Assembly: GCA_030424715.1 (NCBI GenBank)
Contig: JAUHWH010000003.1
Location: 260,148-324,147 of the forward strand
Length of the DNA: 64,000 nucleotides
Source: Bdellovibrionia bacterium
GTDB taxonomy: Bacteria > Bdellovibrionota > Bdellovibrionia > Bdellovibrionales > JAGQZY01
Direction of reading: 5' to 3'
Shown here: positions 1 to 64,000 of the stretch, in pieces
Layout of the letters: the number at the start of each line of letters is the position of its first letter
How positions within the stretch are numbered: position 1 is the stretch's first letter
Position numbers and translations under genes: made by a program
The notes under the pieces: generated by a model
The model's input: the letters and a program-made list of their open reading frames with translations, nothing else
What the model was told of the DNA's origin: nothing
Database searches by the model: none

Positions 1-1
1 T

Positions 2-649
2 AGAAACAGTGTTCAGGAGCAAGGCGGAAAAGTCTCTTACACGGCTTACGGCTACCACGGCACTGAGATTTTAGTCGACGGCCAATACCGTTGGCAGACC
101 TACACCCCGTACTTTCAGGGCTGGGCCAAGATGGAACTTGAGAACCACAGTAAGGCTTTTGCCAAGCAAGGGATTTCCTGCTGCGTCTACAATTGTCCGG
201 AGATTCTCACCAACTCATCGAGCATTTTTCAAGGAGTAGAAGTTTCGCTTTACCCTCTGTTGGGTGCTATCCAAAAAGAAGGCGAGAATTCTAGTTACTG
301 CGAACAAGTCTTGAAACAATGCAAAAGCCTTATCAAAAACGAACACAGCTTTGCGGAGATCATGGCATTCACCAAAGACTACGTGAAACACCCTCTTACC
401 ACCTCTCACAGTCTGTTTGAGGAGTGGCCACAACACAACTCGAAAGACCAAATGGCTTATATGCTAGATTCATCAGAACACCTGATTGCCATGCATAAAG
501 ACCCCAAAGAGCTTATGACCTTCCCTCTTTCGGAAGAAGTCTTTAAAGCCACGGGCCAAGTGATGCTTCACGATGCTTGGAACCCGACAGCACCCGTGCT
601 TTGGCTCAATCACGATATTGTTGCCAAGTCCATGGCCGCTCGGGGATGA
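2..649 (+). CDS. hypothetical protein, probably 5'-truncated by the window edge
   Basis: The frame is open from nt 2 with no stop before the listed ATG at 131 (...GKVSYTAYGYHGTEILVDGQYRWQTYTPYFQGWAK-MELENH...). The TGA at 647-649 overlaps the next gene's ATG (ATGA). No family recognised. Confidence 0.6.
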   Translation, partial: RNSVQEQGGKVSYTAYGYHGTEILVDGQYRWQTYTPYFQGWAKMELENHSKAFAKQGISCCVYNCPEILTNSSSIFQGVEVSLYPLLGAIQKEGENSSYCEQVLKQCKSLIKNEHSFAEIMAFTKDYVKHPLTTSHSLFEEWPQHNSKDQMAYMLDSSEHLIAMHKDPKELMTFPLSEEVFKATGQVMLHDAWNPTAPVLWLNHDIVAKSMAARG

Positions 650-1491
650 GCCTACTTAAAGGACTCCCCTGGAACTATCAAGACTTAGACTTTAAAGGCT
701 ACAGCATTGCGGGGCAAACCACCTCGCTGATGTTTAACAACCCAAAGATCTGCTTTGATATCGGCCAAGGACTGCCCTTTCATATGAATGCAAAACTTTA
801 CTGCCTGACCCACTTGCATGCGGATCATGGTGCGGGTTTAAATTACGTTCTCTCACAGCGCTCCCTGTTTCGACTCCCGCAAGTAAATATTATGTTACCC
901 AAATCTGTAATTGATTCTGCGGATCGTATTTTAAAAGAGTGGATGAAAATCGAAGGCTTTGAGTACTCTTACAATCTGATCGGTGTTGACGCCGGCACCA
1001 CTTTTGATTTCTCTGAGAAGTACCGGGTCATGGCCTTTCCGACCACTCACCGGGTGTCCTCTTTTGGCTACTTGGTTTACGAGAAAAAAAAGAAACTCAA
1101 AGCGGAATTCCAAAACTGTAGTCGAGGTGAGCTTATCAAAGCCAAGTCTCAGGGTGTGAACATTGAAGAACCTGTGATGGTGCCCCTAGTGGCCTTTACC
1201 GGAGACACTCAAATAGAGTTCATTGACAGCCACCCTGACGTGAGAAGAGCCAAGGTTTTGTTTATGGAATGCACTTATCTCGATAGCAAAAAATCGGTGG
1301 CGGAAACTCGCAAATGGGGCCATCTGCATCTCGATGAATTTGTTGAAAACCTCACCAAATTTGAAAACGAGCACATCTCTCTTATTCACCTCTCGGCCCG
1401 CTATTCAAGCCCCGAAGCCGCCGAAATTCTCAAAGACCGTTTACCGCCAGTAATGCTCGAGCGACTCTCGGTTTTTCCTCGTCCTTTTTAG
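646..1491 (+). CDS. MBL-fold metallo-hydrolase, RNase Z-like
   Basis: Carries the HxHxDH motif (LTHLHADHGAG) and a later TTH plus C-terminal GHLH, typical of the beta-lactamase fold / RNase Z family. I chose the ATG at 646 (MSLLKGLPW...), which overlaps the upstream stop as ATGA, over the listed 577 start. Confidence 0.8.
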   Translation: MSLLKGLPWNYQDLDFKGYSIAGQTTSLMFNNPKICFDIGQGLPFHMNAKLYCLTHLHADHGAGLNYVLSQRSLFRLPQVNIMLPKSVIDSADRILKEWMKIEGFEYSYNLIGVDAGTTFDFSEKYRVMAFPTTHRVSSFGYLVYEKKKKLKAEFQNCSRGELIKAKSQGVNIEEPVMVPLVAFTGDTQIEFIDSHPDVRRAKVLFMECTYLDSKKSVAETRKWGHLHLDEFVENLTKFENEHISLIHLSARYSSPEAAEILKDRLPPVMLERLSVFPRPF

Positions 1492-1640
1492 TTTTTTAAT
1501 AATACGGAGCTTCTGAAGCCCCCGGTGCCTAAAACTAAGACAGTCCATGTGGGTTCTTTCTATCATTAGGTGCCAGCCTGTGGATAAGTGAGCCAATTAA
1601 TCACATTGTCTTCGTGAGCGCAGCGAAGGATCTTAAACTT

Positions 1641-1681
1641 AAAGAACGTACCGGTCGTCCTGAGGATCTATCTTGAAGGAT
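1641..1681 (+). repeat. left arm of an imperfect inverted repeat (blocks AAAGAACG / GTCCTGA / GAAGGAT)
   Basis: Three colinear blocks (1641-1648, 1657-1663, 1675-1681) recur in reverse complement at 2678-2714 with spacings differing by 2 nt. A further GCGAAGGATCTT half-copy lies at 1623-1634. Confidence 0.45.
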
Positions 1682-1742
1682 GGCCAATAACTATAACAGA
1701 CCATGCTACTAGCTTAGAAGATGTTATTTGCAATGGGAAAAA

Positions 1743-1769
1743 AAAGGCTGTGTTTAACACAGCCTTTTT
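1743..1769. terminator. bidirectional rho-independent terminator
   Basis: Stem AAAGGCTGTG (1743-1752), loop TTTAA, stem CACAGCCTTT (1758-1767). It is preceded by an A-run and followed by a T-run, and sits between convergent genes ending at 1491 (+) and 1855 (-). Confidence 0.8.
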
Positions 1770-1854
1770 AATGAAAATAATTTTCAAACTCACTAATTAT
1801 CAAGATATGATTTATGCAACGTTAACGTTCATGAGCAAGAATTTTTTTGTAAGG

Positions 1855-2424
1855 TTAACACAATTCAGGGTAGAGCTGACAAATTGGAACAATTCCATCA
1901 GAGCTTCTATCGTCTGTTCTGATTACTCTATTTTCGTCTATATGATCACCTTGAGCTTCTTCACTAAATTTTCGAGTCGACATATAAGACGGCTCGTGTG
2001 CTGGCTCATCAGATTGGTAAAATTCAACTGAAGCCAAACCTTGCTCATTAATAGAAACTCTTACGATTATTAAGTAGCGGTTACAACCTGGCGAAGGGCA
2101 AATATCTGCAAAGTTTGACACTACGAATAGCATCATGTCCTGACTGATCTCGGCTAAATCACTGCGATCTAATAATAATGTATCTGATTCTCCAACAAGT
2201 GCGTCTGGTAAGGTTACAGCCATTGAAATGTTCTTCGTTACTCTGGGGCTCAAAAAGTCTTCTGGGTGTAAAGGTGTTGCAGTTGTTTCAATAACATTTA
2301 CTTGAATGCTCACTCCACTGTCTGTAACGTAAAGCCCTTCAGCTGCATCCATTTTATCTTGCCAAGATCCGAGAGCGTTAACACTCAACCCTAATATAAA
2401 TAATACCTTTAGAATAAAACCCAT
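1855..2424 (-). CDS. hypothetical secreted protein
   Basis: I chose the ATG at 2424, with AAGGAG 7 nt upstream. The N-terminus MGFILKVLFILGLSVNALG is a signal peptide. The protein has four Cys including the C-terminal residue. No family recognised. Confidence 0.65.
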   Translation of the reverse strand: MGFILKVLFILGLSVNALGSWQDKMDAAEGLYVTDSGVSIQVNVIETTATPLHPEDFLSPRVTKNISMAVTLPDALVGESDTLLLDRSDLAEISQDMMLFVVSNFADICPSPGCNRYLIIVRVSINEQGLASVEFYQSDEPAHEPSYMSTRKFSEEAQGDHIDENRVIRTDDRSSDGIVPICQLYPELC

Positions 2425-2677
2425 CTTTAATCTCCTTAATATGGTGACACTATCATACAAAAGGTATCGAAATTTAAAGAAACATGAATGCTGAAAAAAA
2501 AACAAACAGTGTCAAAAGTGTGTTCACTAAAATCTATTGATCAAAGGGAATACTTTACCTGACAGTGGCTCTCTTGCCAGCATGAAATTGATACACATAA
2601 ATAATATGTTTATTGATTAATCACACAGACTAGCGCCTGGGTTCTCTTGTGAGGAAGTCCCAATACTCACAGAACAG

Positions 2678-2714
2678 ATCCTTCTACTTCGCTTCAGGAC
2701 TACAGGCGTTCTTT
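2678..2714 (-). repeat. right arm of the imperfect inverted repeat
   Basis: The reverse complement reads AAAGAACG-6nt-GTCCTGA-9nt-GAAGGAT(CTG), matching 1641-1681. Together the arms bracket the 1855-2424 gene. Confidence 0.45.
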
Positions 2715-2983
2715 CATATTGATTTTACCAAATCAGACATAAGGGCAAAACTGGAATAAGCGCCAAACAATCCTGCTGAGCAAAAGGGCTTAGGAAATTT
2801 TGGAGTAAGTTTGGTTACCTTAGCTACAAATATATATTGAGTGGTTTCCAGTAGTTATCCACATTGCAACAAAAAGAAGAAAGAGCGGTCCATATGACCA
2901 AAACTCAGTCATTCCTGAAAATCTTTCTTGGTGCAACGAACGGCCTATGGATTTGAAGGGTTGAGATATACATTCTAGCTTCC

Positions 2984-4858
2984 ATGAAAGTTTTGTCTCA
3001 AACCACGGTTATTGCAATCGCCGCCATTTCACTAAACCTAACCGCTTCTCTGGCCACGGCTGAGGTGAGCTGTCATGAGGTTTTTCATCAAAACGAGGCT
3101 TCGCAAGCCAATCCAACTCCGTTGTTTCTTGCCAACCCTGCTGGCTCGAATATCGGCGCCACTAAAGGCAAAAAGAAAGACCCCTTCAAAGAGGAGTTTA
3201 AGGGATACCTTCGAGAGCAAGGGATTTCCAACACTGAAGCCACAGCACCTCGCTCTGGCGACCCCTACGCAGATTTCCTGACTCACCCTTTGCCGACGGC
3301 AAGAGCACTCTCTATTGTTGGTAAGGTCTCGAAAGAGGATGTTCGGCTGTTCAACAGCAATGCTTCTTCCTTCAAAGCCTTGGCCGCTTTTGAAAAAGAC
3401 TTAAAATTTTTTGAAGAAAAACTTTACATATACCTGATCACTAAAGCCTTTAAAACTCATGATCCGCTGAAACAGGAAAACATCGATTTATCTCATGATC
3501 GTCTTCACGAACTGGAAACTTTAGAAGCCCAACTCAAACCAATCAAACAGTCAATTTTGGAGAGTCGGAGCAAGAAAAAGGCCTATGCCGCTAAGATTGA
3601 GTTAATCAAAGCCCTCAAAGTCTACAGCGCCTTTCTTACAGACCTAACGGGAAAAGAGATCAATCTCCTTCGCCAAGACCACTTTCTGGAGTTTTTTGGT
3701 CTCTCGAAACGCAATGAAATCGCACACTTTCTTCAAACACTCGATAGGGAATTTAGCGACATCATTAACCGACAACGGAGGAGCAACAATGTCGAGCCTG
3801 TAGAGACGAGACATTTGTTTTATCGACTGATCGAATATTTTTTTGGAGAAGGGAACCGGCAGATATTCAACAAAAACGACCTAGGTGTTGTTTCTCGCAT
3901 CGCCGACAGCGCAGAGGCGATTCGACTCATAAAAGCCCTCCGATTGCCGGAAAAAGACGAAGCCTTGTTTTTGTCCGAAATTGCAGAAATTGCCGATCAA
4001 GTCGCTGGAAATAACTCAACGAAAATGGCCGTACAACATCTAATGAACGCCTTGGTGGTCATCAAAGCTTCGGAAGCCGTTTTTGGAAAAAGTGATTCCG
4101 TCTATATTCCTTTTTTGAAAAACAATCAGTTTGAACCCAAATCCTACCTTAGTATTAGAAGTATGATTGAGCACTCCGAACACGTCAGAGTGGTCACCGA
4201 GGCTAAGATCGCGAACTATTTGGACAAGACTGACTCGCACAATGCTCGTATTGCGGATATGGACGCATCACTCACTCGGATCAGTGAGCGCTCCACCTCG
4301 GATATCGAAAAACGAGTGACTGCTTTGCGCACCGAACTTCGAGAACTGGAGATCAAAGATTTTGATCGCAACCTTGATCGACGCAGTCAGGCCCTGCTGC
4401 TCCTCGAGATCAAGCTCGATCAACTGCGAGAAGACGTCGCCAAACGCACTCGTCGTGAGTCGATCAGCGATTTTTTTGAACTCAACAACCGCTGGCAACG
4501 ATTGATCCCAGAGAAGGCCTATCTTTTGGATGGCACCGACTACAAAGCCGTCACCTTCTCAGACGACGTGATCGCCTTTTTTGACAACAATCCCCTACTG
4601 GGTGCGCGCTATTTGGCGACTCTTGGAAAAAACCGCTACGTGGCTGTGAAGAAACAATCGGGGCTGCGTCGGCTCCCCAGTATCCATCCTGACTTTCGAG
4701 ATATTAAAGTGATTCGAAGTCACGGTAAAATCCGAATCATCGGACGCCTGGTGGATGATACCCTCCACTTTTTTCACGTCTACAATTCTGACAAGCCCTA
4801 CGACAATAAGTCCATAGAGAGGATTGTAGAGCAGTTCTCCCCCGGCGCCACACAGTAG
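2984..4858 (+). CDS. secreted, largely alpha-helical / coiled-coil protein of unknown function with a small C-terminal RelE/ParE-like module
   Basis: Signal peptide MKVLSQTTVIAIAAISLNLTASLATA, followed by EVSCHEVF. Long heptad-like helical stretches follow (e.g. RVTALRTELRELEIKDFDRNLDRRSQALLLLEIKLDQLREDV). For the C-terminal ~100 aa see findings. Confidence 0.8.
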   Translation: MKVLSQTTVIAIAAISLNLTASLATAEVSCHEVFHQNEASQANPTPLFLANPAGSNIGATKGKKKDPFKEEFKGYLREQGISNTEATAPRSGDPYADFLTHPLPTARALSIVGKVSKEDVRLFNSNASSFKALAAFEKDLKFFEEKLYIYLITKAFKTHDPLKQENIDLSHDRLHELETLEAQLKPIKQSILESRSKKKAYAAKIELIKALKVYSAFLTDLTGKEINLLRQDHFLEFFGLSKRNEIAHFLQTLDREFSDIINRQRRSNNVEPVETRHLFYRLIEYFFGEGNRQIFNKNDLGVVSRIADSAEAIRLIKALRLPEKDEALFLSEIAEIADQVAGNNSTKMAVQHLMNALVVIKASEAVFGKSDSVYIPFLKNNQFEPKSYLSIRSMIEHSEHVRVVTEAKIANYLDKTDSHNARIADMDASLTRISERSTSDIEKRVTALRTELRELEIKDFDRNLDRRSQALLLLEIKLDQLREDVAKRTRRESISDFFELNNRWQRLIPEKAYLLDGTDYKAVTFSDDVIAFFDNNPLLGARYLATLGKNRYVAVKKQSGLRRLPSIHPDFRDIKVIRSHGKIRIIGRLVDDTLHFFHVYNSDKPYDNKSIERIVEQFSPGATQ

Positions 4859-4964
4859 AGCTCAGTAGAGCTCTACTGCCACCGCAAAGCAGGGCTCACT
4901 GGAGTTCTCTGGTCCATCTCTAGTCGAGCTCCTCGAAGATTTTCAGCCCTTCTTTAAACGATGT

Positions 4965-6371
4965 TTATTGCTCCATCGAACGCATTTTGTATCGTTTGGC
5001 CATAAAAGCAAAAATTACGCTCACGCCAAACATCAAGACCGCAAAAAACATAAAAAAGTTGCCGCTAACAGAGTTGGCTGAAGAGGTGTCGATAAACTTA
5101 GAGGCCACCGCCACAATAACGTTACCAAGAAATGTGGTGAGCATCCAAAAACTCATGATGGTGGACTTCATACTTTTTGGGGCTTGGGTGTAAGCGAACT
5201 CCAAACCAGTGATCGAAATCAGGACCTCAGCGATAGTGATCGTTAAATACGGGAAGAACTGCCAAAGGATGCTCAAGCGCTCGGCCTGCTCAACCCCCGC
5301 ACTAATCTGACCTTCGATAATATACTGAATGATAGCAATCTGAACAAAAGAAAACCCGGCAATCACCATACCTGTGGCCATCCGGCGCAAAGGGGTAAAG
5401 TCCACCATCTTTTGCATCGTAGGATACACGAAGAACACAAAAATAGGGATCAAAGCCATAACCATCCAGGGGTTCAAGGCTTGAATGGCTGAAGGCTTAA
5501 GCTCGACTCCATAGACCATGGAGTTCATTTGCATCGCCTGCAGAACCCATGTGGAACCGTGCTGATCAAAAAGTGCCCAGAACACAGGAACCGCAGTAAA
5601 GAAAATGGACATGATCGCAATCACAGAGCGCACCGCCGTGATCACCTCAGGAGAGTGATCTTGCAAAGCGCCGTCGAGAAACTTCACACCCGGTTTTCGA
5701 TTTCTCAGGGCCGACATAAACACTCGGGGCAAAGAATCTGGGTTTTTACCAGTGGGAGGATTAATTTTGTATTGCTTTCTCCCCATCCAAAAAATAACGG
5801 TGGCAATAGCCATAAGGACGCCAGGGATTCCAAACGCCACGGCGGGGCCAAAGTAACCTAACAGATAAGGGGTCATCAAAGAGGACGTCGCCGAACCCAA
5901 ATTGATGATCCAGTAAAACATATTATAAAAACGTGAAATTCCCAATTTATTGGAGGGATGAAATTGATCGCCTCCGAAGGCCGAAACACAGGGTTTGATT
6001 CCGCCAGAGCCGATGGCAATCAAACCAAGCCCCCAGTACAAGCCCAGCTCTGTTTCAAACAAAGCAATCACACCGTGACCCAAACAGTAAACGATAGACA
6101 GCCAAAGAATGACATGAAATTTACCAAAAAAACGGTCGGCCAGGTAGGCCCCAGCCAATGGTGTGAGGTAACAAGCCGCCACAAAGTAGTGATAGACTTC
6201 GGTTGCCACGTTGCCCTGGATGGCCAAGTACTGAACCATAAAGACTGTAAGGATCGTTCTCATACCGTAGAAGCTAAAACGTTCACAACCCTCGTTACCA
6301 ATCAAATATTTGATCTGAGGAGGAAACTTTCCTTGTTGTTCGACTGCGACCTGATTCATATTATACCCCAT
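4965..6371 (-). CDS. proton-dependent oligopeptide transporter (POT/PTR2 family)
   Basis: Carries the PTR2 signature region GNEGCERFSFYGMRTILTVFM...YLADRFFGKF and is polytopic. The start could also be the ATG at 6359. Confidence 0.9.
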   Translation of the reverse strand: MGYNMNQVAVEQQGKFPPQIKYLIGNEGCERFSFYGMRTILTVFMVQYLAIQGNVATEVYHYFVAACYLTPLAGAYLADRFFGKFHVILWLSIVYCLGHGVIALFETELGLYWGLGLIAIGSGGIKPCVSAFGGDQFHPSNKLGISRFYNMFYWIINLGSATSSLMTPYLLGYFGPAVAFGIPGVLMAIATVIFWMGRKQYKINPPTGKNPDSLPRVFMSALRNRKPGVKFLDGALQDHSPEVITAVRSVIAIMSIFFTAVPVFWALFDQHGSTWVLQAMQMNSMVYGVELKPSAIQALNPWMVMALIPIFVFFVYPTMQKMVDFTPLRRMATGMVIAGFSFVQIAIIQYIIEGQISAGVEQAERLSILWQFFPYLTITIAEVLISITGLEFAYTQAPKSMKSTIMSFWMLTTFLGNVIVAVASKFIDTSSANSVSGNFFMFFAVLMFGVSVIFAFMAKRYKMRSMEQ

Positions 6372-7713
6372 GCCCCACGGCCTTTTTCAATGGCCGTTCC
6401 ATTAAGAAAATTGCAACGCCAAGGGACAGTCCCAAGACAATCATCAAACCAAAAAACTCGGACTTTGCCCAATCGGCGGCCGAATAGTAAGTCCCAAGAT
6501 AGCCACCAAAAAAGTTGCCACCGGCCATTGAGAAAAACCACCAGCCCATCAGAAGCCCCACATAGCGCGCCGGCGCCACTTTAGTGACCATGGACAAACC
6601 AATAGGAGAGAAACACAGCTCACCGATTGTCACTATAAACATGGTCGGTAAGAACCAAAGAAAACTCATCTTGGTCTCTGGCGTAAAACCTATCGTGGGA
6701 ATCACTAGAAAAATAAAGCCGACGCCAAGGAGAATGGCTCCTAAAGACATCTTTTTTATACTAGAGGGCTGTCGTTTGCCCATCTTATCCCATAGGCGCA
6801 TCATGGCTGTGGCCAGTAGGACAATGAACAAAGGGTTGATCACTTGCAGCCAAGTCGATGGCATGGTGAAAAGTCCGCCGACGCTCCAGTCGGTGTTGTT
6901 AGTGGAGAGCTGTTGCATGGTGTTGCCCTGCTGCTCAAACACACCCCAGAAAATAATGTTGGAAACACTAAGTACGATAATACCAATGATGGCCTTCCAT
7001 TGCGCTTTGGTCAAAGGCGCTTGATCGGCCGCATTGGTGTCAGCCTTGTGCCGCGCTTGACTGTCAGCCAAATATTTTTGACCCCAAACATACACAGCCA
7101 AACCAAACCCCATTCCAATACCAGCAGCGGTGAACCCGTAGTGCCAGCCATAGACTTCGCCGAGAGTTCCACAAACCAGACCGGAGAAAATAGCTCCGAG
7201 ATTGATACCCATATAAAAGATAGTAAAAGCACCATCACGACGAGGATCACCCTCTGGATACAGATCACCCACCTGAGTGGAGATGTTGGGTTTGAAGGCT
7301 CCGTTACCAAAAATTAAAAACACCAGGGCAATTAAGAAGACCGACTCAAAGGCCATTAAGAAATGACCGATCATCATTAAAACACCACCAATCAAGATCG
7401 CCTTCTTTTGGCCCAGGAACCGATCGGCAATGAAGCCACCAGCCAGTGGAGTACAATAGACTAAGAAAGTATAAAGCCCATAAACCAAGGAAGCCAGTTG
7501 CTCCACGTTTTGATCAGGAAACAGCCCCTCGATAAAGGTGAAACCATAAATGGTGGAACCACCACGGGCATGAACAATCAGCTCTTTGGACATATAGAGA
7601 ATCAACAGGGCACGCATCCCGTAGTAGGAAAAACGCTCCCACATTTCGGTGAGAAATAAAATGAAAAGGCCAATGGGATGACCGAACAAAGTTTTTTCGC
7701 TTGCTGTTGTCAT
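6361..7713 (-). CDS. proton-dependent di/tripeptide transporter (POT family, DtpT-like)
   Basis: Motifs LFGHPIGLFILFLTEMWERFSYYGMRALLILYM and GGFIADRFLGQKK. It is a tandem paralogue of the downstream gene, and its stop overlaps the next start by 11 nt. Confidence 0.9.
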   Translation of the reverse strand: MTTASEKTLFGHPIGLFILFLTEMWERFSYYGMRALLILYMSKELIVHARGGSTIYGFTFIEGLFPDQNVEQLASLVYGLYTFLVYCTPLAGGFIADRFLGQKKAILIGGVLMMIGHFLMAFESVFLIALVFLIFGNGAFKPNISTQVGDLYPEGDPRRDGAFTIFYMGINLGAIFSGLVCGTLGEVYGWHYGFTAAGIGMGFGLAVYVWGQKYLADSQARHKADTNAADQAPLTKAQWKAIIGIIVLSVSNIIFWGVFEQQGNTMQQLSTNNTDWSVGGLFTMPSTWLQVINPLFIVLLATAMMRLWDKMGKRQPSSIKKMSLGAILLGVGFIFLVIPTIGFTPETKMSFLWFLPTMFIVTIGELCFSPIGLSMVTKVAPARYVGLLMGWWFFSMAGGNFFGGYLGTYYSAADWAKSEFFGLMIVLGLSLGVAIFLMERPLKKAVGHGV

Positions 7714-7943
7714 GATTCTCTCTTTTTATTGTTAAAGAAGTGTTTCTACCCTTGTGGCATCGGAGAATCCAGGGTTTCAAACTGCGTCAATCCCATAAAT
7801 GCTTGATTTTCTTACCAGAAAAACCGACGGGAGCCTTTCGCCTTCAACCATTACAGTGACAAATAATGTAATTCTTTCAGTAACTTACAAGACTTCTCTA
7901 GGGCTGTTCTCGACTTTTACAAAAGAACGAAGGCTCTATTACG

Positions 7944-7969
7944 AAAAAAGCCTGCTTACAAAGCAGGCT
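7944..7969 (-). terminator. rho-independent terminator of the histone-like gene
   Basis: Perfect 9-bp stem AGCCTGCTT (7949-7957) / AAGCAGGCT (7961-7969) with a 3-nt loop. The A-run at 7944-7949 is a U-run on the minus strand. The terminator lies 38 nt past the stop at 8007. Confidence 0.8.
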
Positions 7970-8006
7970 TACTGAAATCAGGGTGTTTTCTAGTTTCGAA
8001 AGCCTT

Positions 8007-8246
8007 TTAAGCCATGAAATCGTGGGCACGCACGGTTTTACGGCCGTTGCTTTTAGCTCGAGTGGCTGCTTGCGAAACGTACCACTGAAGAACATTGTTT
8101 GCTCCCTCAAGAGCATCGGCGGCAACATTGACGCCTTCGGCTTTCAAAGCTTCTTTAAACTTGCTTTGCACAATAAGAACTTCGCCTTTCTTTTTCGCTG
8201 TCGCTCTTTTTTTTGTCGCTACTTTTTTCTTTTTCTTTTTCGCCAT
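8007..8246 (-). CDS. bacterial histone-fold protein (Bd0055-like) with lysine-rich N-terminal tail
   Basis: ATG at 8246 with AGGAG 7 nt upstream. The C-terminal 59 aa (EVLIVQSKFKEALKAEG...AATRAKSNGRKTVRAHDF) resemble the Bdellovibrio histone Bd0055 as I recall it. The N-terminus is MAKKKKKKVATKKRATAKKK. Confidence 0.8.
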   Translation of the reverse strand: MAKKKKKKVATKKRATAKKKGEVLIVQSKFKEALKAEGVNVAADALEGANNVLQWYVSQAATRAKSNGRKTVRAHDFMA

Positions 8247-8291
8247 CGTTATCTCCTTGTTGAACATGAACTGTAAGACGTCCGACGATAG

Positions 8292-8319
8292 TGGTTGATA
8301 ACAAAAGTTTTATCAACCA
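8292..8319. promoter_or_regulatory. perfect 10-bp inverted repeat (TGGTTGATAA-N8-TTATCAACCA) between lpdA and the histone gene
   Basis: Read directly from the sequence. It lies 46 nt upstream of the histone ATG and 82 nt downstream of the lpdA stop. No U-run follows on the minus strand, so it is not a canonical terminator. It may be an operator or an RNA hairpin. Confidence 0.35.
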
Positions 8320-8400
8320 GAAACAAAATGACTCAAGTCACCAGGAGAGAGTGATTAGAAAGACAACAGGGGAAAGAAAAACTCTCTACCCTGTCAAGAG

Positions 8401-9801
8401 CTACATTTGTCGCGCCCGTTTTGAAACCGCTAGGGCGGCTTCGCGCATGACTTCGGCCAACGTCGGATGAGCATGGAAACTCAAGGCGATGTCTTCTGAG
8501 CTGGCACCGAACTCCATGGCCACTACGGCTTCGGCGATCATGTCACTGGCTCGCGGGCCAACAATATGCACGCCTAAAACTTTGTCAGTGGCTTTGTCGG
8601 CCAAGATCTTGACTTTACCTTCGGTGCTGTTCATTGCCTTGGCACGTCCATTGGCAGAGAACGGAAAGCTCCCGGCGTTGTAGGCCACACCTTCGGCTTT
8701 GAGCTCTTCTTCGGTTTTTCCAACACCGGCCACTTCCGGCCACGTGTAAATCACCCATGGAACCGTATCGTAGTTCACATGGCCAAAGTTGCCAGAGAGA
8801 ATTTCCATGACGGCCACGCCCTCTTCTTCGGCTTTATGGGCGAGCATGGCGCCACCGATCACATCACCGATGGCATAAACCCCGGGCAACGAGGTTTTAA
8901 AATGTTTATCGGTGATGATCTGTCCTCGATCGTTGATCTCAACACCCACTTCTTTGAGACCCGCACCGTCACCATAGGCTTTTCGCCCCACAGCCACTAA
9001 AACCTTGTCTCCGACCAGCTCGCCTTTTTTACCATCTTTGATGGTCTCATACTCAAGAGTGACTTTGCCGCCCGAAGCCTTACCGCCGGTGACTTTTGTA
9101 GCGAGCATGAACTCCATGCCCTGTTTTTTAAGGATTTTTAACAGATCTTTTGAAATCTGATTGTCCATGGGACCGCAAATCTTTTCGGCAAATTCGACGA
9201 CTGTGACTTTCGCGCCAAGACGCATCCAGACTGATCCCATCTCTAGACCGATGGCACCACCACCCACCACCACGAGATGCTCTGGTACTTTTTTAAGAGT
9301 GAGAGCTTCGGTGGATGAGATGATGTCTTTACCATCAAACTTTAAAAATGGAAGCTCCACTGGCACACTGCCTGTGGCAATCACGATATTTTTACACTCA
9401 ATGGTCTGAGTGGTTTTGCCCTGAACTTCTACCTTGCCGGCACCAAGAATCTTTCCAACCCCCTTAAATGTGGTGACTTTGTTTTTATCAAACAAATATT
9501 TAACACCACCAGTGAGATCAGCGACGACTTTATCTTTTCTCTTCATCATATTTGAAAGATTCAGTTTTACGTCACTCACATCCACACCATGATCGCTCAG
9601 TTCATGCTGGGCTTGATGAAAGTGTTCGCTCGAGTCGAGCAAGGCTTTTGAAGGAATACAGCCAATATTCAAGCAGGTACCACCAAAGGTGTCATCTTTC
9701 TCAACAATGGCCACCTTTAGCCCCAGTTGGGCTCCACGCACAGCGCCCACATAACCACCGGGACCAGAACCAATAATTACCACATCAAAAACATCAGCCA
9801 T
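8401..9801 (-). CDS. lpdA: dihydrolipoyl dehydrogenase (E3)
   Basis: FAD-binding VVIIGSGPGGY, the redox-active disulfide motif GGTCLNIGCIPSK and C-terminal HAHPTLAE. Located directly after sucB. Confidence 0.95.
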   Translation of the reverse strand: MADVFDVVIIGSGPGGYVGAVRGAQLGLKVAIVEKDDTFGGTCLNIGCIPSKALLDSSEHFHQAQHELSDHGVDVSDVKLNLSNMMKRKDKVVADLTGGVKYLFDKNKVTTFKGVGKILGAGKVEVQGKTTQTIECKNIVIATGSVPVELPFLKFDGKDIISSTEALTLKKVPEHLVVVGGGAIGLEMGSVWMRLGAKVTVVEFAEKICGPMDNQISKDLLKILKKQGMEFMLATKVTGGKASGGKVTLEYETIKDGKKGELVGDKVLVAVGRKAYGDGAGLKEVGVEINDRGQIITDKHFKTSLPGVYAIGDVIGGAMLAHKAEEEGVAVMEILSGNFGHVNYDTVPWVIYTWPEVAGVGKTEEELKAEGVAYNAGSFPFSANGRAKAMNSTEGKVKILADKATDKVLGVHIVGPRASDMIAEAVVAMEFGASSEDIALSFHAHPTLAEVMREAALAVSKRARQM

Positions 9802-9815
9802 AACTGCAACCTCTT

Positions 9816-11048
9816 TTAGACTTGTAGAAGAATTCGCGAAGGATCTTCAATATTCTCTTTAATTTTCACCAAAAAACTCACCGACTCTTTACCATCGATC
9901 ATGCGATGATCGTAAGAGAGGGCCAAGTACATCATCGGGCGCACTTTCACTTCATCGTTAATCACCACAGGGCGCTTCTCGATTTTATGCATACCGAGGA
10001 TACCGCTTTGAGGAGGATTCAAAATCGGCGTCGACATCAACGAGCCAAACACGCCACCGTTGGAGATCGTGAAGGTGCCGCCTGACATATCGTCGAGCGA
10101 AATTTTACCGTCACGGGCCTTTAGGGCATAGTCCTTAATGTTTTGTTCAACTCCAGCCAAACTCATTTGGTCGGCATCTTTCAACACAGGAACCACCAAA
10201 CCTTTGGGGGAACTCACCGCCACACCAATATTATGATAGTTGTGATAAAGAATGTCCGTTCCATCGATAGAGGCATTCACTGCCGGAAAAGCTTTTAAGG
10301 CTTCAATGGTGGCTTTTACGAAAAATCCCATAAAACCTAAGCGCACACCATGAACTTTCTCGAAGTCCTCTTTGTATTGATTGCGAAGATTCATTAAAGC
10401 GGTCATGTCCACTTCGTTAAAAGTGGTTAGGATGGCAGCCGTTTGCTGAGCACTGACCAATCGCTCGGCGACTTTTCGTCGGAGCGATGTCATTTTTACC
10501 CGCTCGATCGAACCCGGCTCCATGTCGCGGGTCTTGCCTTTAGGGGCCGGCGCCTGAGGGGCACCTCCACTGCTGCCTTTGGGGGCGCTGAGAACATCAT
10601 CTTTTGTGAGACGTCCGCCACGACCCGTACCTTTGATTGTCGAAGGGTCCACACCCGTGTCGTTAACAGCTTTGCGAACCGCTGGGCTCATGTGATCGGG
10701 ATCTGGCGCCGCATTCATTTGCGGTTGTGAAGGTTCAGAACTCGAACCAGAACTCGATGACGATGACTCCGCCTCAGAACTCGTTTCTTCTTTTTTGGCG
10801 CTCCCAGCCGGAGCTTCCGCTGAAGTGTCGATACTAGCAACGACGGCGCCGATTTCAACGGTGTCACCCTCGGCGGCCTTCGTGCTCAACAAACCTGCGG
10901 CCTCAGCGACAACTTCGACACTGGCTTTATCCGTCTCGAGAGAAAGAATCACTTCGTCTCTCTCTACGTACTCACCGTCTTTTTTTAACCACTCACCAAT
11001 TTCGGCTTCGGTGATCGACTCTCCAACCTCAGGAACTTTGATATCCAT
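9816..11048 (-). CDS. sucB: dihydrolipoyllysine-residue succinyltransferase (E2 of 2-oxoglutarate dehydrogenase)
   Basis: N-terminal lipoyl domain ([10 protein letters not shown]), a Ser/Ala/Pro linker, and the catalytic domain with the SYDHRMIDG motif. Confidence 0.95.
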
Positions 11049-11051
11049 GGG

Positions 11052-13778
11052 TTAACTCCCTTTTTTTAATGAGAAAACACTCTCGACTATATTTTGTTGT
11101 TCTGATTTATGATTTTTCATGGACCCAGTGGCTGGACTGGCACGAAAGCCTCGCCCCACGTATTGGATCTCTAACTTGTCCAAGCCCGCGGCTTTCATAG
11201 AATCGCGCAAGGGGTGGAAGATATAACTCCAGGCGCCCATATTTTGTGGCTCTTCTTGAGCCCAAACAATGGATTTCACTTTTTTAGCGGCTTTCAACAG
11301 ATCATCGATACGATGACCGGGATAGGGGTAAAGCTGCTCGACCCGCACTAAGGCCACCTTGCCCTGCTCCTTTTTCGGCAGAGACTCACGATGAGCGGAG
11401 AGATCATAATATAGCTTTCCACTGACAAAGGCCACCCGCTCTACTTTGGAAATGTCCACTTCAATATCGGGCAAAACCTCTTCAAAGGTGCCTTCAGTAA
11501 GATCTTTCATCTCGCAAACCACCTTCGGGTGGCGCAATAAAGATTTGGGCGACATCACCACCAAAGGCACTCTGAACGGCCGCTTCATCTGCCGACGAAG
11601 GGCATGGAACAACTGATCAGGCGTGGTAAAGTTGCAAACTTGCATGTTCTTTTGGGCACACAACTGTAAAAAGCGCTCGAGCTTGGCACTGGAGTGCTCC
11701 GGTCCCTGCCCCTCGTAGCCATGGGGAAGCAGCATAACAAGGCCACTCATTCGCAGCCACTTTTGCTCACCACTTGCTAAGAACTGATCGATAATGATCT
11801 GAGCGCCATTGGCGAAGTCACCAAACTGGGCCTCCCAAATGGTCATAAAAGTGGGATCACTACTTGAATTACCATACTCAAAGCCAAGAACTGCCATTTC
11901 AGAAAGGGGCGAATTGTAAACACAAAACTCTCTATCCTCACGCAGTTCACCCAAGGGGTTGTAGCGCTCCGCCGTGTTGGTATCAAAAAAACAAGCGTGG
12001 CGATGGGTGAAGGTACCCCGAATGCAATCTTGCCCCGATAGGCGCACAGAACTGCCCTCTTCGATCAAGCTACCGTAGGCCAAAAGCTCTGCCATCCCCC
12101 AATCCATGGGCCTGTCACCAGTCATCATCTCTTTACGTTGCTCGATGAGTTTCTTTAGCTTGCTGTGGACACTGAACCCATCCGGGACCGTGGTGAGCTT
12201 GTCACCCACCTTCTTGAGAGTCTCGGCCGTCGCCGTGGTATCAAATGTCTTTTTAAAATCACCGTCTTCACTGCGACGAAGGCCTTCCCAAAAGCCCCCC
12301 AACGACTGAATCTCGGGCTCGGGAGAACTCTCACGCACTTCATCAAGAACTTCTTGTAAGTTATCGAGTTTCTTTTGAAAAAAGTCTTTCACATAAGACT
12401 CTTCGATAACGTTCTCTTGCACCATTTTTTGGCCGTACAAGTCTTTTGGTGTTTTGTGCTCCTTGATAGTTTTATACATCACCGGTTGAGTGAAAGATGG
12501 CTCGTCCCCTTCGTTGTGTCCAAAACGTCGGTAACAGGTCAGGTTGATCAAAATATCCGAGCCAAAGGACTGACGAAACCGAATGGCGATGTCCATGGCT
12601 TTGACACAGGCCTCTGGGTCATCGCCGTTCACATGAATCACCGGAATCTGCTGGCTCTTGCCCACATCTGAGGAATAAGGTGAAGAACGGGTCTGTTCTG
12701 GATCAGCGGTAAAGCCCACTTGGTTGTCGATAATGATATGAATGCTTCCACCCACTGTATAACCTTTAAGCCCGGCCAACTGCAGAGTTTCAGCAACCAC
12801 ACCCTGGCCGGCGAAAGCCGCATCACCATGGATCTGAATCGGCACCACTTTTTTTCGGTTTTCAGTATCGCCCTTCTGTCGTTGCTTGGCTCGAACCATA
12901 CCGCAGACCACTGGATTGACCGCTTCCAAGTGAGAGGGGTTAAAGGCCAAAGACACATGACAAGTACCAGACTTGGTCTTTTTGTCAGAACTGTGACCCA
13001 GGTGATACTTCACGTCGCCATCAAAGTTATCATCGGCAAAAGAATTGCCATCAAAGGCGGCAAGGGTTTCTTTAGCTCCCTTATCCATGAAGTTCACTAA
13101 GACGTTGAGACGACCACGATGAGCCATACCAATAACGATCTCTTCGACGCCGAGGTCAGTGCCCTTTTCAACCAAATACTCCAACTGAGGAATGATGGAA
13201 TCGGCACCCTCGACCGAGAAACGCTTCGCACCCACAAACCGAGTGTGCAAGAATTTTTCTAGACTTTCTGTTCGACAGAGCTGTTCGAAGATGGCTTTTT
13301 TCTGATCTTTGGAAAGCTCGAAGTCACTGTTTTCAATATCGTTGTAGAACCACTCTCGCACCCCTTTGACGGCGTCATTCACTTGCACCGAGAGGGTGCC
13401 ACAATAGCAGCGCTTTAAATGATTGATAATCTCGCGCAGAGTGGCGTCTTTCATCCCCACCAAAGCACCGACGGCAAAGGTTTTGTCTAAGTCAGATTCT
13501 TCGAGATTAAACTGAGAGATCGCCAACTCGCCACTGGCATTGGACATGCTCAACGGATCAATGTCGGCTTCGAAATGACCGTAGTCTCGATAAGCCTGAA
13601 TGAGATGGTACACATCCAGCTCTTTCGAGGACATACTGCCCCCGAGATCTTGATTGAAGTCCACTCCCGCAAAAAACGCCTGCCAGGTGTCTTCCAATTC
13701 TTCGGGGTTGGACTGGTAAACCTGATACAGGTTTTCGACGTATTCGAGATTGGCTCGCTGGATAGCTGTGAATTTCAC
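11052..13778 (-). CDS. sucA: 2-oxoglutarate dehydrogenase E1 component
   Basis: 908 aa with a typical N-terminus (NLEYVENLYQVYQSNPEEL), the ThDP-region motif HGDAAFAGQGVV and a transketolase-like C-terminal half. It starts 3 nt upstream of sucB. Confidence 0.95.
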   Translation of the reverse strand: MKFTAIQRANLEYVENLYQVYQSNPEELEDTWQAFFAGVDFNQDLGGSMSSKELDVYHLIQAYRDYGHFEADIDPLSMSNASGELAISQFNLEESDLDKTFAVGALVGMKDATLREIINHLKRCYCGTLSVQVNDAVKGVREWFYNDIENSDFELSKDQKKAIFEQLCRTESLEKFLHTRFVGAKRFSVEGADSIIPQLEYLVEKGTDLGVEEIVIGMAHRGRLNVLVNFMDKGAKETLAAFDGNSFADDNFDGDVKYHLGHSSDKKTKSGTCHVSLAFNPSHLEAVNPVVCGMVRAKQRQKGDTENRKKVVPIQIHGDAAFAGQGVVAETLQLAGLKGYTVGGSIHIIIDNQVGFTADPEQTRSSPYSSDVGKSQQIPVIHVNGDDPEACVKAMDIAIRFRQSFGSDILINLTCYRRFGHNEGDEPSFTQPVMYKTIKEHKTPKDLYGQKMVQENVIEESYVKDFFQKKLDNLQEVLDEVRESSPEPEIQSLGGFWEGLRRSEDGDFKKTFDTTATAETLKKVGDKLTTVPDGFSVHSKLKKLIEQRKEMMTGDRPMDWGMAELLAYGSLIEEGSSVRLSGQDCIRGTFTHRHACFFDTNTAERYNPLGELREDREFCVYNSPLSEMAVLGFEYGNSSSDPTFMTIWEAQFGDFANGAQIIIDQFLASGEQKWLRMSGLVMLLPHGYEGQGPEHSSAKLERFLQLCAQKNMQVCNFTTPDQLFHALRRQMKRPFRVPLVVMSPKSLLRHPKVVCEMKDLTEGTFEEVLPDIEVDISKVERVAFVSGKLYYDLSAHRESLPKKEQGKVALVRVEQLYPYPGHRIDDLLKAAKKVKSIVWAQEEPQNMGAWSYIFHPLRDSMKAAGLDKLEIQYVGRGFRASPATGSMKNHKSEQQNIVESVFSLKKGS

Positions 13779-13825
13779 GGATGACCTCGCTGCGGTTTTA
13801 TTGATGCACTACCTAATACCCCAAT

Positions 13826-13863
13826 TCTAGCAGGAGGAAAAGTCTTCTTGCAGGCCTGCTAGA
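13826..13863. promoter_or_regulatory. 9-bp inverted repeat (TCTAGCAGG ... CCTGCTAGA) in the sucA-lgt divergent intergenic region
   Basis: Arms at 13826-13834 and 13855-13863 were read directly. The position in a divergent promoter region suggests an operator, but this is unproven. Confidence 0.25.
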
Positions 13864-14010
13864 CTCATCCCAGTCTTTGGATATCATTTTTTTTTATAAT
13901 GGCTGAGTGCCTCTTTTTTGGTCGTGTACACCCTGGGTTATTGTCGCCTCGGTCTTGCCCCAACCCAGTTTTTCGAGCAGACTGAGCTAGACGAAGGCAG
14001 AGGAGAGACA

Positions 14011-15069
14011 ATGACGGATACCACCTGGGTGCACAACCTCGACCCATTTTTGATTCAGTTTTCTGGCAACCTAGGCATTCGCTGGTACGGTTTGGCCTAT
14101 GTCACCGGATTCATCTGCGCCTTTTTGTTTATGAAGTGGTTTTCTGAAAAAAAACTCTCTCCACTCACCGTCGATCAGGCCTCTGACTTTTTAACCACCC
14201 TGATCCTCGGTGTTCTTATTGGTGGTCGTCTGGGATACGCCATTTTTTACAGCCCTCAACTCCTCACTGACTTTCGACCTTCAGTGCCATTTTGGGGTGT
14301 TCTTGCCGTCTGGGAAGGTGGCATGGCCAGTCATGGCGGATTTATTGGGGTCTGGGTGGCTTGTTTCTACTTCTCTTGGAAAAACAAAATCGAGTTCCCC
14401 CACTTGGGAGATCTAACTGTGGTGGGCGCTATGGTCGGGATTGGTCTGGGGCGCATCGCCAACTTTATCAATGGAGAACTGATGGGCCGTGTGGCTGCAC
14501 CCGACTTCCCGCTGGCCGTCAAATTTCCGCAAGATATCTACCGCTGGATTGGCTACAATCCTGGAAAATTAGAAACTTTAAAAGAACCCGCCATGCTCTT
14601 GGGTGTCAGCCCCGGCGACTTTCGGACGTGGACGGATAACGTCGGAATGTATAAGTCGAAATTTTATGGCCTGGCTGATCAGATCATCACAAAGATCCAA
14701 AATGGCGATAATGCCATGGTCGAAGCCATTCGCCCCATTTTAGAGCCCCGACACCCTTCTCCACTTTACGCGTCGTTCACCGAGGCGTGGATTCCTCTGG
14801 CGATACTGCTGTTCATCTGGCGCAAGCCTCGCAAGCCCGGGATTATCGGTTCAACGTTTATTATTATCTACTCCATCGGGCGTATTTTTAACGAGCAGTT
14901 TCGATTGCCTGACGCCCATATTGCCAACTTAGCGGAGCAACCCCTTGGGATCAGTCGCGGACAGTTTATCAGTCTTTGGATGTTTCTTATTGGCGTTGGT
15001 TTTCTGATTTGGTCCATGAAGCGAGACTCAAAACCTTTGGGTGGCTGGGCCCAAAAGCCGGAATCTTAA
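14011..15069 (+). CDS. lgt: prolipoprotein diacylglyceryl transferase
   Basis: Motifs IRWYGLAYVTGF, GGRLGY, WEGGMASHGG, GRIANFINGEL and RHPSPLY. I chose the ATG at 14011, with AGGAGA 4 nt upstream. There is a long insertion between the FP and RHPS motifs. Confidence 0.9.
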   Translation: MTDTTWVHNLDPFLIQFSGNLGIRWYGLAYVTGFICAFLFMKWFSEKKLSPLTVDQASDFLTTLILGVLIGGRLGYAIFYSPQLLTDFRPSVPFWGVLAVWEGGMASHGGFIGVWVACFYFSWKNKIEFPHLGDLTVVGAMVGIGLGRIANFINGELMGRVAAPDFPLAVKFPQDIYRWIGYNPGKLETLKEPAMLLGVSPGDFRTWTDNVGMYKSKFYGLADQIITKIQNGDNAMVEAIRPILEPRHPSPLYASFTEAWIPLAILLFIWRKPRKPGIIGSTFIIIYSIGRIFNEQFRLPDAHIANLAEQPLGISRGQFISLWMFLIGVGFLIWSMKRDSKPLGGWAQKPES

Positions 15070-15151
15070 TTCACAGACCTCAGAACCTCAAACATTGGGC
15101 CTCTTCTGGGGGCTTCCGTCGATCATCCGCTGAAGGCCCCGGTCGAGATTC

Positions 15152-15781
15152 TTAGTAAAAAGGATTGGCCCCTTGGTCGTGGTTGGTGACGTCGATGACT
15201 TCAGTGATAGAAGGAACCACTTCTTTAATGGCGCCTTCGATCCCCTGTTTCATTGTCTGGTAGGACATGGCGCATCCTTGGCAACCACCACCCATTTCGA
15301 GAAACACCTTGTCGTCTTTTACCGAGTGCAGAACCACAAACCCGCTGTGAGCGGCCAAGGCTGGATTGATTTGCTCTTCGATAAGTTGGCCTATCGCTTT
15401 TGCCTCGGGACTGTCGAGGTCGGCACTTGGCGCGGCCTTAGGCTCCGGGTTTTCTTCGATGGGCGCCTTTTGCTCTGCAAAGTGCTCGGCGATTAAACCT
15501 TGCAGGGGCTCTTCAAGGACCGACCACTCAACCCAGTCTTGCTTGGTGATGGCAACGAAGTCCGTCCCAACGGTCACCTGACTGGTCCAGGGAAAGCCAA
15601 AAATTTTCGAGGCCACAGGAGACTGCAAAGCCTCTGTGGAATCGGTGTAAACCTTCTCTTTAGAGCTAATGGCCATGGACAGAACAAATTTACGGCTCTC
15701 TTCGTCGATCTTTTCAATGGCAGTCACAGACACAAACACCTCTCTCGTGAATCCCCGTGTTACCACAGATCTTCGCCCCAA
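15152..15781 (-). CDS. NFU1/NifU-type iron-sulfur cluster scaffold (Nfu_N domain plus NifU C-terminal domain)
   Basis: The N-terminal part (SPVASKIFGFPWTSQVTVGTDFVAITK) resembles the Nfu N-domain. The C-terminal part has GGCQGCAMS (CxxC) and INPALAAHSG. The listed start is TTG, so the exact start is uncertain. Confidence 0.8.
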   Translation of the reverse strand: MGRRSVVTRGFTREVFVSVTAIEKIDEESRKFVLSMAISSKEKVYTDSTEALQSPVASKIFGFPWTSQVTVGTDFVAITKQDWVEWSVLEEPLQGLIAEHFAEQKAPIEENPEPKAAPSADLDSPEAKAIGQLIEEQINPALAAHSGFVVLHSVKDDKVFLEMGGGCQGCAMSYQTMKQGIEGAIKEVVPSITEVIDVTNHDQGANPFY

Positions 15782-16078
15782 CTCAAGGCAAGCCCCCTAA
15801 CCCTGTAAAAAGACCCCAGATATCAGAATTCTGACACTTATTTCTTCAAATCCCTACCCGTGAGTGATCCGCGTCCGATTGGAGATAAAACCAAAACCTC
15901 AATCGGCCGCGGAGGCACCCCAGGGGAGTGCTACCAAAAACGAGAGTCGCTCGAAGCGAGACACCCACTGTCAATAATATGATCAGTGGACCATTTCCTT
16001 TTTACTGATTAGGAGAAGCTTGAAGTCTATTTTGAGCAGAAATGGTAAACTAAAGCCGCGATTTAGCACGGGAGCGAC

Positions 16079-17239
16079 TTGACCCTTTCCACGATTCTTT
16101 TTTCTATTTTATCTTTTATCGTTCCGGTCTCTGCTGCTGGAAAAGGGGGCGAGGTGTTGTGCAAAGATGTTTACCCCGCTCCGCACCGGACACTGAGCTA
16201 TAACCAAGAACTGTTCCAGGGACTATTTGATGCCAAGGAGAAAGGATATCTTTCTCCCGTTGAGACCTACCAGATCCGCAGGGATTTTGTCACACTTCTC
16301 AACAATCCCGCTAAACTGTGGTTAAAATCAATCCTCGAGCAAATGGAAAGATCCTACTTCTCCCATAGTCGTAACAATCCACGCTTCGAGAAGCCTGAAA
16401 GATTTAACTCTCAACACAATCGGTATATCGATTTTTTTAACATCTCCAAGTCACAGTATAACAAACTGCAAGGCTATCTGGAGTTTGGTGATCGATACAT
16501 GGGACTAGAAAAACCGGATCTGATCACCTGGGAGCACATCGTAGCAGGACAGTATCGCCCCAATAGAAGGCCAAACGATATCTTAGAGGTCATACTTCTG
16601 ATTAAATCACTCGACATCATCGCGAAACGACGTCTAACCAGTGACCCAAACCTAAGGCTGATGGTTCTTGAAAGTACACGATCTGGCAAAGCTCTCGATG
16701 AGATTGGAGACATCGGCTTTATACCCTTTACTTTGAACTCCAACAAGGCTGGACTTTATACTTTTACCTTGGACTCCCTCAGTCACTCCATCAATCACTT
16801 TCCACGCTTCGGTCGAATGAACCTATCGAATAGTGAAATCATGCAGCTGTCGCGCCGAAACCGAAGCACAACGATTCACGCCAGCACTCTAAGTTCCGCC
16901 CATATTCTTTTACTGACCAGTCAGAGATCCCAGCCCAATGTGCATTGGGTCTCGAGCAAAAACAGTGACGATGGACGTTGGCTCTCTGTAACTATGGATC
17001 TCCGAATCCCGGGAGAGGCCACCCTGTCGCGATTTATCGTTGTGATAAGTCATGGGAATTTCAAGGATCGACAAAACCGAAGTTTCGGCAAAAATCACAT
17101 CGTCTCGGTTGTTCCAATCGCTGGCCCCAATGTATATAGCATACCCCATCGCCAGGCGCTTAAAAAGGCACTCGAAAACGACACCCCTCTGCAAGAGCTT
17201 CTCGAGAATGTTCCCTACGCGTCACTCGGCGACTCGTAA
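16079..17239 (+). CDS. hypothetical secreted protein
   Basis: TTG start with GGGAG 5 nt upstream. Signal peptide MTLSTILFSILSFIVPVSA, followed by GGEVLCKDVY. No family recognised. Confidence 0.7.
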   Translation: MTLSTILFSILSFIVPVSAAGKGGEVLCKDVYPAPHRTLSYNQELFQGLFDAKEKGYLSPVETYQIRRDFVTLLNNPAKLWLKSILEQMERSYFSHSRNNPRFEKPERFNSQHNRYIDFFNISKSQYNKLQGYLEFGDRYMGLEKPDLITWEHIVAGQYRPNRRPNDILEVILLIKSLDIIAKRRLTSDPNLRLMVLESTRSGKALDEIGDIGFIPFTLNSNKAGLYTFTLDSLSHSINHFPRFGRMNLSNSEIMQLSRRNRSTTIHASTLSSAHILLLTSQRSQPNVHWVSSKNSDDGRWLSVTMDLRIPGEATLSRFIVVISHGNFKDRQNRSFGKNHIVSVVPIAGPNVYSIPHRQALKKALENDTPLQELLENVPYASLGDS

Positions 17240-17281
17240 TTTTGCAAAAGCATTGGTCTTGCCCATAAATCCACCTGAAGG

Positions 17282-18244
17282 TTACGGATAGTCTCGGGTG
17301 AATATGTCCACCAGGTTGTAGGGCTGTTCTTCAGCCGAGCGGTACTTGTTGTTCACAAAATAATAGGTGATGATTCGATTCTCAGCCGACACGATGGCCA
17401 ATTCCTTTGTTGCCGAATCATACTTCACGACCACTCCGTCGTGTCGCACAAACGAAATTTGTTGGTCGCGACGAGACATCAGAAAATCATTGGCGGCTGC
17501 AAGCAACTCAGATTGGTGATTCATCTTAAGTCCATCCTTCCCCACCCGTTTCTTGAAGTGCTGTTTTAAACTCGACTGGTTTCGCCAAAGCAGTGGTTGA
17601 TCAAAGAACGGATACGAATACTGGTTGGGATCAGCCTCAATTGCCAAACCCACCTTTTTATAAAAGCTACGAACCGAGTCGCTCACTACAATTTCTGAAG
17701 GAAAAGCTTTGCCATCCACTCCACCCGTTCGATGGGCAAAGTGTAACTCGGCAACCAAGTCCAACCATCTCGCATACTCCTGATTGACAAGCAACTGCTC
17801 TAAAAACTTAACAATCTCGTGAAGCTCGCCAACGCGAGCGTTTGCCAGAGTCACCGCCATTTTCTGAAACAGGTCGCGAAATTCGCCTGGGAGAAAGCGA
17901 GACCACTCGTCCAAGCGATGAAGATTTTCGAGTTTGACATCTAGAGCAACAATAAATGAAAGAACTTGAGACACGCGCCATTGCTTTTCTAGCCCCTTGC
18001 CCACTTCTTTTCGAGGATGCGAGAAAGCCCCCTGCACATCGCCCAAAAGCTCAGAATAAAGCCCGTGATTAAAGTTTTCGATCTGAAGCGAGGGCTCCCA
18101 AAAAACTGTTGAACAAAACGATGGGGTCGCCAGAGCGGAATGACAAAAAAGGGAAACACAACCGACAGCTATTTTCAGCAAAACATCCATAGTAACAAAG
18201 GACAGTCTTTGTCTAAAAGTGCGAAGTAAACCATGAGTCAGCAT
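17282..18244 (-). CDS. hypothetical secreted protein with a small toxin-like C-terminal module
   Basis: Hydrophobic signal sequence (MDVLLKIAVGCVSLFCHSALA, possibly starting at the ATG at 18190), followed by TPSFCSTVF. It is convergent with 16079-17239. Confidence 0.7.
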   Translation of the reverse strand: MLTHGLLRTFRQRLSFVTMDVLLKIAVGCVSLFCHSALATPSFCSTVFWEPSLQIENFNHGLYSELLGDVQGAFSHPRKEVGKGLEKQWRVSQVLSFIVALDVKLENLHRLDEWSRFLPGEFRDLFQKMAVTLANARVGELHEIVKFLEQLLVNQEYARWLDLVAELHFAHRTGGVDGKAFPSEIVVSDSVRSFYKKVGLAIEADPNQYSYPFFDQPLLWRNQSSLKQHFKKRVGKDGLKMNHQSELLAAANDFLMSRRDQQISFVRHDGVVVKYDSATKELAIVSAENRIITYYFVNNKYRSAEEQPYNLVDIFTRDYP

Positions 18245-18423
18245 GAGAAGAAAGTATCAGATATCGGTTGCTGGAGCATGGTTTTCAAAGACTATTGAAC
18301 AAATTACGGAGTCGTAAAATCATTGGTCGCTCCTACCCATTCGTCCTCAAAAAAACTTTGGTACCCGAACAATCATCCAGGCTTTTCGTCAATTTTGGTG
18401 AGCTCTACTGAACAACAAGATCA

Positions 18424-19323
18424 TCAATAGTAAATTTGGGGGTAGAACAGGAAGAACATGGCGACGAAAAAGGACAGGAGAGCGAGCCAGAGATAACGAG
18501 TGGGCCATATCTTTAACCAAATGCACTCCGCGAAAGTGGACATCACTGGGTCCGTCAAAACAATAGAAGTCACCGTGGCGAGCTTACCCACCTTCACCGC
18601 CTGCATATAGAGGACCAACGACAAAAAAGTTCCGAAAAAACTGGCGACAACAGCCACCCCTCTCTCTTTGACACTCAACCTTCGCAGCCCCGCGATAAAT
18701 CCCATTTTCACAAAAGGCACGTAAATCACGAAGCTCAAGAGTGCGGCGAGAGTTCTCAAGTACTGAGCGTCGAAGCCAGTGGCCTCGGGGTTCATCTGAA
18801 ACGCGTAACGGGTCAACAGAACACCAACACTATCTAAAAACACACCAGCAAAGGCAAAGACCAGCCCTGCGATCTCCCAACGGCCAGAAGCTTTAAAACG
18901 CTCGTAACTGAATAAGAAAAGACAAATCACGAAAAAGAAAATGGCAATCAATTGAATGGGGTAAATCTGCTCGTTCCAAAAAAAGTAAGAAAAAGAACCT
19001 ACCAAAAAAGGCTGAAAACCGAAAAGAACCAAAGTTCGCGCTGACCCCATACGCTTGTAAGCCGAAAGCAAGAGCCAATCCCCCACATTCAAGCCGATAA
19101 AGCCGCTGACATAGAACGGCCACGCCAAAGACCAGCTCCAATAGAACTCACCTTTTAAAAAGAAAAATATCGGCAAACAAACGGCAAACGAAACCACGCA
19201 TTTCAGGAGATTCATCCAAAGGGGCGATACCTTTTGCGAGAAGTAAGTAAAACCAATGGCCGCGGTGGAAAATGTCAGCACCGAAGAGAAAGCATAAAAA
19301 TAGGCGGTGGTGTCGCTGGTCAT
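18424..19323 (-). CDS. EamA/DMT-family transporter
   Basis: About 10 hydrophobic segments in two similar halves and 299 aa, which is typical of the drug/metabolite transporter architecture. Confidence 0.75.
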   Translation of the reverse strand: MTSDTTAYFYAFSSVLTFSTAAIGFTYFSQKVSPLWMNLLKCVVSFAVCLPIFFFLKGEFYWSWSLAWPFYVSGFIGLNVGDWLLLSAYKRMGSARTLVLFGFQPFLVGSFSYFFWNEQIYPIQLIAIFFFVICLFLFSYERFKASGRWEIAGLVFAFAGVFLDSVGVLLTRYAFQMNPEATGFDAQYLRTLAALLSFVIYVPFVKMGFIAGLRRLSVKERGVAVVASFFGTFLSLVLYMQAVKVGKLATVTSIVLTDPVMSTFAECIWLKIWPTRYLWLALLSFFVAMFFLFYPQIYY

Positions 19324-19518
19324 TGGGGGAAGTGTCTCCTCAGGGGCCTGTCATGACTCCGTTAGGGAGTCTCACCGGTCACACTCGTCGTGAGCTGAGC
19401 TTTTAACCCCATCTGCAGGACGGCACAACTCAAACTGACGATTGTGAAAAAAAAAGACCCTAAAACCCCAATCCCACCGATCCAAAAAGAAGAGCCCGCT
19501 GGGCGGCGCATAGCAACC

Positions 19519-20439
19519 CTAGAAACGTATAAAAGACAACAGGCTCAGCTCTGTGTTTCGGCTGCGAAACTCCGCAAACTCAGCCAGGTCATCACGCCGA
19601 TCTGGATGAAACCCACTATACTCGATGCGGTCTCGAAAGCTGACAATGAAATTTAAATTGCGGCTGTAAGTGTATCGCAGGGAGGGCCCGATCATCGCCG
19701 AGATCTCGTGCATACGTCCGTTGCGCTGGCGACTGGTGCTGTAGTCACTACCGTTAAAAAACTCGTCACGAATCAATGCGGAACCACCTAAGCTCAGATT
19801 ACGAGACACACGATACCACAGCGACACCCAGTTCTCCATTCGAGCCATTTTTGTATTGCTGGGGCCACCATTCTGTTGTCGCTCGCAGTTGTCATCCGTG
19901 TGAGAGCCGACATAGGTTGAGGCCGATTGATGATAAAAGTTAATATCATTGCGAAACTCACCCAGCAGACGTTTGGTAAAAAAACGAGTGATGATGGTGT
20001 TGGAGCGATACCGAGCGATCATATTTTTATCGCGACTGCTGCGGCTCACCGGAAAAAAGATCCGGCCACTCCAAAACACATCGGCGATCCCCGGCAACAA
20101 GCCCACATTGTAGTGATTGTACTCCACAAACGGATCAGCAAACTCTGAGTTTTGAGTCTGCCCACAGGTTCCGTTGAAACGGTCATAACCGTTGGTGTTG
20201 GCCACAAAGGCCATCTTGAGTGCCAGGCGCTGCTCACGATCGATCCGATAATTGGGTCCAATAAAATTATACGAATTCAGCATTCCACCACTGTGAATTT
20301 GATCACTCTCCGACGAGATCAATGAAAAGGCGGAGACGTCCCAAGGAGAATAGGCCGTGTTCACTCGCTCTTGAATGGTCTGGGCCTGCACATATCCACA
20401 AGAGAAAATGAAACATAAAAATATTGTAACAAAGCTCAT
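19519..20439 (-). CDS. outer-membrane beta-barrel protein (unknown family)
   Basis: Signal peptide ending VQAQT, alternating amphipathic strands, and a C-terminal ...LSLLSFIRF. The ATG at 20439 overlaps the upstream stop (TGATG), with GAGGTGA upstream. Confidence 0.75.
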   Translation of the reverse strand: MSFVTIFLCFIFSCGYVQAQTIQERVNTAYSPWDVSAFSLISSESDQIHSGGMLNSYNFIGPNYRIDREQRLALKMAFVANTNGYDRFNGTCGQTQNSEFADPFVEYNHYNVGLLPGIADVFWSGRIFFPVSRSSRDKNMIARYRSNTIITRFFTKRLLGEFRNDINFYHQSASTYVGSHTDDNCERQQNGGPSNTKMARMENWVSLWYRVSRNLSLGGSALIRDEFFNGSDYSTSRQRNGRMHEISAMIGPSLRYTYSRNLNFIVSFRDRIEYSGFHPDRRDDLAEFAEFRSRNTELSLLSFIRF

Positions 20440-21515
20440 CACTTCACCTCACTGGGCAAAATATCGGCGGCCAACGGCCAGTGGTCAGAAACTCCGCGCT
20501 GAGAAAGACCATCATTGAAACGAGCCGGGCCGCCCCAGTGATTGACCTGCAACACACTGTTGTTCGGGATGCGGATGCTCTTGGTATCCACGAACCAACC
20601 GTCCCCAAAGTTTTTTGAAAATAAAATCATATCGAGAAAGGACCAGCCACCGCGATAGTTGTGAGTGCCCAAACACTTTTCACAACCAATACGGTGGGAC
20701 ACTCGCCAAGATTTTGCGAGCTCGTTGACAAGACCCTCTCGGACGTCTTCTTCTGTTGAGATATTAAAGTCTCCGGTCGCTATAACATATTCTGACTTCG
20801 GCAGCTTCGCTCGCACTTGCTCGAGCACAGCTATGGCTTTACGACGGGCCGGAGTTGGCGCTCCCTGAGAGGGAAAGTGTACCCCAAGCACGGTCAGTTT
20901 GTCGCCATTCGGGAGCCCAAAGCGAGCCTGCAAGATGCCGCGAGTGGGTCGAGCCTTCTTCGTGGGATCAACCAATCCTGTTTTACGATCGTAGTAGTCC
21001 AGCTTCACTTCATTGAGCTTGGGAGTGTCCACTAAGGGCAATTTGGAGAGCATGGCAACATCTATACCGCGAGCGTCGGGCCCTTCAATCAAAATGGCGG
21101 GGTGATAGCCGAGACCGGCCAAATGGTTCAAACGAAGACGCTCAAGAATATTCAGATTCTCAACCTCTTGTAACACCAAAACATCGGGGCCCTTTCCCTG
21201 CTTGACCTGCTTGATCACTTTGGCCAAGCGACCCAGCTTGCGCTTGATTTTACTTTCGGACCAATCGGTTTCTAGACACTGTTTCCGCCACCAGGGCTTG
21301 AGCACCTTGCCGCATTTTTGACGATGCTTTGCCGTTCGCTTATCAGCGATTGGTAAATAAGTTTCGTCGTCTTTGCCAGGGTCGTCGAGAGAGTCGAAGA
21401 GGTTTTCTACATTGTAAGTCATCACCGTAAGTGCTTTGGGTCGTGGACGATGCTCTTCATTGGAAACGCAGCTTGATAGAATCAGTATTGATAAAAGGCT
21501 GAGAATCAGTTTCAT
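20439..21515 (-). CDS. endonuclease/exonuclease/phosphatase (EEP) family lipoprotein
   Basis: Lipobox LILSSC. EEP motifs are TYNVENL, VLVLQEVEN, ATGDFN and a C-terminal SDHWPL. I chose the ATG at 21515 (ATGA overlap with the upstream stop, GGAGG 8 nt upstream). Confidence 0.85.
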   Translation of the reverse strand: MKLILSLLSILILSSCVSNEEHRPRPKALTVMTYNVENLFDSLDDPGKDDETYLPIADKRTAKHRQKCGKVLKPWWRKQCLETDWSESKIKRKLGRLAKVIKQVKQGKGPDVLVLQEVENLNILERLRLNHLAGLGYHPAILIEGPDARGIDVAMLSKLPLVDTPKLNEVKLDYYDRKTGLVDPTKKARPTRGILQARFGLPNGDKLTVLGVHFPSQGAPTPARRKAIAVLEQVRAKLPKSEYVIATGDFNISTEEDVREGLVNELAKSWRVSHRIGCEKCLGTHNYRGGWSFLDMILFSKNFGDGWFVDTKSIRIPNNSVLQVNHWGGPARFNDGLSQRGVSDHWPLAADILPSEVK

Positions 21516-22936
21516 TGGACAGCCTCCACCCACTGCACTCGCGTCACCGTGATCGTATCTTTGAAGTCCGCTAATAGAGCGGTGAGACTTTCAAGGCTCA
21601 GGCCCGCTTGTTCAGCAACTATTTCTGAGAAAATAGGATCTCTGTCAAAGTCGGCTTTTCCTCTTCGGGTCACACTCAAGATCTTCACTTGCAGACTACT
21701 GTCGACCTGATATTTGCCCTCGGTGTTCTGAAAGGCTAGGTTAACCGTGTTGCCGATCACGTAACAATTTAAGTCTCCAGAGCGTAGGAAGCTCGTGACC
21801 TTTTGCTGATCGATCGACTGTTGAATCTGGTTCTGCAATTCCAGATCGACCCTTATCTCGCCCCATGGGCTTTTACACTCAGAGGCCTGAGTACCCACAC
21901 CCTTAAAGACGGTGACCGGTGTCAGCTTCGCGCCCACGATCGGCTCACTGGATTCAATGTAAGAGAGAGTTACAAAATCAGCCAAAGGCTCCTCGTTAAG
22001 ATAACTAAGGAGGGTGGCAGGCTCGATCAAGGCTCCTGCTGCCGCCTCAGCCACCAAAGCTTTGTTCTTTATGAAGTCTTGTCGATTGAACATTTCCAGT
22101 CCTAAAACTTTGAAGTGCTCCCCGGTACTCGTGAACTCTTTCGCATCGACTGAGGATTGAATCTTTAACTCAACGGTGGACTTTGTTGAAACTTGCAAAC
22201 AGTGACGCGTTTTTTTACCCACAACAGTTCGGATTGAGGCCAGATCGGCTGCCTCAGGGACTAAGGCATTGTCTAATTCAATAATATTCCAGATAGGATC
22301 ACCCTCGGCACTGCAAGAGGGTAACTTCGTTCCCTCAACCCCTTCTATGGACCCATATTTTAAACCCGAATCGATCTTCAAAGACGGACCCTTGTTATTT
22401 TGAATGGCGTCAGGATCTGCCGGCTTCAAAAAAGTGATGTTCACATTTTGCTTGGGGCGATCGTTTAAAAAAGCCCGCAATTGCGCCTCTGACATGGCCA
22501 TGTCTTGGGCCATCTTCTTAAAGAGTTTGCTATCGCCTAAAAAATCATCGGCTCTTTGGATCAATATCTTTTCGACGTGGTAGAAAACTCCAGAGTCTTT
22601 ATATTTGCCATCACCCTGGCCCGTCACAATTTGGACAGCCTCTTGATCCGAAACTTTCAAACAGTTGAAGTCGCCTTTTGCCACCACCACTTTGAGTTCA
22701 TCAAGCCGATCAAAAATAAACGACAGTTCAGGGAAGAGACGAATGGTGTTCCATGCTTTTGCATCACCCGGGCAAGTTTCAGGCATCTCTCCCTGTTTCG
22801 AGGTTTCGAGAACTTGCCCCGACTTCAATTGAACGCCGGCCGCCCCCGCCCCGCCCCCTTGGTTGATGCGCTCGTCCTCTCTTGGACCACAGGCCGCTAA
22901 CGTCAGTAATGCTAATGAGACTAAAAAGAATTTCAT
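21512..22936 (-). CDS. lipoprotein with three tandem ~130-140-aa repeat domains
   Basis: Lipobox LTLAAC and GGAGGG RBS. It is the first gene of a translationally coupled three-gene operon. The internal triplication is described in findings. Confidence 0.8.
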   Translation of the reverse strand: MKFFLVSLALLTLAACGPREDERINQGGGAGAAGVQLKSGQVLETSKQGEMPETCPGDAKAWNTIRLFPELSFIFDRLDELKVVVAKGDFNCLKVSDQEAVQIVTGQGDGKYKDSGVFYHVEKILIQRADDFLGDSKLFKKMAQDMAMSEAQLRAFLNDRPKQNVNITFLKPADPDAIQNNKGPSLKIDSGLKYGSIEGVEGTKLPSCSAEGDPIWNIIELDNALVPEAADLASIRTVVGKKTRHCLQVSTKSTVELKIQSSVDAKEFTSTGEHFKVLGLEMFNRQDFIKNKALVAEAAAGALIEPATLLSYLNEEPLADFVTLSYIESSEPIVGAKLTPVTVFKGVGTQASECKSPWGEIRVDLELQNQIQQSIDQQKVTSFLRSGDLNCYVIGNTVNLAFQNTEGKYQVDSSLQVKILSVTRRGKADFDRDPIFSEIVAEQAGLSLESLTALLADFKDTITVTRVQWVEAVQ

Positions 22937-23088
22937 GATCCCTCCCCAATGAGAGCTTGTTTTCGCTTCGCATTAGGAGGTTGTCAAGAAAGGCTTTTGA
23001 CAAGGGAAAAGCCCGTAAAGGCGTCTTAAAAAAGGCCGTGATTTCTAGAGGTTAACAAGTGCCAAAGGATCTAGCAGTGGCTCTTTTT

Positions 23089-23772
23089 CTAGAAGCTCCG
23101 TCCCAGACCAAACTGAAAGGCGCGAACTTCGTATTTCACTTTTTCATTACCCAGGGTCTCGAAAGGGCGAGTTTCGGTGATTTGATATCGAACTCCGGCG
23201 CGGATGCCCCAGACTTCGGAGAAGTCTATTTCTAATCCGGCTTCCATGTAGTACCCAAAGCCGGTCAGACCATCTTCGGTTTTGGCCCCGCCATCGTTGT
23301 TGTTGAGATCGGTCGGTCCAATATTGTGTTTGATGGTGTGGTACCCGAACAGTCCCCCACCTTCACCGTAAGGACGAAAAAACGATGTTGGGAAAATTTT
23401 AAATTTAAATCCCAAGCCCAGCTGCATATGGGTGGAGTCAAAATTGATTTCAGGAGTGACTCCTGAATTTGTATAGTTGGTTGTCCCGAGGGTGGTGTAG
23501 TCATAAAAACTTTGACCGCTGGAGTCCATATAGTTCATCGAAATAGTGATAAACAGTCCTGTTAGACCGATTTGCTTTTCTCCACCCAAATAAACGAAAG
23601 TGCCCTGATCCATTCGAAACTCTCTCGTTGGGTTGAGCACAGTGAACTCTGCCACTCCAAAACCAAAATAGCCCCCTAAGCCGCGGAAAGCCAAATTGGT
23701 ACCACCAAAGCTTTGGCTCAAAGCCTGTTGAGAGAATAGAAGCAAACTGAATATCAACAATAAAATTTTCAT
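23089..23772 (-). CDS. small outer-membrane beta-barrel protein (OmpA-barrel / OmpW-like porin class)
   Basis: Signal peptide ...SQQALSQS, Gly/aromatic-rich alternating strands, and a C-terminal FQFGLGRSF. Confidence 0.75.
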   Translation of the reverse strand: MKILLLIFSLLLFSQQALSQSFGGTNLAFRGLGGYFGFGVAEFTVLNPTREFRMDQGTFVYLGGEKQIGLTGLFITISMNYMDSSGQSFYDYTTLGTTNYTNSGVTPEINFDSTHMQLGLGFKFKIFPTSFFRPYGEGGGLFGYHTIKHNIGPTDLNNNDGGAKTEDGLTGFGYYMEAGLEIDFSEVWGIRAGVRYQITETRPFETLGNEKVKYEVRAFQFGLGRSF

Positions 23773-23783
23773 GGCACTTATCC

Positions 23784-24314
23784 TTATTTTTTTGTCCAGT
23801 GATCGGCTCGGAAATAGTAAATTCCTTTGGCATCGCTTGCCAAATTGTTTTCAAAATAACGAAGACGCATTGATTGCTTGTTTTCTTTTGTGGACAAAAC
23901 GTCTTTTTGAATGATCGAGAAAATCTTTTCACGATCCGAGTTTTCAATCTTAACCAGTTTTTCTAAAAATTTTTTTTGCTTTGCAGGGAGAGAACTTAGA
24001 CTGCGGATTTTCAACAAACCATTGTCCGCCTCCCCAATGTGGCCTTTTGATTTGAAAAGTCGAATCTTCGCAGCTCGTTTGGCTTGGCGCTGGTAAATTT
24101 TTGGCAGAACTGTCGACTGATCAAACGAGTCTTTTTTACTTTTTTGGTTTCGCAGTCTCTTATTTTTTTTGGGGCCTTCAGAATTCTTTTTAGCCTCAGC
24201 ACGTTTTGAGTCGCTCTTTTCTGCAAAAGCACACTGGCTCGCGCCAAAAACAAGGCTGAAAAAAAACATGATCTCGAGAAGAGATTTTAGCAAACACCGA
24301 CCCACTTTTAACAT
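23784..24314 (-). CDS. secreted protein, DUF1318/YdbL-like C-terminal domain (tentative)
   Basis: Has a signal peptide. The C-terminal pattern SKGHIGEADNGLL...LVKIENSDREKIF...GIYYFRADHWTKK resembles the YdbL family consensus as I recall it. Located 11 nt upstream of the barrel gene. Confidence 0.6.
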   Translation of the reverse strand: MLKVGRCLLKSLLEIMFFFSLVFGASQCAFAEKSDSKRAEAKKNSEGPKKNKRLRNQKSKKDSFDQSTVLPKIYQRQAKRAAKIRLFKSKGHIGEADNGLLKIRSLSSLPAKQKKFLEKLVKIENSDREKIFSIIQKDVLSTKENKQSMRLRYFENNLASDAKGIYYFRADHWTKK

Positions 24315-24519
24315 GCTAATATCTTAACAAGGGGATCAGTCAACTGTCATCGTGACTCGACCATAGTCAGGCCTAAAGATCAAAAATGCGGCAGCTTAAG
24401 TAAGCCTTAATTCTTTTTGAGACGAAAGCCCCTCATCGGAGGTCGAGAATTTCGCTTAAAGCGGCGAATACATTCATTAAAGCCTTAGAAAAGCCGAAAG
24501 ATTCCATAGGTACAACTAT

Positions 24520-26220
24520 ATGATAAATAGACTAAGTATTATTTTAGCAATTTTATCTTTGGGGGGTTTTCTCCCAACGCAAGGCTATGCCCAACAAGAT
24601 GTGCATTTCGGAACTATTTTTGTTGAGGATATTCAGTACGAAACTTCTGATGACAGTCAACAAATCAACCACCTTACCGATCAATCTTCCAAACAAAATC
24701 AATTGGAGACCCTCTACAAAACAGAAATTGGTGAACCCAATGCGAAGCTAAAGAAGTTCAACGCCTCCGATAGAGTCCCCGCCAGTAATACGAGCGCCAA
24801 GGATGATGAGGTCGAAAAACAGGTGGGTGTGGTTCGCAACAGTGACTTACCAAAGCAGATTATCTACTTTATCGAACTACGCTCGTTTGAGGGCAACAAT
24901 CCCATCAGCATCCGACAGTCAGCCTCACCTTCCTCAAAAAAAGTCATAGACCTGCAACCAGGCGAGATGGTGAAGATTGTGGACACCCCGTCACAGTATA
25001 TCCATAAAATGCGCATGGACAGGGACAACCAAGGCCTTTGGAAGCCTGTTCATACCAGAGAGCAAGATATTCAAAAGCCGAATCTCTACTACGACTGGAG
25101 AAACTTTACGACGATCACATCCCATGACTTCCCTATCGAGCTCGACATTATGGTTCCTTATGGTCGGAATTCTACACCCACTTTTTCAAAACCCGGCGCT
25201 TGGAGCTGGAAAGACTGTGGCCTCAGCGAAAGCCTCTGTGTCGATCAAATTGATATTCACACCAAGGCCTATCTTTTTGATGCCACTATTGTTGACGTCA
25301 GTAGCTCAGCCAATGGCAGCCAACATGAACTCTTCTACAAAATTGGCTATCAATTAAAAGATAAGGATGGCAAGCTTCAGCACCACGTGGGCTGGATTCA
25401 GTCCCGTCATGCCAAGCGCAAGATCACACAACTGCCTAAGTCTTTACTAGCCACTCGTTCCCCCGACAGCTTCGGCACCTACGAGAGTGACAACGAACGC
25501 ATGCAACGTCTGAAGAAGTACTACGTCTTCGACTCAAATATGGATTCAAAAAACCGCACCATCAACAGATGGTTGAGCTCAACTCCTGGAAAAACCACCG
25601 AAGTCTTCTTACAAAACATAGCCTTTGATGGCATGGTCAATTTTTCAAACTTCGAACTCAGCCAAGACTTTCAGTTGGCCACCGAAGGAGAGCCTTTCAG
25701 CCAACAGGGTGTTTCTATTGGTGCGGGCATTTTTGCACCTATATTTATTGATCTAGAGATCCAAGGTATGGCAACCATTATGGTTCCAATCGAAGCCAAT
25801 GAAACCGATATCTATAAGAAAACGCCGATATTTCGAGGTGAACAGTGGCTCTTATACACCACTCCAGTTTCCATCAACGGCGCTCCCTTTAAATTTGGTT
25901 TTGGGGCCTACTATATGTCTATGTTCTCCGCCCAACGAGATTTTGGCTTTAATTCACTGGTTGGTTTTCAGGCCAAAGGCCTTTTTGAAACCAAGTCTTT
26001 TTGGACAGGCTTTCGCTATGGGCCCACCGGGCAAGACTTCAATTTCCGCTTTGAAAATCGTGAAGTTGGGTTTGAGTTTGGCTATCGACTTGATCCAGCA
26101 AGGCATTACGAAAGCTGGACTATATTTGCCGACTTTTCAGACACAAACTTTAATAGCGCAACCATTGACAACTCTACAAAGTATCAACTGCTTTCAATTG
26201 GTCTGCGGAAACAGTTTTAG
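24520..26220 (+). CDS. secreted protein with a C-terminal beta-barrel-like region
   Basis: Has a signal peptide (...PTQGYAQQ). The central region has SH3-like stretches (ISIRQSASPSSKKVIDLQPGEMVKIVD). The C-terminus has amphipathic strands ending LSIGLRKQF. Confidence 0.75.
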   Translation: MINRLSIILAILSLGGFLPTQGYAQQDVHFGTIFVEDIQYETSDDSQQINHLTDQSSKQNQLETLYKTEIGEPNAKLKKFNASDRVPASNTSAKDDEVEKQVGVVRNSDLPKQIIYFIELRSFEGNNPISIRQSASPSSKKVIDLQPGEMVKIVDTPSQYIHKMRMDRDNQGLWKPVHTREQDIQKPNLYYDWRNFTTITSHDFPIELDIMVPYGRNSTPTFSKPGAWSWKDCGLSESLCVDQIDIHTKAYLFDATIVDVSSSANGSQHELFYKIGYQLKDKDGKLQHHVGWIQSRHAKRKITQLPKSLLATRSPDSFGTYESDNERMQRLKKYYVFDSNMDSKNRTINRWLSSTPGKTTEVFLQNIAFDGMVNFSNFELSQDFQLATEGEPFSQQGVSIGAGIFAPIFIDLEIQGMATIMVPIEANETDIYKKTPIFRGEQWLLYTTPVSINGAPFKFGFGAYYMSMFSAQRDFGFNSLVGFQAKGLFETKSFWTGFRYGPTGQDFNFRFENREVGFEFGYRLDPARHYESWTIFADFSDTNFNSATIDNSTKYQLLSIGLRKQF

Positions 26221-26226
26221 TTTTCT

Positions 26227-27621
26227 CTAAAAGCCAAAAAAGGCTTTGATCCGAGCAAGAATCCCACCTTTACTGCTCTTTACAGAATAACCAAGGTCAT
26301 TGATTTGTTTTTTGATGCCGGCAGTCGTGGTGTCTTCAAGGACATTCCCTTGCAGGATCACTAAGGGAGGGCTTGTGACGCCGAGATTTTGCACATAAAC
26401 CAAGTGACCATTCACCGTCTCTTCATGCTCCCGTTTTAAAAAACAGTCCCTGAAAACTTCGTAGTCCACTCCAGAGCCTTGGGCGGCGATATTGATTTTC
26501 TCTTCTAAATTTTCTTCTTTAACGTCTCCAAGTTTTTGCAAAAAAGTCCAAAAAGACTCTCCATTTTGCGCCTCAACACACATGGCAGCTTCGGCAGCCA
26601 TACGGGCCTCCCGATCACGATCTGGAAAGGAATAAATAAAGGCGCCTTGGATTTTTTCACCAAAACTATTTTTCACCTCGAGAAAGGAGGTCAACGTCGA
26701 CCCACAGTTCTCACAGCTCCAGTCCCCCACAAAAATAAGTTCCGGCCCTTGGCCCTTACCCCATTGAGGGAACTGGTCGTTCTCTGACAAGCGAGGTGCC
26801 TCGACGGACACTTTTGGCCCAGGAAACGCCACACGAATGGGCTTTTTGACTAATTCTTTAGCCACGTAGTTTTCGATTTTAGCATCACGATGGTTTTGCT
26901 TAACAATGGCCTTCAGCCTTTCAATCATGTTTTCATCCAGGTCGGATTCTGAAATCCCTTTTTGTTGAGCAAAGTCACGCACGTCTTGCTCGGTGGGATC
27001 AATGGGCTCCGACATGATGTTTTTCTTAACAAAGGCCTCCATGGCCAAATCGGCGTTTTTTGAAGCTTGCAACAGAAGACGGCGGATCACCACACCATTC
27101 AGGCGCTGCATGCGCTGTTGAAAGAGTCTTTCGTAGAGCTGGGCATGTTGAATGTTGGATCGATGGAAATCCATCCATAACAATTTTTTGTCGCCCACCT
27201 GCGCCAACACAGAGGCCTCTGTGGGCTGTTGAAAGTCTACAGTGAGGTCTTTCATAAAGTTCACATCCGCTTTGGCCAAGACCTCTTTCAAATCTTCTGG
27301 CGCCTCCATAAAGACCACTAAGGTTTTGGGCTCTTGGGACGAATCTAACTGCGCCGCCCACCCATAGGCTGTGGCCAGAGCTTTGTTTTGATAACTTGTT
27401 TGTAACTCCTGTAGAGCGACATCTTGACTTAAAAGCTGAGACCAACTGATAACCTCACCCTCTAACATGGCCGCCGCGTCCAACCCCAATTGGCTGTCGT
27501 AAACATAAGAGATCTTACTTTTATAATTCAATGTTTGATCCTGTGAGGCCTTCTCCGTGGATTTTTTCGTGCAACCCGTGACGATTAACAAACTCACTAT
27601 AATAAAACTGAAAAATGACAT
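26227..27621 (-). CDS. lipoprotein with a thioredoxin/DsbA-like CxxC domain and a SurA-N-like helical region
   Basis: Lipobox IVTGC, and WSCENCGST (CxxC) within a thioredoxin-like segment. The central region resembles chaperone / PPIase N-terminal domains (weak). Confidence 0.7.
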   Translation of the reverse strand: MSFFSFIIVSLLIVTGCTKKSTEKASQDQTLNYKSKISYVYDSQLGLDAAAMLEGEVISWSQLLSQDVALQELQTSYQNKALATAYGWAAQLDSSQEPKTLVVFMEAPEDLKEVLAKADVNFMKDLTVDFQQPTEASVLAQVGDKKLLWMDFHRSNIQHAQLYERLFQQRMQRLNGVVIRRLLLQASKNADLAMEAFVKKNIMSEPIDPTEQDVRDFAQQKGISESDLDENMIERLKAIVKQNHRDAKIENYVAKELVKKPIRVAFPGPKVSVEAPRLSENDQFPQWGKGQGPELIFVGDWSCENCGSTLTSFLEVKNSFGEKIQGAFIYSFPDRDREARMAAEAAMCVEAQNGESFWTFLQKLGDVKEENLEEKINIAAQGSGVDYEVFRDCFLKREHEETVNGHLVYVQNLGVTSPPLVILQGNVLEDTTTAGIKKQINDLGYSVKSSKGGILARIKAFFGF

Positions 27622-27743
27622 GATAAACTCCCTAGAAGACTTAATCTTAATGAGTATTTAAAATGGTGACAATCATTTATCGCGCAAAACGTCATTAATG
27701 GAATATCCTGCTCTTACCCCTGTTTTGGTCTATAATCTTTGAC

Positions 27744-28253
27744 ATGAAGTCGCTGTTGTTTTTCACCATTGCTCTCTCACTCTTCGCTTCTTGCTCTTCA
27801 AAGCCTAAAAACCCCGGGGTGATTGAATACGCCCGAACCTTTAAAGCTCCCTACGAGACCGTATGGCGAGCCACACAGCAGGCTCTACTCAACTACCCAA
27901 TGAACATTAATAACATGGACACAGGACAGCTCCAGACGCTTTATATTACCGGCAAGCATCGCTACCAAGCCCCCCACCTCGAAAAGACCGTGTTACCGAG
28001 TGGCTACCAGTATAGACTCAACATCAATATTCTGCGCGGCAAGCGGTCCGCACGAGTGATACTTGCTAAAGAGGTTCGTCTGCAAAAAAACTTTTTTGCT
28101 GAGCCACAAGAACTAACCACCGATGGCTTCGAAGAAAAAGCTCTTCTCTATCGAATTAAACGAGAAGTGCTCATTGAAAAGTTGCTAAAAAAGAAAATGG
28201 AATCGAGAAAATCTCAACCATCATCAAAAGTGAATTCGCCTAAAGTGTTTTAG
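27744..28253 (+). CDS. small lipoprotein, unknown function
   Basis: Lipobox LFASC and 169 aa. The 3' end overlaps the convergent gene by 14 nt. Confidence 0.75.
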   Translation: MKSLLFFTIALSLFASCSSKPKNPGVIEYARTFKAPYETVWRATQQALLNYPMNINNMDTGQLQTLYITGKHRYQAPHLEKTVLPSGYQYRLNINILRGKRSARVILAKEVRLQKNFFAEPQELTTDGFEEKALLYRIKREVLIEKLLKKKMESRKSQPSSKVNSPKVF

Positions 28254-28944
28254 ATTTCGGAAAGCGTTGCTGCCAGTCCCTCAAAGAAACATTGGTGCCT
28301 GCCTCAGAACCCTTGTGGATTTTACTCAAGGCCACAGAAGCAATTTTCTGCATTTCCACATCAGACTCGTGCAGCAACTGAACCCAGCGCGTGAGATCCT
28401 TTTTTTGAGCCCGAGCGACTAGAATCCGAGCGATGTCACCACGGATCCATAAACTTTTGTTTTTATGTCGACTGTCCGCGCTGTTGAGTTTTTCCCAGAA
28501 AAGCTCGGTCACCTTATGGTTGGTTTCATCCTTTAAAATCTCTAGGGCCTTCATACGCACCATTAAGGCCGGGTCGCTTTGTAATTTGGCATAGGCCCAT
28601 TTGTTGGCCGCAAGTGGATCGACTTTTTCTAGTGCCGTAAGACCGGCACTTCGCATAAACCAAGTTTTGCTCATCAAAGCCTTTTTGATATCAGTAAAAC
28701 TACTCTTACCCTTAATTTCGGTCAAAAGCATAAACGACTTCCAGCGTTTCTGCATGGGCTGGTCATCATCGAACGCAATACGAGACAATTGCTCAAAAGT
28801 CGTCGAGCCTTTTGATTTTAAAGATTGAACACCCCACTTGTGTGGCATTTTTAGTGCTTCATCAACAGGTTTAGAAGAACTGTTGCCAGGCACGGCAGCA
28901 AGACTTACTGAGCTGGTCAGGTACAAAAATAAGATCACTCTCAT
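28240..28944 (-). CDS. secreted HEAT/armadillo-like repeat protein
   Basis: Has a signal peptide, followed by repeated helical hairpins of the form ...W.VR..A..AL... (TWFMRSAGLTALEKV, PALMVRMKALEIL, LWIRGDIARIL, DVEMQKIASVAL). Confidence 0.7.
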   Translation of the reverse strand: MRVILFLYLTSSVSLAAVPGNSSSKPVDEALKMPHKWGVQSLKSKGSTTFEQLSRIAFDDDQPMQKRWKSFMLLTEIKGKSSFTDIKKALMSKTWFMRSAGLTALEKVDPLAANKWAYAKLQSDPALMVRMKALEILKDETNHKVTELFWEKLNSADSRHKNKSLWIRGDIARILVARAQKKDLTRWVQLLHESDVEMQKIASVALSKIHKGSEAGTNVSLRDWQQRFPKSKTL

Positions 28945-29826
28945 CTAGGATTCCTCTTGTGGTTTCGTTTTTTTAAGAGACTTGAGTTCGTTAATAAAAA
29001 TCTCGGCTTCTTCTTTAGAGTCCGGCGGAACATCTTTAAGCTTGGGATGCACTTCCGGAGTGGCGGCCATCGACACCGCTCCTGGCGAGACATCCGGCTC
29101 ATCGGCGACACTGACCTCTCCCGCGTCGTCACCGCCCCCTACCATTTCTTGATTGTTCACCACTTTTTCAAACTCCGCAACTAAGTCGGCGGCCTCGACT
29201 TTCGATCCGGCCGGCTTGGTAAAGGGCTCCGGCGATTCTGATGAGTTCGTAGTGTCGTCAGCGACGCTGGACTCTTCTGGAGCCGCCGCTTCAGGTGCTG
29301 AAACCCTAATCTCTGGCTCGGCCTCTTCTGCAGAATCCACTTCCATCCCGGCTTGAGCTTTCAAGCGTGCTAGCTCTTCTTTGAGTTTATCATTTTCGGT
29401 TTTGTACAGTGATAGGTCGGCAATGTCGTCCTCGATGATTTCGTACTCTTGCAAGCGAGCCTCAAGATCATTGATTCGAGCCATTAACTCAGAATCGTCT
29501 CCACCAGCACCCCCGCCCCCCTGGGTGAGTTGTTTATTAAGTTCGGCAATGGTTCGGTCTTTCTCAAGAACTTCGCTTTCTAATTCACCCAACCGGGCCG
29601 AAGATTCGCCCCCACCAGTTTGGGTTCCAACCCAACTCTTCTCTCCAAGAACCCGTCGCAAGGCTCCTTCGATATTGTCAGCGCCGGCGACTTCGGATTT
29701 GACCACCGACTCGGGGCTTTTTTGCGTATAAACTAAAAGTAAAACAATGATGATAGCAATGGCGACCACTAGAAAGCTGACGACGTAAGTATCATGGGTG
29801 ACGAACAATGCGAGAAACCATTCCAT
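28945..29826 (-). CDS. membrane-anchored acidic coiled-coil protein
   Basis: One N-terminal TM segment (VVSFLVVAIAIIIVLLLV), coiled-coil segments, Gly runs, and an acidic Ala/Glu/Pro-rich tail. Its stop abuts the next ATG (TAGATG). Confidence 0.7.
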   Translation of the reverse strand: MEWFLALFVTHDTYVVSFLVVAIAIIIVLLLVYTQKSPESVVKSEVAGADNIEGALRRVLGEKSWVGTQTGGGESSARLGELESEVLEKDRTIAELNKQLTQGGGGAGGDDSELMARINDLEARLQEYEIIEDDIADLSLYKTENDKLKEELARLKAQAGMEVDSAEEAEPEIRVSAPEAAAPEESSVADDTTNSSESPEPFTKPAGSKVEAADLVAEFEKVVNNQEMVGGGDDAGEVSVADEPDVSPGAVSMAATPEVHPKLKDVPPDSKEEAEIFINELKSLKKTKPQEES

Positions 29827-30154
29827 GGCTTATATTCTCCTGTGACTCCCCTGACAAAGCAAGCAAGACACCGAAATTATTCCCCTTCTCCACCTTCGAC
29901 GCGCCTTTCACTGCATCGAACCAAGACTATCGTCTTGCTTTCAAGCGCTTCACTCTTAAGAATCGAGTCATGGAGGGCCGATGAACGTAGAAGCTTTCCA
30001 AATTCACCAAAAAAAATAAAGTGATGCTCACGGGAAACCAATGCGAAATTAAACGGGCTCTTGGAAACCCATTCTACAAGCCTTAAAAATTGATCGAAAG
30101 GCGCTCCGAGGAGATATTACTTTCCTTCGATAAAATAGAAATCCGATAAGAACT

Positions 30155-30589
30155 TTACTCGCAGTAGGCTTGAATGATCGCTTCAGATGACGACTTCGCC
30201 CCAAGGGCGGCTTTAAGATTGAGATCTTGATCACAATAGCCCTGCCACTGATCACCCAAAGTCACCTGAAAAGATCCAAGCTCACATTCAGCAAGACCTC
30301 GCTCAATCACATCACCTTTAACATCGGTCAGTTTCCAACTAATGAACGAGCCCGACTGGGCACACAAACCAGCAACGGTCACACTCTCGTCCATAAAGGC
30401 GGCAACCTTAGTTTGCGGAAAGGAAATCTCACCGACATTCACTTGATCAATAACATCAGCGTAGGATTCTCCGGCCGAGTCCACAGCTTGTGGAGTGGGT
30501 GCACAGTTTTGATACTGTAACAACACGACTCCTATAAAAATATAAATTGCGACGAGTTTGATTCTCAAATTTCCCCCATTCAAGACCAC
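30155..30589 (-). CDS. small secreted/lipoprotein, unknown function
   Basis: Hydrophobic N-terminus ending LLQYQNC. The listed start is GTG. A TTG at 30568, with GGGGGA 4 nt upstream, looks more likely (MRIKLVAIYIF...). Confidence 0.6.
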   Translation of the reverse strand: MVLNGGNLRIKLVAIYIFIGVVLLQYQNCAPTPQAVDSAGESYADVIDQVNVGEISFPQTKVAAFMDESVTVAGLCAQSGSFISWKLTDVKGDVIERGLAECELGSFQVTLGDQWQGYCDQDLNLKAALGAKSSSEAIIQAYCE

Positions 30590-30840
30590 CTACAGTTTAC
30601 TACAATTCGACAATTTCCCCTAAAACTTCCCGATCAATCCGAAATCTTGTCTCAATTTGAAACAAAAAAATGTTACACGGAAGCCAAACACTGTCATCCA
30701 ACCCCCGGACTAAGTGGAACCTATGGGTTGGCACAAAAAATCTCGGTTGGTCAGTGGGAAAGGTCTTTTTTATGTTTTCTGATATTTGCAATTATGCTGT
30801 ACAGAAAAATTACAAAGAAATACTGCGATGGCTGAGATTT

Positions 30841-31287
30841 TTATTTATGATAGCATTTTATTTTATAAGAAAAGTGCCTTTTTCTTTGAGTCAGGCCCAA
30901 ATGAGTTTTGTCAGAATAGATGTTTCCTACTTTGTTTTTGGCTAAACTCTTCGCACAAATAACGGTCTCCAGTTGAATGAGCGTATCACCGTATTGACAT
31001 TGAGATTCGACTCTTTCCTCGTTTCGAGAGTAACCATTTTTCCCAGAAGGATGGTACTTAATTGACTCGCGCCTCAGGCTGAGACTACAATTCACCTTGA
31101 GGGGGTTATAAGAAATTCCAGCCATCAAAATATTGTCAATCTGCGCTCCCGTATATTTATGACTTTTAGAACCTTTCTTTACTTCTATAACCCAGTAGAT
31201 TTTGGTTTCATCTGCAAAGCGATCGCTGGCGCATATCGGAGGACTAAAATTGAAAATAGTTATAAAACATATTATTAGAAATCTCAT
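30841..31287 (-). CDS. small Cys-rich secreted protein in an AT-rich islet
   Basis: Signal-like N-terminus MRFLIICFITIFNFSPPICA. The coding region and its flanks are visibly AT-rich. No family recognised. Confidence 0.5.
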   Translation of the reverse strand: MRFLIICFITIFNFSPPICASDRFADETKIYWVIEVKKGSKSHKYTGAQIDNILMAGISYNPLKVNCSLSLRRESIKYHPSGKNGYSRNEERVESQCQYGDTLIQLETVICAKSLAKNKVGNIYSDKTHLGLTQRKRHFSYKIKCYHK

Positions 31288-31918
31288 GCTTTGATCGTAT
31301 CATTATTTGTCTAATATAAAACAATTATTTAGTCATAATTAGATTAGCATTCCCAATGCTTGGATTTTTTTATTCAGGCATCAACCAGACTGATTCACTT
31401 TTGGTCTCGAGAATTTAGGATGGTCAGCTTGCAAGAGATATATCGTATCCAGTGAAAAATAATTTCTTCTGCCGCCTTTCTGTTTTTTTGCTTCCGATCA
31501 ATACTTTTAATTTTGCAGTCGTCCCTGCATCTGCCGTTAACCTCTTCTCGAAACAGATGGAACCGGCCCACACAGCAAAAGGTAAAATTCTGAGCGTCTA
31601 ACATCCGTTCAGATCTGATATTCACATCTTCAGCGACCTGTGAGGTTTATTAGCTTCAAAGGTTTTAATTTCAAGGCCACTGCCCAACCCGCTTGCAATA
31701 CATACACCCTCTCACCTAAAGAAATCAAAAGACGTGTCGTCTCGTAGAGGTGAACATCCTTTTGGCAATCTACAAAAGGCTTCCAAGTGTATCATTACGA
31801 AACGGTCACGTTGAGTCTCCTTAACCTTGCTTGGATATGAATATTTTTTTTCAAAAGTCTATCTAAAAACCCTAGTTTTGATATCATTATTAGTGAAATT
31901 GGACCGGGGGGTTTTTCA

Positions 31919-33493
31919 ATGTTTAGAAAACTGATTCTTTTCTTTGTCGGACTGGTAACGTTAGCCGTTGTCTTTCAGAATTGTAGCCCAGATGGATTTA
32001 AAGCTACTCAAGTAGAGCTAAAATCTCAATCATCCGAGGTCGACGTTTTGATTTCAGACCCACAATTTCAGCGCGATGATTATATCCGCGGGGATATTGC
32101 GAAGGCAGTCTTCACGTCAGATGAAATATTTCGCGAGGGGGATGCGTTACAGATTCCGATAGGCCCAGAGGGTACAAATATTGTAAGTTTGACCAGCCAA
32201 AACACATCACCCTCTTTCGTGGCTCAAGAAACTTTTATTTCGACTAATAGCCTTGGTTTTACAGATCGAGGTGTACACGAAGTCGTGGTCGATAGTGGTG
32301 ATCTGTACAAAGTTCATGTTGGCGTGGTTCCGAAATCTAGCATAACGGCCCAATTACAAAATATTGTTTTAGCCCGAGGGCAGAGTTTCTCAATCGCCTT
32401 TGACTTCATTGTACCAGACACCGATTCTTCTCGGCCATCAAAATACACATATTTTCAGAGTCAAGACCCTGAGTCGGTCTTGGAGATCAAGTGGACTCAT
32501 AAAATCGGTAGTCAAGAAAGGGAGCTTCCGCTATCAAGGGTCAACACTGAAACCTATTTGCCGCAGGATAATAACAGAGTTTCTGGCAGAACTGTTCTTC
32601 CTTTAAGTTCTGTAAGTTCTAGCGACGCAGGTCTCTATATCGTCACTGTTACCACCCGAGTAGGTGATGACATCCAAATACGCTCTGCTCAGACCCTGTT
32701 AGTGGTGGAGAGCCCCGTTGATCCCGGCCCCGTTGATCCCGGCCCCGTTGATCCCGGCCCCGTTGATCCCGGCCCCGTTGATCCCGGCCCCGTTGATCCC
32801 GGCCCCGCTGATCCCGGCCCCGTTGATCCCGGCTCTGGTGATCCCGGCCCCGTTGATCCCGGCTCTGGTGATCAACCTAGTCCAGGCGCTTGTTTTATTG
32901 ATGGCGTTGAGGTGGCGAAAAATGGGGAGCAAAAGTATTTCTACAGTATCGACCTTGTCAGAGCTGAAGGAGCTTGTGAGCGCAATCGTACGATGCGTAC
33001 TTGTGAAAATGGCTTTTTATGGGGCGACAGTGGTTACCCATATCCTAATTGTGAATTTGTACCAACCGATACCGATGATGGGGGTCAGAATGATCCAGTT
33101 ACCAATCCCGCACAAGAGGTTTATGGTGAGGCTCATATGTTATCTGCGAGAACCACTGATCCTAATGGAGAGGGACGCCAGAAGCATAGTCAGCAAATGA
33201 TAGGGGGAGGTTCACCGATAAGCCGATCAGCTGCTATTAGCGCTTGTAATAACTTTATCAAAAATGGGGGTGGGTACTACGCAACCATGCCTAAAGATCC
33301 GAGCTACCCTCATAGGGCGACTTATTACATCTGTGTGCACGCAGGCGAGGTCTTGCGATACAATGGATCAGTTGCGAAAGCCTTTGGCCCTACCAGCGCC
33401 TACCTCTTTGTGAATGAGCCCGAGCTTGTTACCGCTCTTTGCCAGCGAGAGGCCCATCAAATGGATAGAGCCAGTAGGGGAATTTGCAATTAA
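31919..33493 (+). CDS. secreted/lipoprotein with a (V/A/S)DPGP pentapeptide tandem repeat and a Cys-rich C-terminal region
   Basis: GGGGGG RBS. The N-terminus is MFRKLILFFVGLVTLAVVFQNC. The repeat reads PVDPGPVDPGPVDPGP.... The C-terminal half has several Cys. Confidence 0.8.
   Translation: MFRKLILFFVGLVTLAVVFQNCSPDGFKATQVELKSQSSEVDVLISDPQFQRDDYIRGDIAKAVFTSDEIFREGDALQIPIGPEGTNIVSLTSQNTSPSFVAQETFISTNSLGFTDRGVHEVVVDSGDLYKVHVGVVPKSSITAQLQNIVLARGQSFSIAFDFIVPDTDSSRPSKYTYFQSQDPESVLEIKWTHKIGSQERELPLSRVNTETYLPQDNNRVSGRTVLPLSSVSSSDAGLYIVTVTTRVGDDIQIRSAQTLLVVESPVDPGPVDPGPVDPGPVDPGPVDPGPVDPGPADPGPVDPGSGDPGPVDPGSGDQPSPGACFIDGVEVAKNGEQKYFYSIDLVRAEGACERNRTMRTCENGFLWGDSGYPYPNCEFVPTDTDDGGQNDPVTNPAQEVYGEAHMLSARTTDPNGEGRQKHSQQMIGGGSPISRSAAISACNNFIKNGGGYYATMPKDPSYPHRATYYICVHAGEVLRYNGSVAKAFGPTSAYLFVNEPELVTALCQREAHQMDRASRGICN
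32713..32872 (+). repeat. 15-bp tandem repeat (CCCCGTTGATCCCGG), about 10.7 units
   Basis: Units 1-6, 8 and 10 are identical. Unit 7 has one substitution, and units 9 and 11 are CTCTGGTGATC... variants. The repeat is in frame within the 31919-33493 CDS. Confidence 0.95.
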
Positions 33494-34017
33494 TCTTCAT
33501 CGTCGATGACCCACAGGAGGTCCGGAGCCGATTAGACAACGAATGTTACCTCCTGTGGCACCTCTCTAAAAATCATCGACCGACTCAGCGACGAGATCGG
33601 TTGTCTAATAGGAGGCTTTATCTTAAACTCCCGTAGAAACTACGAGAATACTGTGTAGGTGTATACTCAGCATGGAAGTGCCAATGAGCAGCTGGGAGTT
33701 TTGCCCCCAAAACATGGCTTTCAGCGGCTAGATTGACACAAAAAATATGATCAGGCTAATTTATACTACTAGCAGTGCAACTCATAACTCAATAATAGCT
33801 TTCTCATTTTTTTGACAGGAGCCCCCCTCATTTTTTAATCTATTGAGAAGTGCTGAGTTCGACACTTTTCTAATATATTGAACTTTAGATTCCATTTTTC
33901 GTCACGCTGTGCAGAAAATGAGGCTTGTAACTCATTTGAGCTCACTAAGCTTTGGAATTGTTGGTCCCTTTTTTGCAGCTATCAACTCAAAAGCACCAAC
34001 AGTATCAGGAGATATTA

Positions 34018-36018
34018 ATGAACAAGGCTAAGAAAACGGTTGTACTTATTTCAACCTTGATTGCAATTTTTTACACACTAGTTGCTTGCTCAAAAAATGA
34101 AAGCGAGAAAAATCGCAACGGCATCACCAGCGATCACAATACCGTAACTGTCGTTGGGGGCATCGCCCTTGAAAACGAGTTCGAAGTATCTGTTAAGGGT
34201 AACTATGTGTATTTAGGCGAAGATCGTATTGCTGAATTGAGCCTAAGCGATCAGATCGAGTCTGAAGGCTTAGAGCCCTACACCTACGAAGTGGTTTCTG
34301 GGCCGGCAATGCTTCTTGAGGGTAGCGTTCTTCGGGCCACACAACCCGGAGTTGTGACAATAAAAGTTACAGATGAGCGGAAAAAGCAGGCTCATATCCA
34401 ATTTAATTTCTTCGACCAAATGAAGGTCTTCACAACTGATAAGGATAAAAAGGTCTTTCGTGAACTCGAAGAGTACTCTTCGATTGGGCCAAATGAATCA
34501 CTGCAACTTAAAATTTTAGGGGGGAAGCCGCCTTTCCGTTATGAAGTGATGCCTGATAGCGATTTGACTCTAGATCCGGCTGAAACTTTAGACAAAGTCG
34601 TTTATAGCAAAATTGATTCGAATGGTATTTTGAGAGGATCTGATCGCCTGAACGAACACTTTAGACTTTTGGTCAAAGATTCTCACTCAACAGAAAAACT
34701 CTTCAACTTTAGAGTCCTACAGCAGCCGGGTGCGATTGATCAGTCTTTTGGAGAAAATGGATTATTGAATCTCAGCCCTAGTAAAATTATCAGAAGCTCT
34801 ATACTTTCTCGAGACCAAAAATTTCTATTCGTCGCTTCAAGAAACCAAACATCGTTTGTCGTTGCCAAATTCTCTGCTGAAACAGGTGAACACATTGATG
34901 AGTTCGGATCTCAGGATCTTTCATCTGACCTTCGCTTTAAAGATCTTCACGGCTCCCCACGAATGTTAGAACAGTCCGACGGCAAGATTTTAGTGGTCAT
35001 CGAAGATTTTAAGGAAGAAGATCACGTCTATGAAAGATTGGCATTGCGGTTCACGGCAGAAGGTCAATTCGATTCAACATTCGGAGCCAATGGAAAGCTC
35101 ATCTTCGGTAGAACACGTGCTCATTTTTCCATTTCTCAGGAGTTCGTGGTCGAAATGGACTCGAAAGGGCGACTGTACTTTGTTGGAACCTCTCTAATCC
35201 CCACTTCTTCTAAAAAGAAACACAAAATGACTCTAGCCAGGTACCAAAAAGATGGTGCTTTTGATGACTCTTTTGGAGATAAAGGTGAAGCTGTTCTTTC
35301 CGGTAACTTTCGTCTCGGCCAGGGAAATTCTTTAGAATTTATCAAAAATGGGACCTCGGGACAGGCTGTTCTATCAGGGCATATTCAAGTTGATTCTGGG
35401 TGGCGTGCGGCTCTAATGTTTTTGAGTGATTCAGGCGTTGCGGACACGAACTACGGTAAAAATGGCATTCTGGATATCGACCCAGACCACAAACCTTGCT
35501 GTCTGCAAATTTACCAAGCATACCTCAACGATGCTAGTTCGGTCTTGGTCACTGATGACACTACTTTGTTGGTGGGCGCGCAGGTGGCTGGGACAATTTC
35601 CCTCATCAAATTGGAAAAAACAGCCTCTAGCTCAACAGGATCAAAGCCCGAGAGATACGAAGTTATTAGTACTCGTATATACCACGAACATCAGTCGGGG
35701 GATCCGGGTACTCCGAGAACATTTGTCGAAAATATGAAGATGATCGATGAAAATCATGTTTCTATGAGGCTACGACCGGACTATTTAAGCCAACCAAATG
35801 TCAATGTCGCTGTGGACAAGCTCAACCACCGATATTCTTTTGAACATGATGAAATACCATTCTATAACCGTCTCAAAGAAACCTTGGGCAATCGAGATAC
35901 CTCGGGTACTGGCGAAGTAGTCGGGGTTCACAAAACATTGGACGGGAAGCTTTTAATTGTTCGTCCCATGCATATGGTGCGAGTGTGGCCTCTAATGGGG
36001 GAAGACGAGAATCATTAA
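34018..36018 (+). CDS. lipoprotein with Ig-like (Big_2-like) segments and delta-60 repeats (beta-propeller type)
   Basis: ATG at 34018 with CAGGAG upstream and lipobox TLVAC. The recurrent motif l.R...dG..D.sFG..G. (VAKFSAETGEHIDEFGS, LRFTAEGQFDSTFGANGKL, LARYQKDGAFDDSFGDKGEA, LSDSGVADTNYGKNGIL) matches the delta-60 repeat pattern. Confidence 0.8.
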   Translation: MNKAKKTVVLISTLIAIFYTLVACSKNESEKNRNGITSDHNTVTVVGGIALENEFEVSVKGNYVYLGEDRIAELSLSDQIESEGLEPYTYEVVSGPAMLLEGSVLRATQPGVVTIKVTDERKKQAHIQFNFFDQMKVFTTDKDKKVFRELEEYSSIGPNESLQLKILGGKPPFRYEVMPDSDLTLDPAETLDKVVYSKIDSNGILRGSDRLNEHFRLLVKDSHSTEKLFNFRVLQQPGAIDQSFGENGLLNLSPSKIIRSSILSRDQKFLFVASRNQTSFVVAKFSAETGEHIDEFGSQDLSSDLRFKDLHGSPRMLEQSDGKILVVIEDFKEEDHVYERLALRFTAEGQFDSTFGANGKLIFGRTRAHFSISQEFVVEMDSKGRLYFVGTSLIPTSSKKKHKMTLARYQKDGAFDDSFGDKGEAVLSGNFRLGQGNSLEFIKNGTSGQAVLSGHIQVDSGWRAALMFLSDSGVADTNYGKNGILDIDPDHKPCCLQIYQAYLNDASSVLVTDDTTLLVGAQVAGTISLIKLEKTASSSTGSKPERYEVISTRIYHEHQSGDPGTPRTFVENMKMIDENHVSMRLRPDYLSQPNVNVAVDKLNHRYSFEHDEIPFYNRLKETLGNRDTSGTGEVVGVHKTLDGKLLIVRPMHMVRVWPLMGEDENH

Positions 36019-36043
36019 AGCTATTTTATGTTTCATGCTTGTA

Positions 36044-36065
36044 CTGCCGATCCTCTATTCGGCAG
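36044..36065 (+). terminator. weak hairpin after the delta-60 gene
   Basis: Stem CTGCCGA (36044-36050) / TCGGCAG (36059-36065) with an 8-nt loop. No clear U-run follows. Confidence 0.3.
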
Positions 36066-36362
36066 ATAGAGTTGGTGTTTCGTCTAATAGATTATTTAAA
36101 GCGCCTAAAATCAACTCGATATGGTTTAGTGGAATTCCAAGCTTGAGAAAGAGATTGAGCCTACCTTGTCCAAATCGCCAAGTCTCGAGAACGACTACAG
36201 CTTGTCGGCTCCAGGCACACTGAGGGAAAAATCCTAAACAACAAGGGATATTATGTTACAGTGGCTTCGGGAAAACTCGGTCTTGGTCGCTATTTTTGCT
36301 AGACAGTGGTTCGTTTTGCTTTGGCTTTTTATAATGGGAGTTGTCCGTCGACGGGAGCTTTC

Positions 36363-37283
36363 ATGTTGCGTTTTAGGCTTATCCTTTTTTTTATCACTTT
36401 TTCTTTGTGTGCTTGCGAGCGGATGCAATCACAGCGGATTGGTGGTAATAAAAACCTAGGCGTTGAAGTTGTCTATGGCGAGGACAACCGCCTGGATTTG
36501 TTTGAAATTGAAGATGTGCACTGGCGACAACTGGCGCTCTCTACTGTGGTGCTGATGGACCATGAGCGTTTGACTTTGGACCCAGCGACACAAACCTACA
36601 CCATCGCAGGCATCCCCTACGGGAAGAAGTACAATCTCTGTAAAGATGAAAAGTTTTACGATCAACAGACCGCTGGCTTCTGCTCTGGCTTTTTGATTGG
36701 ACCTGACGTTGTGGTCACCGCCGGTCATTGCATTCGCAATCAATACAACTGCGAGGACGTGCGTTTGGTTTTTGATTTCTTTCAAACCGATGTTGCCACT
36801 CAACCGACGGAGGTTGATAAAGAGTCGGTCCACGAGTGTTTAGAAATTATTCATACCCAAGCCAACGGTATTACCGGTTCTGACTTCGCCGTCCTCCGTT
36901 TAAAGAAACCGGTTCTTGATCGAAAACCTTTGTTGGTTCGGACTCAAGATGCCGTCAATAGCAAGGCCCCGCTCACAGTGATCGGATACCCTTCAGGTCT
37001 GCCCGGCAAGATCGCTTCTGAGGGCCGAATCTTCGACAACGACAACGGGGCTTACTTTGTTGCCAACCTCGACACCTTTTACGGTAACTCTGGCAGCGCC
37101 GTTTTTGACAGTGACTCACGTTTGGTCGAAGGGCTGTTGTTCCGTGGTGAAAAGGATTTTGCTTACGACCCGCAGGCGCAGTGCCGACGCTCAAAAGTCT
37201 GCACCGCAACCACCTGCTCTGGAGAGGGCGTGGTGCGGATCAGTGAAGTTTTGAATCACCTCACCCCTTCTGATCTGAACTAA
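36363..37283 (+). CDS. trypsin-like serine protease (V8/Glu-specific endopeptidase-like), lipoprotein
   Basis: ATG at 36363 and lipobox FSLCAC. The catalytic triad contexts are VVTAGHC, SDFAVLRL and GNSGSAVF. Confidence 0.85.
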   Translation: MLRFRLILFFITFSLCACERMQSQRIGGNKNLGVEVVYGEDNRLDLFEIEDVHWRQLALSTVVLMDHERLTLDPATQTYTIAGIPYGKKYNLCKDEKFYDQQTAGFCSGFLIGPDVVVTAGHCIRNQYNCEDVRLVFDFFQTDVATQPTEVDKESVHECLEIIHTQANGITGSDFAVLRLKKPVLDRKPLLVRTQDAVNSKAPLTVIGYPSGLPGKIASEGRIFDNDNGAYFVANLDTFYGNSGSAVFDSDSRLVEGLLFRGEKDFAYDPQAQCRRSKVCTATTCSGEGVVRISEVLNHLTPSDLN

Positions 37284-37456
37284 CCACAGTCTTCTTTTGC
37301 ACAGCGCTCTTTAAGCCAACCAGCGAGCTTCAACCAGCTCTACCCATGATTGGCACTGACCCTTCTCCTTGATGAACTCAGCGAGTCTCCAGCCAGAAAA
37401 CCCTTGTTTTTTGGGGTTCCTCTCGACAAAACAACCAGAAGTGATAAAGTGCCGCT

Positions 37457-37762
37457 ATGAAGAGCTTAAACATACAACCCTCAGCCCACCTTTTTATTTG
37501 CTGCCGAGAACGCAGTGGTAAAGCCTGTTGCTCCAGCAAGGGGGCCGAGGACATGGTAAAAGACTTAAAAAGTTGGGTGAAAGAAGAAGGACTCAAATCA
37601 AAAGTCAAGGTCTCGAAAAGCTCATGTTTAGGACACTGTGAATCAGGAATAACAGCCTGCATTTACCCCCAAAATGAATGGTTTCATGAGTTAGAACCTA
37701 AAAACTTGCAGGCCTTAAAGAACATGCTTGCCGAATACGCAGAATCTTCAAAAAAGCCCTAG
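37457..37762 (+). CDS. thioredoxin-like [2Fe-2S] ferredoxin domain protein
   Basis: HLFICC...KACCS ... SSCLGHCESG is the Cys pattern typical of (2Fe-2S) ferredoxin-domain proteins. Confidence 0.75.
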   Translation: MKSLNIQPSAHLFICCRERSGKACCSSKGAEDMVKDLKSWVKEEGLKSKVKVSKSSCLGHCESGITACIYPQNEWFHELEPKNLQALKNMLAEYAESSKKP

Positions 37763-37878
37763 CACTGACTTGCGAAACCTCAAAAAATGTGGATAAATGA
37801 GCCTTCATTTTGGGGGGGCACCAATCCATAGACTTTTGGGTGCTCTTATTTTAAAGACAATTTTAACGTAGGATCTTT

Positions 37879-38727
37879 ATGAGTGAACAGCAGAAGTTTG
37901 GACTCCTCGGTACGGCCATCGGTCACGGCCAGCCCAAGCCCGGTGTAGAGAAGGCTTTTGAGTATCTCGAGCTGGTTGGCTTTTGGGAAGAGCTCGCCAA
38001 AGAATATGACTTTCAAAACTTTGGCGCCCTCGAAAAAGTCGATAGCGCCCAAGCCTACAACAACTTGTTCCACAAAACCCTTGAGATCATCAATAGTGGA
38101 TATCGACCCTTGTTGATTGGCGGTGATCACTCCCAGGCCTTTGCTTCGATAAGTGCCATCACCAACAAATACCCCAACTTGCGGATTCTATGGATCGACG
38201 CCCACGCTGACATGAACACCCCGGATACCAGCCCAACGGGTAACTCCCATGGTATGCCTCTTTCCGGTCTGCTGGGGCTCGTAGACAAAAATATCTGGGG
38301 TATGCCGTGGATGAACCAATTACTCAAACCAGATCAGGTGATCCATATCGGCGTTCGCGACATCGACCAGGGTGAAATAGAACTAATGAAAAAGCACAAC
38401 ATCGAATACTACACACCTGTCGACGTTGCAGAAAAAGGGCTGGAAGCGATTCTCGCCGACATTGCCAAACGCTGGAAAGGTCTGCCAACTCATTTGAGTT
38501 TTGACATCGATGGATTGGATGACTCTTTGGTTCCCGCCACCGGCACCCCCGTTGGTCAAGGTCTCGACATGAACCATGGCCGCACCATCATTGAAGCGGC
38601 GAAACGAGATTTCGATTTGGTGGCTTGTGAGATCGTCGAATTCAATCCGGACTTAGCAAAAACTCCGGCCGAACTGACCACCACCGAACAGAACGTAAAA
38701 AGTCTGATTCGACAACTTTTCATTTAA
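37879..38727 (+). CDS. rocF: arginase (ureohydrolase family)
   Basis: Mn-binding motifs GGDHS, WIDAHADMNTP and SFDIDGLD, plus GNSHGMPLS, which is typical of arginases rather than agmatinases. Confidence 0.85.
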   Translation: MSEQQKFGLLGTAIGHGQPKPGVEKAFEYLELVGFWEELAKEYDFQNFGALEKVDSAQAYNNLFHKTLEIINSGYRPLLIGGDHSQAFASISAITNKYPNLRILWIDAHADMNTPDTSPTGNSHGMPLSGLLGLVDKNIWGMPWMNQLLKPDQVIHIGVRDIDQGEIELMKKHNIEYYTPVDVAEKGLEAILADIAKRWKGLPTHLSFDIDGLDDSLVPATGTPVGQGLDMNHGRTIIEAAKRDFDLVACEIVEFNPDLAKTPAELTTTEQNVKSLIRQLFI

Positions 38728-38757
38728 CAGAAAAGCCATCATCGACATTCGCTTTTC

Positions 38758-41700
38758 CTAAGCCTTGTTTTTTTGAAAAAGAGATGTGATATCATCGAAA
38801 ATCGACACGAAGGCCGGCAAAAAGAAACTGGATAGTACCGAACCGATTAACATCCCCCACCCCAGAGCCAATGCGATGGGAACAATAAAGGGATCCAACC
38901 CGCCGATACCATAGGCGGTTGGCAAGATACCGCAAACAGTGGTCAGAGTGGTTAAGACGATCGGTCGAAGGCGTTTTTTACCAGCTTCAATAATACTATC
39001 GAGACGCTCCACTCCCTCTTTGCGCTCTTGCATCACGAAATCTACAAACACGATGGCGTTATTAACGATGACACCAGCCAGAGCGACCACGCCAAGCATC
39101 CCCATAAAACTCAAGGGCTCACCATGTAGAAACAGTGCCCAACAAACTGATACTGCTCCAATAGGAATCACTAGAATAATGATCACCGGCCAGACAAAAC
39201 TTTGAAAAGTCAGAATCAATAAAAAGTAAATAAGAATCAGGGCCAATAGAAAAGCCCTCTTTAGAGACTCAAGACTTTCTTTGGTGTCTTCATCTTCGCC
39301 CCCAAAATTAAACTTCAATCCGGGGTATTTCGATAGGTACTCCGGCGCCTTCGCTCGAATCCGGTCGCTCACTTCTGTTGCAGAGATCACGTCGACATCG
39401 ACATCACCAGAAATGGTCACTTGTCGCTGGTTATCGACATGGGAGTAGGCTTCAATCCCCTGCTCTTTTTCGAAACGAGCAATACTCTTCAGAGGGACCA
39501 GTTGCCCCCGGTTGTTCAAAATATTGAGATCACCGATGCCTTTTTGTCCTCGTTTCTCTTTTTCTGGCAACGAGACTCTAATATCAATTTCATCATCTAG
39601 TTTTTGGATACTGGTCGCTACCAGTCCCTCGAAGGCCGAAAGAACAGTGGTGCCCACAGAAGCCGCGGATAGACCCACCGACCGGGCTTCTTTTGGATCA
39701 ACCCGAACCACCACTTGATCCTTGCCGACGGAAAAGTTGTGGGTGATGTCTTTGGTGCCCGCCATGGCCTCGAGATCAGCAATAATCTCATCGGCGAGTT
39801 GCATGATGGTTGTATAGTCGTCACCCTGAATGCCAACGCTGATGGGGCTACCCACCGGCGGCCCAGGGTTGAGTCGTTCAAAGAAAACTTCTAGATTGTC
39901 GAGCCCCTTAAAGTTTTTACGCATATCCTCGATAATATCGGTGGCAATGCGGTTGCGTGCGGGCTCGGGCGTGAGGTAAATCATGATCTGGGCGTAATGG
40001 CTCCCCCGCTCTCCCGGCATATCCTCACGCTGCCGAAGTTCGCCCACCGTGGTGACATAATTGAGTAATTCTTCTTCGGGTAAATCAGCGACCATTTTTT
40101 CAATGGGCTTCATCAGTTCTGTGGTTTGTTCAAGGGTGGTTCCGATGGGCGCTTTGGCTTTTACTATAAATTGATCGATCCCTTCTGGAGGGAACAACAC
40201 CACTCGCATGTTGGTTGCGACATTTACCAGCGAACCAGCGATAAACATGATGAAGAATAGCAGCATCAACCAGCGTCTCTTGGCAGAAAAGCGCAGGACA
40301 TGTCCATAACCATGTAAGACTTTTTGCCACATACGATCGAAGGCCGCTTTAAAACCATGCTCCGATTTTTGGATGTGTTTCAGTTTCACCCAGCGGCCGA
40401 TATGGTAGGGAAGAATAAAGTAACACTCGATCAGACTGATCAACAATGCGCAGATCACCCCTAGAGGAATAAAACTGACAAATTTTCCGAAGATGCCCGT
40501 CATAATCGTCATGGGATAAAACGCTAAAACGGTGGTCATGACCGAAGCAAAAACTGCGGCCCAAATTTTTTGGGTGCCTTTTATGGCACCGGTCATCGGG
40601 TCGTTGCCGTCTTCCATTTCTCGCACGGCATTTTCGGTCACGACAACGGCATCATCGACCAGCATACCAATGACGATAATAAGTCCCATCATGGTGATAA
40701 GATTCAGACTGATGTCTTGCTGATCAAAGAACGTCATGGTTCCTAAAAACGAGAACGGGATACCCACCGCTGTGACCAATGACACGCGAAAGGGCAAAAA
40801 GAGACTGAGAACCAAGACAACAAGAAGGAGGCCAACCAACAGATTGTTAGAAAGCACGCCCAAGCGCCGACGAATCAGCTTGGAGAGATCGTTCACCATT
40901 TCAAATTCGATATTTTTAATCAATGCTGGATTGAGCTCACCGGGGACCATTTTTTTGATATCGTCAATCATGTCAATGGCATCAGCTTTTTGCTTTTTCA
41001 TAACCACCAGTCGAATGGCGTCTTGGGAGTTCACCCGGTGGGAGATTTGCTGATCCTTTAGACTCATAAAAACTTGAGCCACATCTTTTAGAACAATTGG
41101 GCGCCCAATATCATTGGCCCGAATCACCGTCTCTTTCACATCATCAATACCAGTGAACTGACCGTCAGTGCGAATGATCACATCTTTTTCAATGTCCTTA
41201 TCGAGTCGGGTAAAGACGCCTCCGGGGATCGAGACGTTCTGCTCTTTTAAAGCCGCGATGACTTCCGATAGGGAAATCTGATAGCGTCGCAGTTGCCGGG
41301 CCGCCACCTCCACGCGAATCTCGTACTCCCGCTCACCCCGCAAATCAACACGAGCCACTCCTGGGATTTTTTCGATTTCTTCTTCGACGTAACGAGCGGC
41401 TTCTTTTAAGGCGAAGGCATTAACGGCTCCGCTCATGGCCACTTCAACCACCGGAAAGATCTTCGACTCGATGGCCTGCACGTCGGGTTCTTCTGCCTGC
41501 TCTGGTAAATCATCGAAACGGTCGACGATCTCTTGGACGTCGACTTTCGCTTCGGCCTGAGTGGTTTGGTCAGGGTCCAACCGAATAATGATTCCGCTGA
41601 GTCCTTCAATCGAGGTAGAAAACATTTTTTTGACCCCGTCCACCTCTTTGAGCTCTTGCTCGAGAGGGTTTGTGATCAGCTTTTCAACCTCACTGGGCGC

Positions 41701-41865
41701 CGCACCGGGAAAGACGGTATACACTGTGATGATATCGTACTGGACATTCGGAAAGACTTCTTTTTTTATTGTGAATAGAGAGTAAAGGCCAATGCCTATC
41801 ACTAGAAAAGTGAAGAGCTCTGAGAATAAACCTTGTCTTGCAAAAAAATCGATCAACTTTTTCAA
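38758..41865 (-). CDS. RND efflux transporter (AcrB/AcrD/AcrF family inner-membrane pump)
   Basis: 1035 aa with 12-TM / two-large-loop architecture and typical N- and C-terminal RND sequence. The TTG start overlaps the upstream stop (TTGA). Confidence 0.9.
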   Translation of the reverse strand: MKKLIDFFARQGLFSELFTFLVIGIGLYSLFTIKKEVFPNVQYDIITVYTVFPGAAPSEVEKLITNPLEQELKEVDGVKKMFSTSIEGLSGIIIRLDPDQTTQAEAKVDVQEIVDRFDDLPEQAEEPDVQAIESKIFPVVEVAMSGAVNAFALKEAARYVEEEIEKIPGVARVDLRGEREYEIRVEVAARQLRRYQISLSEVIAALKEQNVSIPGGVFTRLDKDIEKDVIIRTDGQFTGIDDVKETVIRANDIGRPIVLKDVAQVFMSLKDQQISHRVNSQDAIRLVVMKKQKADAIDMIDDIKKMVPGELNPALIKNIEFEMVNDLSKLIRRRLGVLSNNLLVGLLLVVLVLSLFLPFRVSLVTAVGIPFSFLGTMTFFDQQDISLNLITMMGLIIVIGMLVDDAVVVTENAVREMEDGNDPMTGAIKGTQKIWAAVFASVMTTVLAFYPMTIMTGIFGKFVSFIPLGVICALLISLIECYFILPYHIGRWVKLKHIQKSEHGFKAAFDRMWQKVLHGYGHVLRFSAKRRWLMLLFFIMFIAGSLVNVATNMRVVLFPPEGIDQFIVKAKAPIGTTLEQTTELMKPIEKMVADLPEEELLNYVTTVGELRQREDMPGERGSHYAQIMIYLTPEPARNRIATDIIEDMRKNFKGLDNLEVFFERLNPGPPVGSPISVGIQGDDYTTIMQLADEIIADLEAMAGTKDITHNFSVGKDQVVVRVDPKEARSVGLSAASVGTTVLSAFEGLVATSIQKLDDEIDIRVSLPEKEKRGQKGIGDLNILNNRGQLVPLKSIARFEKEQGIEAYSHVDNQRQVTISGDVDVDVISATEVSDRIRAKAPEYLSKYPGLKFNFGGEDEDTKESLESLKRAFLLALILIYFLLILTFQSFVWPVIIILVIPIGAVSVCWALFLHGEPLSFMGMLGVVALAGVIVNNAIVFVDFVMQERKEGVERLDSIIEAGKKRLRPIVLTTLTTVCGILPTAYGIGGLDPFIVPIALALGWGMLIGSVLSSFFLPAFVSIFDDITSLFQKNKA

Positions 41866-43424
41866 GGGCGACCACTTTCAAGCAATTGCTCGATGTGGGG
41901 AGCCAGAAACCGGTAGAGCTCACCCGACTGTTTTTGAACCTGCCAAGCCAACTGTCGCACTTCGATTTTCTTTTGGTGGCTTTGCAAGATCCACAAGCTG
42001 AGGTCATCCTCGGCCGTCACCAATTGGTTGACCCCAATTCGCCCCAGTCGAAAACGCTTTTCCTCAGCACGCACTCGTTTTTTTTGCTCGCTCACTACAG
42101 TGTTATAAAGCTTCTCTGTTTTCCACTCGGCCTTCAGACGGCGACAACTATCGCGCCACTGGCTTTTAAGACCATCCACCGCAATTTGCAAGCGAGCTGC
42201 GGTTTGCTCTTTTTCAATATACTTCTGGGTTCGCATGGCTTTGGCGCCGGAGTTATTTAAAGGCCATGAGAGCGACAAGCCGACATTCCAAGCCAAGCCC
42301 CGGCCGAAGCCCTCGTCATCTCGGCCAGCTAAGACATTTTCAACGGTGACAGAGGCCTCGTCATCAATGCTGTTGCCCCGATAGCCTGCAATTAATTTTA
42401 AGTCCGGTAAACTTTCGTTTTTAGCCGCCTTGAAATCAAAATCTAAACTCTCAAGGTTCTTTTCGAGGGCGTAGACCTCGGCTGTTTTCACGGGCTCTTT
42501 TTGACCACAGATCCGCAGACCCAAGGGCACCGGATTGTCGATGGTCGTTGGCACATCCATTGGATCTTCGGCCAAAAATTCTGTGGGGAGAGCCAGGCTA
42601 ATCACCAACTCATCCCACCTCAATGCTAAGTTAGAGCGCGCTTGGGAGAGGCTGGCTTTGGTCGAAGCCAACAAAGCCTCCACCTGGATAAGATCGGGCT
42701 TCTCTACCGCGCCTTTACGAGACCGTCTTTGCAAAATCTTAAAGAGATTCTCTCGCCGCTTCACCTGCTCTTGCAAACTGTCCACCTGCTGCTGCAGAAG
42801 CCAGGCTTGATAATACTGTGACATAAACTGCAGCGTCAGGTTTTCAAATTCGTTGCGCGTGTTCCATTGAATGGCGCTGGCCCTGGCGCGCGCACCCATG
42901 CGTTTTTTTCTAAAAGCATAGCCAAAACTGTCTCGCAACAGACTTTGCTCAATGGCTATGGTGGCTGTGGATTGCTTAAATACAGGTACGATCGCGCCCG
43001 AAAAACCCGAGCCCGGGCCTAAGGGTGGAAAATCTTGGTCGTTGTTCTCGTACAACCAGCCCACTGATGTGGTGGTTCCAGTCGACCATCTTTTTGCTAG
43101 TCCCAAATTCCAGTCCCACATTTTGTTGCGAAGTCCCAAAAATGAAATGGTTCGAGCAGCATTGTCATCTGTGTACTCCGCCTTCGCGGTGAAAAGGGTG
43201 TCAGTCATCGCGTCAAACTGGCCCATCTCTTCGAGACCGGCGGAGGCATGGTTGTAACCAATAATTTTATAGCCTTGAGCATTCTGGAGAGCCAACTTTA
43301 TAACAAAAGGAAGACTCAATCGACTATCGGGCGCCTTGCTAAGGTAAGACTGTGCCTCCGGCGAAAGAGCCGCAGACAAAACGGATGACGAAAAGAAACA
43401 GAAAACAGCGAGGGCAACTTTCAT
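41862..43424 (-). CDS. TolC-like outer-membrane efflux protein
   Basis: Has a signal peptide and two repeated helical/barrel halves typical of the OEP family (e.g. LSLPFVIKLALQNAQGYK, long coiled helices). Confidence 0.8.
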   Translation of the reverse strand: MKVALAVFCFFSSSVLSAALSPEAQSYLSKAPDSRLSLPFVIKLALQNAQGYKIIGYNHASAGLEEMGQFDAMTDTLFTAKAEYTDDNAARTISFLGLRNKMWDWNLGLAKRWSTGTTTSVGWLYENNDQDFPPLGPGSGFSGAIVPVFKQSTATIAIEQSLLRDSFGYAFRKKRMGARARASAIQWNTRNEFENLTLQFMSQYYQAWLLQQQVDSLQEQVKRRENLFKILQRRSRKGAVEKPDLIQVEALLASTKASLSQARSNLALRWDELVISLALPTEFLAEDPMDVPTTIDNPVPLGLRICGQKEPVKTAEVYALEKNLESLDFDFKAAKNESLPDLKLIAGYRGNSIDDEASVTVENVLAGRDDEGFGRGLAWNVGLSLSWPLNNSGAKAMRTQKYIEKEQTAARLQIAVDGLKSQWRDSCRRLKAEWKTEKLYNTVVSEQKKRVRAEEKRFRLGRIGVNQLVTAEDDLSLWILQSHQKKIEVRQLAWQVQKQSGELYRFLAPHIEQLLESGRP

Positions 43425-43536
43425 TTGAGACTGAGGCTACTGAGGGGGCCTCTTAGAGTCAATGCACCTGTGGCATTTTTCAGAATTCTCTGATTTTAAG
43501 TTGGACAAAAAATGAAATCCCAAGAATACTGCCAGC

Positions 43537-44436
43537 ATGACATACATTGCCGCAATTGATATCGGATCCAACGCTATTCGACTGGCCATTGCTCACAAAA
43601 CAAAGACTGGCCTTCACCTCACCTACCGCTCCAGAGAGCCCGTTCGATTGGGAAGCTCTGTTTTCACCAATGGCGCGATCGACGAGGGGACCTGTAACGA
43701 CCTAGAGCAGGCCATGCTACAGTTTAAAAACCAACTGGAAAATCACAACGTGAAACACTACCGCGCCATTGCCACCAGCGCTATGCGCGAAGCTAGCAAT
43801 AGCAAAGATGTGGTGCAATCCCTTCTGGAGGCCAGTGGGTTACAGATTGAAGTGATCTCGGGACAAGAAGAAGCTCGCCTGGTGTCTCTAGCCATATCCC
43901 AAAAGGTGGACCTACAGCAGGGTAACCACCTTTTGATCGATATCGGAGGCGGCAGCATTGAGCTAGTGGCCTTGGTTGATGGAGAGACTCAAAAAAAACA
44001 GAGCTTCGGTCTCGGCATGGTCCGGCTTTTAGAACTGCAAAAAGAGAAATCCAAACCCTTAGAAAAATGGCTGCCCCGGTTTATAGAAGACACGGTCAGC
44101 GCTTTTTTTGAAGACCTCCCTCCCCTAAAAACAGCCGTTGGAACCGGGGGGAGTATGGATCGCTTTATTAAGCTGAAAAGCTTTGTTTCCAGTGAGAACG
44201 GCATGGACTTAACGGAACCGGAAATGGAAAAGGTCTACGACCTGCTCAATGAGGTGACCTATAAAGAAAGAATCAAAAAGTTTTGTCTAAAACCCGATCG
44301 AGCCGACGTGATCATACCCGCAGCCATTGCTACCTTGCAATTTATGAAACTGGGGCAATGTAATGCCATCCTGTTTCCTCAGGTGGGTATTAAGGATGGG
44401 GTTCTTCAAGAGCTTTCATCAATAGCGGCAATTTGA
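43537..44436 (+). CDS. ppx: Ppx/GppA-family phosphatase (exopolyphosphatase-like, short form)
   Basis: N-terminal ASKHA motif AAIDIGSNAIRL, then ATSAMREASN and IDIGGGSIE. Confidence 0.85.
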   Translation: MTYIAAIDIGSNAIRLAIAHKTKTGLHLTYRSREPVRLGSSVFTNGAIDEGTCNDLEQAMLQFKNQLENHNVKHYRAIATSAMREASNSKDVVQSLLEASGLQIEVISGQEEARLVSLAISQKVDLQQGNHLLIDIGGGSIELVALVDGETQKKQSFGLGMVRLLELQKEKSKPLEKWLPRFIEDTVSAFFEDLPPLKTAVGTGGSMDRFIKLKSFVSSENGMDLTEPEMEKVYDLLNEVTYKERIKKFCLKPDRADVIIPAAIATLQFMKLGQCNAILFPQVGIKDGVLQELSSIAAI

Positions 44437-46526
44437 CAACGAGCGAGCGTTAACTGCATCAAGCGCTGCTGAGACCCGACCGCGTCTTTTTTGGCTTGCA
44501 AGCGCTTATACGAGCCATCGGGCTGCTGTTGCCAAGCATTGGTGCGGTCATCGAGAGCCGCATCGAGAATCTCCAACAATTTGCGTTTCAAAGTGCGATC
44601 TTTCACAGGGGTGATCACCTCGACACGACCGTGGAGATTGCGCTTCATCCAGTCGGCCGAACCGATATAAAAAGCCCCACCCAAAGCGTCTTCATGGCCG
44701 CCTCGAAAATAGAAAATTCGAGAGTGTTCCAAAAAACGTCCCACGACCGAAAGCACCGAGATGTTTTCACTAAGACCGGGAATACCAGATTTTAAACAGC
44801 AGAAGCCTCGAACAATAAGATCAACCTTCACTCCGGCCTGCGAGGCTTCATACAGGAGCTCACAGATCTCGCGATCTTCTAGTGAGTTAAATTTGGCGAT
44901 GATGTGAGACGGACGCCCTTTTTGGGCCCATTCGATTTCTTTTTTGATCAGATCAAGAAAGCGAGCTTTCATATTCATGGGAGCTACCAATAAAGACTTA
45001 AACTCTCGCTGAAAAGAGCGACCTGTTAAAAAATGAAAGAGCTGAACAACATCTTGGGTGATCTCTGGGTCGGCCGTCAATAGACCCACATCGGTATAGA
45101 GTCTGGCCGTGGAACTGTTGTAGTTACCCGTTCCCAAATGGCAGTAGGCTTTAATCTCTTTACCTTCTTTGCGTAAGACAAGAGCGGTTTTACAGTGAGT
45201 TTTGAAACCAATCACTCCGTAGACCACGTGAATGCCTGCTTTTTCCATTTGTTGGGCCCAAAAAATATTACGTTCTTCATCAAAACGAGCCTTCAATTCA
45301 ACCAAGCAGACCACTTGCTTGCCCTGTTCAGCCGCGTGAATCAACGAGGAGATGATCGAACTTTTTTCATTGGTTCGATAAAGAGTCATTTTAATGGCCA
45401 AGACATTTTCGTCTTCACTGGCTGATCGGATAAAGCGCTCAACCGACCCAGTGAAGCTCTCATAGGGATGATGAACCAAGCGATCGTTTTTTCGAATCAA
45501 ATCAAAGATCGGGGTTTGTACATCATGAAATGGCGCCGGGACTCGTGGGTTCCAAGGGCTGAACTTTAAATGGGGCAAAGGCAGCTCGGCAATGGAGAAT
45601 AGTGACGTGTAGTCCAGTAGACCCGGGACCTCGTAAATATCGTTGTCCGATAGATCAAGTTCATCTTTCAAAAGCTCCACCATCCAAGGGTCGGAGTTTT
45701 TACCAACTTCGAGACGGACGGCTTCGGCAAAACGTCGCTGTCGGATCTCTTCGGTGATCATATCGAGCAAGTCCTCGGCTCCGTCTTGATCTCGGTCGAG
45801 GTCAGCATTGCGGGTGATTCGAAAGGGCATCACCTGCAAAATGTTCATGTCGGGGAACAAGTCTTCTAAGTTATGGGAGATCACTTGAAGAAGCGAGACG
45901 TAAGAGCGCCCCTTGTCAGCATCATCCGATAGCTCGACCCAGGGAGGAAAAATTTTGGGGACTTTCACCCGACCGAACAAGATTTCTTTACCCTCTTTGT
46001 TCTCAAGCTTAATTGCCAAAGAAAGCGAGAGATTTGAAATAAAGGGGAACGGCAGGGCATTGTCCACAACCAGCGGGGTCAGAACAGGAAAAATGTTGGA
46101 CTGATAGTACTCTTGCATTTCTTTTTTCTGAGAAGAACTTAGGTCTTTCCATTTTTTCAAATAAATATTGTGTTCCGCCAGCTCGGGGATGATTGTTTTT
46201 TTATAAAGCTGTGCGACCTTTTGACATTCGGTGGTTAGGAACTCCCTTATTTTTTGCAATTGCTCTGATGCGACCAGGCCATCATGGGACTTTTTGGACA
46301 GCCCATAGTCCACCTGGCGCTTCAACCCGCCCACTCGCTTCATGATAAACTCATCGAGATTGGAGTTGTAGATTCCTAAAAATTTAAGGCGTTCTAATAA
46401 AGGGGTCTCCGAATTTTCGGCTTGATACAGAACCCGCTTATTGAACTCTAGCCATTGAATTTCTCGATTGTAAAAGTGGTCGGTTTCAAAAGACTCAATG
46501 GGCGGTGGACTCTTTTTTTTGCTCAC
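44406..46526 (-). CDS. ppk: polyphosphate kinase 1
   Basis: FYNREIQWLEFNKRVL N-terminus, 706 aa, and two PLD-like HKD regions (KTHCKTALV, FLEHSRIF). Confidence 0.95.
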   Translation of the reverse strand: MSKKKSPPPIESFETDHFYNREIQWLEFNKRVLYQAENSETPLLERLKFLGIYNSNLDEFIMKRVGGLKRQVDYGLSKKSHDGLVASEQLQKIREFLTTECQKVAQLYKKTIIPELAEHNIYLKKWKDLSSSQKKEMQEYYQSNIFPVLTPLVVDNALPFPFISNLSLSLAIKLENKEGKEILFGRVKVPKIFPPWVELSDDADKGRSYVSLLQVISHNLEDLFPDMNILQVMPFRITRNADLDRDQDGAEDLLDMITEEIRQRRFAEAVRLEVGKNSDPWMVELLKDELDLSDNDIYEVPGLLDYTSLFSIAELPLPHLKFSPWNPRVPAPFHDVQTPIFDLIRKNDRLVHHPYESFTGSVERFIRSASEDENVLAIKMTLYRTNEKSSIISSLIHAAEQGKQVVCLVELKARFDEERNIFWAQQMEKAGIHVVYGVIGFKTHCKTALVLRKEGKEIKAYCHLGTGNYNSSTARLYTDVGLLTADPEITQDVVQLFHFLTGRSFQREFKSLLVAPMNMKARFLDLIKKEIEWAQKGRPSHIIAKFNSLEDREICELLYEASQAGVKVDLIVRGFCCLKSGIPGLSENISVLSVVGRFLEHSRIFYFRGGHEDALGGAFYIGSADWMKRNLHGRVEVITPVKDRTLKRKLLEILDAALDDRTNAWQQQPDGSYKRLQAKKDAVGSQQRLMQLTLARCQIAAIDESS

Positions 46527-46763
46527 CTAGGCGTCCCCATCGTCCCCAATACTTTCAACGGGACACCCCTCCATGGCCTCAACGCACAACTCCACCTCTT
46601 CAGCAGTTTCTGGCTGCTTAATAACGAAGGCATGTCCGTCATCCTCATCGAGCTTGAAGTGGTCAGGGGCGGTCAGGTTACAGGCGGCGCAGTCAATACA
46701 AGAGCGATCCACATAAAATTTACCCGCAACATTATCACCGTATTTGTCGTTGATATCAGCCAT
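46527..46763 (-). CDS. small ferredoxin (single 4Fe-4S/3Fe-4S type)
   Basis: CIDCAAC...CP motif, acidic, 78 aa. Its stop is immediately adjacent to the ppk ATG. Confidence 0.8.
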   Translation of the reverse strand: MADINDKYGDNVAGKFYVDRSCIDCAACNLTAPDHFKLDEDDGHAFVIKQPETAEEVELCVEAMEGCPVESIGDDGDA

Positions 46764-46768
46764 AGACT

Positions 46769-47287
46769 CTAAACTCGCTTAGCCCACTCCTGGCGGCTCA
46801 CTTTCGCAAGTCCCTTCGTGGCAAAATAGAACACTACCATAAAGAATAGGGTTCCGGATAAGGTGGATCGAAAGAAGGGAAGCCCCATCTCATAGCAATG
46901 CAGTAAGCCCTCGAAACTGGGCGCATACATTTGACTAAACATCCAGACACCTAGGTTTGAGAGGATAAAAAACTGGCAAGCGGCTGCAAAGCCGAAACCC
47001 ATAAAAGACGAAAAGCGAGGCCCCATAAAGGATCCACTGAACAAAATCAGGGTCATGGCCACGTAGTTGAAAGCCCAGCCGGGGTAGAACCCGATCATCC
47101 AATCACTGACCAGTAGGGCCAGCAAAGGCAAAAACAACCCAAAAAGCCGCCCTTTTGCAAAAAAACCCGTGAACAGACAAAGGGCGAGAACAGGGGTAAA
47201 GTTGGGCTGATGGGGGAGAATGCGGCTGGCCCACAGCACCAGACTCAGAACAGCGACCATAAAGAAGGGGAATTTTGCTTTTTCCAT
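46769..47287 (-). CDS. polytopic membrane protein (possibly DUF6580-like)
   Basis: About five hydrophobic helices. The N-terminal HQPNFTPVLALCLFTGFF resembles that family as I recall it. Located 5 nt upstream of the ferredoxin gene. Confidence 0.7.
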   Translation of the reverse strand: MEKAKFPFFMVAVLSLVLWASRILPHQPNFTPVLALCLFTGFFAKGRLFGLFLPLLALLVSDWMIGFYPGWAFNYVAMTLILFSGSFMGPRFSSFMGFGFAAACQFFILSNLGVWMFSQMYAPSFEGLLHCYEMGLPFFRSTLSGTLFFMVVFYFATKGLAKVSRQEWAKRV

Positions 47288-47416
47288 AATTAAGTCTCCT
47301 CAAAGGACTAACTTTAACATGCCGGTCGGGGCCTCACAAGCAAAGCTCACCAATACCAGCAGCTTAAGTTCCTAAACGCCTCGCATCAAGACCCAACATA
47401 TCAGGTCAAAACGACT

Positions 47417-48478
47417 ATGATATTTAAAAAGCTGCAAGGATCCTCAGTAATGCTCAATTGGCTTATATTTTGTTCTTTTGTGTTTTCGTTTGCCATGACT
47501 CTACTGGGGGTGGGCGTCGATCTGGCCTATCAACTGCAAATGCGGCCCGAAATTGAAAAGATACAGACTAAACACTTAGAGTCACTCACGGACTACCTTA
47601 AGAGCGAAAAGCATTGGCAGAGTCACCCTCTGTTCCGAACCAAACGAGAGAACAAACGCAATTTATCGGAGCTGCTGCAAACCATATCCCAAGGGGATTT
47701 GCAAAACACGCTGGTCCCATTGAAGACCAAAAAAGAGATCCTCTCTCTCGGCGGAAACTGGCTTGAACAAAAACATAAAATTAAATATGAGCCAACGATC
47801 GATGCCTTCTTCTCTGAAGTCCAGTCTTTCGATCACTGGCACACCACCGACGAGGTCACCACCGAGGTCACCACGGGGCTGGTCGTGGCGAGCCAAATCT
47901 TTTTAGCTTACACCTTCTATCGCAATCCAGAAAGTCTGCGGCAAGCTCTTGAAAAAACGAGACACCTGAGTTCCCTTCTTCTGCAGGCAGAGCCCATGAA
48001 TCTGAAAAGGACAGGCCTGTCTTTGCTCGAGAAGGAACAGGTTTTTATGAACTTTCTAAACAGCCGCTTTTTGAAAACAAAGATTTTATGGTCGACCATC
48101 GAGCCCTCAGAGTTGAGAGCCTATCGACAACACTTGGCGCGCACCTCTGAGTACCTCAGCCCTCTCACCTCTCCTGAGGTCCTCAGCAAAGTGTTTCAAG
48201 ATCAACTACCCATTGGGTTCTGTGGAATTTTTAAAATCAAACAACCGCAACTGCAATGGGCGCACTTTTATCTGGGAGGGCAATTCCCGCTAGAGCCCGA
48301 TTTTTCCGAAACCATCAGTCATGTGCAGCGAATATCAAGGCGAGCCAAATCGGAGTGCCGAACCTGGAGCGAGATTTCACTCCCTCCCCTCTCTTGGGCT
48401 CGCTTCGCCCCCTATTACCGGCGACTTTATGGTGTAAAACTTTTAATTGCCTCTGAAAAAAGGGGCTACGCCCTATGA
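47417..48478 (+). CDS. hypothetical membrane-anchored protein
   Basis: One N-terminal TM segment (WLIFCSFVFSFAMTLLGVGV). The stop overlaps the GT4 start (ATGA). No family recognised. Confidence 0.65.
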   Translation: MIFKKLQGSSVMLNWLIFCSFVFSFAMTLLGVGVDLAYQLQMRPEIEKIQTKHLESLTDYLKSEKHWQSHPLFRTKRENKRNLSELLQTISQGDLQNTLVPLKTKKEILSLGGNWLEQKHKIKYEPTIDAFFSEVQSFDHWHTTDEVTTEVTTGLVVASQIFLAYTFYRNPESLRQALEKTRHLSSLLLQAEPMNLKRTGLSLLEKEQVFMNFLNSRFLKTKILWSTIEPSELRAYRQHLARTSEYLSPLTSPEVLSKVFQDQLPIGFCGIFKIKQPQLQWAHFYLGGQFPLEPDFSETISHVQRISRRAKSECRTWSEISLPPLSWARFAPYYRRLYGVKLLIASEKRGYAL

Positions 48479-49584
48479 GAAAAAAGATTTTGCACGTTTG
48501 CCTGTCCGAGAGTTGGGGTGGGCTCGAAATGGCGGTCAGCAAATGGAATGAAATTCTGCAGGAAAACGGTCACTACAACATGAACATTTGCACCCCCGGC
48601 TCACCACTCGCTCGTGACCTAAAACGCAAAGCCTTTTCCGTTTTTGAGTGGGACAGTGCCCATTACTTCGCCCCCGACTTCACGCTAAAGCTAAGACGCT
48701 TAGTTATCGACAAGCAATTTGACGTGGTGATACTACAAAACCTGCGAGACTTATGGATTGTCTCTCCTGCACTTTGTAAAATTAAAAATGTGAAACTGGT
48801 GGGCTTTGCCCAGATGCTCCTCGGGATTAAAAAGACCGACTGGCTGCATCGCTTGGTCTACACTCGTCTCGATCACCTTCTCACTCTGACCGATTGGCAG
48901 ATCCAAGCCTTGATGCCCTACCTCCCCGTACCGGCTTATAAATACGACACCATCCCAAACTTTGTAGACACCGAAAAGTTCCACCCCCAGTGGCGCGACA
49001 AAGACTTTAGATATCAACTGGGCTTCAAAGATGAGGACTTCGTCATTGGCGTCGTCGGTCGGATCGACAAACAGAAGGGCCAAATGGAGCTCTTGAAAGC
49101 CTTCGCCAAACTGTCTAAGACTTTCACCGGAACACACTTGATGATCGTGGGCGAACCCACCCGAGGCGAAGTCAAGCAAGAGAAATACTTTGAGCAACTC
49201 AAACATTGGGTGAACCAAACGAAACTTGACAGCCGGGTCCATTTTTTGGGTTTTCAAGACGAACCCTATCGTCTGTTTGCTAACTTCGACCTTTTTGTGC
49301 TGCCCTCTCACGAAGAGACCTTCGGATTCGTGGTCGTCGAAGCCATGGCCAGTGGCACGCCGGTGCTCGGCACGAGAGCAGGCGGAGTTCCGGAGATCCT
49401 CTGCCAGGGTGAAGTCGGCTTTCTCTGCCAAGCCCAAAGCAGTCAGGCTTTAGGCAAGGCCCTCCAAGAGATTCTAGAAAACGAGACCCTTCGGGTTGAA
49501 AAAACAGAAAAAGCTCTGCTGCGGGCCCGTGAATTCTACGACCGGCATAAAGTCTACGAAAGATTTATCAATCTCATCTCATGA
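48475..49584 (+). CDS. glycosyltransferase family 4 (GT-B fold)
   Basis: The C-terminal EETFGFVVVEAMASGTPV motif (E-x7-E region) and an N-terminal GG.E motif (SWGGLEM). Confidence 0.85.
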   Translation: MRKKILHVCLSESWGGLEMAVSKWNEILQENGHYNMNICTPGSPLARDLKRKAFSVFEWDSAHYFAPDFTLKLRRLVIDKQFDVVILQNLRDLWIVSPALCKIKNVKLVGFAQMLLGIKKTDWLHRLVYTRLDHLLTLTDWQIQALMPYLPVPAYKYDTIPNFVDTEKFHPQWRDKDFRYQLGFKDEDFVIGVVGRIDKQKGQMELLKAFAKLSKTFTGTHLMIVGEPTRGEVKQEKYFEQLKHWVNQTKLDSRVHFLGFQDEPYRLFANFDLFVLPSHEETFGFVVVEAMASGTPVLGTRAGGVPEILCQGEVGFLCQAQSSQALGKALQEILENETLRVEKTEKALLRAREFYDRHKVYERFINLIS

Positions 49585-50535
49585 AAGGCTCAGGTGACTG
49601 GCCCCTAAAGTGCTGTGCACGGGTGCCATAGGGATCGTGCTAACAATTGATGACAGGGTGCGAACAAATGTCGATGAGAAATAAGCCAAGTTCAGCAAAT
49701 GACCTTGATCACCCAAAGGCACCACCGGCTGCTCCAACTTTTGGTAGCGCGAAAAACAGACCACACCATCATTGGGCCCCCAAGCGCGCAGGCGCTCTCG
49801 CTCACGATACTCTCTGCGAGAGAGGGACTCACTATTCTTCATGCCCAAAAAGTGAACCACTTTTAGATGGTGGGTCTGCAAGGGTCGCAAAAAGTAGCGC
49901 TGCTCACTAGAAAAAGTTCTTTGCGCGGCCGAGGTACGACTTAAGAGACCCCGTTTGTCTGAGCAATCAAAAAGAGGACTTCCGAAAATCAGACCTGAAA
50001 GATTCACCCAGCCCTTCACATGACTGATTTCATCGGCCTGACATTGATCGAGCATGGCTCTGACAAAGGCAGAACCGTAGGAGTAAGAGACGATAATGAG
50101 CTTGCGGTTGGCTGACTTTTTCTCTGCCACCAGCTTTAGTAAACGGTGAGCGCCGTGTAACACACGATCTGAATTTAACTGGGCGTGACTGACGTGAGCA
50201 AAACCAGCGCTCATGGACAAACCTAAGCTTTGCTTGCGAAAGTTCTCCAGCGCGCGCTTATTTAAGGTTCCTCGAGGAGGCAGAACAATCAGAACATCAA
50301 ACTGTTGATTGAGAGGATTGCTTTCACGCTGATGCAGGTCCAACTCGCGACGCAGTCTCTTATAGGTGTTTTGATTGGTGAAAAACATTTGAGCATATGT
50401 GATCGAGGCCATCAAACCGATACGGCCTTTCACCCTTTGAAAGTCTTGAGCGGGATCCACTTGATAGGACTTTAAAGCCCGAAAATAATCTTCGGCCTCG
50501 TTTAAACTTGTGCTACCCAGCATCTCTCGGATCAT
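49579..50535 (-). CDS. hypothetical protein, possibly alpha/beta-hydrolase-like
   Basis: A nucleophile-elbow-like LIIVSYSYGSAF. The 3' end overlaps the convergent GT4 gene by 6 nt. The family call is weak. Confidence 0.55.
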   Translation of the reverse strand: MIREMLGSTSLNEAEDYFRALKSYQVDPAQDFQRVKGRIGLMASITYAQMFFTNQNTYKRLRRELDLHQRESNPLNQQFDVLIVLPPRGTLNKRALENFRKQSLGLSMSAGFAHVSHAQLNSDRVLHGAHRLLKLVAEKKSANRKLIIVSYSYGSAFVRAMLDQCQADEISHVKGWVNLSGLIFGSPLFDCSDKRGLLSRTSAAQRTFSSEQRYFLRPLQTHHLKVVHFLGMKNSESLSRREYRERERLRAWGPNDGVVCFSRYQKLEQPVVPLGDQGHLLNLAYFSSTFVRTLSSIVSTIPMAPVHSTLGASHLSLS

Positions 50536-50627
50536 GAAGTTCCCCCAAGAACAGTGTTCTGAGGGCTATCATAACTTCCGGATTAGGCAATCACCTAAGT
50601 CGTCGCCACCGATTCTGGACCTAAGTC

Positions 50628-51197
50628 CTAGGAGTCTTTGCTCTTTTTTTGCTTGTTACGCTCAAAAATTTGCGCCTTTAACTGAGTCTCGCAGATATCA
50701 ACTTTATCACGATACTCATCTTCTCTTTTCTGCAGAATCCTTTTGTATTTGCGAAAGCGAGCGATGCGGTCTTTTAAATACTCTTGAGAAACTCCAATAA
50801 GGTTTTTTCGATCGTAACCAATGTCATAGGATTCTTCTTTGTCCGTGACACGATCCATTGGCTCGGTCCACATGAGTTTGCCGGTTCCGCCGTTTTTAGG
50901 GTGAACCACCTCGGCCCGACATTTCTTGAGAACACCGTACAGGCCAAGCGAACCGTACTTGCGATTACCATACACTCGGTCTTCGAGGCTGTAGACATTG
51001 ATGTGAAGACGTCGCAACTCTTCTGCCATATCGACCTTCTTTTGATAAACCATATCGCCGTCTTTGACGCCAATACTCTCTTCATCATTTAAGGACTTTT
51101 GTTTTTCTAGTGAGGGGTCAATCTCTTTAGCTTTGTGGGGATTCGAAGCACAAAAGCACATCAAGAAAGGTAATATGAAAAGGATAATAATACGCAT
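50628..51197 (-). CDS. lipoprotein, unknown function
   Basis: N-terminus MRIIILFILPFLMCFCAS followed by a charged helical C-terminus. Confidence 0.65.
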   Translation of the reverse strand: MRIIILFILPFLMCFCASNPHKAKEIDPSLEKQKSLNDEESIGVKDGDMVYQKKVDMAEELRRLHINVYSLEDRVYGNRKYGSLGLYGVLKKCRAEVVHPKNGGTGKLMWTEPMDRVTDKEESYDIGYDRKNLIGVSQEYLKDRIARFRKYKRILQKREDEYRDKVDICETQLKAQIFERNKQKKSKDS

Positions 51198-51426
51198 TCT
51201 CCACTCCTTCGTTGTTTTATCACGTAATCACGATTCTCAGTTTGAGACAACAGGGTATTTTGTGGGCCCGAGTCAACGGGCGAGTCTCAATACTGGACGG
51301 TTTCGCCACCGGATAAAATGGTCAGATGTTCAACAAAAAGGCGGTATTATCAAAATGATACGCCTGTATTGCCGTACAGTTGGCCGGCCCCTTGCATTTA
51401 TAAAGGAGTATAAAGAGGAGGGAGCG

Positions 51427-51762
51427 ATGGCTTCTGTAAAAGTTTTAGCAATTTTTGGTGTTATCTTTCTAATGAGTTCGGTGAGTCACGGCAGAAACTC
51501 TGAAGAGTCTTTTTTGATGCTAAGAGAGGCGATGATGGACTCCAACGCTGACTACAACAAACACAAGAAACAAATGAACAACGAAGAGACTTCTCGAGCG
51601 GACAGCTGGAACGAACGTGGTCAGACAGTGATCCATATCGGCGCCGGCGAAACCGCCGCAGCCAACAGTTTTCAGGCTTACAACGAGGAAATCTCTGACG
51701 AACAGGGTGCTTTCCGCAACGACCGTGACGTGTCTTCAAACCGAGAGAACGAAGAGAATTGA
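51427..51762 (+). CDS. small acidic secreted protein
   Basis: ATG at 51427 with GAGGAGGGAG upstream and signal peptide MASVKVLAIFGVIFLMSSVSHG. The remainder is low-complexity and acidic. The long listed ORF from 51064 is unlikely to be translated. Confidence 0.6.
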   Translation: MASVKVLAIFGVIFLMSSVSHGRNSEESFLMLREAMMDSNADYNKHKKQMNNEETSRADSWNERGQTVIHIGAGETAAANSFQAYNEEISDEQGAFRNDRDVSSNRENEEN

Positions 51763-51813
51763 TTCTTAGACTGACCGAAAACACACAGCCCTTCTCACCT
51801 TGAGACAGGGCTT

Positions 51814-52590
51814 GTGACCAAGTCCGGTTTGCTTGAAAATAGGAGAATGAGATACTTAAATAGATCCATTCTCCTTTTTTTTGTCGCCCTGCTTACCGCA
51901 TCTAACGCTTCGGCCTACGACTTCAATGCGGGAATTCGAAAAAAACAAGAAGCCAAACAAGCCAAACGCTGGAGCCTCAGCGAGTGGCTTGCTCAGAAAA
52001 GTCGCAACCAACTTATGGACACCTGGTTGAGCTACAACGAACCGAGCCCCTACGAGTTCTTTTTGAGCGTCGACACCTCAAACGTCGAGCAAGAAAATAC
52101 CGTCAATAGCAACGTCACCACCCAAACGTTTCGTAACTACCGGGGCAGCATCGGCGCTTTTGTCACCATGGTCGGTCTCTATGGGGAGTACGAAAGCTCA
52201 GATGAAGAACTCGAGCAATGGAAAGCCTTGTTCATGTTTCGAATATTGGGGAGTTCTGACCAGTCCACCAACCTCACCCTGCACTACGGTCTGATGAATC
52301 AAGACTTCAATAATGATGTGACTCAGTTTCAAGTGGCTGGCGCCCGTATGAATTTTTACCTCATTAAAGCATTTGCCCTCACAGGACAGTATGACCATAT
52401 CTTTGAGGCCGAATCTGAGCAGGGCGTGCTGCAAGAAGGCCATCGCTACGAAGCCGGAGCCTTTATTGAATATGGAGCGCTGAGAATCTATGGCTCTTAC
52501 TATGCCGAAAATATTGAAATCCTATCAGTCCTTGCCCCCACCACGCGCACCCGACAGGGCGTTCTTTTTGGTGGCCGGTTGTACTTCTAG
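51814..52590 (+). CDS. outer-membrane beta-barrel-like protein
   Basis: Signal peptide MRYLNRSILLFFVALLTASNASA, so the ATG at 51847 may be the true start. It has amphipathic strands and a C-terminal FGGRLYF. Confidence 0.65.
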   Translation: MTKSGLLENRRMRYLNRSILLFFVALLTASNASAYDFNAGIRKKQEAKQAKRWSLSEWLAQKSRNQLMDTWLSYNEPSPYEFFLSVDTSNVEQENTVNSNVTTQTFRNYRGSIGAFVTMVGLYGEYESSDEELEQWKALFMFRILGSSDQSTNLTLHYGLMNQDFNNDVTQFQVAGARMNFYLIKAFALTGQYDHIFEAESEQGVLQEGHRYEAGAFIEYGALRIYGSYYAENIEILSVLAPTTRTRQGVLFGGRLYF

Positions 52591-52703
52591 CTGGGGCTAC
52601 GGAGCAACGACACTCTTCTAATCCTGCCCAGCAATAAAAAGGCGATGGACAGTTTCTATGGGCTCATGTCACAATAAGCTCAATCGAAACAAGGAGGGCC
52701 GCT

Positions 52704-54353
52704 ATGGCCGTTTGGCATGACAACTACCCTAAGGGAATCACTCCAACCATTGATGTAGAAAACTATTCTTCTATCGTCGAACTGATTGCTCAGAACGTCA
52801 AAAAATATCAAGACAAACCGGCGTTTAGTAACATGGGTATCACCCTGAGCTACAACGAGGTGGATCGTCTGTCGAACGACTTTGCCAATTACCTCACCCA
52901 TAAGTGTGGCCTGAAAAAAGGCGATCGCATCGCGATTCAAATGCCCAACGTTCTGCAGTTTCCTGTGGCTCTCTTTGGAGCGATTAAAGCCGGCTTGATC
53001 GTAGTTAATACCAACCCGTTGTATACCGAACGAGAGATGAAACACCAGTTTAAAGACTCTGGGGCCAAAGCGATCGTGATACTAGCCAATTTCGCCTGCC
53101 ATTTAGAACAGATTCTTCAGGAAACGGAAATCGAGCATGTGATTGTCACCGAGATTGGCGACTTGTTCCCAAGCTTCAAAAGACTTCTTGTTAACAATGT
53201 GGTGAAGTATATCAAAAAAATGGTACCTTCTTACAGCTTACCAAAGGCAAAGAGTTTTTTAACATGCATCGAAGAAGGTAAGGCTTTTGACTTTAAGGCT
53301 GCCGCGAGTCAGCGCGAGGACATCGCTTTTTTACAGTACACCGGAGGCACCACCGGTGTCGCAAAGGGTGCGATGCTGACACACGGAAATATCATTGCCA
53401 ACATGAATCAAATTTTCGCCTGGATGTCCCCCAAGTTTGTGGAGGGTGAAGAGATTATTATCACTCCGCTCCCCCTCTATCATATATTCTCACTCACCGT
53501 GAACTGCTTAGCGCTGATGTGCTACGGGGGGCACAATATTTTGATCACGAACCCAAGAGATATTCCTGACTTTATCAAAACATTAAACAACTACCCGTTT
53601 ACAGTATTGACTGGCGTGAACACACTGTTCAACGCGCTTCTTGCTAACAAAGACTTCGCCAAAGTTGATTTCTCACACACCAAGCTCAGTGTCGCTGGAG
53701 CCATGGCCCTACAAGATAAAGTCGCTAAAAAATGGTTTGAAGTCACCGGCACAAAGGTTATCGAAGGCTACGGATTGACCGAAGCAAGCCCCGTTGTGAC
53801 CTGCAACCCTGTTGACGATAGCGAACGGCGTGGAACCATCGGAATGCCTTTACCTAACACAGATGTTAAATTGCTCGATGAAGACGGAAATGAGGTCGCC
53901 CCAGGAGAGCCCGGCGAGCTTTGCTGTCAGGGGCCTCAGATCATGAAGGGCTATTGGGAACGCCCCAAAGAAACAGATGAAACCATACGCAATGGCTGGT
54001 TGCACACAGGAGATGTGGCCGTCATGGAGCCCGATGGCTATTTTAAGATCGTTGACCGAATGAAAGACATGATTTTGGTTTCTGGATTCAATGTTTACCC
54101 CAATGAAATTGAAGATGTCATGGCCAGTCACCCTGCCGTTCATGAAGTGGCCGCCGTCGGCGTGCCCGACGAAAAATCTGGAGAGCTTGTAAAAATTTTC
54201 GTGGTGAAAAGTGGTGAGACGACAGTGGAAGAACTACGCGAGCACGCCAAGAAAAGTCTAACGGCTTACAAAGTGCCACGTTTTGTAGAGTTTCGAGACG
54301 AACTACCAAAAACCAATGTTGGTAAGATTCTAAGAAGAAAACTGAGAGAATAA
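52704..54353 (+). CDS. fadD: long-chain-fatty-acid--CoA ligase
   Basis: AMP-binding motif YTGGTTGVAKGAMLTHGN, plus GYGLTE and a C-terminal lysine region PKTNVGKILRR. AAGGAGGG RBS. Confidence 0.9.
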   Translation: MAVWHDNYPKGITPTIDVENYSSIVELIAQNVKKYQDKPAFSNMGITLSYNEVDRLSNDFANYLTHKCGLKKGDRIAIQMPNVLQFPVALFGAIKAGLIVVNTNPLYTEREMKHQFKDSGAKAIVILANFACHLEQILQETEIEHVIVTEIGDLFPSFKRLLVNNVVKYIKKMVPSYSLPKAKSFLTCIEEGKAFDFKAAASQREDIAFLQYTGGTTGVAKGAMLTHGNIIANMNQIFAWMSPKFVEGEEIIITPLPLYHIFSLTVNCLALMCYGGHNILITNPRDIPDFIKTLNNYPFTVLTGVNTLFNALLANKDFAKVDFSHTKLSVAGAMALQDKVAKKWFEVTGTKVIEGYGLTEASPVVTCNPVDDSERRGTIGMPLPNTDVKLLDEDGNEVAPGEPGELCCQGPQIMKGYWERPKETDETIRNGWLHTGDVAVMEPDGYFKIVDRMKDMILVSGFNVYPNEIEDVMASHPAVHEVAAVGVPDEKSGELVKIFVVKSGETTVEELREHAKKSLTAYKVPRFVEFRDELPKTNVGKILRRKLRE

Positions 54354-54455
54354 AGAGTTCTAGAAAGAATGCCCTGAGGGCTTGAGAGGCAACCGCTCTT
54401 TTTGAGTGGGCGGGACCAAGGAGTTAAAATTCTCCCTGGCTTTAGGTGATGCCAT

Positions 54456-54953
54456 TTAAGCCGCTTGCTCGCTGGCTTTCTCTAATAGAAAACGAAAGTA
54501 CTTTAGTTCATTCACATCAAGCTCTGGGTCACAACCGGAATCGCAAATCGTGGATTTATCGAAATTGAGTTTGACTTGTCCGGCCTCGATAGAGATTTCT
54601 TTACCCACTTCAAACAAGACATCTTTTTCTTTGTCACAGTCTTCGCAGAAAAAAGGAACTTCGAGAGAAAGGACCTCAGAGCGAACGGGTAAAAAACCCT
54701 CGACCATATTCATCTGCATAACCAAAGCCTTTGGACAATTTAAAAAACTGAACTGAGTCTGGGGGTATCCTCCAAACCACATGATCCAAGCGCGAATCCC
54801 TACGGAGTTGATTGCCTTTACGTCTTTAAGATCCACCAAGACATGGCTGGGCATGTCGTCCATCTTAGGAAATTCAGCCTCTTCATCAATTTGGCCGCTA
54901 AACTGAAAACACTTTTTACCGTTTAAATCTGATACTTTTATTTCAAACGCCAT
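54456..54953 (-). CDS. STAS-domain (anti-sigma-factor-antagonist-like) protein with a Cys-rich C-terminal extension
   Basis: VDLKDVKAINSVGIRAWI matches the STAS phospho-serine loop. Extra C-terminal ~65 aa carry CEDC and CDSGC. AAGGAG RBS. Confidence 0.75.
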   Translation of the reverse strand: MAFEIKVSDLNGKKCFQFSGQIDEEAEFPKMDDMPSHVLVDLKDVKAINSVGIRAWIMWFGGYPQTQFSFLNCPKALVMQMNMVEGFLPVRSEVLSLEVPFFCEDCDKEKDVLFEVGKEISIEAGQVKLNFDKSTICDSGCDPELDVNELKYFRFLLEKASEQAA

Positions 54954-54954
54954 A

Positions 54955-55698
54955 TTAAGACTCCTTGGCCTCTATTATAATTAAACTTTTATTCATTTCA
55001 ATACGATCCTCGTGGTGAGCCGTTCTTGGTAACCAAACCAGGACCAAAGAACCCTTACCGGGGTCAACAGTGATCGCGAGCCCCACTCCTAAAGTGTAGA
55101 TAAGGTAGCTTCCGATACCCGCCCCTTTACCTTCTTCTTGCTTGATCGCATTTTTCACACCCTTGTCGAAACATCGCTGCATGTTCGCAAGCATGTCTTT
55201 AGGGTTCAAAGTTCCAAAGTGATCGCGGCAAAACACAACAACGGTATCGTCATTGGCGTCGATCCCAAACTTCATTGACTTTGCGGGGTCGTTGGCGGAC
55301 TTCGCAAAGTTGGTGAAGAGCTCATCGGCAATGAGAAAAATGTCGTCTCGCACACGGCGAAATTTATTATTGCCAAGAAACTGCCTGACTTGCGCAAGAA
55401 AATCGGACTTATTAGAATTCCCGAAAAAAGTTTGATGGAATCGCATGCTGATATCTTCAGTGACTTCAATGAGAGATTCACCTGGGTTTTCTAAAAACTT
55501 ATTCACGTCGTCTTTTATCTTCACGACTCTAAATTCATCAAAACCATTGGTTACCACCTGCACCGGTGCATTTTCAACCGCTAGATTCACCGCTTCGCCC
55601 GGACGAATATCAGAACCGACAATAATTTTGTCCTCCAAGGAATCCGCACCCTTAACGTAGTCTTTCAAATAGATAACTCGTTTGTCTTTTTTGCTCAT
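54955..55698 (-). CDS. RsbW/SpoIIAB-like serine kinase (GHKL ATPase) with an N-terminal extension (tentative)
   Basis: N-box-like ADELFTNFAKSA, G1-like CRDHFGTL and G2-like GKGAGIGSYLIY. Located between the PP2C and STAS genes, with start/stop coupling. Confidence 0.65.
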   Translation of the reverse strand: MSKKDKRVIYLKDYVKGADSLEDKIIVGSDIRPGEAVNLAVENAPVQVVTNGFDEFRVVKIKDDVNKFLENPGESLIEVTEDISMRFHQTFFGNSNKSDFLAQVRQFLGNNKFRRVRDDIFLIADELFTNFAKSANDPAKSMKFGIDANDDTVVVFCRDHFGTLNPKDMLANMQRCFDKGVKNAIKQEEGKGAGIGSYLIYTLGVGLAITVDPGKGSLVLVWLPRTAHHEDRIEMNKSLIIIEAKES

Positions 55699-57515
55699 CA
55701 GGCCGCCGATTTTTCCTTATCAAATTCAACCACGATCAAGGTCACGTCATCATCGAGAGGTGTTTCTTGTCTAAAATCATTTAACTCCTGAAATACACTG
55801 GTGACTGTCGCATCCACATGTTGTGAGTTAATAGCCGACAAGGACTTCAAAAACCTTCTTTCTCCCCAGAGTTCACCCTCAGGACTCTTCACATCGACAA
55901 TACCATCGGTGTAAAAAACTATTTTATCACCTTGGGCAATGTCCATTTCAAAATCACCATATTCAGAATCTGGATTTTCACCCAGTCTTGGGTTATTGAT
56001 CTCCATTAAGGGAAAGTAGTCACGCCGCTTCGGCTTACCCTCGACCTCATGACTCAAGAAAAAGGGTGGGTCATGAGAAGCGTTCGAATAGGTCATAGTG
56101 TTTTTATCAAGATCAATGCAGGCGATAAAAAATGTCATCATCATCTCACCCTTCGAGGTCGAGTAGATGGCTTTGTTAAGAATACTCAACGCCCTGCCCG
56201 GAGTGACATCATCAATGCCTTCAATAACAGAAGCCACAGCTCGAGCCGCGCTGGTTAACAATGCGGCTGGAACACCATGCCCCGTGGCATCGCCGATCCA
56301 AAGATACACCTTATTACCGACTTGGCTGTAGTGCCACCAGTCACCGCCACACTCTGAGGCTGGAACAGAGTCACCATATATAATGATGGGACCAATATGA
56401 GCATCACTTTTGGGAAAGAGGGTGTCTTGCACCGTCTGCGCCGTCTGCAGTTCGGCTTCCATCCGCGCATTCTGAGCGGTCTTTTCCATGAGACGAGATA
56501 CTTCTTCTGTCATCTTGTTGAAGCTGCGAGCCAAAGTGCCGATTTCATCATTGTTTTTTTGCTCGACACGGACAGAAAAGTCCCCATCCATAACCTTACT
56601 TGTTGCATCCGCTAGACCACGCAGAGCCTTTGTTAGCGTATTGGCCGCAAAAACTCCGATGATAAGTAAGAAACAAAGGATAAGAGACGTAAAAATAATT
56701 GAACGTCTCATCAAAGTTCGCACCGCACTCAGAGCTTGCTCTTTGTCGACCAGGGAAACCACATAGAGGCTCCCCTTACCCACTTTCGAGTAGGATGTTA
56801 AATAAGTCAGGTCATCAAATTCAGCCTCTTTGGTTCCTTCATGAAATTCATTATTAAACACATTCGTATTGAGATATGTCGGCAATTTTTTGTGATCCAG
56901 GTCGCCCACGACCAAACCGCGCATGGCATGAAAAAGATAAGACTTCGCACCCGAGCTCTCACCAAACAAAGAAAAGAAGTTGGTGTTCTCAACGAGCAAG
57001 ACAGACATATTGGTCTGACCGTTGGACTCCGCTTTGGCAATCAAATAAAAATGCATGGGATGTTCTTTAGATACTCCAATGGTGAAGCCCTTGTACCAGG
57101 CCTCCTGCATCAGAGTTTGAAGGCGTTTGGTCTCTGCCTCACCAAAAGTGAGATCTTTGCTGATTTTGAAACCCTCGGTGAAAGCCTCGCCATTCCACTG
57201 ATAATTCATAAAAGCCTTTAAATCTGCTTCTGCTGAAAAATAGGATCGACCATTATTAGAAATCGACTGCGCGTTGGGATCAAAGTTTGAGTTGATCGCC
57301 TTGAGAGACTGAATATAGCCATTGATTTGCGAGTCCACTGTCGAGGCTTTCGCTCGAGTTGACGACAAAGCCGTGTCGTACACATAGGCCAATTTATCGT
57401 CTTTAAACAGGTTGGTTGCCATGACCACGATAAGCGCGATCGACACGATTGGTAGTGTCGACAGCACAATCAGAATCTTATTCTTAATCGAAAGTGACTT
57501 TTTTTCAGTTTCCAT
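55698..57515 (-). CDS. membrane sensor PP2C phosphatase (periplasmic sensor domain - HAMP - SpoIIE/RsbU-type)
   Basis: Two TM segments flank a ~250-aa extracytoplasmic domain. HAMP is indicated by LADATSKVMDGDFSVRVEQKNNDEIGTLARSFNKMTEEV, and SpoIIE motifs by ECGGDWWHY and GDATGHGVPAALL. Confidence 0.85.
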   Translation of the reverse strand: METEKKSLSIKNKILIVLSTLPIVSIALIVVMATNLFKDDKLAYVYDTALSSTRAKASTVDSQINGYIQSLKAINSNFDPNAQSISNNGRSYFSAEADLKAFMNYQWNGEAFTEGFKISKDLTFGEAETKRLQTLMQEAWYKGFTIGVSKEHPMHFYLIAKAESNGQTNMSVLLVENTNFFSLFGESSGAKSYLFHAMRGLVVGDLDHKKLPTYLNTNVFNNEFHEGTKEAEFDDLTYLTSYSKVGKGSLYVVSLVDKEQALSAVRTLMRRSIIFTSLILCFLLIIGVFAANTLTKALRGLADATSKVMDGDFSVRVEQKNNDEIGTLARSFNKMTEEVSRLMEKTAQNARMEAELQTAQTVQDTLFPKSDAHIGPIIIYGDSVPASECGGDWWHYSQVGNKVYLWIGDATGHGVPAALLTSAARAVASVIEGIDDVTPGRALSILNKAIYSTSKGEMMMTFFIACIDLDKNTMTYSNASHDPPFFLSHEVEGKPKRRDYFPLMEINNPRLGENPDSEYGDFEMDIAQGDKIVFYTDGIVDVKSPEGELWGERRFLKSLSAINSQHVDATVTSVFQELNDFRQETPLDDDVTLIVVEFDKEKSAA

Positions 57516-57637
57516 AAGCCTTTTTTCGGCACCTTTTTTGAAAAACTGTTTTCATAAACCACTTTTTTTAAAGAATTAGACCTTGGTCCGGGGATTATTT
57601 TTAAGAGACCGCCGATTTATCTGGTGAGGAGATTCAC

Positions 57638-59596
57638 TTGAAGAAGAACCATCGTTTAGAAAAATCAGATAAACTCATTGTCGTCGCCTCGACGCTTTGC
57701 GCCCTCTTGCTATTCTCTTGGCTGGTTTACGACATTGCATTCCTCAACCCCAATCTTGAGGGACAAGTGGAGATTGGTAAAATCTACGAGGCACAGAATA
57801 AGGTTAAACGAAAATTCAATCGCAGTCTTATATGGTATGCCGCCGGCAAAAATGAAGCCGTCTATGAAAACGATTGGATCTTCACCGGTTCGCAGTCGAT
57901 CGCTAAAATTCGCCTCGATTCGGGCGGAGAACTGATCATTGAGCCCGACTCTCTTATTATTCTGTCTCGTAAGAACGGAATTCTACAACTTGACCTGCAA
58001 CATGGTCAGTTGATGGCTGATATCAAAAGCAAAAATGTTGAAATCAATATTGTGAAAAAGAGTGGCGCCCGGCAGAAAATTGATACATCCTCCGGAGCCG
58101 TTGCCATCAAACGAGCTACCAATCCTATCAACGGCGAAAAAGGAGACTTTGTTGTTGAAGCTCTCGATCTTGGTAACACGCAGGGGTTGGGCGAAAAAGA
58201 AGCGACAGACCTCAATGGTCTCGCTGGATCCTCGTCTTCTTTAGCAGATCCACTTTCTCAAAAACCGGCCTCTCTTGGTGATCTTGCGGATCAGAAGTAC
58301 TTTAAAGCGGAGCCCGGCTTTACTCCTTTGACTTCAGAAGGCTTCTCGTTTCGTGAGCAATACAACTATGACTTTAAGCTTTTCCCAGGGCAATCCACCA
58401 AGGTGGCCCTCGACTGGATCGACCCCTACAATAAATGGCAAGGTTATGACACTGAGGTGGCATTGGACAGCGACTTTCAAAAAGTCATTGCCAAAGGGCG
58501 CACCTCTAGCCCTGTGTTTCCGGTAACTGTCAAAGAGACGGCCGCCTACCATTGGCGTGTGCGTGGAGTTGATGAAAAAAGTGAAACGGGTCAGTGGTCA
58601 GCCATTCAGCTCGCCAATGTCAATATCGAAACACGACTCAAAGAAAAACCCCTACAGCTCTCAAAGCGAAACTTGCGCTACCGAATGGATCACTCGGAAC
58701 TCAAGAGCGTGCTCCCCGATGAGTCCTTCAACGTGTCAAAAGAAAAGCCGGTGACAATTTCTTGGGAGGAAGACCCACGAGCGGCCCTGTATAAAGTGCA
58801 AGTTTCTGAGCAAGCTGACTTTTCAAGTATTAGAGAAGAAAAACTGGTGAAAGAAACTTCGACGGACCTCAACAACATCAAACTAGGCAAAACGTTTTTT
58901 CGAGTCATTCCCGAAACCAAAGAGGGCTACGAACTCGCCGAAGAAGCCACCGGGAACATCACCACACTCTTTCCTTCGCCGATCGATAAATCTCTGAAGA
59001 CCATCGACAAAGAAGATTATCAGTCCTTGCAGTGGGAGAGTGTTCCCTATGCGAAGGGCTACAAAGTCACCTATAAAACTGACAAAAATAGCCAAAAAGA
59101 ACAGGTCAAATATGTGACTGGTAATAATATGAAGGTCAAAAGTGACTCTGGATTTTTGCAGTGGAAAGTGCAAGTCGCCGACCCAAAAACCAAGACCTCT
59201 TTGAGTGCCAACTCGGCCACGGTTGATTGGTACGAAGCCGCCAAAAAGCTAGCCAGTGTTAATGGCGACGGGGTATCGAGTGGCCCCGAGTTACCCAAAA
59301 TACTGAAACCAGAGCCTCGCAAAACTTTTATTTCAATGAACAACAGCCCTTTGTTTATCGTTATGAACTGGCAGTACAGTCTGCCGGCCACGGCCTATCA
59401 CGTGGAAATTTCAAAACGACCGGATATGAAGGGCCTGGTTTTTAAGAAAACGGTCAAACAACAGAGACTAGTCATCAGACAGGTGTTTCAACCGGGCGTC
59501 TACTATATGCGGGTCCGCGCCGCAGCCGAAAACGTGATCGACGAAGCTTGGTCTGAGGTTGAAGCCTTTCGTGTTCTGAACCAAGGCAGCAATTAA
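57638..59596 (+). CDS. membrane-anchored protein with a FecR-like domain and repeated Ig/FN3-like modules
   Basis: TTG start with GAGGAG upstream and one TM segment. FecR-like IAKIRLDSGGELIIEPDSLIIL. Repeated Y.W[RK]V ... W[ST] modules (AAYHWRVRGVDEKSETGQWS, FLQWKVQVADPKT, GVYYMRVRAAAENVIDEAWS). Confidence 0.7.
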   Translation: MKKNHRLEKSDKLIVVASTLCALLLFSWLVYDIAFLNPNLEGQVEIGKIYEAQNKVKRKFNRSLIWYAAGKNEAVYENDWIFTGSQSIAKIRLDSGGELIIEPDSLIILSRKNGILQLDLQHGQLMADIKSKNVEINIVKKSGARQKIDTSSGAVAIKRATNPINGEKGDFVVEALDLGNTQGLGEKEATDLNGLAGSSSSLADPLSQKPASLGDLADQKYFKAEPGFTPLTSEGFSFREQYNYDFKLFPGQSTKVALDWIDPYNKWQGYDTEVALDSDFQKVIAKGRTSSPVFPVTVKETAAYHWRVRGVDEKSETGQWSAIQLANVNIETRLKEKPLQLSKRNLRYRMDHSELKSVLPDESFNVSKEKPVTISWEEDPRAALYKVQVSEQADFSSIREEKLVKETSTDLNNIKLGKTFFRVIPETKEGYELAEEATGNITTLFPSPIDKSLKTIDKEDYQSLQWESVPYAKGYKVTYKTDKNSQKEQVKYVTGNNMKVKSDSGFLQWKVQVADPKTKTSLSANSATVDWYEAAKKLASVNGDGVSSGPELPKILKPEPRKTFISMNNSPLFIVMNWQYSLPATAYHVEISKRPDMKGLVFKKTVKQQRLVIRQVFQPGVYYMRVRAAAENVIDEAWSEVEAFRVLNQGSN

Positions 59597-59731
59597 GCCT
59601 AACGATTAGGCAAATAAACCCGAAAATTCATATTATCCCACGTGACGCAGCACAAGTGCTCATCCCCTGAGTTGTTGCAAAATTCTCCTTCTGGTAAGAA
59701 TCGACTCTTCGAAATTAAGGGGGTCGGGCTA

Positions 59732-60052
59732 ATGGATCAAAAAATTTCTCAAATGAAGTGGTGGGCTGCAGTGCCATTAGTGGTCGCCTTTGCCTTCTTT
59801 TTCCCTCGCCTGCTCATCAACACCTTGGGAGCCGACAACCCTTGGACAAGCTATCTCTATCTTTACGGGTTTGGAACCATATACACTGGCTCTGGCCTAC
59901 TCCTGGCTTTGAAGTCTGGGGCTTGTAAGCTTGCAAGACCCAAAGATCGTTTTTGGTTTACGATGGTGATCGCTGGTTTCTGTTACTTTGCAGCCCTACA
60001 CGGGGTGTGGATTTATCTAGCGCTGTCGATCCCCTATTTAGGAGGTCAATAA
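59732..60052 (+). CDS. small integral membrane protein coupled to the SSS transporter
   Basis: ATG at 59732 (MDQKISQMKWWAAVPLVVAF...) and three hydrophobic segments. The TAA overlaps the next ATG (TAATG). Confidence 0.6.
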   Translation: MDQKISQMKWWAAVPLVVAFAFFFPRLLINTLGADNPWTSYLYLYGFGTIYTGSGLLLALKSGACKLARPKDRFWFTMVIAGFCYFAALHGVWIYLALSIPYLGGQ

Positions 60053-61956
60053 TGGAGTCGATGGGATTAGAGCTAGAAAGCGGCTCGGTTATGGCGATCG
60101 CCATTGTGGCGATTCTTTATGTGGCTGTGATCACCGCTTTCGGTGGATACTTCGCGCGGTTTAATAGCAACATCAATGACTTCTTCTATTCGGGAAATCG
60201 TTTTTCTTGGTGGTTACCGGCTGCCAGTATGGTTGCTACCGGAATCGGCTCTTATAGTTACTTGAAGTATTCTGAGCAGGGCTACAACACCGGTATGAGC
60301 TCGACCATGACCTACCTCAACGATTGGTTCTTGGCGCCGTTTTTCTTTTTTGGTTGGCTCCCCATCATCTACTTTGCGCGCATTAAGTCGGTCCCCGAAT
60401 ATTTCGAGCGGCGCTTTAACTCAGCGGCCCGTTACATCTCTCTTACAATTATTCTTGCCTATATGTTCTTTTATATTGGCTACAACCTCTACACCATCGG
60501 CATTGCGATGGAGGGCATGTTTAAAGTTCCGCAATTGTACTCGGTGCCCATTCTCGCGGCCTTCTTAGGAGCCTACGTTACTTTCGGTGGGCAAACCGCC
60601 GTTATCTTCACTGATCTTTTTCAGGGTATTATGCTCTATATCGCGGGCGGAATTGCTATTTTCGCGGGGATTTATGCCCTTGGTGGATTCGATGAATGGT
60701 GGTCCTTTTTGCCTGTGTCCCATCGTCTGCCCTTTGTGCATCTGAACGCCGATCCGAAGTTTAGTTCGGCCGGATTGTTTTGGGGCGAAGCCCTTGCCGG
60801 CAGTATTGCTTTTACCTTTATGAATCAGGGCTTCTTAATGAGATACCTGACCATCAAAAGTGTGAACGAGGGACGAAAAGCAGCCTTCTTTAACGTTATG
60901 GTAACCCTCCCCGTTTCAGCCATCATTGTTGGTGCCATTGGTTGGATTGGTAAGTCCCTTGTGATGAAACAAGCGGTGGTCGGAGGAGCTCTCGCTGGTT
61001 ATGATTTTGTACAAATCGAAAACACTTTTCACACCTTTATCATTGTCTGTTGGGCCACCGTAAAACAAAATCCTTGGATTTTTGGTTTTGTGGTGGCGGC
61101 ATTAATGGCAGCCTTGATGTCGACCATCGACACCTTGATCAATGCCTGTGCCGCGATTGGTATTTACGACCTTTACAAACCTTTGGTGAAACCCGAAGCC
61201 ACCGACGAGCATTATCTTAAAGCCGCGCGCTGGGCATCGATCATCACCACAGTCATCGGGACTCTTTTGGTGATCTGGTTTAACACCCAAAAAGACAGTC
61301 TGATGAATATCCACTACAAAGGTATTATGACAATCATTCCGGCAATTGTGACCACCATCTTTATGGGGGCCTTTTGGAAGCGGTTTAACTCTTACGCGGC
61401 CTGCACTTCGATGGTTGTTGGAAGCTTGGTGACCATCTCCACCGTCTGGTACCCTTATGTGATCGCGCCGGTTTCGTGGTTCTTCTCTGGCCCCGAAGTT
61501 GGAGAGTTTATTTATTTTCGCGCCCTCTTTGGAATGCTTGTTACTGCCGTGATTGGCTTTTTTGTGACCATGGTCACCAGCGGCGAAAACGACAAAGATG
61601 TGACGGGACTCACCATCGGAACCCTTGATGAAGCCATGATCTCGTACAAAGATGGCGGTGTGCCCAATCATGCCCTTGGCCAAAAAGCCAAAAACCTGGT
61701 CGCCACCATTGATGAAAACATCCCAACCCATTGGATTCAGCTTTCACCCCAAGCCATGGAGACCCTGGCTGCTAATGATGGCGATGTGATTTATATCAGT
61801 GACTCACGTTGGTGGCTCGGTGGCCTGCGTTCTCACCACGTCAAAGCCACAAGCAACAGTAAACTCGCTAACTCAGAAGTAGCCATGTCTACTAAGACTT
61901 TTGAAGAGGCGTACATGCTCTCCGGTTACAGCCTGATCGCAGAAAAGATCATCTGA
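60052..61956 (+). CDS. sodium:solute symporter (SSS) family transporter with an extra C-terminal soluble domain
   Basis: ATG at 60052 with GGAGG upstream. Polytopic with typical SSS segments (GGYFARFNSNINDFFYSGNRFSWW...). The last ~110 aa are hydrophilic. Confidence 0.85.
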   Translation: MESMGLELESGSVMAIAIVAILYVAVITAFGGYFARFNSNINDFFYSGNRFSWWLPAASMVATGIGSYSYLKYSEQGYNTGMSSTMTYLNDWFLAPFFFFGWLPIIYFARIKSVPEYFERRFNSAARYISLTIILAYMFFYIGYNLYTIGIAMEGMFKVPQLYSVPILAAFLGAYVTFGGQTAVIFTDLFQGIMLYIAGGIAIFAGIYALGGFDEWWSFLPVSHRLPFVHLNADPKFSSAGLFWGEALAGSIAFTFMNQGFLMRYLTIKSVNEGRKAAFFNVMVTLPVSAIIVGAIGWIGKSLVMKQAVVGGALAGYDFVQIENTFHTFIIVCWATVKQNPWIFGFVVAALMAALMSTIDTLINACAAIGIYDLYKPLVKPEATDEHYLKAARWASIITTVIGTLLVIWFNTQKDSLMNIHYKGIMTIIPAIVTTIFMGAFWKRFNSYAACTSMVVGSLVTISTVWYPYVIAPVSWFFSGPEVGEFIYFRALFGMLVTAVIGFFVTMVTSGENDKDVTGLTIGTLDEAMISYKDGGVPNHALGQKAKNLVATIDENIPTHWIQLSPQAMETLAANDGDVIYISDSRWWLGGLRSHHVKATSNSKLANSEVAMSTKTFEEAYMLSGYSLIAEKII

Positions 61957-62265
61957 TATTTCTGTGCCTTAATAGACATGGGGAAGAAGCTGGACTCCCC
62001 GGCGCTCCCCCCTGGGCTAGCCGGTGAAGACCCTTCATGAACATATCTGAAATCTGTCAGCGATGTCCCTAAGTTTTCTATCCTGTGAAGCTCCTGGCGT
62101 GCCACTAACTTTTAGACAGTGGCGTGCCCTTTTTGGGCGCCACCCGAGAAGCAAAAGCTTTCTTTTAGCTTACAACCGTAAATCACTGAAAATAATGGAG
62201 TTTCTAGCCTGACTTTCGAGCTACGAGGCTTATACTTGGCACGTTTTATGTAGTTATAAGGAGGG

Positions 62266-63237
62266 ATGGAACAAAAAGCCAAACACCTTTTTCAACTGAC
62301 TTTACTGATTGCAGCCCTTGTCGGCAGCAGTCTGCTTGTCGCCTGTGGTGGCAAAGACACTGCCCCAGTAGCAGCCGTGATCGAGGAGACCCCGGGAGGG
62401 CTCGAGTTGCTGGAGCGAGAATTTGGTGAGTGCAACGAAGACGAAGAGGCGGATTTCAATACCCCCCAATATGTGCGCCCACGGTCTTCTATCGTCAATG
62501 ACTACCCCCACCAGTTTTCAAGCCTGAGCGAGCTTTATCCAATGCGCGGCACTTGGCGGCAAAGCAAAACAGAAATCATGGACATTGTCGATCGCTATCT
62601 GTGGTCCCCCGAACTCCACAGAGGCGTCCGTCTTTTGCACTACTTTGAGATGGCACTACTCATCAACGTGGCGCCGCGCGATGACTCCTACCCTCAGAAC
62701 AGTTCCGCACAGCGCATGCAAGTTCTGGTGCGAGACGATGGTCCCGATGATCTTAACCAGTGGAAGCGCATTCACAGTTGGCCCATTTCATCAGGCACAC
62801 CTTGCGGAAAGAAAATAGCAACTTTCACTGGCGTCTACAAATTCAACCCCAGCCGAATTTATCAAGAATACTTTTCAGAGCTCTTTGAAGGCGCCGACAT
62901 GTACGAAACCATGTTTTTATACAGTCAATACCTCAACGGTCGCAGCACTGGCGTTGCAATTCATGGCACCTACAAAACAACACACCTCGGACGCCAAGAC
63001 TCGGGCGGCTGCATTCGCGTCCACCGAGACAATTCCCAATGCCTTTACGAAACCATTGAAGGCCGTAGGAGTGAGCGCTGCCTGGATGGTGGCCTGCTTA
63101 ACTACCGAGGTCGTGTGCCCAGCTTTTTGCCCCGCTACGGCGAAGCCGACCCCGAGTATCTCAGAAATGGGAAGCTCGAAGTGGATGGTATCAAGGTCTT
63201 GGTGGTGATTTTTAACGATTCAGAAGATTTACTTTAA
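62266..63237 (+). CDS. L,D-transpeptidase (YkuD-domain) lipoprotein
   Basis: Lipobox LLVAC and the active-site motif GVAIHGTYKTTHLGRQDSGGCIRV (H...S.GC.R). AAGGAGGG RBS. Confidence 0.85.
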   Translation: MEQKAKHLFQLTLLIAALVGSSLLVACGGKDTAPVAAVIEETPGGLELLEREFGECNEDEEADFNTPQYVRPRSSIVNDYPHQFSSLSELYPMRGTWRQSKTEIMDIVDRYLWSPELHRGVRLLHYFEMALLINVAPRDDSYPQNSSAQRMQVLVRDDGPDDLNQWKRIHSWPISSGTPCGKKIATFTGVYKFNPSRIYQEYFSELFEGADMYETMFLYSQYLNGRSTGVAIHGTYKTTHLGRQDSGGCIRVHRDNSQCLYETIEGRRSERCLDGGLLNYRGRVPSFLPRYGEADPEYLRNGKLEVDGIKVLVVIFNDSEDLL

Positions 63238-63258
63238 TTATCCTTAAGGAGGAATAGA

Positions 63259-63810
63259 ATGAAACAATTACTAACAGTACTCTGCACGGGACTTCTTATT
63301 TTTGGTCTCGCCAACTGCGGCAGCAAAGGTGGCGGAGGCGGCGGAGCACCAGCGCCCGGACCTGTCGTAACCAATGGTCTTGAAGGCAATGCCACCGAAA
63401 TCACGTATAGTGCTTTCGGCCCTGGAAATAATACAGTGATGTGGTCTAGCCTTTACGGTAATCTTTACTTTCCAACCAACAACAGTCGTTGCGTTATTGG
63501 CCTCGTTCAGGATGCCGACAACAATGCTTCGGTGAGAACCCAAGAACTCTTGGCACTGCTCAATGCGGCACAGGTTGTGCCAGGAACGGCTGATCAAACG
63601 ATTGAAGATCTACCCGTCTTATCAATCACCTTTGATGATGGCTCTTCAAAAACCTACACTCTGGCGAACCCCAGTGAGGTCAGCAAAACGTCTGAGGCCC
63701 TCTCAAACGGTGCGGAGATCGCTAATTTCTTGGATACGGTTAACAACGAGATCTCAAGTGTTGGGACTTCTTACTGCCCCGGAAAAGGCGACAGCATCCC
63801 CACAAAATAA
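63259..63810 (+). CDS. lipoprotein with a Gly-rich linker, unknown function
   Basis: Lipobox GLANC followed by GSKGGGGGGAPAPGP. AAGGAGG RBS. Located 21 nt after the L,D-transpeptidase gene. Confidence 0.75.
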   Translation: MKQLLTVLCTGLLIFGLANCGSKGGGGGGAPAPGPVVTNGLEGNATEITYSAFGPGNNTVMWSSLYGNLYFPTNNSRCVIGLVQDADNNASVRTQELLALLNAAQVVPGTADQTIEDLPVLSITFDDGSSKTYTLANPSEVSKTSEALSNGAEIANFLDTVNNEISSVGTSYCPGKGDSIPTK

Positions 63811-63837
63811 ACCGCTTCGCCATACAACATTCTAAGA

Positions 63838-63869
63838 AGAGAATCCCTTTAAGGGATTCTCTTTTTTTA
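63838..63869 (+). terminator. rho-independent terminator
   Basis: AGAGAATCCC (63838-63847) pairs with GGGATTCTCT (63853-63862), followed by TTTTTTT. Confidence 0.85.
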
Positions 63870-64000
63870 TTTTTTTACAAAAAACGAAACACTAAACGAA
63901 CTCTATAAGAATCTCTTATCTTTAGGATCGATTTAATTAGGGTTGTCTCCCCGCGCGCCTGACACTACATCTGCTCCTGTACCCGGGGGGAGAAAACATG

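What the first reader, a model, noticed from the sequence alone, without database searches (positions are those of the whole stretch)
8007..8267. Bd0055-like bacterial histone carrying a 20-residue lysine-rich N-terminal tail
This is a 79-aa ORF with a strong RBS and its own terminator. Residues 21-79 (GEVLIVQSKFKEALKAEGVNVAADALEGANNVLQWYVSQAATRAKSNGRKTVRAHDFMA) align by eye to the Bdellovibrio bacteriovorus histone Bd0055 as I remember it (AEVLVVTSKVKKLIKEKG...ESAKADGRKTVMARD). That corresponds to a minimal helix-loop-long helix-loop-helix histone fold with the GRKTV loop. Unlike that protein as I recall it, this one begins MAKKKKKKVATKKRATAKKK, with 13 of 20 residues K or R. No alternative in-frame start would retain the fold and skip the tail. 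A tailed bacterial histone could bind or bridge DNA differently from the tail-less end-on binding reported for Bd0055. The tail is a conceivable target for acetylation or proteolysis. It is encoded by AAAAAGAAAAAGAAAAAA, a tract prone to polymerase or ribosome slippage.
Basis: partly seen in the sequence, partly recalled or inferred. Interest (0 to 1): 0.7.

Follow-up and report, generated by a model that had tools for sequence, protein, structure and literature searches.

The report
Lysine-tailed bacterial histone, HLp/face-to-face type
This is a real, stand-alone gene for a small bacterial histone with a lysine-rich N-terminal tail, but it resembles the tetrameric DNA-wrapping "face-to-face" histones more than Bd0055, and basic tails on those histones are common and already described, so it is a new member of a known kind.

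Summary
The ORF is real. It is a minus-strand CDS at 8246..8007 encoding 79 aa, with an AAGGAG Shine-Dalgarno, a promoter-like motif conserved in relatives, and an intrinsic terminator.

Residues 21-79 form an alpha3-truncated histone fold. The AF2 core has pLDDT 85-95, and Foldseek gives TM 0.94 and rmsd 0.8 A to HLp.

The family profile matches the tetrameric Leptospira histone HLp far better (E 3e-21, 78 bits) than HBb/Bd0055 (E 2e-11, 47 bits). The protein keeps the face-to-face (FtF) tetramerisation residues (R63, S66, N67, R69). Bd0055 has S and D at the R63 and N67 positions. It is therefore best read as an FtF-type histone, not a Bd0055-type dimer. The tetramer itself could not be modelled here.

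The tail (12 of 20 residues K/R, predicted disordered) is not unusual. 116 of 117 close homologues carry MAKKK... tails (median 19 aa, 51% K+R). Schwab et al. [quoted passage not shown]

The slippage idea is weak: the longest A-run is 8. No experimental study of such tails was found in the papers searched.

Modest interest; new member of a known kind.

The parts
8007..8246 (-). Histone gene CDS: 79 codons plus TAA stop
   Evidence: An identical protein, P0001, is in public assemblies.
8187..8246 (-). Codons 1-20: lysine-rich N-terminal tail MAKKKKKKVATKKRATAKKK (12 of 20 K/R, no acidic residue)
   Evidence: AF2 pLDDT is ~54 with no secondary structure. Tails of the same kind occur in 116 of 117 homologues. 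K positions are kept through synonymous AAA/AAG changes in relatives.
8010..8186 (-). Codons 21-79: alpha3-truncated histone fold. Helices are alpha1 27-35, alpha2 43-66 and alpha3 75-78. The L2 loop is G68-R69-K70-T71-V72. The RD clamp is R69/D76. FtF interface residues are R63, S66, N67, R69.
   Evidence: Residue mapping to HLp follows PMC12701072.
8253..8258 (-). Shine-Dalgarno AAGGAG, 6 nt upstream of the ATG
   Evidence: Read directly from the sequence. Equivalent SDs precede the MAKK start in most relatives.
8288..8316 (-). Candidate sigma-70-type promoter: TTGATA (8316..8311), 17-nt spacer, CACTAT (8293..8288)
   Evidence: It falls below the threshold of the consensus scan. However, TTGATA-N17-nAnnAT (CACTAT, GAGTAT, CAATAT, CAGTAT, GAAGAT) recurs upstream of the orthologue in all five loci L003-L007. 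Inferred, not shown.
7940..7970 (-). Intrinsic terminator: 10-bp stem, 3-nt loop, T-tract

Best explanation
The gene encodes an abundant-type nucleoid protein of a Bdellovibrionales-like bacterium. It is a singlet, alpha3-truncated histone of the bacterial face-to-face (FtF, HLp-like) class, extended by a 20-residue disordered lysine-rich N-terminal tail.

Proposed mechanism:
1. Two chains form the usual head-to-tail histone dimer.
2. Two dimers associate through the end of alpha2, loop L2 and alpha3 (R63, S66, N67, R69) into a closed tetramer.
3. DNA is bound non-specifically and wrapped around the tetramer, as shown for HLp (~60 bp). Contacts would come from the conserved S28-K29, K31 and K35 on alpha1 and K70-T71 in L2.
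4. The four tails contribute about +48 charge per tetramer. They emerge next to the alpha1 DNA-binding face. They would act as flexible electrostatic arms that raise affinity, neutralise wrapped or adjacent DNA, and may bridge neighbouring duplexes. This resembles H1-type or HupB/MDP1-type lysine-rich tails.

What is shown here: the fold, the family relationship, conservation of the interface and DNA-contact residues, and the presence, disorder and conservation of the tail.

What is inferred: tetramer formation, wrapping, and the role of the tail.
For: Fold:
- The AF2 model has a core pLDDT of 85-95 and the three expected helices.
- Foldseek top hits are HLp 9qt0 (TM 0.94, rmsd 0.8 A, 41% id), then HBb (TM 0.84-0.90, 35% id), then HTkC (TM 0.87).

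Class:
- Profile against PDB sequences gives HLp 3.2e-21 (78 bits), HBb 1.6e-11 (47 bits) and HTkC 2.2e-9.
- A single-sequence search gives the same order.
- N67, R69, T71 and D76 are invariant, and R63 is >=90% conserved, in 56 diverse homologues.
- R at the R63 position occurs in 115 of 117 homologues and N at the N67 position in 117 of 117.
- These are the FtF-defining positions R48/N52/R54/T56/D61 (PMC11390915) and the HLp interface residues R49/S52/N53/R55 (PMC12701072). HBb has S and D at the R63 and N67 positions (alignment).
- The HLp DNA-contact residues S14, K15, K17, K21 and T57 map to S28, K29, K31, K35 and T71, all >=90% conserved.

Taxa:
- Relatives lie in Bdellovibrionota, Planctomycetota and Myxococcota, the phyla listed for bacterial FtF histones. 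Others lie in Acidobacteriota, Krumholzibacteriota and Elusimicrobiota.
- Halobacteriovorax homologues are in the family. The H. marinus protein E1WYC3 is classed 'Face-to-face' by Schwab et al..

Tail:
- pLDDT is ~54.
- It is present in 116 of 117 homologues, with median length 19 aa, 51% K+R and 0.6% D+E.
- Tail length ranges from 4 to ~38 aa across genomes, always behind an SD and an MAKK start.

Gene unit:
- The gene has its own SD, a promoter-like motif conserved in relatives, and a terminator.
- Synteny sucB-lpdA-histone-POT-POT is conserved in relatives.
Against: - The tetramer, which defines FtF histones, could not be modelled.
- This subfamily has 2-3 extra C-terminal residues after D76-F77 (here M78-A79). 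In HLp and D4GZE0 the chain ends at that F/residue, and its carboxylate contacts the conserved Arg. The interface may therefore differ.
- It keeps K70 (RKT). Schwab et al. describe this as typical of bacterial dimers and nucleosomal histones and not strongly conserved in the FtF profile.
- The nearest genomes are labelled Bdellovibrionales / Pseudobdellovibrionaceae (class Bdellovibrionia). Schwab et al. place FtF histones in class Bacteriovoracia and dimers in Bdellovibrionia.
- There are no expression, proteomic or DNA-binding data for this protein.
Confidence: 0.65

Rival explanations
1. It is a Bd0055/HBb-type 'bacterial dimer' histone that merely acquired a tail. It stays dimeric and bends DNA or coats it end-on, with the tail modulating that mode.
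For: - It shares 34-35% identity and an rmsd of 0.8-0.9 A with HBb structures.
- It has the RKT motif with K70 (PMC11390915).
- The nearest genomes are labelled Bdellovibrionales, the class in which dimer histones were reported.
- The C-terminal 2-3 residue extension could disturb the FtF interface.
Against: - The profile score to HLp exceeds that to HBb by 31 bits, ten orders of magnitude in E-value.
- R63 and N67 are essentially invariant here. The dimer class is defined by lacking them, and HBb has S and D there.
- There is a one-residue L1 gap against HBb and none against HLp.
Confidence: 0.2
2. The tail is mainly an expression device or drifting low-complexity sequence. A-rich codons after the start would boost translation initiation, and repeat expansion would be neutral. 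On this view the tail has no specific role in chromatin.
For: - Tail length and sequence are very variable (4 to ~45 aa), while only M-A-K-K-K is near-invariant.
- 23 of the 109 singlets among the top 150 representatives have no tail at all, so the fold works without it.
Against: - The composition is tightly constrained (51% K+R, 0.6% D+E over 117 tails) rather than drifting.
- K positions are held through synonymous AAA/AAG changes while the spacer residues vary.
- Doublet relatives almost never carry a basic tail: 1 of 41 doublets, against 50 of 109 singlets. This argues for a link to how singlets assemble on DNA rather than to translation.
Confidence: 0.1
3. It is not a chromatin protein. 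It would be a small basic histone-fold protein with another role, such as a transcription-factor subunit or an RNA- or ribosome-associated protein.
For: - There is no Pfam hit for the query itself.
- The neighbouring genes are metabolic or transport genes with no chromatin link.
Against: - The closest solved relatives are all DNA-binding prokaryotic histones.
- The DNA-contact residues of HLp are conserved.
- It is a monocistronic unit with a strong SD and a terminator, as expected for an abundant nucleoid-associated protein.
Confidence: 0.04

Closest known systems
HLp of Leptospira perolatii (PDB 9QT0/9QT1/9QT2), bacterial face-to-face (FtF) histone; PMC12701072
   Same: - It is the best sequence and structure match: E 3e-21 with the family profile, TM 0.94, rmsd 0.8 A, 41% id.
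- It has the same helix lengths and no gaps in the alignment.
- The interface residues R49/S52/N53/R55 and the RD clamp are conserved.
- The DNA-contact residues S14/K15/K17/K21/T57 are conserved.
   Different: - HLp has only a ~7-residue N-terminal segment, disordered in the crystal and not strikingly basic. This protein has 20 residues with 12 K/R.
- HLp ends at F63. This protein adds M78-A79.
- HLp has R-T-T in L2. This protein has R-K-T.
Tailed bacterial FtF histones described bioinformatically by Schwab et al. 2024 (for example E1WYC3 of Halobacteriovorax marinus SJ and D0LYZ1 of Haliangium ochraceum); PMC11390915
   Same: - They are singlet alpha3 histones with positively charged N-terminal tails.
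- They come from the same phyla.
- The reported length range of 51-108 aa (in the stretch of the source data that was read) brackets this one.
- Halobacteriovorax and Haliangiales/Kofleriaceae homologues are in this protein's family.
   Different: - The nearest genomes to this window are labelled Bdellovibrionales / Pseudobdellovibrionaceae rather than Bacteriovoracia.
- I could not retrieve the E1WYC3 or D0LYZ1 sequences to align them directly.
HBb / Bd0055 of Bdellovibrio bacteriovorus (PDB 8CMP, 8FVX, 9EZZ), 'bacterial dimer' histone
   Same: - It is an alpha3-truncated histone fold with the GRKTV loop and RD clamp, at 34-35% identity.
- It comes from the same phylum.
   Different: - HBb has no tail.
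- HBb has S and D where this protein has the interface residues R63 and N67.
- There is a one-residue L1 indel.
- The profile score is much lower, 47 against 78 bits.
Lysine-rich tails of other bacterial nucleoid proteins (mycobacterial HupB/MDP1 C-terminal tail; chlamydial Hc1/Hc2; eukaryotic H1 C-terminal domain). From general knowledge; MDP1 appeared in the paper-search results.
   Same: They are disordered K/A/T-rich low-complexity segments attached to a folded DNA-binding domain, thought to add non-specific electrostatic DNA binding and compaction. One family member gave a weak Pfam HC2 match.
   Different: The folded domain is unrelated (HU fold or winged helix) and the tail sits at the other terminus. 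This is an analogy of mechanism only, not homology.

Membership tests
alpha3-truncated prokaryotic histones (histone fold) | Helix-loop-long helix-loop-short helix, with alpha3 reduced to about one turn | tested here: met
   AF2 helices are 27-35, 43-66 and 75-78. Foldseek top hits are HLp, HBb and HTkC at TM 0.84-0.94.
alpha3-truncated prokaryotic histones (histone fold) | RxTxxxxD motif / RD clamp in L2-alpha3 | tested here: met
   R69, T71 and D76 are invariant in 56 homologues.
Bacterial face-to-face (FtF) histones | Conserved dimer-dimer interface residues (HMM R48 and N52; HLp R49, S52, N53, R55) | tested here: met
   R63, S66, N67 and R69 are present with identical spacing. R occurs in 115 of 117 and N in 117 of 117 homologues.
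Bacterial face-to-face (FtF) histones | Forms (or is confidently predicted to form) a closed homotetramer | not testable with these tools
Bacterial face-to-face (FtF) histones | Clusters by sequence with known FtF members rather than with dimers | tested here: met
   The profile gives HLp 78 bits against HBb 47 bits. The HBb-type S..D signature was not seen among the 109 singlets of the top-150 representatives; nearly all of those with a readable motif carry R..N.
Bacterial face-to-face (FtF) histones | Chain ends right after the D-F of alpha3, so that the C-terminal carboxylate pairs with the conserved Arg of the opposing dimer | tested here: not met
   This protein and most of its subfamily carry 2-3 further residues, here M78-A79. 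The effect on the interface is unknown. I treat this as a variant feature, not a core definition.
Bacterial face-to-face (FtF) histones | Positively charged N-terminal tail (common, not obligatory) | tested here: met
   The tail has 12 of 20 K/R.
Bacterial dimer histones (HBb/Bd0055 type) | Lack of the R48/N52 interface residues | tested here: not met
   Both residues are present and near-invariant.
Bacterial dimer histones (HBb/Bd0055 type) | Sequence clustering with HBb (the category was defined by CLANS clustering) | tested here: not met
   HBb is only the second-best solved relative, 31 bits below HLp. No CLANS analysis with the authors' data set was possible.
Bacterial dimer histones (HBb/Bd0055 type) | RKTxxxxD with conserved Lys | tested here: met
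   K70 is conserved in >=90% of homologues. This feature is shared with nucleosomal histones, so it does not discriminate.

The most novel reading that the evidence does not exclude
In this Bdellovibrionales-like lineage an FtF-type histone with a long H1-like lysine tail, rather than a Bd0055-type dimer, may be the main chromatin protein. Schwab et al. reported only dimer-type histones for that class. The four tails per tetramer would act as a built-in 'linker histone'. They would neutralise and bridge DNA to hyper-compact the nucleoid of a small predatory cell. They would be regulated by lysine acetylation or proteolysis during the life cycle, which would be a bacterial counterpart of histone-tail regulation.
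Probability: 0.15. Interest if true: 0.6.

Novelty: new member of a known kind. Interest (0 to 1): 0.3.

Why it matters
Bacterial histones have been characterised structurally and biochemically only in the last few years. Only two have been treated that way in the papers read here: HBb, a dimer that bends or coats DNA, and HLp, a tetramer that wraps DNA.

This gene adds a clean, independently transcribed example of the tailed FtF subgroup, from a Bdellovibrionales-like genome. The survey made here gives numbers for something the literature states only qualitatively:
- Among close relatives the basic tail is almost universal (116 of 117).
- It is compositionally constrained (51% K+R, under 1% acidic).
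- It is hugely variable in length (4 to ~45 aa).
- It is largely confined to singlets rather than doublets.

No experiment on such a tail was found in the literature searched. The protein would therefore be a reasonable substrate for asking whether bacterial histone tails affect wrapping, bridging or regulation. It does not open a new category.

Tried and rejected
- Pfam and NCBIfam scans of the query gave no significant family: no Pfam hit at all, and NF043032 archaeal histone at E 0.033 only. Scanning 56 family members gave only weak histone-clan hits: PF00808 in 10 of 56 (best E 4e-4), plus CENP-T_C, DUF1931 and Histone. These support the clan but not the class.
The defining FtF tetramer is therefore untested.
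- Polymerase or ribosome slippage on the A-tract is rejected as a notable feature. The longest A-run is 8, the window has 56 A/T runs of 7 or more, the tract is interrupted by G, and relatives keep lysine through mixed AAA/AAG codons.
- A downstream alternative start (ATT25/GTG26) is rejected. There is no SD, it would truncate the conserved core, and the M-A-K-K-K N-terminus behind an SD is conserved across phyla.
- The upstream ATG at 8267 is rejected as the start. It overlaps the SD, and homologues start at MAKK.
- No second histone-fold gene is in the window: a six-frame hmmsearch with the core profile finds only this ORF.
- There are no tRNA or Rfam features in the window.
- The inverted repeat TTGATAA-N8-TTATCAA at the candidate -35 is not conserved in relatives, so it is probably chance.
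- I could not obtain the E1WYC3 or D0LYZ1 sequences for a direct alignment. Only their category labels were available.

Full report
**1. The observation**

The feature lies on the minus strand. The ORF listing gives an 86-aa ORF at 8007..8267. The ATG at 8267, however, sits inside or just upstream of the ribosome-binding site and has no SD of its own. The ATG at 8246 is preceded by AAGGAG (8258..8253) with a 6-nt spacer.

A 10-bp GC-containing hairpin with a T-tract lies at 7970..7948 on the minus strand, 37 nt after the stop.

Two small corrections apply:
- The tail has 12, not 13, basic residues out of 20.
- In-frame ATT25 and GTG26 exist, but they lack an SD and would cut into the conserved core.

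The ORF is not a chance reading frame:
- The identical protein occurs in public assemblies with the same neighbours.
- 120 homologues and 258 genomic relatives conserve the frame and the tail.

**2. The fold**

Pfam finds nothing for the query. PDB sequence search, in contrast, hits three prokaryotic histones:

| Solved histone | E-value |
|---|---|
| HLp of Leptospira perolatii | 7e-7 |
| HBb/Bd0055 | 4e-5 |
| HTkC (weakly) | 0.55 |

An AF2 model built on 56 homologues has pLDDT 85-95 for residues 21-79, with helices 27-35, 43-66 and 75-78. Residues 1-20 have pLDDT ~54 and no secondary structure.

Foldseek against the PDB returns these top hits, followed by archaeal and eukaryotic histones:

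| Hit | TM | rmsd | Identity |
|---|---|---|---|
| HLp | 0.94 | 0.8 A | 41% |
| HBb | 0.84-0.90 | 0.8-0.9 A | 34-35% |
| HTkC | 0.87 | 1.1 A | 28-29% |

The histone fold, of the alpha3-truncated type, is therefore confirmed.

**3. Which kind of bacterial histone**

Schwab et al. (PMC11390915) split alpha3 histones mainly into two groups:
- Face-to-face (FtF) histones are defined by a closed homotetramer and by conserved R48, N52, R54, T56 and D61.
- 'Bacterial dimers' (HBb/Bd0055) lack R48 and N52.

Hu et al. (PMC12701072) solved the bacterial FtF histone HLp. It is a stable tetramer that wraps ~60 bp. Its dimer-dimer contacts are made by R49, S52 and N53 with R55, T61 and F63.

In this protein the equivalent residues are R63, S66, N67, R69, T71 and D76, with identical spacing.
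- Across 56 diverse homologues N67, R69, T71 and D76 are invariant and R63 is >=90% conserved.
- Across 117 homologues the counts are R 115/117 and N 117/117.
- HBb has S and D at the R63 and N67 positions (alignment).

A profile of the family scores HLp at 78 bits (E 3e-21), HBb at 47 bits (E 2e-11) and HTkC at 40 bits.

The HLp DNA-contact residues S14, K15, K17, K21 and T57 correspond to S28, K29, K31, K35 and T71, all >=90% conserved.

The family's taxonomic spread includes the phyla listed for bacterial FtF histones: Bdellovibrionota, Planctomycetota and Myxococcota. It also includes Acidobacteriota, Krumholzibacteriota and Elusimicrobiota. It contains Halobacteriovorax proteins, and the H. 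marinus protein E1WYC3 is labelled 'Face-to-face' in the authors' source data.

I conclude that the protein belongs with the FtF/HLp class and not with Bd0055.

Four caveats apply:
- The defining tetramer could not be modelled.
- The subfamily has 2-3 extra C-terminal residues.
- It keeps the Lys of RKT.
- The nearest genomes are labelled Bdellovibrionales / Pseudobdellovibrionaceae, class Bdellovibrionia. Schwab et al. reported dimers, not FtF histones, for that class.

**4. The tail**

The tail is a family trait and not a peculiarity of this protein.
- Of 117 homologues with a recognisable core, 116 have an N-terminal extension. The median length is 19 aa, the range is 0-43, K+R is 51% and D+E is 0.6%.
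- M1 and A2 are invariant and K3-K5 are >=90% conserved.
- In 80 genomic loci the tail ranges from MAKK (Elusimicrobiota) to ~38 residues, nearly always directly behind an SD.

A profile of the core alone was searched against 1.84 billion representatives. It finds 2093 relatives at E <= 1e-3 and 417 at E <= 1e-10. The top 150 break down as follows:

| Type | Total | Long K/R-rich tail | Short basic tail | No tail |
|---|---|---|---|---|
| Singlets | 109 | 31 | 19 | 23 |
| Doublets | 41 | 0 | 1 | 29 |

The remaining singlets and doublets have other N-terminal extensions or are fragments.

Among the closest relatives (L003-L007) the lysine positions are kept while AAA and AAG interchange and the small spacer residues (A/T/S/V) vary. 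That is the pattern expected for selection on charge.

[quoted passage not shown] It also shows length distributions and an alignment of two such tails with the H3 tail. I found no experimental work on these tails. The HLp that was studied has only a short N-terminal segment that is disordered in the crystals.

**5. The gene unit and context**

The gene order on the minus strand is sucA-sucB-lpdA, then the histone gene, then two PTR2/POT-family transporters. The same order is found in the Bdellovibrionales MAG loci L003 and L004, and the histone-POT-POT part in L005-L007.

Upstream of the gene, TTGATA-N17-CACTAT (8316..8288) is below the threshold of the consensus scan. The same TTGATA-N17-nAnnAT arrangement recurs upstream of the orthologue in all five loci L003-L007. 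Together with the SD and the terminator, this suggests a monocistronic, independently expressed gene.

No second histone-fold ORF is in the window.

**6. Mechanism (inferred)**

The proposed sequence is: a head-to-tail dimer forms; two dimers join through R63, S66, N67 and R69 into a tetramer; DNA is wrapped non-specifically as for HLp; and the four disordered tails (about +48 per tetramer) emerge beside the alpha1 DNA-binding face.

The tails would add electrostatic affinity, neutralise wrapped or neighbouring DNA, and possibly bridge duplexes.

Rival readings are scored in the report sections:
- a tailed Bd0055-type dimer;
- a tail that is mainly a translational or low-complexity by-product;
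- a non-chromatin role.

**7. The slippage idea**

The longest pure A-run in the gene is 8 nt (8207..8214). The window contains 56 A/T runs of 7 or more, and the Lys tract is interrupted by G. Nothing here singles the tract out.

**8. Verdict**

The protein is a new member of a known kind, the tailed bacterial FtF-type histones. Interest is modest and rests on the still untested function of such tails and on the Bdellovibrionales-like host.

Noticed in passing
window 8288..8316 (-); L003-L007 upstream of the histone orthologue: A promoter-like motif, TTGATA-N17-(CACTAT / GAGTAT / CAATAT / CAGTAT / GAAGAT), is conserved upstream of the histone gene in the window and in all five related MAG loci L003-L007. 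In the window it scores below the generic sigma-70 scan threshold.
   Followed up: partly
window 8295..8316 (-): A perfect 7-bp inverted repeat, TTGATAA-N8-TTATCAA, overlaps the candidate -35 element. It is not conserved in L003-L007, so it is probably chance rather than an operator.
   Followed up: partly
proteins P0141, P0143, P0239, P0254, P0260 (representative search): Several histone-fold doublets related to this family begin with hydrophobic, signal-peptide-like N-termini (for example MKTIALPVLFIVSAVVAAGAATS...). This hints at exported histone-fold proteins.
   Followed up: no
proteins P0152, P0153, P0158, P0176: Some singlet relatives have no N-terminal tail but carry long acidic, E/A/P-rich C-terminal tails. 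This is the opposite charge arrangement to the protein studied here.
   Followed up: no
protein P0220 (650 aa): An FtF-like histone fold sits at the extreme C-terminus of a 650-aa protein. By eye, the N-terminal part of that protein contains a sigma-factor region-4-like helix-turn-helix stretch. It is an unusual fusion.
   Followed up: no
window 2984..4858 (+) versus L001 7123..8994: In the Logan contig that carries the identical histone, the flanking genes are 98.5-99.8% identical to the window. This 624-aa ORF (no Pfam hit on record) is only 70% identical, which marks a locally hypervariable gene between near-identical strains.
   Followed up: no
window 4965..7713 (-): Two tandem PTR2/POT-family peptide transporter genes, only ~24% identical to each other, overlap by 11 nt (6361..6371) directly downstream of the histone gene. 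The pair is syntenic in all close relatives.
   Followed up: partly
loci L010, L019, L021, L035, L044 (Krumholzibacteriota and an unclassified MAG): In these genomes the histone appears to start at a GTG read as Met (printed 'VAKKK' inside longer stop-to-stop ORFs). Automated gene calls may therefore give spuriously long N-termini, as happened with the two database versions of HLp noted in PMC12701072.
   Followed up: no
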